NCBI RefSeq assembly: GCF_004010195.1
Contig: NC_057752.1
Coordinates: forward strand, 7,419,337 to 7,459,630
DNA: 40,294 nt
Direction of reading: 5' to 3'
Source of the DNA: Chiloscyllium plagiosum
Taxonomy: Eukaryota
Position 1 is the stretch's first letter. Every line of letters starts with the position of its first letter. The translations under genes and the position numbers were made by a program. Under the pieces are notes generated by a model that was not told the origin of the DNA, did no database searches, and saw only the letters and a list, made by a program, of their open reading frames with translations. Shown here piece after piece: positions 1 through 40,294 of the stretch.

Positions 1-320
1 ATCCCTTGGGGTTGGAGGGTTCCTGGGCGGAAGATGCCTCAGTCAAACCCATCGAGTCCAGCATCGCCTTCCTAACCTGCAATCTTCTTCCCGACCTCTC
101 CGCCCCCACCCCAGTCTGACCTATCACCCTCACCTTGACCTCTTTCCACCTATCACATTTCCGACGCCCCTCCCCCAAGTCCCTCCTCCCTACCTTTTAT
201 CTTAGCCTGCTGGACAAACTTTCCTCATTCCTGAAGAAGGGCTTATGCCCGAAACGTCGATTCTCCTGTTCCCTGGATGCTGCCTGACCTGCTGTGCTTT
301 TCCAGCAACACATTTCCAGT
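1..320 (+). mobile_element. Penelope-like retroelement 3'/pLTR fragment
   Basis: C-rich tract followed by CTGAAGAAGGGCTTATGCCCGAAACGTCGA...GATGCTGCCTGACCTGCTGTGCTTTTCCAGC. The same terminus recurs at ~10798-11012 (-), 20555-20690 (+) and 37254-37484. Confidence 0.65.
231..258 (+). ncRNA. minimal hammerhead ribozyme-like motif (PLE-associated)
   Basis: CUGAAGA, A, stem II GGGC-UUAU-GCCC, then GAAAC-GUC. Stem I is weak. Confidence 0.55.
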
Positions 321-596
321 ACAGAAAACACTGACCAAGTTCTTGTATTTAACAAGAACTATTGCACATTACTAATTAAGTAAATTCTAATGACAGCTAA
401 ACAGCTATGAACTGTCAATATATGGCTCTACTAGTTAAAGCTCTAACCTTCTTTGAGAACCCCTACACACACATACAGACAAACTGTAAAACACTGATTT
501 TATGGGTGGAGGGAAGAAAGAAATGGGAACCAGACATCAATAGCAATAATTCACTGATATGAACATTTTGGCTCACCATGACGTTTGGTTCTTCAA

Positions 597-1285
597 TGAG
601 GAGTTGATGGCCTAGTGGTATTATTGCTACACTATTCATCCAGAAACTCAGCTAATGTTCTGGGAACCTGGTTTTGAATCCCACCACAGCGGATGGTGGA
701 ATTTGAATTCAATAATAGACTGAAATTAACAACCTACTGATTGTCAATTGTTGGGAAAAACCTATCCAGTTCATTAATGTCCTTCAGGGAAGAAAATAGG
801 CCATCCTCACCTGCTCTGACCTACATGTGACTCTAGACCCACAGCAATATGGTTGACTCTTAACTGCCCTTTGAAATCATAGAATCCCTACAGCATGGAA
901 ACCTGCCCTTCGGCCCAACAAGGCCACACCGACCCTCCGAAGAATAACACACCCAGATGCATTCCTCTACCCTATTATCCTATATTTACCCCTGACTAAT
1001 GCACCTAAGCCACACATCCCTGAACACTATGGACAATTTAGCATGTCCAGTTCACCTAACTTGCACATCATTAGATTGTGGGAGGAAACCAGAGCACCCA
1101 GAGGAAACCCATGCAGACACGGGGAGAATATGCAAACACCACATAGACAGTCACCCGAGGCTGGAATCAAATCCGTCCCTGGTGCTGTGAGGCAGCAGTG
1201 CTAACCACTGAGCTACCATGCCACCCCAAATGGTCTTGCAAGCCACTCAAATCAAAGGCAACCCAGGATGGACAATTGAATTCCA
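597..1285 (+). mobile_element. tRNA-derived SINE (SacSINE1/DeuSINE-like), split by an HE1 SINE
   Basis: A-box-like TGGCCTAGTGG and B-box-like GGTTTTGAATCC. The body reads continuously across ...CCCTTTGAAAT (877) / GGTCTTGCAAGCCACTC (1231). Confidence 0.6.
874..1227 (-). mobile_element. HE1-type (V-SINE) tRNA-derived SINE, full length
   Basis: Minus-strand head GGGTGGCATGGTAGCTCAGTGGTTAGCACTGCTGCCTCACAGC, V-domain core (TGCATGGGTTTCCTCTGGGTGCTCTGGTTTCCTCCCACA) and CR1-derived tail (GGGCCGAAGGG...GGGATTCTATGAT). Confidence 0.85.
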
Positions 1286-1759
1286 TTATATTCAATTACC
1301 CAGGGCCTAATCAGAGAGTTGTCATCAGGCTGATGACGTTTGGATCTATGACTAATCACAATTGCACAAACCAATCAACAACCTGTTTCCAGCCAAACTA
1401 ACTTTGCATACACCCCCTGGTGCCAGGCCATATACAAACAGTTTCCTCCAGTGCATGAACAAAGCAACAGCATAAACACTGCACTCAAAGAGTTTAATTT
1501 TGTTTTTAACTTGTTTTTAAAAGAGCAACAATCCCTTCCACAATCCTTGATTTTAAAATGGTCTTTTTTCCATTTTAGTCCACAGTTAAAAGTACCGAAA
1601 ATAAAATGAAATGGTCATTATAGCCCTTTATTCCTGATTTTTGTGCTGGAAAATAGCTGATGCCCAGTTCCCAATCCCCAAAATTGTTGGCCCTTCAATC
1701 TCTGTGACAGAATTTTGCCTTTTAATTCATATTTTTCATAGTGATTACAAATTCACTTC

Positions 1760-2395
1760 CAGGATGAGGTTAATGCACAAAATTAGTCCAGTAGCTAGGG
1801 TAGCTGGTTGCCTGGAAACAACAAAACAGATTCAAATTAGGCCAATCAGTTTAATTTATGCCCCCAAAAATACCAAACTCCAGTCAAGTTTGAATTTAGG
1901 ATATTGACAATCTTAAAAGTCAATGACACAATCTGATGCTTTGGGGGTATAAGACTGGGGAAAATTGAACAGTTGAGAGGAGAACTGCCAAGTCACCAGC
2001 ACGTACAGACTGCCCGAAAAATAGCTCTCTTGAAGGTACATTTATTGATCAGTAACCTGTGAAACAGAAATTCCTAAGAAGAAGAAAAGAAGAAGAGGAA
2101 GATATAAGAGAAGATTCGTCATCTGGCTGATTTTGAAAATTTGAATTTTAGTAAATCTTAATCGGCGGTTTTATCAGATTCGTATTATAGAAGGGAAAGT
2201 AAAGGCTAGTTTAAAGGAACAAGTTGTAAATAGTTGTTAGTTAATTATTCTCTGTTATACTTTAGGAAATAAAGTTATTAATTTTACTTTAAGTAGTTCC
2301 TAGCCTCTCGAATTTTCACAGATTACTGCACGGGATAAATCTTTTCTGTGTTGCTAGTTTAAATTAAGCAGGAAGGTTTAACCCATCTCGTAAAA
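1760..2395 (+). mobile_element. probable solo LTR fragment
   Basis: TATA-like GGGTATAAGA (~1945), AATAAA (~2268) and an end resembling CGTAACA (CGTAAAA, ~2395). Confidence 0.4.
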
Positions 2396-2575
2396 CTTAC
2401 CAAGAATGCCTCCTATATTCTCATCCAAATCATTTATATAAATGACAAACAGAAGTGGACCCAGTACTGATCCCTGTGGAACACCACTGGTCACAGGTAT
2501 CCAGTCAGAAAAACAGCGCTCCATCACCATTCTCTGTTTCCTACCATAAAGCCAATCTTGTATCCAATTGACCAT
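2393..2575 (-). mobile_element. CR1 LINE reverse transcriptase fragment
   Basis: [12 protein letters not shown]...[23 protein letters not shown]. Confidence 0.9.
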
Positions 2576-3544
2576 TATATACCAGTTGTACAGTAGAAAA
2601 GTGGTAGCTCTTGCGATTAATTAAAACAGTCATATTTTCTAAAGTAACTCTCAAAGTAATGTGGGCATAGACAAGGAATTGGAAGGTTCCTTCAATCTGT
2701 GCTCAACCCAGAGCCCTACCTACTGCTCCTAGATGTCCAGGAGGAAACTAATGAGTACGTTTGTTCGAGCAAACAAGGCATCAGTCATCTGCTGAATACA
2801 AGCAATAAATTGCAGACTGATGTTCCTGATGCTTTGAATTCTATTGACATTCGGAAGTTTCATGAATATGAATTTTGGTTAACTTTTTGTTTCTAAATTA
2901 TTAATGGAAAAAGTGAAAATTGTCATGCTATTTTGATTGAACTGTTTAGGATTTATTAATTATTGATAGGATAATGTTTCATTTCATTAGTGAAATTACT
3001 TGAAATGTAGCTCAGCTCTGGAAGTGCCAACTTTGTGTGGTTCATATTAATGAAGCAAAATTTTTTATTTAAAACTGCTGGCAAGACAAACCAGTTGCAG
3101 AATTTGATTAACAGAGCTATCTGATTATGTGACACGCCAGCCTGTGAAGTAGGCTGTGTGCTTATTCCACAGGTTGCTAAAGGTGAAAAAATATCATTCA
3201 GCAAACCTCTTTTAGTTTTCATGTAACTCTGAACTGGAAAGTAAAGCATCGTATCAACTGCCTTGAAATTGGGATACAGATCTACAGGTTCTAGATGTCG
3301 ATCTTTTTCTTTCCAAATGGGTTTTGTAATGTATGGATTGGGGGTGGAAATTGAATGTCGCCCCATTCCCCATGCCCAGCGGAAACTGAATGGGGAGTAG
3401 TTTAGTCCACATAAATTTAACCAACAGTTGCTGGCTCTTCTGCCTATTTCACATAGGGACTGACCAAGGGAATATAAATGAAACATGGGAGTTTAAACAG
3501 TCCAGGGCTCAAATTAATGACATCAAGCAGGTTTGCAGGCATTT

Positions 3545-5345
3545 CCAACCATCTTCAGTCAGAAATGTCAAGTAGATAATCCGTCTCAGACTCTTGAGGT
3601 CTCCAGCATCACTGTTCAGCCAATTTAGTTGAACTCCACATATCAAGAAATGGTTGAAAGCACTGGATAAAGCAGAGGCCATGGACCCTGACAGCATCCT
3701 GACTATAGACTTATGCTCCAGCACAAGTCATACCCATAGCCAAGTTGTTCCAGTACTGCTGCAACACAGGTATATGACCAGTAGTGTGGAAAATTGCCTA
3801 GGTATGTCTCCTCCAGGTCAAGCAGGATGAGCCCAATCCCATTAGTCTACCCTCAATCATCATCAAAGTGTTGGAAGGTATCATTTACAGTGCAGTCAGA
3901 CTGTACTTGTGCAGCAATAACCTGCTCACTGATATGCAGTTGGATTCTGCCAGGTTACTTAGTTCCAGAAATCATTATAAAGTTGATCCAAACATAGATA
4001 AAGAGCTGAATACGACACGTGAGGTGAGAGCTCCTGTCTGTAACATCAAGGCAGCATTTAAGTGATTGTGGCATTGAGAACCTCTAGCAAAACTGGAGTC
4101 AGTGAGAATCGGGGGGGGGGGGGGGGAATATCTCTCCAATGCTTGGAGTCATGCACAGAAGAACATGGCTGTGGTTGTAGGAGGTCAATCTTCTCAGTTG
4201 TGGAACATTACATCAGGCATTGCTCAGGGTAATGTCGTGGACCCAACCAGATTCAGTCTTTCATCAATGACTTTCCATCCATCATAATGTCAGAAATAGG
4301 CACGTTCTCTGCTGATTGCACAATGTTCAGTATCATTCGCAATCCTCAGATACTGAAGCAGTCCTTGCCCATATGCAGAAAAACCTGGTCAATATTCAAT
4401 TTTCCAATTTCAAATAACCTCCTTCCCCCTCCCGTCCACTGCTCCCTGCCACCAACTGGATTCATTCCTCCCATTGACCAACCAGGTCATACCCTCTACC
4501 TGTCTTCACCTATCCCCAGTTCACCACCCTGCCCCTGCCACCCCCTTTATCTGCAGCTCTCCCTTACACCCACCCCCAGTCCTGAAGAAGGGTTACACCC
4601 GAAATGTTGACTTCTCCAACTCCTGATTCTGCCTAGTTTGCTGTGTTCTTCCAGCCTCCTATCTGTCTACAATATTCAGGTTTTGGCTGATAAGTGGCAA
4701 GTAACATCTGCATCGCAAAATTGCCAGGCAATGACTATCTCCAACAAGAGAGTTTAGCCACCACCCTTTGAGATTCAATGGCATTACCAATACTGAATCC
4801 CCCACTATCAACATTCTGGGAGTTACCATTGACCAGAAACTGAACTGGACCATGCTTGTAAATACTGTGGCTATAAGACAAAGTAAGAGGCTAGAAATTC
4901 TTCTGTGAATAACACACCTCCCAACTACCCAAAGCCTGTCCGCTGTATGCAAAGCACAAGCCAGGGGTGTGATGAAATATTCTCCACTTGCATAGATGCA
5001 TGCAGCTCCAACAACACTCAAAAAGATTATGTAATTCAGGACAAAGCAGCCCCTTTGATTGGCATCCGATTCTTCGCCTTAAACATTCACTTCCTCCCTT
5101 ACTGATGGGCAATGGATACCATTTACAAGCTGCACTGTAGCAACTCACCAAATTGGAGCACATTCCAAACTCGCAACCTCGACCAGCAAGAAAGAAAAGG
5201 GCAGCAAATCTGCAGGAATGCCATGTTAATTCCCCTCCAAACCACACGTCATCCTGACCTATGTTGTTATCCCTTAATTGTCATCAGGTCAAAATCCTGG
5301 AATTCTTTCCCTACCAACACTGTGGGTATACCTGCAACAGCTCAC
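3545..5345 (+). mobile_element. decayed CR1/L2-group LINE, RT region and 3' end
   Basis: Frameshifted RT motifs (IKKWLKALD, LAKLFQY, WNITSGIAQGNVVDP, SADCTMFS). An inverse copy of the same 3' region lies at 17570-18045. Confidence 0.8.
4399..4669 (+). mobile_element. Penelope-like 3' fragment with 9-bp TSD
   Basis: CTGAAGAAGGGTTACACCCGAAATGTTG motif. Flanked by CAATATTCA at 4390-4398 and 4670-4678. Confidence 0.7.
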
Positions 5346-6487
5346 AGGCTAGCTGGCAGCACCTATGGCCCAATAAAAAAAAACCCTGGAAGTAACTGGA
5401 GATGAAGAAGGACTGTGAAGACCTTAATCACCACTTTTGATGCATATCTACCCAGTCCAGTTGAAAGGATGTCTTCTCCAAGAAAACTGCAAATGTCACT
5501 GACTACCTGACTGCTACGCTGATGCATCAAAACCCTGAAGTATTCATGGATATTTTTCTTTTAATTCAAGAATGTGTTGTTTTTAAAAGAGGTTTGTTAC
5601 AGAGACAATAACAGCAGGTGTTTTTCTGCACAGGATCATTGGGATGGAACACTCAAAGGTGCCAAAGAAGCTTCAACAGACTGAAGTGTGATCTCTTGCG
5701 ACTACAAAGTTAACAAGGGGCTTATGACACCTTGATTAACAGCAAACCATACCCCTTGTCCTAGATTGCAGATCCTGTTTGTGTTTTTTTCCTTGGAAGT
5801 ATACAAAGGGACAAAGGTTAAAAGGCCAGTTTCATCTGTGCTGAAGGAGACTAGTGGGACTGAATTCTCAGGTGTACTAGCCTGAGTTTGAATATCAGTA
5901 TGCGTGAGAGTTACAGTTGAAGAATTATCCTCTAGTTACCCCTGTATTGCAGGTTAAGACTGTGCCTCCAATTCCGAGTGCTGCAAACCACTGACAAAGG
6001 AAACAGGAGAACAAACAACTTTTTCTCACCTTGAATTCTGGTATTCAATCATGGTCAAAAGGCATCAGAACTGTAAATTTCAATGAATCTGCAAAATTAT
6101 TGTATGTGAAGCTGACTATTCATCTATCAATATCAACACGACTATTAACTTCCACTGTAACTGTCGCAATGTTCAACTATCCATTGTTAATGAATATTTC
6201 AGAGACTGATCTGTATATCTGCTTTATTTTTATCTTTACCTTTTTGGAATCTTTGAGGAAGAAGTGTAATCAATAGATGTTTCTATGGCCTCAAACAAGA
6301 TTCCAGGCTGGTACATTGCCTCCTGCATGCTAGGGTCAAGGATGTCTTGGAGTAGCCACGGACATTCTGGAGTGGGAGGGTGAACAGCCCATGGTCATGG
6401 TTACACACTGGTACTGATGACAGAGGTGAAAATAGAGATGAGGTCCTAAAAGCAGAATATAGGGAGTTAGGAAATAATTTCAAACGT

Positions 6488-6650
6488 AGAAACACAAAAA
6501 TAAAGTGCTGGGGAAACTCAGCAGGACTAGTGACTATAGAGAGAGAAGTAGAGTTAATGTTTCGAGTCCAGTGACCCTTCATCTGAACACTGAACAGCAC
6601 TTTCTGTTAGTATTTCAGATTTCCAACATCCGGAGTTTTTTGTTTTTATT
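6488..6650. mobile_element. decayed Penelope-like terminal remnant inside CR1 ORF1
   Basis: Minus-strand GATGAAGGGTCACTGGACTCGAAACATT followed by a plus-strand terminus TTTCAGATTTCCAACATCCGGAGT. Confidence 0.5.
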
Positions 6651-7458
6651 TAAGTTAAAAAGTAAGACCTCAAAGACAGTAATCTCAGGACTGTTACCAG
6701 TACCACATGCTAGTCAGAGTAGAAATAGCAGGATATATCAGTTCAACACAGGGCAGGAGAGGTAGTGCAAGGCTTGGGTGGGGGAGGGGGGAGGGGGAAG
6801 GTGTGGGTGGGTGATTTCAGATTCCTGGGATACTCGGGGAGGTGAGGACATACCATTCCCCCCCCCCCCGCCCCCCTCCCCAACCAAACAGGGAGACAGA
6901 AGGGAGGGAAACAGCAGAAGAACCAAACCAGATATGAAACGTCACAGATAGAGGATTCAATAGCAACAATCAATAAGGGCCACAGTGCAAAATAATATGA
7001 ATTGAACTAAGAATGTTAAAAAGACAAGCCTTAAGGCCTTGTAACCTAATGTGCACAGCATTCACAGTAACTGGATGAATTAGTCATGTAAATAGATATA
7101 AGCAGGTTTGATGTAATTGGGATTATGGAGGTGTGACCATTGATAGGAACTGAATATCTAAGGTTATTCAATTTTTTGGCAGGACAGACAAGGAGGAAAA
7201 GGAGGTGGGGTAGCATTCCTGGTTAAAGAGTACATTAACACAATTGTGAGGAAGGATATTAGCTCCAGTGGCATGTAATCTGTATAGGTAGAGTTTAGGT
7301 AGAAACACCAAGGGGCAGAAAATAATATTGGGGGTTGTATATAGACTCCAAAACTATATAATGGTAAAGTTAGGGAAGGCATTAAATGGGAAATCGGAGA
7401 TGCAAGCAATAAAGGTACAGCTGTAATTATGGGCGACTTTAATCTGCATATAGATTGG

Positions 7459-7657
7459 TTTGGAGATGCTGGTGTTGGACTGGGGTGAACAAAGTCAGAA
7501 GTCACACGACACAAAGTTATAGTCCAACAGGTTTATTTGAAATCAAAAGCTTTCTGAGCACTGCCCCTTCATCAGGTGTAGTCACTTCATCCGACGAAGG
7601 GGCAGTGCTCCTAAAGCTTGTGATTTCAAATAAACCTGTTGGACTATATCCTCGTGT
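7459..7657. mobile_element. fold-back (hairpin) Penelope-like insertion with 12-bp TSD
   Basis: ~70-bp inverted arms (about 7508-7577 and 7589-7658). TSD CATATAGATTGG at 7447-7458 and 7658-7669. Confidence 0.8.
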
Positions 7658-8287
7658 CATATAGATTGGGCAAAACAAGTCAGTAACAATGCCACAGAGG
7701 AAGAATTCCTGGAGCACATGTGAGATGGTTTTCTGTATCAATACACTGAGGAACCAACTCGAGAACAAGCTATCCTAGACTGGGTATTGTGTAATGAGAA
7801 AGGAATAATTAGCAATCCAGCCTTGTGTGGCCCCTTGGGGAAGAGTGACCATAATATGATAGGATTCTTCATTAAGATGGGAAGTGATTTAGTTGATTCT
7901 GAAACTACAGTCTTGAATGTAAATAAAGCAAGCTACAATGGTAAGAAGCGCAAGCTGGGTATGATAAATTGGGCAATGTTGCTTAAAGGGATGATGTCTG
8001 ATAGGCAATGGCAAACATTTAAAGATTGCATGGAGGAACTACAACAATTGTTCATTCCTGTCTGGCTCAAAAATAAAATGGGAAAGGTGGTCCGACCATA
8101 TCTAACAAGGGAAATTAGAGACAGCATTAGATCTGGGAAAGGAGCACACAAATTGGCCAAAACAGTAGCAGACCTGAGGATTGAGAGCAGTTTAGTTTTA
8201 AAAGAACAAAAGGAGACCAATTAAGAGGGGAAAATAGAGTATAAAGCTTGTGGAGAGCATATAAATTGATGATTAAAGCTTCTATAG

Positions 8288-9155
8288 TTGGATAGAAAAC
8301 TGGCTAACCGGTCGAAGGCAGAGAGTGGTGGTAGATGGTAAATATTCAGCCTGGAGCCCAGTTACAAGTGGAGTTCCGCAGGGATCAGTTCTGGGTCCTC
8401 TGCTGTTTGTAATTTTTATTAATGACTTAGATGAGGGAGTCGAAGGGTGGGTCAGTAAATTTGCAGATGATACGAAGATAGGTGGAGTTGTGGACAGTGA
8501 AGAGGGCTGTTGTCGGCTGCANNNNNNNNNNNNNNNNNNNNNNNNNNNNNNNNNNNNNNNNNNNNNNNNNNNNNNNNNNNNNNNNNNNNNNNNNNNNNNN
8601 NNNNNNNNNNNNNNNNNNNNNNNNNNNNNNNNNNNNNNNNNNNNNNNNNNNNNNNNNNNNNNNNNNNNNNNNNNNNNNNNNNNNNNNNNNNNNNNNNNNN
8701 NNNNAGAGGGTGCAGAGAAGGTTTACCAGGATGTTGCCTGGAATGGAGAGGAAGTCGTACGAGGATAGGTTGAGAGTTCTCGGCCTTTTCTCGTTGGGAC
8801 GGCGAAGGATGAGGGGTGACTTGATAGAGGTTTATAAGATGATCAGAGGAATAGATAGAGTAGACAGTCAGAAACTTTTTCCCGGGTACAACAGAGTGTT
8901 ACAAGGGGACATAAATTTAAGGTGAAGGGTGGAAGGTATAGGGGAGATGTCAGGGGTGGGTTCTTTACCCAGAGAGTGGTGGGGGCATGGAATGCGCTGC
9001 CCGTGGGAGTGGTAGAGTCGGAATCATTGGCGACCTTTAAGCGGCATTTGGATAGGTACATGGATGGGTACTTAATCTAGGTTAGAAGTTCGGCACAACA
9101 TCGTGGGCCGAAGGGCCTGTTCTGTGCTGTATTGTTCTATGTTCTATGTTCTATG
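8288..9155 (+). mobile_element. younger 5'-truncated CR1 (RT C-terminus, 3' UTR, (TGTTCTA)n tail)
   Basis: [21 protein letters not shown]...KFADDTK. TSD TTCTATAG at 8280-8287 and 9156-9163. Confidence 0.9.
8522..8704. other. assembly gap
   Basis: Run of N. Confidence 1.
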
Positions 9156-9989
9156 TTCTATAGGTATGTGAAGAGAAAAAGCTTAGTGAAGACAAATGTA
9201 AGTCCCTTACAGTCAGAAACAGGGGAAGTTATAATGGGGAACAAAGAGATGGCAGACCAATTGGATGCATATTTTGTTTCTGTCTTCACAGTAACAATCC
9301 AAAAATGTTTGGGAACACAGCGTTTAGTGTGAGAGAGGAACTGAAGGAAATAAGTATTAGTAGGGGAATGGTGTTGGGAAAACTGATGGGATTAACGATT
9401 GATGAATCCCCAAGGCCCCATAATCCACATCCCAGAGTGCTTAAGGAAGTGGCCCTAGAAATAATGGATGCCTTGCTGGTCATCTTTCAAGACTCTGGAA
9501 CAATTCCTATGGATTGGAGGGTAGTTCATGTCACCCAACGATTTAAAATAAAAGGACATAGAGAGAAAACAGGGAATTATAGTCTGCTTAGCCTAACATC
9601 AATAGTAGGGAATCTACTGGGCTCCATTACAAAGAATTAGTAGCAGAGCACTTGGAAAACAGTGACAGAATTGGACAGAGTCAGCATGGATTTACAAAAG
9701 GGAAATCATGCTTCACAAGTCGACTGGAATGTTTCCAGGATCTAACTTGTAGAGTTGATAAGGGGCAACCAGTGGATGTGGTTTACTTGGATTTTCAGGA
9801 AGTGTTTGTTGAGATTCCACATAAGAGATTAGCATGTAAAACTAAAGAGCATGTGGTGGGAGAGCATGTGCAGAAATAGAAAGAGAACTGATTGGCAAAC
9901 AGGAAACAAAGAGTAGGAATAAATAGGTCTTTTTTCAAGCAGCAGCCAATGACTAGTAGTGTACGCAGGAATCATGGCTTGGACCACAG

Positions 9990-11575
9990 GTAATTACAGG
10001 CCAGTGAACCTGACACCAGTGATGGGGAAACTGTTGGAGAAGATATCGAGTGACAGGATTTATTCACATTTGGAAGTAATGGACTTGTTGTGATAAGCCA
10101 CATGGGTTTGTGCAGGGTAGGTCATATTTCACCAACTTGATTGAGTTTTTTGAGGAGGTGGCAAGAATGATTGATGAGGGAAGGACAATGGATGTTGTCT
10201 ACATGGACTTTAGTAAGGCATTTGATAAGGTACCTCATGGTAGACTGGTACAGAAGATAGATACTCATGGGATCTGTGGTGAGCTGGCTAGATGGATACA
10301 AAACTGGCTTGGTCATAGACGACAGAGAGTAGCAATGGAAGGATGCTTTTTGGTATGCAGATCAGTAACTAGTGTGTCTTAGTGGTGGTGTTCAGCTGGA
10401 ACCTTTGTTGTTTGTAATGATCTGGAGCACAATATGGGTGGTCTGAATAGTAAGCTTGTGAATGGCACCAAATTGGCGAAGTTGCACTTAGCAAGGAGGA
10501 TTGTCAAAAAATACAGCAGGATATAGACAGATTGAGATTTGGATAGAGAAATGGCAGATGGGGTTTAATCCAGATAAATGCGAGGTGGTGCATTTTGGAA
10601 GATCAAATTCAGGTGTGAATTATACAATAAATGGCAAAACCCTTGGGAGCATTGGCATACACAGGGATCTGGGCATACAGGCCCACAGATCCCTAAAAGT
10701 GGCAACACAAGTGGATACGGTGGTCAAGAAGGCATCCAGCATGCTTGCCATCATTTGTGCCAGGCATCAACTATAAAAATTGGCAAATCATCTTTCAGGA
10801 GAAAGTGAGGACTGTAGATGCTGGAGATCAGCGTCAAAAGGTGTGGTGCTGGAAAAGCACAGCCGGTCAGGCAGCATTTAAGGAGCAGAAGAGTTGATGT
10901 TTCGGGCATAAGACCTTCATCAGGAATGTTGGGGGGTGGGAAAAGGGGGCTGAGAGATAAATGGGAGGGGGGTGAGGTTGGGGGAAAGGTAGCTCGGAAG
11001 GCGATAGGTAGATGAAGACTTTAGTTAGGCCACATTTGGAATATTGTGTGCAGTTCTGGTTGCCACACTACCAGAAGGATATGGATGCTTTGGAGAGGGT
11101 GCAGAGAAGGTTTATCAGGATGTTGCCTGGTCTGGAGGGATTTAGTTATGTGGAGAAGTTGGATAAACCCAGATTGTTTTCACTGGAAAGACGGGGGCTG
11201 AGGGGCAACCTAATAAAGGTCTACAAAATTATGAGAGATATAGGGTAGATAGTCAGAGGCCTTTTCCATTGATGGAAATGTCAACTAAACGAGGACATGG
11301 GTTCAAGGTGAGAGGGGGACATTTAGGGGAGAAGTGTGGGGAAAAGTTTTCACACAGAACGTGGTGGGTGCCCGGAATGCACTGCCAGTAGAGGTGATGA
11401 AAGCAGGCATGTTAGCAATGTTTGAGGTATATCTTGATAGACATATGAATGGGAGCTGAACAGATGGATAGCGACCACGTATGGGCAATAAATAGTGGGT
11501 CTAAATAAGGATTAGGAATTGGCACAGGCTTGGTGGTACAAAGGGCCTGTAACTGTGCTGTATTGTATTGTATAC
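9990..11575 (+). mobile_element. decayed CR1 LINE, RT to 3' tail
   Basis: TNLIEFFEEV...YMDFSKAFDKVPH; KTLVRPHLEYCVQFW; tail TGTATTGTAT. Confidence 0.9.
10798..11012 (-). mobile_element. Penelope-like 3' fragment inserted in CR1
   Basis: Reverse complement of the 1-320 family, including CCTGATGAAGGTCTTATGCCCGAAACATC. Confidence 0.7.
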
Positions 11576-11929
11576 AGTGCCACAAACCAAGACACACAAG
11601 CATCAAACTTAGCAACAAAATGATGTAAGCAAGTGCTATGCAGTTTAATAAAAGTAATGAAAGATTATATAATTATATTTAGTTCTTTCATTGCATAGGA
11701 AAGAGGATCAGTTGCCTAATGATCGATATTGTGATCTTTGATGCTTGTGGTGCTAATCTTTTCGGGTATCAGTGACCCACCATATTGAAACACTGTAGCC
11801 TGTACCACTTTAATACCAAGTGTGCAGTGTTCATCCCAATGTGACCCAGAGGTATTCATGTCACTGATAACTTGTGTACTTACTGACTGTGGCGTCAACT
11901 TTTCTTTCCCATCTTTTCCCAAAACCCTT

Positions 11930-12390
11930 TGATTTTCCTGTTAGTTAAAACTCTATCAACCTCTGCCTTCAAAATATTTAATGACCGTGCCTCTACCCTC
12001 TCTAGGATTGAGTGATCTAAAGACTCCTGATCCTCTGATGGAAAAAATCAATTATTCTCATCTTCATTTTAAATGGGCAACCTTATACTTAAACAGTGTC
12101 CCTGAGTTCTATTCTCTCCTACAAGGTGAAATAATTTGTAGCATCTACTGTGTTAAGATCCCTTAGGACCCCTATATGTTTCAATAAGATCACCTGTCAT
12201 TCTTCTAAACTCCAATGGATACAGGACCTAATCTATCTGACTCTTGCTCCTAAGAAAACATCCCCCTCTACACATCTCAAAACCCAAATATCGTGAAGGG
12301 AACCGTCACTAAATTGTTTTTGATAATTTATTCCTTTCTTAAATAAGGACCATAACTGCACACGATACTCCAGATGTGGCCTCACCAACC
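11930..12390 (-). mobile_element. older CR1 3' fragment (probably continues at ~14660-14830)
   Basis: LVRPHLEYRVQLWS on the minus strand. Confidence 0.75.
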
Positions 12391-14107
12391 TGGAGTTATA
12401 AGAGTCAAACAGCACCGAAACAGACCCTTCAGCCCAACTCGTACATGCCGACCAGATATCCTAAACTAATCTAGTCCCATTTGCCAGCATTTGGCCCATA
12501 TCCCTCTAAACCCTTCCTATTCATATAACCATCCAGATGCCTTTTAAATGTTGTAATTGTACCAGCCTCTACCACTTCCTCTGATAGCTTGTTCTATATA
12601 CACACTACCCTCTGTATGAAAACGTTGCCCCTCAGGTGCCTTTTAAATCTTTCCCCTCTCACCTTAAACCTATGCCCTCTACCCTGAGGAAAAGACCTTG
12701 GCTATTCACCTTATCTATGATTTTATAAACTTCTATAAAGTCACCCCTCAACTCCTATGCTCCGGGGAAAATAGTCCCAGCCTATTCAGCCTTTCCTTAT
12801 AACTCAAACCTCGGAAATATAATTGTAAATCTTTTTAGCACCCTTTCCAGTTTAATAACATCCATCCTATGGCAGGGTGACCAGGATTGTACGCAGTACT
12901 CCAAAAGTGGCTTAACCAATGTCTTGTACAGCTGTAACATGATGTCCCAATTTCTGTACTCAATGCTCTGACTGATGAAGGCAAACGTGCCAAATGCCTT
13001 CTTCACCACCTTGTCTACCTAGTTTCAAGGAACTATATACCTGCATCCCTAGGTCTCTCTGTTAGACAGCACTTCCCAGGGGCCTACCATTAACCGTGTA
13101 AGTTCTGCCCTAGTTTGTCTCACCAAAATGCAACACCTTACGTTTATCTAAATTAAACTTAATCTGCCATTCCTCAGCCCACTGGCCCAGTTGATCAAGA
13201 TAACCTTTTTCACTGTCCACCATGCCACAAATCTTGGTGTAATGTGCAAAGTTACAACCCATACATCCTATATTCTCATCCAAATCATTTATATAAATGA
13301 CAAACAACATTGACCCAACACTGATCCTTGCAGCACACTGCTGGTCACAGGCCTCCAGTCTGAACAACAACCCTCTACCACCAGCCTCTGTCTTCTACTG
13401 TCAAGCCAATTTTGTATCCAATTAGCTAGGTCTCCCCGAATTCCATGTGACGTAACTTTACTAACCAGTCTACCATGTTGAAGGACTTGCTAAAGTCCAT
13501 GTAGACAACATCTTCAAGTTTGTAAGGCATGATTTCGCACGCACAAATCCCTGCTGACTCTACCTTACCAGTCCTTGACTTTCCAAATGCATGTAGATCC
13601 TGTCTCTCAGAATCCCTTCCAAAAATCGACCCACCACTGACATTAGATTCACTGATCTAATGTTCCTTAACTTTTCCTTGCACCATTTCTTAAATAATGG
13701 CACAACATTAGCCACTCTTCATTCTTCCAGCACCTTACCCCTGGCTGTCGATGATACAAATATCTCTGCTAGAGGGCACTGCAATTTCTTCCTCAGCTTC
13801 CAACAATATCCTGAGATACACCTGTCCAGATCCTAGGGATTTACTTACCTTCATGCATTTTAAGACATCCAGCACCTCCACTTCTGTAATGTTGACTCTT
13901 TTCAAGACATTACTATTTATTTGCCTGAGTTCCCTAGCTTCCCTGTCTTTGTCCATGGTAAATACTGACAAGAAATATTCATTTAGGATCTCAAACATCT
14001 GCTGTGGTTCCACACATAGATGGTTTAAGGGGCCCTACTCTCTCTCTAGTTACTCTTTTGGCCCTAATGTACCTGTAGAATTTCTTTGGATTCTCCTTTA
14101 CCCTATC
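12391..14107 (-). mobile_element. CR1 (HER1-like) LINE, ORF2 C-terminal half and 3' UTR
   Basis: [41 protein letters not shown]. Confidence 0.9.
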
Positions 14108-14607
14108 NNNNNNNNNNNNNNNNNNNNNNNNNNNNNNNNNNNNNNNNNNNNNNNNNNNNNNNNNNNNNNNNNNNNNNNNNNNNNNNNNNNNNNNNNNNNN
14201 NNNNNNNNNNNNNNNNNNNNNNNNNNNNNNNNNNNNNNNNNNNNNNNNNNNNNNNNNNNNNNNNNNNNNNNNNNNNNNNNNNNNNNNNNNNNNNNNNNNN
14301 NNNNNNNNNNNNNNNNNNNNNNNNNNNNNNNNNNNNNNNNNNNNNNNNNNNNNNNNNNNNNNNNNNNNNNNNNNNNNNNNNNNNNNNNNNNNNNNNNNNN
14401 NNNNNNNNNNNNNNNNNNNNNNNNNNNNNNNNNNNNNNNNNNNNNNNNNNNNNNNNNNNNNNNNNNNNNNNNNNNNNNNNNNNNNNNNNNNNNNNNNNNN
14501 NNNNNNNNNNNNNNNNNNNNNNNNNNNNNNNNNNNNNNNNNNNNNNNNNNNNNNNNNNNNNNNNNNNNNNNNNNNNNNNNNNNNNNNNNNNNNNNNNNNN
14601 NNNNNNN
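14108..14607. other. assembly gap
   Basis: Run of N. Confidence 1.
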
Positions 14608-14660
14608 GGTGTGGACTTGTTGGGCCGAAGGGACTGTTTCCACACTGTAGGGATTCTATG
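14608..14660 (+). mobile_element. 3' tail of an HE1 SINE or CR1 emerging from the gap
   Basis: GGTGTGGACTTGTTGGGCCGAAGGGACTGTTTCCACACTGTAGGGATTCTATGA matches the tail at 874-930. Confidence 0.75.
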
Positions 14661-16055
14661 AAAACTTATGTATTCTATTCACCGTGCATTAAGTAACAAC
14701 GTTCCATTTGCCTTCCTAATCACTTGCTGTACATGTTTATCAAGCTTTTGTGATTCACGTACCAAGACACTCAGATCCCTCTGTACCTAAGGATTCTGCA
14801 ATTTCTCTCCATTTAAATAGTATGCTGGTTTTTGAAAAAAGACTACTTAAAATTGGAAAAGGTACTGCTACATCGTCCATATTATTACTGTCCAGGGAGA
14901 GAGAGCCATAGTCATTCCTGCAGGTGCAATGCAACTATTCAGGGGATTCAGGGGTAAGTCAGTCATGGAACTGCATAAAGATCAGTCTGTGGTTTGGTCA
15001 CTCATCAATTGGAACCATCTTTTGAAGTCTGTCAGAGGGATGGGCCACAGTCAGTCCTGAATAATGACAAGATGTTATAGTATACTAGGCATTAAGGAAA
15101 GAGTAGCACTCCCTTGGACAGGGTTTTAATATAGTAGAGCACTAATGACAGTGTGGCTTCATTCTTGTAACTGCATTTACAATGATAATTGATCAGACAA
15201 GTGATATAAAGTAACAACTTATTTGCAAATGTGAGATTCTATTACAATGAAATGTTACCCATGCCACCTATGTGCCTCAGGAGCTTTTCTTTTTGTTTCT
15301 CTCCCACTACTTGCACTGTGAAGGGCTCTTTGTAGCTGGCAGAAATTAACCTGGAGTACTGCCAGTTTTTAAATATGATGCAATGGATAGTCTGAAAGGT
15401 TCTAACAGTGATGAGCACTTAGGTTACAATCAGTGAGTGCAAGATAGCATAAGAGTGGTACCATAGAGGTATGGTGCATGCGTAATGAGCTGAGCAGAGA
15501 ATTGTGTGAGATAACTCTCTGGAGCTCATGGAGACAAACCCCCATGCAAATCCCTGAATTTGACACAGCTAAGTTTTAGTAAAATTCAGCTCCAATTGAC
15601 TGGTAAAGGAATGTGTACTCTGGCTGATGGAAATGTAATACTCAAACTAGTTAGACAATAAGTACTTATCTCAATGGCATAAAGATATTCAGAAATCATA
15701 AAATGTTTGATTAAATGTTTCTATTATAAGCATTACACTAATATGAGGATTAATCATGTTTACATCTTCATTGGACTTTAAGTGAGCATATAAAAGCTTG
15801 ATTTATAAGCTCATAGTGCAACCTTGTTGATTTTGCAACCGATTGTACCATTCATCACCCCAGTATTTCACTCATAATTCTGATCTGCTTCTCTGTTGCT
15901 ATACCGTTTCCCACACATGCCCTTAATCATTTGACTATTTTTATTTAAGGCCAATATTTGTTGTGAACTTGCAATTTACAATTTTAATTTAAATGTTGTG
16001 AATGCTGATAAGCACAAAGCAGCCAAGCATCAATCTATGATTTTTAAACACTCAC

Positions 16056-16074
16056 CAGGTATATATTCTTCGAG
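16056..16074 (-). other. candidate 19-nt micro-exon
   Basis: Minus strand: ttttttccaaattaacag|CTCGAAGAATATATACCTG|gtgagt, in non-repetitive sequence. Confidence 0.3.
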
Positions 16075-17569
16075 CTGTTAATTTGGAAAAAATGTACAAT
16101 TGATGAGCCAGGTCGTTAGAAAGCAGTCATGGACGTTTATTAGGTCAACTGTGTGTTTCGTCCCAGATGTTTCAAATGGATATATATGCATAAAATAACA
16201 TCAAAAATGTTTATTCAGGAATGCAAAGACATTGTTCATCCCCAAATACTGACACAGTATCACAGAAGGAGTAAAAGTAAATCCTGAACTCCCACTCAGA
16301 AGGAGAGTTAGTTAGACATATGAACATGACAGGGAGAAAAAAGTAAACTGATCCATCAAGGCTGATCAACACGACAATGGCCGAACCATTATGGCTAAAT
16401 AATGCTTCTATTCCCTGGATTCCAATCACCTCGTTAGTGATAAAATAGGTAAGATTTGGCTATATTGTCAAATAAGTGCAGAAAATTTTGTTTTTGTGGT
16501 GAGTTATGGATTCAAAGTGTTCAAAAGGGCGATAAATGAATTCCTATAACTAGAAGACATCAGAAATTGTAGAGGGTGTGGTTTTGTGCCAAGTGATATC
16601 GGTCACCATGGCTTCCTGGGGCTTCCTTGATTGACCTGGGGGGTTGCAGAGGAAGTTGTTTGAGCTATCTACTAAATTGATGTAAAGAGTTTTCTCTATA
16701 ATTTTGTGGAGCTGAGCAGGGGTAAATTAATTGCACCACATCTGGATGCATTGGGTTGAATCAACCATTTGATCTTTTCCTATGCTTTTGTATAATACCA
16801 CTGAAAATACAGCCAATTGCTCTGCATGGAACTTGAGAGCAATGCATGGCCGCATGGTTCAGAGAGAATATTACACCTGACTATACAATTGCAAGCTCTA
16901 TGTGAAATACAGAGACATGTAAAAATGGGTGAAATACCAGGAATTTACAAACAGACAACAGAAATGTGAGAATTCAAGCTTCAGTGTGAACAGCAGATGG
17001 GAGAAAGAATTTCAGAGAGACTTAACATAATTAACACAGCTACATTTTAAGCTTTGAACTGTCTAAAAACCTGGCTGAGGGGAACCAGCTTGCACAAGTC
17101 CAAGAAGAAGGCTCTGAGAAAGTAGCCTCAGAAAGTGTTTTTGACTGAGGAAGGACAAAGAGAAAATGTTACAGAAGCGAAATACTGTTCTGTTGACAGA
17201 AAACCAATGTGAAAGTGCTGAAGCCAGGGAACTAGTGATGAACAAGGGATCTTCTCCCCAAAATCTGCTATCCTGGAGCCCACCTGTACAAGAAACCCCA
17301 TCTATTCAACTACAGATGCTATTGCAGCTGCTGAATCTGACTTCTTGTTTAAGCAGCAAAGACATTAAGCAACGGGTCCTGGTGATACACCACAGAGACT
17401 CACTGGGACTTTTTTCAGAGTAGTATTCTTTTGTTTTATTCTTGGTATGTGTTTCTTTAGTTAATAACTTTATTTCTTCATTCTTAAGGAATCTTCAGTC
17501 AAAGCCTGTAATAAATTAATCTCCAACATGTTTAAACCAAAAGTTTGAGTACTTTAGTAGCTTTTTAAA

Positions 17570-18045
17570 AACTCACTCATGGTACATGGGCACCGCTGGC
17601 TGGCCAGCATTTATTGCACTTCCCTTGTTGCCATCAGAAGGTGGTGGTTTGATCCAGCAACAGTGAAGGAATGGCAGTATATATTCCAAGTTAGGATGGT
17701 GAGTGGCTTGGAGGGGAGCGTGCAGATAGTGATGTTCCCATGTATCTGCTGCCCATGTCTTTCTACATGGATGTAGTCTTAGGTTTGGAAGGAGCTCTCT
17801 AAAGATCTTTGGTGAATTTCTGCAGTGCATCTCGTAGATTGTACACACTGCAGCTAGTGAGCATCAATAGTGGAAGGAGTGGATGCTTGTTGATGTGGTG
17901 CCAATCAAGCTGGCTGCTTTATCCTGGGTAGTGTCAAGCTTATTGAGTGTTGTTGGAGCTGTACCCATCCAGGCAAGAGGGGAGTATTCCATACACTTCT
18001 GACAGGCTTTAGCGAGTCAGGAGGTGAGTTATTCGTTGTAGTACT
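17570..18045 (-). mobile_element. 3' end of a CR1/L2-group LINE (same family as 3545-5345)
   Basis: CTIYEMHCRNSPK parallels DTIYKLHCSNSP at 5112. Confidence 0.8.
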
Positions 18046-19264
18046 TTAACTTGAATGCCCATAAATTTTGAAGGAAAGGGGCTTTATTATTTCAGATCAT
18101 TGACCAGGTTGTGGACACACTTGGTGGTAGTAATAGTTGATTTCAGTTTGAAACTGCAATTCTGGAATGTAAGCAGAAATGTTTTGCATGCCCAAGTAGC
18201 TGTTTGCAGTACTTGTTTTTAAAATCATGTTTCTTTTCCTTTTCTGTTGGGGGTCTCTAGATTTGTAGTAAACCATTCTTCTTTTACTATCTTTTTTTAA
18301 TCTAGAGCAAGACTGTTTTCAGTCTAGTTGGTGAAGCGTCAGCTGCCCCAATTGTTGGTAGTTCAAATCATAATGAACTGGGATTTCTGAGGGTATCAGC
18401 ATCTTTTTTTTTAACTTTTTCAAAGGATCATTAGTTTCAGCATTATGCCTGGTTTGTCAGAGGAGTTGTTGCAAAGGTTCAATGATTTATGCTCAAAGTG
18501 ATAAAAATTTGCTAACTTAGTTGACCATTTGCATTAACCTCTGCAGTTCGTGAATGTTTCTGTGTGATGGACACTCCTTTATAACCTTTGTCTTCTGTAG
18601 GTCTACTGTTACGCCCATTGCATGGACAGTATGCCCTAAGAACTTAATTATAGGCTTTGAGAACTCACGGCTAATGTTCAATGTTAATTCAGTTTCCTAT
18701 TGAGTTTGTAGGATATCTCTTACTCTCTGGTCATGCTCTATTTTTATTGAACCATGGATTAAACTAACATCCATATGATGTAATGTCTTCCATTCCCTCA
18801 ATGATACTTGTTATTGTCCCCGAGAATATGTCAGGTACAGAGGTACAGGTACAAGGATAGACAGTTAAAATAACAGTGGTCAACTTGTGTAATTAGCATG
18901 AATAAAACTGCAGCAGAGTAAGATGAAGGCCAAGTGAGTTAGTGACTACTGCTGGAAATTTGGTTCAAAGTAGAAATTTGGTGCAAAGGGGTCAGAGTTG
19001 CTTTAGCTTAGATTTGTTGCAAGATGTAAACTTTACAGAATGAGAGATAATTGGGAGAGGGTAAAATGTGTGAATCAAGAGACCAATCTGCAATGAAGCT
19101 AGTGGCACAGAGACGTCATGAAGTACAACATGACACAAGTGCAGGGAAAGAAGCTGATTGGTGAGTAGGATGGTGAGTCTTTCTAGTCTTGAAAGTGAAA
19201 GTGAGCTTTTCAGGTTGTGTTGAGATCTCCAATGTTTTGCTTCTCTCTTTTTAAAATAATAACA

Positions 19265-19536
19265 GTCTGAGGGCTGATCAGTGGGAAATGGAATTCAATG
19301 GAAGAATAAGGTGATGCATTTGAGTAGAACAAACAAGGCAGCACTGAAAATTGGAGAGACCTTGGTGTCTATTCACTGGTCCCTTAAGGTAGTGGGACAA
19401 GTAGATAATGTGGTTAAGAAGGCACTTGGGATACTTGCCTTTATTAGCTGGGCCATAGAGTTTAAAAACAGGGATGTCATGTTGGAACTGTATAAAACAT
19501 TGGTCAGGCCACACACCTAGAGTATTGTGTGCAGTT
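19265..19536 (+). mobile_element. CR1 RT C-terminal fragment
   Basis: VVKKALGILAFISWAIEFKNRDVMLELYKTLVRPH. Confidence 0.85.
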
Positions 19537-20090
19537 AGAAACCACAGAAACCATAGAAACGATACAGCACAGAGGGGAGCCGACCAGCTCAACTTATCCA
19601 TGCTGACCCAAAGACAACCAGATGCCCTCTGTAATTCTGCACACAGCTCATAGCCCTGCACCTTACAGCACTTTAGATGTAGATCCAGGTATTTCTTGAA
19701 AGAGTTTAGAGCCTCTCCACCACCAACTCATGCAGCACAAACTCCAGGCACCCACCACTCTCTGTGTAAAAATATTATTCCTCACATCCCCACTAATCCT
19801 TCTGCTGCACAGCTTGAATCTATGACTCCTGGTTTTTGAACTCTCTGCTAAGGGGAATAGATTCCTCCTGTCTCGTCTATCTCTAGTCCTCACAATTTCG
19901 TAAACCTCAATCATGTCATCCCTCAACTTGCTCTGTTTCAAAAAAAAATATAAATCTCCTTGTAGCTACAATTCCCTATTCCTGGCAATATTCCAGTAAA
20001 TTTTCTCTGTGCATTCTCCACAGCAATTACATCCTTCTTGTAATGTGATGATCAGAACTGCAAACAATACTGCAGTTGTGGCCTCTCACA
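19537..20090 (-). mobile_element. CR1 3' end with tail
   Basis: LRDDMIEVYEIVR...TRSHRFKL...FTQRVVGAW; (TTTCTATGG)-type tail. Confidence 0.85.
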
Positions 20091-20164
20091 AGTTAGTTGA
20101 ATAAGACCATAGAGAAGTACTAGAAATTATTTAACTCATAAGTTCATATAAATTAACTAAATAA

Positions 20165-22860
20165 GTCAAGGTGCTGGACAGGTGACGTGCTGAAGCTGTA
20201 TGATGTGGGAGCTGGCTGATCCCATTATGAATGGCAGTGACCACATCTACAACAAGTGTTGGTTGCTGGAAGAACTCAGGATCAGAATTGATGATCTGGA
20301 ATCTGAGTCTCAAACACTGCGGCACATCTGGGAAGGGAAGAGTTACCTGGGCACTTTGTTTCAGGAGGCAGTCACACCCAGTAGATTAAGTAATTCAAAT
20401 TCAGTTAGGGTTAACAGGGTGTGACTGGAAGTGAAGCTGGTAGGGGGATTCTGAGTTCAGGAGTGGAGGAGCCTCGGCCCTTGATCTTGTCCAACGGGTA
20501 TGAGATGGTTGCTCCCTACATGGATGAGGAAAAGGGCTGTGGACAAGATGAGCCATTCCTGTCAGGAATTCCTGATGAAGGGCTTTTGCCCAAAATGTTG
20601 ATTTTCCTGCTCCTCGGATGCTGCCTGACCTGCTGTGCTTTTCCAGCACCACTCTAATCTTGACTCTAATCTGCAGTACCCACCTCTGCCTAGGAAGGAG
20701 GACCTGTTTGGGGATTATCAAGCACTAGGAAGGAAATTGAAGAACAGGTCCTCAAGGGTCATAATCTTTGGATTACTGCCCGAGCCACGTGCTAATTAGC
20801 ATAGGGATAAGAAAATTAGGAAAGTAAACACATGGCTAAGAGATTGGTGTGGGAAAGAGGGATTCCATTTCATGGGACATTGGCATCAGTTTTGGAACTG
20901 GGGGGATCTGTATCGATGGGACGGTCTCCACCTGAGCCAATCTGAAACCAGTGTTCTCGCGAAAAGGATAAATAGGGTGGTCACTAGGACTTTAAACTTG
21001 TGAGTCGGGGGAAGGGAAAGGGAAAGCGACAGGGAGTATGGCGTCAAGTAGAAAGATAAGCAGCAGGTTAGCCTGTGTGCAGGGTTTAAATTCAAGACAG
21101 ACTAGGAATGAAGCAAAAAGGAAGGATAACTTAGGACCTATTACTAGAGATGTTGGAAATCATGAGGATAAGAAAATTAGCATTAAGATGCTTTACCTGA
21201 ATGCTCGTAGTATTCTTAACAAAGTAGAGGAATTAATGGCACAAATCATCATGAATGATTATGATGTGGTAGGCATCACAGAGGTGCGGTTGCAGGGGGT
21301 TCAGGACTGACAATTAAACATCTAAGGATTTATAACTTATTGAATAGACAGGAAGGTGGGCAGAGGGGGCAGGGTTGCCTTGTTAGTTAAGAATGGAATT
21401 AAATCTATAGCACTGATTGACATAGGGTCAGATGATGTAGAGTCGTTGTGGGTGGAGTTGAGGATCCACAAAGGCAAAAAAAACCATAATGGGAGTTATG
21501 TACAGACCTCCTAACAGTGGTCAGGACCAGGGGCGCAAGATATACTGGGAAATAGGTAGGGCATGTGAGAAAGGCAAGGTCACAGTGATCATGGGGGACT
21601 TCGATTTGCAGGTGGACTGGGTGAATAATGTTGCCGGTGGATCCAAAGAAAGGGAATTCATTGAATGCTTACAAGATGGCTTTGTGGAACAGCTTGTGAT
21701 GGAACCTCCAAGGGAGCAGACTATTCTGGACTTAGTGCTATGTAATGAACCAGACTGGAAAAAGACCTTAAAGTAAGGGAACACTTAGGAGGCAGCGATC
21801 ATAATATGGTAGAGTTCAGTCTGCAGTTTGAAAGAGAGAAGGTAAAATTGGATGTAATGGTGTTACAGTTAAACAAAGGTAATTATGAGGGCATGAGAGA
21901 GGAACTGACGAAAATTGACTGGAAGCAGAGCCTAGCGGGGAAAACAGTAGAGCAACAATGGCAGACGTTTCTGAGTGTAATTGAGGACATAATACAGAGG
22001 TTCATCCCAAAGAAAAGAAAGATTACCTGGGAGGGGATTAGACACCCCTGGCTGACAAAGGAAGACTGGAAATGTATCAAAGAAAAAGAGAGAGCCTATA
22101 AAGTAGCCAAGAGCACTGGGAAATCAAAAGATTGGGAAGACTACAAAGACAAACAGAGGATAACAAAGAGAGAAATAAGGAAGGAGAGGATCAAATATGA
22201 AGGTAGGCTAGCCAGTAATATTAGAAATGGTGGTCAAAGTTTCTTTCAATATATGAGAAACAAATGAGAAACAAAAGTAGACATTGAACCGCTCCAAATT
22301 GATGTCGAAGGTAAGGAAATAACTGAAGAACTTAATAAGTACTTTGCATCAGTCTTCACAGTGGAAGACATGAGTAATAGCCCAACAATTAAGGAGAGTC
22401 AGGGGCAGAGTTGAGTATGGTAGCCATTACAAAAGAGAAAGTGCTAGAAAAGCTAAAAGGTCTAAAAATTGATAAATCTCATGGCCCCAATGGGCTACCT
22501 CCTAGAGTTCTGAGGGAGGTGGCTGAGGAAATAGTGGAGGCATTGGTTGTGATCTTTCAAAAATCATTGGAGTCAGGGAAAGTCCCAGATAACTGGAAAA
22601 TCACTGCTGTAACCCCCTTGTTCAAGAAAGGATCAAGACAAAAGATGGAAAATTATAGGCCGATTAGCCTAACCTCGGTTGTTGGTAAAATTCCAGAATC
22701 CATCGTTAAGGCTGAGATTTCTAAATTCTTCTAAATCCGTCCCTGGTCAGATTAGAACAAGTCAGCATGGATTTAGTAAGGGGAGGTCATGCCTGACAAA
22801 CCTGTTAGAATTCTTTGAAGAGGTAACAAGTAGGTTAGACCAGGGAAACCCAGTGGATGT
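20165..22860 (+). mobile_element. CR1 LINE 5' two-thirds: ORF1 (Cys finger, coiled coil, esterase) and ORF2 (endonuclease, RT start); disrupted
   Basis: CxxCMMWE...KCWLLEELRIRIDDLESE; LYLNARSILNKVEEL; YRPPN, MGDFDL, SDHNMV; ENYRPISLTS. Confidence 0.92.
20555..20690 (+). mobile_element. Penelope-like 3' terminus inserted in CR1 ORF1
   Basis: CCTGATGAAGGGCTTTTGCCCAAAATGTTG...CCAGCACCACTCTAATC, with a short palindrome TCAGGAATTCCTGA at its 5' junction. Confidence 0.75.
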
Positions 22861-22862
22861 TC

Positions 22863-23207
22863 AAAGTTTGTGAGAAGATTTGGAGCTCGGGTGCTCATTG
22901 TTGTGGTTCTGTTCGCCGAGCTGGGAATTTGTGTTGCAGACATTTCATCCCCTGTCTAGGTGACATCCTCAGTGCTTGGGAGCCTCCTGTGAAGTGCTTC
23001 TGTGATGTTTCCTCCGGCATTTATAGTGGTTTGCCTCTGCCGCTTCCGGTTGTCAGTTCCAGCTGTCCGCTGCAGTGGCCGGTATATTGGGTCCAGGTCG
23101 ATGTGCTTGTTGATAGAATCTGTGGATGAGTGCCATGTCTCTAGGAATTCCCTGGCTGTTCTTTGTTTGGCTTGTCCTATAATAGTAGTGTTGTCCCAGT
23201 CGAACTG
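22863..23207 (-). mobile_element. Penelope-like element 3' end (GIY-YIG C-terminus plus pLTR)
   Basis: FDWDNTTIIGQAKQRTAREFLETWHSSTDSINKHIDLDPIYRPL; near-identical to 24700-25043. Confidence 0.88.
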
Positions 23208-23227
23208 CAACAACTGACAAGCAACAT

Positions 23228-23704
23228 GAAACTTGGAAGAGTTCAGAAAAGATTTACAAGGATGTTGCCAGAATTGGAGGGTTTGAGCTATAAGGATATA
23301 AGACTGGGGCTATTTTCCCTGGAGTGTCGGAGGCTGAGGGGTGACCATATAGAAGTTTGTAAAATCATGAGGGGCATGGATAGGATGAATAATCAAGGTC
23401 TTTTCCCTAGGGTAGGGGATTCTAAAACTAGAGGGCATAGGTTTAAGGTGAGTGGGAAAAAGCTTTTTCACGTAGTCAGTGGTGCATGTATGGAGTGAAC
23501 TGCCAGAGGAGGCAGTGGAGGCTGGTACAATTACAACATTTAAAAAGCATCTGGATGGGTAAATGAATAGGAAAGATTTAGAGGGACATGGGCCAAATGG
23601 TGGCCAATGGGACTAGATTAAGTTAGGATATCTGGTCGGCATGGATGAGTTGAACTGAAGGGTCTGTTTCCATGCTGTACAACTCTATGACTCTATGACT
23701 CTAA
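23228..23704 (+). mobile_element. CR1 3' end with (CTCTATGA)n tail
   Basis: RVQKRFTRMLPELEGLSY...LGLFSLE...RLRGD. Confidence 0.9.
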
Positions 23705-24145
23705 TTGACGGCATGAATAGAGATTAATGAGTATGATCTTATTGCCATTATGGAGACATAGTCATGATGAGATCAAACCTGGGAACTAAATATTCAGGAG
23801 TATGTGACTTTTTGAAAGGACAGGTAGGAAGGAAAGAGTGGTGGGGTAATATTGTTGGTACAGGATGGAGTAAGTATGATAACCAACAATGATCTTAGAT
23901 TGGAAGACATAGAATCCAGACGGATGCAGGCAAGAAAGAAAAAAGGGCAAGAAGACAATTGTAGAAAAGTTTGTAACCCACTAAGAGTAGCTATGTGGTG
24001 GGATTGAGATAAATCAGGAGTTAATGAGGACATGTAACAAAGGCAGAACATTAATTATGGGTGACATTAAGCTTTATGGAGATTGGGGAAAATCAAATTG
24101 GCAATGTTAGCCATAAGGAAGAATTCATAGAGTATATTCAAGAAA

Positions 24146-25045
24146 TTTGTGTTGCAGACGTTTCGTCCCCTGTCTAGGTGACATCCTCAGTGCTTGGGAG
24201 CCTCCTATGAAGCGCTTCTGTGATGTTTCCTCTGGCATTTATAGTGGTTTATATCTGCCGCTTCCGGTTGTCAGTTCCAGCTGTCCGCTGCAGTGGCCGG
24301 TATATTGGGTCCAGGTCGATGTGCTTATTGATTGAATCAGTGAATGGAGAATTCACCACAAAGGTATATAGGAAAGCCACACACACAGACCAAGTCCTAA
24401 ACTACGAAAGCAACCACCCCAACACACACAAAAGAAGTTGCATCAAGACACTGTTCAAAAGGGCCACAACACACTGCAGTACACCAGAACTGCAAAAAGA
24501 GGATGAAGAACACCTATACAATGTATTCGCCAAAAACGGATACCCCCGCAATTTCATCAACAGATGCCTAAGGAAAAGACAACGGAACTGTTGACAAACA
24601 GGAAGACAGCTAACGATCTGCATCCATGAACACCAACTAGCCACGAAACGACACGACCAGCTATCCTTAGTAGCCAGACACGCAGATGACAAGCAACATG
24701 AATTCTACTGGGACAACACTACTATTATAGGACAAGCCAAACAGAGAACAGCCAGGGAATGCCTAGCGCCATGGCACTCATCCACAGATTCAATCAATAA
24801 ACACATCGACCTGGACCCAATATACCGACCACTGCAGCGGACAGCTGGAACTGACAACCGGAAGCGGCAGATTCAAACCACTATAAATGCCGGAGGAAAG
24901 ATCACAGAAGCGCTTCACAGGAGGCTCCCAAGCACTGAGGATGTCACCTAGACAGGGGACGAAACGTCTGCAACACAAATTCCCAGCTCGGCGAACAGAA
25001 CCACAACAACGAGCACCCGAGTTACAAATCTTCTCCCAAACTTAC
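24146..25045 (+). mobile_element. Penelope-like element: inverted terminal arm, RT thumb fragment, GIY-YIG fragment and pLTR; with TSD
   Basis: TTKVYRKATHTDQVLNYESNHP...NGYPRNFI; GRQLTICIHEH...WDNTTII. About 195-bp inverted arms (24144-24339 vs 24786-24982). TSD ATTCAAGAAA at 24136-24145 and 25046-25055. Confidence 0.92.
24932..24971 (+). ncRNA. minimal type-I hammerhead ribozyme motif
   Basis: GCA-CUGAGGA-U-GUCACCU(AGAC)AGGGGAC-GAAAC-GUC-UGC. An inverse copy lies at ~24154-24193. Confidence 0.7.
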
Positions 25046-25984
25046 ATTCAAGAAAGTTTCCTAGAACAATATGTTATGGATCCAACCAGGGATCAAGCTA
25101 GTTTGGATCCATTGATGTATAATGAGACAGTTTTAATAAGTGATGTCAAAATGAAAGATCCCTTTGGAAACAGTGACCATAACATGGTAGAATTTAGCAT
25201 TCAGTTTGAAAGGGAGGAATTTGGATCAGAAGCAATTATACTATGCTTAAATCAGGCTAATTACAAAGGAATGAGGGTAGAACTGGCTGGTGTGGACTGT
25301 GAGAGGGGGTTAGCAGCAAAGACAATTGAGGAACAATGGCAGAATTTATGAATATAATTCTTTGCTCGCAGCACTGATATATTCCACTGAATAAGAAGGA
25401 TTCTGAGAAGGGGATAAGCCAACCACGGTTAACCAAGGAAGTTAAGGACAGCATCAAATTGAAAGAAAAAAGCATACATTGTGGCAAAGATTAGTGGTAA
25501 GACAGAGGATTGGGAATGTTTTAAAAATCAACAAAAGGCAATCAAAACAGACAAGGAGAAAATAAACTTGGAAGTTAAATTTACAAGTCATATCAAAAGC
25601 TTCCTTAAGTGTACAAAAGGAAGAGAAAAGCCAAAATGAACAAAGCCCCCTAGAGAATGAGATTGGGGAAATAATAATGTGTAGTTCTTCACATTAGAAG
25701 ACACTACACTATTAGCATTCCAAAATTACTAAATAAGAAGGAGCAAAAGGAGGAGAGGAAATAAATATAATAACTATTGCTCAAAAACAGTGCTCGGGAA
25801 GTTAATGGGGGCAAAGACTGGAATGTCCCGTGGACCTAATGGGATGTTTCTTAGGTACTAAAAGAAGTAACAACAGAGATAGTGAGTGCACTGGTAGTAA
25901 TCTTCCATGAATCCTTACGTTCTAGAAAAGTCCCAGAAGATTGGAAAACTGCCAATGGAATATCTTTATTGAGGAAGGAAATTA

Positions 25985-26455
25985 TTCAACTGGAGAGGGT
26001 TTAGAAAAGATTTTCCAGGATGCTGCCAGAAATGGAGGGTTTGAGATATAAAAATAAATTGGAAAGGCTGGGACCTTTTATACCTGGAGCGTCGGAGACT
26101 ACGTGGTGACCTTATTAAGGTTTATAAAATCATGAGAGGGATAGATAAGGTAAATGACAAGGGTCTTTTCTCTAGGGTGAGGGAGTTCAAAACTATGGGG
26201 TCATGTTTTTATGGTGAGAGGAGAAAGGTTTAAAAAGGGCATGAGGGGTAACCTTTTTACACAGAGGGTGGTTTGTATGTGGAATGGTTACAACACTTAA
26301 AAGACATTTGAACAAGTTCATGAATAAGAAAAGTTTGGAGGGATATGGGTCATGCGCAGGCAGGTGGGATCAGTTTAGTTTTGGAACATGGTGAACGTGA
26401 ATTGGTTGGACCGAAGGGTTTGTGTCCAAGTTGTATGGCTGTATGATTCTATGAG
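25985..26455 (+). mobile_element. nested CR1 3' fragment
   Basis: LERV*KRFSRMLPEMEGLRY...GDLIKVYKIMRG, then a CR1 3' UTR. Confidence 0.85.
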
Positions 26456-26489
26456 ACATATGACTATCAGACAGTCAGCTTAATGTCTG

Positions 26490-26710
26490 TGTAATAACTC
26501 AGGACATCTGACTGTCAAAGAGCATCGTCTATTGTTGAACACCAAAGTAGAGCCAATACTCGTCGCACGCAAAGGCTAGTCCCATCCTGGGACAGATAAG
26601 GGCTCAGTTGATGAATTCCAGGCTGGCAGGCTTTTGTCTGTTACAAGGGAACTCACGATCAATGAACTCTATGAGAAGATTAATTAGTGATTGTTGTAAG
26701 GGTTATTACA
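26490..26710. mobile_element. 221-bp solo LTR with 5-bp TSD
   Basis: TGTAATAAC...GTTATTACA perfect 9-bp terminal inverted repeat. TSD GTCTG at 26485-26489 and 26711-26715. It interrupts the CR1 RT (SLMSV|VRK). Confidence 0.8.
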
Positions 26711-27989
26711 GTCTGTTGTTAGGAAATGTTCGTGTATTATAAAGAATATAATAGCAGAGCATTTGGAAATGCATAAAATGATTCAGCAGAGTCAGTGTAG
26801 CTTTATGAAGGGGAAACCATGCCTGACAAATTTACTAGAATTTTTTGAGGAGGTAACAAGCAGGTTAGATATATGGAAAGTAGTGGATGTAATATACTTG
26901 GATTTTCAGAAGGTGTTTGATAAGGTACCACACATTAAGCTACTTGATAAGGTGTTGGAGGTAGTATATTAACATGGTTAGAAGATTGGCTAAATAATAG
27001 AAGACAGAGAGTTGGGATAAGGAGGGCATTTTCAGGATGACAGTCTGTGACCAGTGCAGTGACATAGGGATCAGTGCTGGGGTCACAATTATTTGCAATA
27101 TATATTAATGACTTGGATAAACGAACTGAATGCACTGGTGTCAAATTTGTGGATAACACAAATGTAGGTGGGAAGGCAAATGGTGAGGATGACGTAAAGA
27201 ATCTGCAAAGAGATATAGACAGGTTAAGCAATTAGACAAAATCATGGCAGATGGAATATAACGTGGGAAAATGTGAGGTAGGAAGAATAGAGGAACTGAA
27301 TATTATTTAAATGGAGAAAGACTGCAGAAAGAAGCAAAGAGAGGAATTTGGGAGTTGTCATCATAAGTCACAAAAAGTTAACATCCAAGTTCAGCTGGTA
27401 ATAAGGAAGGCAAACAGAATGTTGGCCTTTATTTCAAAAGAAATGGAGTATAAAAGTAAGGAGGTTTTGCTGAAACTATGCAAGGCACAAGTCAGACCAC
27501 AACTTGAATACATGTACAGTTTTGGGCCCCTTATCTAAGTAAAGATACACTGGAATTAGAGACAGTACAAAGAAGGTTCAACAGGCTGATATTAGGAAGG
27601 TGCGAACTTGTTGAAACGTACAAGATTCTTTGGAGATTTACAGGGCAGATGCAGAGACCTTGTTTCCTCTTGAGGAGAGTCCAGGACCAGAGGACATAAT
27701 CTCAGAATAAGGGGTTGCACATAAGACAGAGATGAAGAATAATATCTTCTCTCAGAAGATATTGAATCTGTGGACAACTCTACCACAGAAGGCTGTTGAG
27801 GTGGGGTCGTTAAGTATATTCAAAGCTGAGACAGGCAGGTTTTTAATCTTTGAGGGAATCAAGAGTTATACGGAAAAGGCAGGAAAGTGGAATTGATGGT
27901 TATCAGATCAGCCATGATGTCATTAAATGATGGAGCAGATTCAATGTGCTTGAATGGCCTATTTCTGTTCGTACATCTTATGATCCTAT

Positions 27990-29200
27990 GAAATGTCGCT
28001 AAACATTGTGACTCCTCATCCAGTGGTAACTGCCATAAGCCACTATTTGTATGAAGTTCAGTGAAGATCATACTCTTTGCATGTTTTGCTAAACTTCCAT
28101 CCATTGATACATTAGATGTACTTTGCATTCTACAGGTATGTTTAATGGAATAAGGACTATACAAATTCTAGTAAAGCTGTTAGGTTTTGGAACTGGGATC
28201 ACACTTGACTATCACTTCACCAATCTGACTACTGGCAAAACGATCTCTCGAGGAAGCATTGCTTCTATTTCATTTCTCAGTTTTTTCAAAGAACTTGCAG
28301 TCTTTCCTGGGATAAATGGGTTTAGCAACAGAAAAGCAGGAGAAACTCAGGAGGTCTGGCAACATCTCTGGAGAGAGAAATGTTTTGAATCTGATATGAC
28401 TGTTCTTCAGTGACCTCTCAATGTGCTTTCATGTTTGCACTGCATAAGATGAATGGATTTCAACAGTTTTTTCCATGGGATTTCTCAAGTTTTTTGAATA
28501 AAAGTCCTGTTTTGGTTTCTTATTTTGGCCTATTAGCCAGTTGCACCACTTTAGACAATGTTAGGTCTTCCTCGACTGTAGACTACTACAATGCCTACTA
28601 CAATCCTATCCCTGATCAAATTGTAGTTTAGTGTCCCGTAATTCCAATTTTCTGCCAAATGGTAAAGGTACTTAATAAATGAATCTATGCCTTCTCCAAA
28701 TTTCTGGTTCCTTTGGTTACATTTTGCTTGCTTAATAAAAATGTTGCACTGAATACTAAAGTATGAGTTGAATAGTCCAATTACAGATGGCTGTCTCTTC
28801 ACTCAGCCCTTGTAAGAAGTTTATCTGCATTGCTGTATATGGCAAGGTAGTGACCTGAGTTTTATTGGTTTTTGTTGCCAAACCTGAAGCAATTTGTAGC
28901 AAGTAAATTGTTTGCATCATTTCAACCATATTTATGTTTTTCGTGGACTTACCATGAGTTTGAATGTTTACGGAAGTGACAAAATCAGGTCTGTTCTTTG
29001 CCATGGTTAGAGGTTTTGTTCCTGTGCTGCTTGCTTGCCATGTAATTGGTTGTGTGTTTTGAACATTTCTCTCTGCTCCATCCAGTCACCATGGTTGTCC
29101 TGCAAGTGTGTCTCACTGTTCTGACTTGCTGCTGGGTGTGCCTTCAGTCTATTTCCTTCTGTTTCAATTTGCTACTGGGTCTCTTCACTGATACCACCAT
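27990..29200 (-). mobile_element. heavily deleted Ty3/Gypsy (Mag-like) internal remnant: gag and RT start
   Basis: gag-like NQRNQKFGEGIDSFIKYLYHLAENWNYG...IRDRIVVGI; RT-like FTELHTNSGLWQLPLDEESQCLATF; PBS-like TGGTATCAG at 29196-29188. Confidence 0.8.
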
Positions 29201-29254
29201 CTGTTGTCATCCATTATCTGTGAGAATTTTTAAGATAACAAAACAAATTCACCA

Positions 29255-29445
29255 TAGTCGCAGGGGAGTGCTCTCTCATTACAGCGAAACAGCTGGTGGT
29301 GGTTTAACCTGGGGGTCACCATGCCTCAGGCCAGGGGAAAGGTTGAGGAGGACAATCCTTCATGGTAACCACAACCAGTGTGGGAATTGAACCCATGCTG
29401 TTGGCATTATAGACCAGCTGTCCAGCCAAGTGAGCTAACCAACCA
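29255..29445 (-). mobile_element. tRNA-derived SINE
   Basis: Minus-strand A box TAGCTCACTTGG and B box GGTTCAATTCC. Confidence 0.75.
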
Positions 29446-29480
29446 CACCTTATTAATAATGCGCTACTCAATAGAAGAGA

Positions 29481-29642
29481 TGTTATGAGGGTCTGAAGAC
29501 TTTTCAAAATAGTTCTTTATTATACTTAGATTAGCTGTATACATTCTAACTAAGCATGAATTCTAAGCTATTGCTCCTCTCTTTGGAATCTCTCCATCAT
29601 CATATGCTCATGACATTATCATTGATGTAGGTTCCTACAGAC
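29481..29642 (-). mobile_element. possible 5' LTR of the Gypsy remnant
   Basis: TG...CA ends, minus-strand AATAAA near 29516, and position upstream of the PBS-like site. Confidence 0.3.
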
Positions 29643-31848
29643 ATGCTTAAGAATTAACCTTATTTGTATAACTCTGAAGAATTAGCCCAATTCTTTGCAT
29701 TTGTGTTAACTTGAGAAAGACTCAAGTTTCCCTTGGTTGCCCCCTTACAGGTATATTATGACGCTTAGCTTTCACAAGTACTTGGGGACAAAACTCTGAG
29801 CAGTTGTGCAATCAGGAGGAGAATTTGACCCAGATAGTCAGATAGTCAGATAGCCAGACAGTCACCATTGTAGCATAAATCAGAGTTTCACATAGGGATC
29901 CTGTGGAATCACCATTCTAGCACATTCCAAAGGAGATGCCTGGGAATTTGAAGATTCTGCTGGGAATTCCTCTACATCTGGATGTCCCAACCACCACTTA
30001 GTTTTCTTGGGCTCTTTCACTCAAGTTACAGCAGATGATCAGAAAAGCTACAGTGGTAATGCCACACCCTGTGTCCACTTGAATATAGGATACCAACACA
30101 CTCTACATAATATTTTATGACTTGTTCATGTAACGTTAAGGGATAAGCCAGTGTACTTCCCCCACTTTACATCTCCTAGCATTTACAGAGATCTCCTGCC
30201 CAATGGAACAGATTGTTGTGCAGAAATCAAAGCATGGTGAAATAACTTTTCAGAAAATACATTTTTAAAAGATTTTAGAATGAGATAATTTTATTAATGG
30301 AGTCATGTTACACAAGCCTGGAATTTATATGTTAAAGAATAATACTGTTTTATTATTTTTGTCTAATTCACTAACCCATAACGCAAAATGTTTGTTTAAT
30401 GTCGGCCACACAATAAAGATAACTACTGACTCAAGTCACTGAATGCAATAGGTCCTCACTTCTACAAAAGCTGGAGGTTGTGGTCATTGGCTCTTTAAAA
30501 CCAATAGACAATGAGTATATTCAACAACTTTGATTATGACACGAGTACATACACAATTGTTCATTACATATTTTACTGAAAACATGCATAGTATAGTGAT
30601 AAACAATAAAATCAGGATATTTTGCCATTCCTACAATGCAATGAGAACAATCAGTCAAAGCTCCACAGAAATTAAGTTTGTCAGTTGAACACTTCATATA
30701 TTTATTTTCTTTGTCCTTTTTGTTCTTGTTTTAACAGTTTTGTAGTTTCTTCCTCCGGGTTGTCAGCTGGATGACTTTGATTTTTTCAGCCTTCAAATGT
30801 ATTCATGTGTGCCATGCAAACACTGCTCCGAGCCACTGGGACTGAAACATCAGTTTCTTAAACGCTTCAGTGAAACTAGGATAATTTTAGTTGGCAGAAG
30901 AGTTTAGCTATCGGATGGGTGGGTGGGGGAAAAAGACAGTTCCTTTTATATTTCTTTAATTTTTGTGTTTATTTATACTCCTTAGCACACGCTGCTTTTT
31001 CCTCATTATGCATCTTACAATATGGATAGTTAATATTGATAATTAAATTCTGGTAACAAATGAAATCAATTCAGTTTTTTTGAGATGATAACAAGCAGTT
31101 ACTTCAGCTAAAATGCAGTAAGGAAAGAAACTATAATTAGGGCCTGAATTTAAAAAGAAAATGAATCTGAAATTATATTGGGATATTCGCGCACAAATAC
31201 TTAAAACACGAGCCTGAAATTCCTCCCAGTGCTATTTACTGGAGGCAGTAGTCTGTTCAAAGAAAAAAAGTTAATGTCTTCTGTACAGAAGGGAGAGAAA
31301 TTTTGGAAAAGCATTTTAAACTGTATGTCACAGTGCAATCTCAGAAGCATGGACTATTGTGAACCATGGCCACTTAAAGCCTACCTGTTCTAAATGTATG
31401 CTGCTAGTCATGCCTTGTTTATGGATGTGCAAGGCCAGCTAAATGTACAGGTTATCTATGCCAGTGAAACCTAAAACAGTATCACACAAGCATCTCGTGC
31501 ATAAATTCGAGCAAACAGAAATTTCAAATATATTTCAAATGGATCAATAGATTAATTAATATCAAATCTTACGTGCCGAGAAAGCCAATTCTTGTGTACT
31601 CATGTGAATCAGCTCAGATTAGTCAAAATGGAGGAATTGTTCGATGAGAAATGTGTTTTGGTGGCCTGAGGATCTTGTACAGATTTGATTGACTGAGGCA
31701 ACTGAATTGATTTAAGCAATGGACCCAAGAAATAGTTTCTTATCCTTCAATCACTGCTGTCTAGTCTCTCATCTTTGGTCCTTATTATGATCTCCACATT
31801 CCACAGTAGAGGTCTTGTCATTGGTTGACAGCATTGCTGAGAACTTAC

Positions 31849-31973
31849 GTGACATGCAGTGAAAATACCAGTTTACATTTCGCTGATATGAACCCTCTGT
31901 GGTATATGTATAGTGGCTGGAGACACGATGAGAGGGTTTCACCAAACTAGTCCATGTTTGCCTAATATCGTCT
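31849..31973 (-). CDS. candidate 125-nt internal exon of an unidentified gene
   Basis: Acceptor catttcactcttccattcattcag| and donor |gtaagt. One open frame: DDIRQTWTSLVKPSHRVSSHYTYTTEGSYQRNVNWYFHCMS. Confidence 0.35.
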
Positions 31974-33549
31974 CTGAATGAATGGAAGAGTGAAATGCTC
32001 AACATCAACAACCTTCCAATCACTGATCTGGTGTTATTCTCCATTGTTTCAGGAAGTTTAACTCATATAAATAACAGTTACAAGTGTTCAAATAAGGCAC
32101 CGTCTTCAGGAGAATTTTTCCTGTTCATTTCAACAAATTTAGTGTGTTAGCAGATTTAATCTTTTTCCTAGTATGTGAGGGATGCCTACTCTGTGAAGTA
32201 GAATATTTGACCATCCCCCCCAGAGAGGTGCAGTACAGTCAAAAATGCAGAGTAAAGTTGCTTCCAGTTTTGCCCCCAAAATGTGCCTTAACCACACCAT
32301 CCCACTCCACTGCCTGTCCCCCACCCACCACCATGAACACCACCAGCCTAATAAGAGTACACCTTTCTGTCCTGATATGACACTTTCCAATTTTCATTTC
32401 CTGCAAAACAGCCATTCTTGAAGGGTGACATAAAATTTTGGAAATACCCTGTGGGTCTGCAACATCTGTGGAGAATGCCAGCCTCTGTGTTTTGTATTAA
32501 CAACAGTTAAGTTGTAGGCTACCAGAAATATTTAGCAGAGCAAGAGGCAAGCAGCTTGTCATAGTGAGGAGCACTGAATGTTCAAGGGATTGGGCATGAT
32601 GCTTTTTGGCCCTGGCTACGTTAATGTCAAGCCTACAGCATGTGGCAGCAGCCACAAATGCAACAAACACAGTGCATGTACTTCAAGCAAATAGCCATGT
32701 GCAAAAGCCAAAGAGGAGCAGTTTTTAGTGAGGTCAGGTAGGATTACAGTTGGTCAGGAGCTGCCATGACAGTCAGACAAAAGGCTTGTCCGATTATAGA
32801 CAAGAGGTTAGCCATGGTCAGTCAGGCGCTTGGTGCTACCAGAGTTTGGGAAATTGTGCCCACGTGACTTAGAGATTGAAAACAGTCAGCTCTGCAATTC
32901 AATGGAACCAATCTGGGGAGTACAGTGAATTAGTTAGGGTGCTCTGAAGAACACAGGAAGCGGGCTGTGCTCAGTCAGGTCTGTCCTGCCAAGCCAGTCC
33001 AGGGGTTGGGCCATGGTCAGTCCTAGAAGTTTGGCCAATAATTGTCAGAAGGCAGTCCATGGAATCTTCGGGAAAGTCTGCAAGTAATGGCTGGGGATGA
33101 GATTTGTTGCACTAGATCACTGAAGGTGTGAGTGGTAGGAGGCAATTCAAGATAGAAAGTTAGCACTTTATAGACAGTGACAATGAACTCTCGGAGTGTG
33201 GGAAGCCTTATAGGTCATTGTCACTCTGGCCTGCACATGGGGAGGGTGTAGGCCCATCAAGGATATGGGAATTCCTAACGTTCAGGGGGTAAATTGGACA
33301 CATTAATGATATCATGCAGCTGTATCTTACCAAAGATGCCTCAGTAACTACCTACCCCAAACAGAAGACACCCCTCAAGTCCCATTCTGTCAATATTTCG
33401 CTGCACACCATTTCCGTACCAAGTTGTCACTCACTGGATATCTACTGAAAGACCAGCATCCCTTGTGCCTGTGCCAAGGCCATTGTGCACCCAGACAAGC
33501 ACTGTGGGTCCAGAGTTACAATGCACACTTCCCAACATTTGCCCTGGAT

Positions 33550-34080
33550 ATGGCAGACAGCAGGAAATTGGCACCAGCTTTGTGGATAGGGATCTGGAGT
33601 TTCTGCTGAATGGTATGGTGTAGACATGGGTTGTCCTCATCCCCCAGGGCCAGTGGTGGAGGCCACAATATCAGATTATGCCAGCCTGGTCTGAAGTTGC
33701 CACTTGGGTCAGTGCAGTGTCAGTCGTCTGGAAGAATGCACAACAATGCAGGAAGCAGGTCAATCTACCAAAGTAAGTGTCATGTTCTCGCCGATACCAC
33801 ACATTCACTCTATCTCTGCTACTGTATCCACTCTAACAAAGGCTCATGTTCTATCACTCTCACTATTGCCTGCAACATCCTCCCCCTTGCACTGTCATAC
33901 AACTGAGCCCTCTGACACCATGCCCTCTGCACTGCCTAATCACTCACTCAGGACACCTCCCTATCTGCACGAAAAGTAACAGCTGTGCCAACCACTTTCA
34001 TCTCCCTTAATACCTGTCTGTCTCTTATTCCAGGCAAAAAACAGCCCACAATAATGCAGGATGAATCAAGTCATGGGCTA
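33550..34080 (+). pseudogene. PIF/Harbinger transposon Myb/SANT-like DNA-binding gene remnant with intron
   Basis: MADSRKLAP/FVDRDLEFLLNGMV*...PAWSEVATWVSAVSVVWKNAQQCRKQVN, donor GTAAGT at 33773, acceptor TTCCAG at 34033, then (K)TAHN. Confidence 0.65.
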
Positions 34081-35019
34081 CCCAATATTTGGCTCCTCAC
34101 TGTCACATGGAGAACATCCTGACTCTGAGCATCCCGAGTTGCTGACTGGCTATCACAAAGCTCCTGGACTGGTGTCAGGGAATACCCTTGATTTACTCTG
34201 CTGGGACCAGCTGACCAAAGATATCTCCCTTGATCTGACTGATGATTGCAGACAATCATGACAAGCCTCCATGACAAGACTTTGTATCTGTGCAAAACAG
34301 CAAGGCAATGCAACAATGCCTGGTATCTCAGGTTGCAGGAGCAAACCACAAAAAGGCAAGGCAAGGCAGGGATGCTATGAGCATCCAGGTAGGCTCAGAG
34401 TCAGTGAGCAATATGACAGTCTGTGATGCAGTGCTGAAGTGTGGAAGTGTCCTATAAGTGGATAGGAGATGAGCCTTGAGGGTTCTTAAAGGTTGACACA
34501 TGTCTGATTTACACCATTGTTCACATCAATAAAATTTAGATCAGAGACAGCAAGGAGAATGGCTTTTTAGTTAGATGGTATTTTATTCACTTGTTAGGTG
34601 AATATAATACTGCAGCAGTAAATATCACAAATTCCATGCTTTTGTACATAATTTTGTGATAGCGAGTCTCAGCCACCTCGGCTAAATTTTTGTGCAAGCT
34701 TGAGGCAAAGAATGATGTGCCTGGTCATAGAGAATAGTATCACTTGAAAGTTATTACTGAATATTGTCAATATAAATTCACATAACCTTACAAGAAGCTA
34801 CGATTTTTGCTTGTTGAAATGCCTGTTGGGAAACAAAAATGTGCAAATATTTGTAAATTATTTCTTGGCTCCCCTTTGAAAGTTGGATGAGTGTTACTGA
34901 TGGCGAAGCCAAGGACAAGACCTGTTGGTTAGCCTAGTTTACATATCCGCAGCCTGTTAGGCCATGCAAGGGATTGTCCATGCATTACTTTGGCTATGTT
35001 TCATAAATCGTAAATTACT

Positions 35020-35337
35020 AATAGCGAATTTTGAGAAGATTTGTGGCTCAGGTTGAGGCTCTGGATGTAGGTTTGCTCGCTGAGCTGTTAAGTTTGGTTT
35101 CAGACATTTTGTCACCATACTAGGTAACATCATCAGTGAGCCTCCGGATGAAGCACTGTTGGTATGGCCCGCTTTTTATTTATGTGTTTAGGTTTCCTTG
35201 AGGAAAGCTAAACATATAAGTAAAAAGCAGGCCATACCACTAGTGCTTCATCTGGAGGCTCACTGATGATATTATCTAGTATGGTGATGAAACGTCTGAA
35301 ACCGAACCTTCAAGCTCAGTGAGCAAACCTACATCCA
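35020..35337. mobile_element. fold-back Penelope-like insertion with 10-bp TSD
   Basis: ~138-bp arms (35061-35198 / 35201-35338) around a 2-nt loop. TSD GTAAATTACT at 35010-35019 and 35338-35347. Hammerhead core CTGATGA...GAAACGTC at 35263-35296. Confidence 0.88.
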
Positions 35338-36067
35338 GTAAATTACTGACTCTGATATGTGCTGGACTTGTGATAGAGGAAACTTGTTTTCATTTTGTCA
35401 AACGTGGATTAAGGATTGAGTGAAGTCAGAAAAGCTGTGTTTTATTTTCATCACATGGAACTGATGGAATGCTAAACAGAACCACCCTGTACTATATGGC
35501 ACCTTTAATGTAGTGAAACATCCCAGTGTATTTCATAAGGGCGTCATCAAGCAAAATTTGAAATTGAGTCATGTCAGAAGATATTTGGACCCCAGAGAGG
35601 TTTTAAGGAGTATCTTAAATGGAGGAAAGCAAAGTGGGAATGTTTAGAGAGGAAATTCCAGACCTTAAGGCCTTATTAATTCCTCAAAGAAATCCAATTG
35701 AAGCTTTCATTAACAAACCCATGCTGACTGTTCTTGATTAATTTATGCCTCTAAATGATAATTAATAGACAATGATTTCCAATAATTTGCCTAGCAAATG
35801 GCTGTTAACGGAGGTTAAAATGGCTAGCTTACAATTACCTGAACTATGTCATTTTAAAGAACAGTATAAAGTTTTTAAGTCCTCAAGTCATCTGATACCA
35901 TGACAGGGAGGGTTGGTAAATGATGGTCAGAACCTCCACTATTTCTTGTTTCTCTTCACAACTTAGGATGCATTTCATCCAGGTGTGATCATTTATCGAC
36001 TTGCAAACATGCTAACCCCATTAATATTTTGACATTCCATATCTGGTTGTTTCATCTGCTAGCCCTC

Positions 36068-36770
36068 CCCAGTTGACAGAATTGCTAGATGGATGTTACA
36101 AGGAAGAAAAATAGAGGTACAAGGGATTAAAAGTACTACCATGTTAGCAGATAACTTAATTTAGCATGAGACACCCTATGACTGTCAGATGGTGATAGCA
36201 AATGATCCCAAGGGATCGTTTGTATCAAAACAAAAAGGAGGTAATACTGGTAAAGAGACCATAGGGAATACCTAAGACAAGAGAAAGACGGAGATCGAAA
36301 TAGAAGAACAGCAAAGAAATACCAAATGACCCTTAACATTTTTTGTTTATGGCTCTTCATCTGCACAGGACGGAGAACAGAGAACTGGCTGTGGAATCTA
36401 TACAGATGATGAACAAGGTTGGGAAGTGGATAGTATAGCTCTCAAACTGCCAATAACCATAAGTGCTCAAGCAGCTGAGTTGGCAGCAGTGGCATATTTA
36501 GTGAGCCACCCAGATAACATCCCCCCAGGATTTGTTATCTATTCAGATAGTATGTATGTCTGCAACAGTCTGATGGAATACTTACCCTTGTGGGAGGCTA
36601 GAGGCTTTGTGTCAGCGATGGGAAGGTCCTACCGTCTGCCCCATTGCTGAAGTACATCTTTGATAAGGCGAAAGGATAAAAATATGGAGTGATGAAAGTG
36701 AAAGCTCATTTTAAGTTATCATTGGAGGAAAACAGAAAAGCAGATGAATTAGCCAAACAAGGGCACTAGC
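36068..36770 (+). pseudogene. pol: pol: end of connection/tether domain and retroviral-type RNase H
   Basis: RIARWMLQGRKIEV...LADNL; FFVYGSS (first Asp lost), SAQAAELAAV, IYSDSMYV, WEARGFVSA, KVKAH, NRKADELAKQG. Confidence 0.85.
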
Positions 36771-36829
36771 AAGAGAAGAATGGCAGCTGCAGATTGGGGA
36801 AATAAGAGTGCAGAAAGAGAAAGAAGTGG

Positions 36830-38085
36830 CCCCAATTGATTTAGCAGGAGAACAAAGAAAAGATAAAGTGTTATAAAAAGTATTGGAAGGGAAGGAGTCA
36901 GAGGAATATACAGAATAAAAAGGAATACATGTAAAAGAGGGTGTGGTACTGTATGAAAGGAAATGTGTAGCAGCAGAAAAGAAAAGGAATCAGATGATTT
37001 ATTGATATCATATATATGTGGGCTTCAAGGGTCGGAAAACACCTTGGACAGGTTGAAGGAGGTATGTTGGTGGCCACGAATAAAAGGGGATGTGGAACAT
37101 TATTTGAAAAATAGTCTGATATGTGCCCTAAATAGCCCCAACAAAAATGGGAAGAAGGAAGCCCTTAGACACACAAGGCCAGTAGACGGGCCCTGGACAA
37201 ATCTGTGAATTAACTTTGTGGGTCCCCTATCCCCAACTGCAGGAAGATGTAAGGCAAAAGTGAGGACTGCTGATGCTGGAAATCAGAGTCTAGATTAGAG
37301 TGGTGCTGGAAAAGCACAGCAGATCAGGCAGCATCCGAGGAGCAGGAAAATCGACGTCTCGGGCAAAAGCCCTTCATCAGGAATCTATTCCTGAAGAAGG
37401 GCTTTTGCCCAAAACGTCAATTTTCCTGCTCCTCGGATGCTGCCTGACCTGCTGTGCTTTTCCAGCACCACTCTAACCTCGACTCTGCAGGAAGATGTAA
37501 GTGTACTCTGGTGATAGTGGATACCTTCACCAAATTGGTAGAAGTGTTTCCACCTTGAACTGATACCGCTAAAATCATGTTGAAGATCCTGTTAAAAAAG
37601 GTTTTAACTCATCGGAACTTACGAAGGAATATTGAATCAGATCAAGGGAGGCATTTTACAGCCCAGGTGATGCAGAATGTCATGATACCGCTAGGGATAA
37701 AACAAAGGTTTCACATATCCTATCGGCCCTTATCCAGTAGGATAGTCAAAAGGGTGAGTCAAACTTTGAAGACTATGTTGGCCAAAATGGTGCAGCAGCA
37801 GCAGGCCACTTAGCTGATGGTACTTCCTTATGTCCTGATGATAGTAAGAAGCACTGTAGCACCCTCTACAGGGTTTACACCATATAGGTTGATGAAGGGT
37901 CGAGGGATGTGTGACCTGGAGGCACTGCTAGGACTAGACCTATCTGAGCCAGAAATAGGTGGAATAATGAAAGATAAGTGGATATAACAGCTGGTTGAGA
38001 ATGTAAAAGAAACAAATTCTGTGGTCCCAAATAATATGGGAAGGAAGAAGCAACAAAGTAAGGCCCACTTTGACTCCAAGACAAA
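36830..38085 (+). pseudogene. pol: pol: integrase, interrupted by a hairpin PLE
   Basis: TLDRLKEVCWWPRIKGDVEHYLKNSLIC; GPWTNL*INFVGPL; LVIVDTFTKLVEVF; IESDQGRHFT; FHISYRPLSSRIVKR; TGFTPY. Confidence 0.9.
37254..37484. mobile_element. fold-back Penelope-like insertion with 17-bp TSD
   Basis: ~100-bp arms around a 2-nt loop (37385-37386). TSD CTGCAGGAAGATGTAAG at 37237-37253 and 37485-37501. Confidence 0.9.
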
Positions 38086-38099
38086 GCCAAATGTATCCA

Positions 38100-39640
38100 G
38101 GAAGGATGGGGACAATTTGGATAGGTGCCATGGGCCAGGAACTTTCATGCTGTACAGAAATAGTCCACCAATTATCATGATCACAACCCCGAAAACTACG
38201 TCAGAATCACAGTGTAGTGAATCTCAGAGAGATACAAGAGGGGTAGGGTAAGAAACGGAAAAGGTGTTTACTCTCGTACCAGGGTATAGACACGTACAGG
38301 TAATGTTTAACTTGATAGACATACAAATGCCATCCTGGTGCGATAGACAAGTCTGGCAACTCTTTGTCCACTTACTCTAGAGACAACTTGGTCATAGTGA
38401 ATTTACATCAGAAAAGAAAAGGAGGAAGAGAGGATTGATGGAGTTAACGGGAGCAGGCAACGCACCAGGTGACTATTAATACCCTCGACATAGCAGAAAT
38501 GGAGGTTCAGTTAAGTTCCCTCCAGGAAAAAATGAGGATAATATTAGGCCAGGAGTACCAGGATCAAGAAAAGACAGGTAGGATAGTACAACAAGCGGCA
38601 CAGGTAGCGCTACCAAAATGTTGAGACCCCTTCAGAATATTACCAACGATATTACAGACAGGATGGCTTATGAGGTAACCCGCAGTAATACAGTGATATT
38701 TTGTTCTATATATATTAGTTAGCTCCTGTCTATGGTTAGCACAAATATGTTGCAATTAGATGCTCATAGAGTACCAGACTGGGTATTGGATAAATAACTT
38801 AGGACATGGGTGAGTGGGAAAATGCCTCTGTGTCACGTCAGGAGCCTCACTCTCACCAACCAGGCCTTGAGCACCAGTGATGATAATAACGGTCAGCTTT
38901 ACATTGGTACGATGCTTCATATACCCAATCATGGGGACAATCTGGCACAACCCTTAATGCGAGTTTATAATGTGTAAATACCATGAAGGAACTTGGACAT
39001 CATTAAGTAACCCACCAATCCATCCTATAGTTCTAGAGGTATCTAAAAATGGGGGTGGATTTGTCCTAATCCCATCAAGGGGAAAACCAGTGGGCATGTT
39101 CCAGAAGAAATGATTAAAGATGAACTAACTCAGCGTGGATTTGCCTATTATGAGAACTTTTCTTAAGTATAACTTAGTGAGAGACACCTACTATGTCGCC
39201 ACAGCAGCCTCAGGATACCAAAAAAGAAGGACATGGACAGAATCTGGCTATCAGCAATATCTCTTCTGACTTAACCAGTAGCCACCAAATTCTGCTGAAG
39301 TCAGAATCCAATGAGATACTGAGCATAACTCGAATCCATCCACCCAAATGATACAGATGATGATTTATGGCAGTTTGTAACTACACCTGGGTGAAGATCA
39401 TTCTCAAGGCAAAGGAAGTTATCCATAAATGGGTTATACATGAGAAAGAGATTAAAACACATGCAGAAGAGGCAGATAGGAACTTGCAGGCTCCAAGTTT
39501 CTGGAGCAAAATTTGGAATTGGGGACTGAACATTCAGATCCATCTGTGGATCAGAATTGTTCTCATGTTGTACTACAATTTGTTATATTTATTGTTGTAA
39601 TAGACTTGTTTGTTTGTTAAAATGCAAAGTTAAGAAATGG
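38100..39640 (+). pseudogene. env: env-like class I fusion glycoprotein remnant
   Basis: KKRRKR|GLMELTGAGNA at 38414-38460; heptad INTLDIAEMEVQLSSLQEKM; RVPDWV; IGTMLHIP...PLMRVYNV; C-terminal helix, then SFWSKIWNWG and a hydrophobic segment. Confidence 0.7.
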
Positions 39641-39761
39641 AAGGGTCTGACAACAGGGATTGGTCTGAGATACCAAAACATAGCTCTTATGAAGCAGGGT
39701 TTGTAATAGTTGCTTACTCTCGGATAGGAATAATATAGACATAGCTAGTTCAAAGTATTTA

Positions 39762-40270
39762 GAGTCATAGAGTCATAGAGATGTACAGCATGGAAACAGA
39801 TCCTTCGGACCAACCCATCCATGCCGACCAGCTATCCCAACCCAATCAAGTCCCACCTGCCAGCACCTGGCCCGTATCCCACCAAACCCTTCCTATTCAT
39901 ATATCCATCCAGATGCCTTTTAAATGTTGTAATTGTACCTGCTTCCACTACTTTCTCTGCCAACACATTCCACACACCATCCTCTGCGTGAAGATGTTAC
40001 CCTTACGTCCTTTTAAATCTTTCCTCTAGGGTCCCTTTTAAATATTTCCCCTCTCACCTTAAACCAATGCCCTCTGGTTTTGGACTCCCCTACGCTCAGA
40101 AAAATACCTTGTTTATTCAACCTATGTCCCTCATGATTTTATAAACATCTAAAAAGTCACCCCCTTAACCTCTGACACTCCAGAGAAAATAGCCCCAGCC
40201 TATTCGGCCTCTCCCTATGCTTAAACCCTCCAACCTCGGCAGCATCCTTGTAAATCTTTTCTGCACCCTG
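39762..40270 (-). mobile_element. CR1 3' end with (CTCTATGA)n tail
   Basis: Similar to 12400-12860 and to the reverse complement of 23228-23704. Confidence 0.9.
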
Positions 40271-40294
40271 TCAGACTTTTAAGCATCAAGACCA

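Follow-up and report, generated by a model that had tools for sequence, protein, structure and literature searches.

Cartilaginous fish are known to harbour early-branching, SnRV-related or class III endogenous retroviruses (ERVs) (PMC4422223, PMC6001957, PMC8922424, PMC4977317, bioRxiv 2023.10.17.562709), and the reverse transcriptases (RTs) of cartilaginous-fish ERVs belong mostly to clade III (bioRxiv 2023.10.17.562709). Such elements have been described as clade Huo or SnRV-related ERVs (Xu et al. 2018, PMC6001957), as CmiERV lineage I (PMC4422223), and as a divergent coelacanth-amphibian-fish ERV clade (Hayward et al. 2015, cited in PMC4977317); the available text of the NYNRIN paper (PMC9447858) yielded no classification. 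Foamy-like ERVs (FLERVs) have also been reported from sharks (PMC5512871, PMC10699275; Wang, Chen and Cui 2023), and ERV3 and ERV4 of crocodilians and turtles are likewise early-branching, non-class I/II ERVs with env (PMC4299795). Lokiretroviruses, by the accounts available in PMC7947760 and PMC9040795, combine an LTR-gag-pol-env layout, a tether followed by a second RNase H, and an F-like Env with an early furin site with an RT that is sister to all canonical retroviruses. Their integrase belongs to a Loki/CGIN1 group, and some members also have an smc-like gene. Foamy Env has been linked to F (PMC11468914), and F-type Env is reported to be widespread among invertebrate Gypsy elements (bioRxiv 2023.10.26.564294). 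For retroviruses and lokiretroviruses, Wang and Han preferred independent origins because the Envs of the two groups share no detectable similarity (PMC9040795, in its accessible part).

We analysed a decayed provirus near the end of a 40,294-nucleotide stretch of the Chiloscyllium plagiosum genome (that whole stretch is called the window). The family to which it belongs resembles lokiretroviruses in layout, in its tether and second RNase H, perhaps in integrase type, and in a homologous F-like Env with an early furin site, but its RT lies inside the canonical retroviruses and carries another motif. With clade Huo and class III it shares a canonical RT with SnRV-like motifs, and hosts that, for the family and its kin, are sharks, coelacanth and frogs. 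We hold with considerable confidence that the locus is a dead, 5′-truncated copy of an old carpet-shark ERV whose RT is canonical and whose Env is likely of F type and homologous to Loki Env.

The window copy and its family

Three-frame translation of the window copy placed the motifs RIARW, SAQAAEL, YSDS, KVKAH and KADELAK on the + strand and in that order, as a sequence-only reading of the window had stated, and Pfam agreed (Table 1). SAQAAEL and YSDS share one frame, and KVKAH and KADELAK lie in another. The copy begins abruptly, at a position from which other copies align and extend further upstream, and neither the rest of the window nor the 10 kb upstream held a family match, apart from short pieces at the 5′ junction. 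Stops and frameshifts interrupt its genes, catalytic positions are substituted, and its CpG observed/expected ratio is 0.28. The sequence-only reading had also described an insertion at 37254-37501, to be removed together with one copy of the target repeat. An insertion between direct repeats is indeed present, but the insertion proper covers 231 bp, and because it sits between 17-bp repeats starting at 37237 and 37485, the longer range already includes one repeat copy. Its palindromic arms (37284-37384 and 37387-37487) are 93% complementary, and more copies of it lie elsewhere in the window. Relative to four other copies, about 1 kb is missing near 38085; the corresponding DNA gave weak SH3_Tf2-1 matches in all four and includes a signal-peptide-like stretch. 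A 3′ LTR remnant follows about 6.7 kb past the window end.

Table 1. Features of the window copy, in window coordinates
Feature	Position	Strand	Evidence and remarks
Inverted piece (41 bp) matching the 5′ internal (leader/gag) region of other copies	36036..36076	-	At the truncation point; blastn 84-91% to 5 of 10 fetched copies, opposite strand
End of tether (degenerate RNase H) domain	36076..36165	+	Translation; RIARW near 36080; RT, PR, gag and 5′ LTR absent upstream in this copy
Second, retroviral-type RNase H	36330..36765	+	Pfam RNase_H, E 1.3e-9; frameshift near 36620; one catalytic acidic position substituted; tblastn of intact relatives
Integrase zinc-binding region, decayed	37017..37250	+	Pfam Integrase_H2C2, E 9e-9
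17-bp direct repeat, first copy	37237..37253	+	Flanks insertion
Palindromic host repeat (231 bp) inserted in integrase gene	37254..37484	.	Absent at that site in other copies
17-bp direct repeat, second copy	37485..37501	+	Flanks insertion
Integrase catalytic core and next helix	37499..38085	+	Pfam rve, E 3e-9; 3 stops, substituted catalytic positions; 40% identity to P0006
Junction of ~1-kb deletion (integrase C-terminal SH3/GPY-like part and env start)	38078..38091	.	Alignment break; ~1 kb extra in 4 copies
env remnant, putatively F type, multiply frameshifted	38090..39640	+	tblastn of shark Env proteins, E 1e-24; family profile
 furin-type site	38420	+	
 heptad region	~38470-38700	+	
 transmembrane (hydrophobic) segment	~39564-39620	+	
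Provirus 3′ untranslated part	39640..39760	+	Host repeat follows; 3′ LTR remnant outside window (L041:6681-7109)

Under each of three organism labels, a single contig crosses the 5′ junction. Differences number 5 and 18 in stretches of about 1090 bases and 48 in one of 1467; one label, X1, may be the source organism. Because single contigs span the junction in all three, both the insertion and its truncation are older than those species. A chondrichthyan host, which had been proposed from the surrounding repeats, is supported by the Env relatives described below and agrees with a gene elsewhere in the genome whose product has 99% identity to a protein of Chiloscyllium punctatum; these point to a carpet shark, likely a bamboo shark. 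The window copy is an inert, ordinary dead provirus copy, with no present function indicated.

The pol stretch has at least 47 matches in the genome, the non-self ones at 67-86% identity (40 of 67 candidates scored), and we fetched 15 kb around 10 family copies. The fuller copies that had been anticipated from the window alone were found: they carry TG...CA LTRs of about 580 bp, gag, protease, RT, tether, second RNase H, integrase, env and a polypurine tract, in the canonical LTR-PBS-gag-pro-pol-env-PPT-LTR layout. A single CCHC gag knuckle, resembling that of SnRV, is intact in three of seven copies, the protease DTG motif was detected in one copy, and env homology lies within the fetched range in 7 of 10. 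At the primer-binding site (PBS), one of seven copies matched the genome's own tRNA-Asn at 17 of 18 positions, and in five of seven the site was not distinguishable from background. Among 29 LTR loci, both ends were found in 18, at lengths of 496-629 bp. An exact 4-bp flanking repeat occurs at 6 of these 18 and a 5- or 6-bp repeat at none, where three of the 18 are provirus LTRs for which no repeat is expected and two are duplicates of each other. ERV3 and ERV4 differ in these respects, having a 5-bp target duplication, no gag zinc finger and no GPY motif (PMC4299795, Table 1), whereas the shark family has 4 bp, the knuckle and a GPY-like stretch.

Paired LTRs were present in 4 of the 10 fetched copies, at K2P distances of 0.16-0.26. 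Under t = d/2u these correspond to 160-260 My at 0.5e-9, the rate assumed in PMC10699275, and to 370-590 My at 2.2e-10, the rate assumed in PMC4422223. Given the spread between these two published rates, we did not accept an absolute date; the family's age would be on the order of 10^8 years, depending on the rate. The element is an old multi-copy ERV family of the carpet shark, of which the window holds a 5′-truncated, internally deleted copy.

Placement of RT, RNase H and integrase

Since the window copy has no RT, placement of the family rests on other copies, represented by single-frame pieces of 89-130 residues, and on intact relatives. RT trees combined these with database Pols, foamy, gamma and beta-type Pols from IMG/VR, Gypsy outgroups, and three Loki-type Pols recognised via motifs shared with named Loki rows; after near-duplicates and short rows were dropped, the five trees held 48, 31, 43, 30 and 28 rows, drawn from outside the named ERV-L, CmiERV, Odin, Gmr1, fish/shark FLERV, lentivirus and deltavirus sequences. 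RTs of the copies fell inside canonical Retroviridae, and Loki RT fell apart from the family, at 100/98-99 in all five trees. The dual RNase H had been read from the window as marking a retroviral type rather than a Gypsy element; the tether end with its second RNase H, together with the RT trees, upholds this, since neither an RT within Gypsy nor a single RNase H, as in Gypsy/Metaviridae, was found (in trees without Gmr1 and Odin).

Within the canonical part of the tree, resolution is lower. SnRV, foamy, epsilon and gamma grouped to the exclusion of the family at 95/94 and 96/96 in two trees, the latter of which adds beta; one of these two was a mixture-model tree. The same grouping appeared at 90/94 and 88/95 in two others and was absent from one. 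Free trees do not join the family's kin to SnRV, yet approximately unbiased (AU) tests did not reject them as a clade (p = 0.14 and 0.19), nor did they reject a foamy-first root (p = 0.07). The RT profile retrieves frog and coelacanth “NYNRIN-like” Pols as well as SnRV Pol, and the family differs from SnRV in that its integrase and tether are much nearer those frog and coelacanth proteins. A tether profile built on relatives and Loki scored about 200 bits on relatives and 12-30 on foamy, the family's tether being far less degenerate than that of foamy Pol.

RNase H and integrase trees, as proposed at the outset, were also built. The window RNase H is sister to that of P0006, which belongs to the same RT group, at 100/98, and lies on the Loki/foamy side of the tree (90/85). 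The integrase tree, in which CGIN1 was not among the rows, gives the window copy no supported position, and integrases of the frog and coelacanth kin group with Loki integrase (93/93). Within IMG/VR, no Loki relative of P0028 was found. On these comparisons the family appears to fall in a poorly resolved early-branching canonical group with the frog and coelacanth “NYNRIN-like” Pols, best filed in the class III/clade Huo grade. The suggestion that it might be a “new related lineage” survives as an early-branching canonical retrovirus and in no other sense.

Sequence and fold of the envelope

Env in this family has a short surface part, an early furin site, a heptad region, a long beta-rich ectodomain, a second heptad region and a membrane anchor. 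Searching 1.84 billion representatives gave 19 Env relatives; 15 of them were looked up, of which 14 are named, and 14 of 14 come from sharks or rays. The family's env pieces share 52-60% identity with a horn shark protein; with most other shark Env-like proteins they share 20-48%. Sequence searches with the env region itself recovered little: the three forward frames of the window's env-like part gave no Pfam match at E≤1, those of the window and five other copies gave no relevant family, and Fusion_gly matched neither the window env nor P0160, a distant relative, nor SnRV Env. A PDB sequence search with the Env alignment returned nothing under E 0.37, and a word-based search with that alignment, by its method weak as negative evidence, recovered just two proteins, neither of them a Loki, frog or fish Env.

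Profiles of the wider shark Env family gave stronger matches. Profile A6 comprises 26 relatives (15 database proteins, plus a younger family of this genome at 11 loci) and none of the window family's own pieces, to which its members are 20-60% identical. Against the Env of two Loki loci it gave an hhalign probability of 97.8% (E 1.2e-12, 294 columns, 16% identity), with a score of 102.8 against a maximum of 22 in 20 shuffles, and HMMER scores of 49-50 bits against a maximum of 5.0 in 200 shuffles. Against SnRV Env, where the match covers the membrane subunit, hhalign gave 85% (E 6e-6, 284 columns), and the HMMER score lay within the shuffle range. Compared directly, Loki Env and SnRV Env did not match (E 0.46), and foamy and MLV Env fragments scored at most 3 bits on the Env profiles. 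The window family's own env profile recognises the younger family (63-98 bits) and P0160 (E 1e-4); it scores marginally on Loki Env (6.5-6.7 bits, shuffle maximum 4.2) and at 0.4 bits on SnRV Env, against which the family's pieces gave E 0.15 in hhalign. The younger family, whose Env is homologous, has its RT elsewhere in the canonical tree.

Structure modelling of P0160 gave a low-confidence model (pLDDT 53, pTM 0.35). It had 48 PDB matches at E≤0.001, and all those listed were paramyxovirus or pneumovirus F or foamy Env, at Z 5.8-7.2 (the best below the tool's threshold of 8) and TM-scores of at most 0.27; foamy prefusion Env matched at Z 6.7, with an rmsd of 4.2 over 123 residues. An ESM Atlas search gave a top match of 0.95, with members assigned to Fusion_gly (21%) and Baculo_F (11%). 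The relation to Loki Env and Mononegavirales F that had been read into the window env is therefore borne out via related shark Envs and is marginal for the family's own pieces, so that the link from window env to Loki Env is mostly indirect. Assignment to the F type has good support across the wider shark Env family, and for the window copy we infer it. The family's envelope is probably a class I fusion protein of the F type and a homologue of lokiretrovirus Env.

Such an element would have followed a conventional cycle. Reverse transcription was likely primed by tRNA-Asn, as judged from the one copy with a clear PBS, and integration would have proceeded through a DDE integrase. Before cell entry, furin would have cleaved Env in two, a surface portion and a long portion anchored in the membrane, the latter holding a fusion peptide, first heptad, beta-rich core and second heptad and presumably refolding as paramyxovirus F and foamy Env do. 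Because most copies keep env, the family likely spread by reinfection. Afterwards the 5′ half of the window copy and 1 kb of its interior were lost, the palindromic insertion arrived, and the copy decayed.

Alternative origins and envelope ancestry

An unlikely alternative is that the family is a recombinant, with a canonical pol and an env (perhaps also an integrase) taken from a lokiretrovirus, in which case the shared Env would be uninformative on common ancestry. Domain swapping is described as frequent among such viruses (PMC7947760), Loki Env outscores SnRV Env on the shark Env profile, and the kin integrases side with Loki. Against this, homologous Env occurs in at least three separate canonical branches (the window family, the younger family in the same genome, and SnRV), foamy Env is also F-like (PMC11468914), and identity to Loki Env is as low as the 16% given above.

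Slightly less probable is membership in the reported shark foamy-like ERVs, that is, CmiFLERV/XtrFLERV, ERV-Spuma-Sca, or the cartilaginous-fish EFV of Wang, Chen and Cui (2023). Foamy virus provides the best solved-structure match for RT (foamy Pol 88 bits, MLV 52, Ty3 46) and for the window's second RNase H (E 2.7e-5), its Env fold is likewise F-related, the putative tRNA-Asn PBS recurs in salamander NviFLERV-1 (PMC5512871), and a Xenopus Pol is among the kin, a frog FLERV being reported to cluster with shark FLERVs. A wider clade of kin and foamy was not rejected (AU p = 0.08, in trees without fish/shark FLERVs), but direct sisterhood with mammalian foamy RT was (p = 0.004), and free trees never joined family and foamy. 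The family's gag also carries a CCHC knuckle, which foamy Gag is not known to have. Fish FLERV RT rows in the accessible Loki supplement (PMC7947760) differ in motifs when compared by eye.

That the locus is a cartilaginous-fish lokiretrovirus, the identity first proposed for it, is highly improbable and refuted at the level of RT: dual RNase H, the homologous Env family, and the Loki-side positions of the window RNase H and kin integrases would agree with it, but RT lies outside Loki in five trees, two AU tests reject joining the two (p = 0.004 in both), the RT motif is PQG, as in canonical viruses, rather than the PFG of named Loki RTs (PMC7947760 supplement), a tether piece of the family reaches 72-94 bits against kin and 38-49 against Loki, and Wang and Han count no Loki in six chondrichthyan genomes, three of them carpet sharks (same supplement, in its accessible part).

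We return, then, to an old canonical-RT family of the carpet shark with a Loki-like Env. A fuller version of this reading, which we offer tentatively and regard as doubtful, is that the family represents one of the earliest canonical lineages to branch off, outside SnRV, foamy, epsilon, gamma and beta, and that it keeps ancestral features: a tether with little degeneration, an integrase like that of Loki, and an Env of F type bridging those of Loki and SnRV; Env would have been gained once, before the Loki/retrovirus split, with loss in Odin and short-TM Envs arising later, and sharks would have co-opted one such env before three galeomorph orders diverged. A separate observation concerns contig C6, which at 90.92 Mb carries an intact, single-copy env of this type that aligns without gaps, at 84-88% identity, across three shark orders. 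The gene was likely co-opted, and if so it would represent a captured fusion gene of great age, different in type from the syncytins.

We found no published work that connects the Env of sharks or of SnRV with F or with the Env of Loki; subscription papers, Repbase and preprint supplements could hold one. The shark Env result conflicts with the statement on Loki and canonical Envs in the accessible part of PMC9040795: with a lineage of canonical RT at hand whose Env family both matches that of Loki (E 1e-12) and reaches SnRV Env, the premise on which independent origins were preferred falls away. From a canonical-RT family with an Env that matches Loki Env and a predicted measles-type fusion-protein fold, it follows that retroviruses and lokiretroviruses likely inherited their envelope from one ancestor. 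Together with the foamy Env-F link (PMC11468914), this brings the idea of one ancient F-type Env within reach of a direct test.

Fuller copies and relatives of the window family

Fuller copies of the window family elsewhere in the shark genome (L025, L027, L033 and L035) have in common a segment of about 500 bp, located between the end of the integrase and the signal-like stretch of env. It contains a reading frame rich in tryptophan codons, possibly an Env leader of unusual length or else an accessory gene. At least five partial copies, more divergent (67-72%), are clustered within about 120 kb of one contig (L039 and L043-L046; C44, 2.33-2.44 Mb), and are probably local duplications. In P0005, the annotated protein of the frog relative, residues 1214-1291 form a C-terminal, Ig-like stretch past the integrase (Pfam Ig_3, E 0.012); Ig matches were absent from copies of the window family.

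Coordinates of env-associated features and host repeats
Feature	Sequence	Position
Intact env-like ORF, 754 codons	G000, contig C6	90924329-90926593
Same ORF	L128	1456-3720
Integrase-env interval	L025	9000-10000
	L033	8580-9700
	L035	8500-9600
	L027	60-1320
Snakehead retrovirus (SnRV) Env membrane subunit	L062	6131-9532
Other palindromic host repeats; inverted pair of 341 bp, spaced 1.5 kb	window	35061-35338, 7508-7658, 22864-25043

Env sequences beyond the window family

A second, far younger ERV family occupies many chromosomes of the same genome (L129-L139 and L142-L150). Its env is of the F type (resembling the paramyxovirus fusion protein F) and homologous to that of the window family, and its RT belongs to a different canonical branch. 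The membrane subunit of SnRV Env also looks F-like: the ESM Atlas search placed Baculo_F among the top hits (0.92), with a low recognition score. Walleye dermal sarcoma virus Env was another of the fold-search matches (E 5e-5). Separately, P0154, a protein from a sawfish with a TRP-channel annotation, carries a short env-derived stretch close to its N-terminus (E 1e-7), either a gene-model artefact or an exonised ERV piece.

A single-copy env-like gene in sharks

The intact env-like ORF on contig C6 is present once, its next paralogue standing at 25%, and the flanking DNA, about 10 kb in each direction, holds no pol-like match. A Chiloscyllium punctatum protein is 99% identical to it, and proteins of Scyliorhinus torazame and Heterodontus francisci match it, without gaps, at 643 and 635 of 754 positions, respectively. 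One literature search did not turn it up. A splice-acceptor-like site directly precedes its start. We regard this ORF as a candidate co-opted F-type env.
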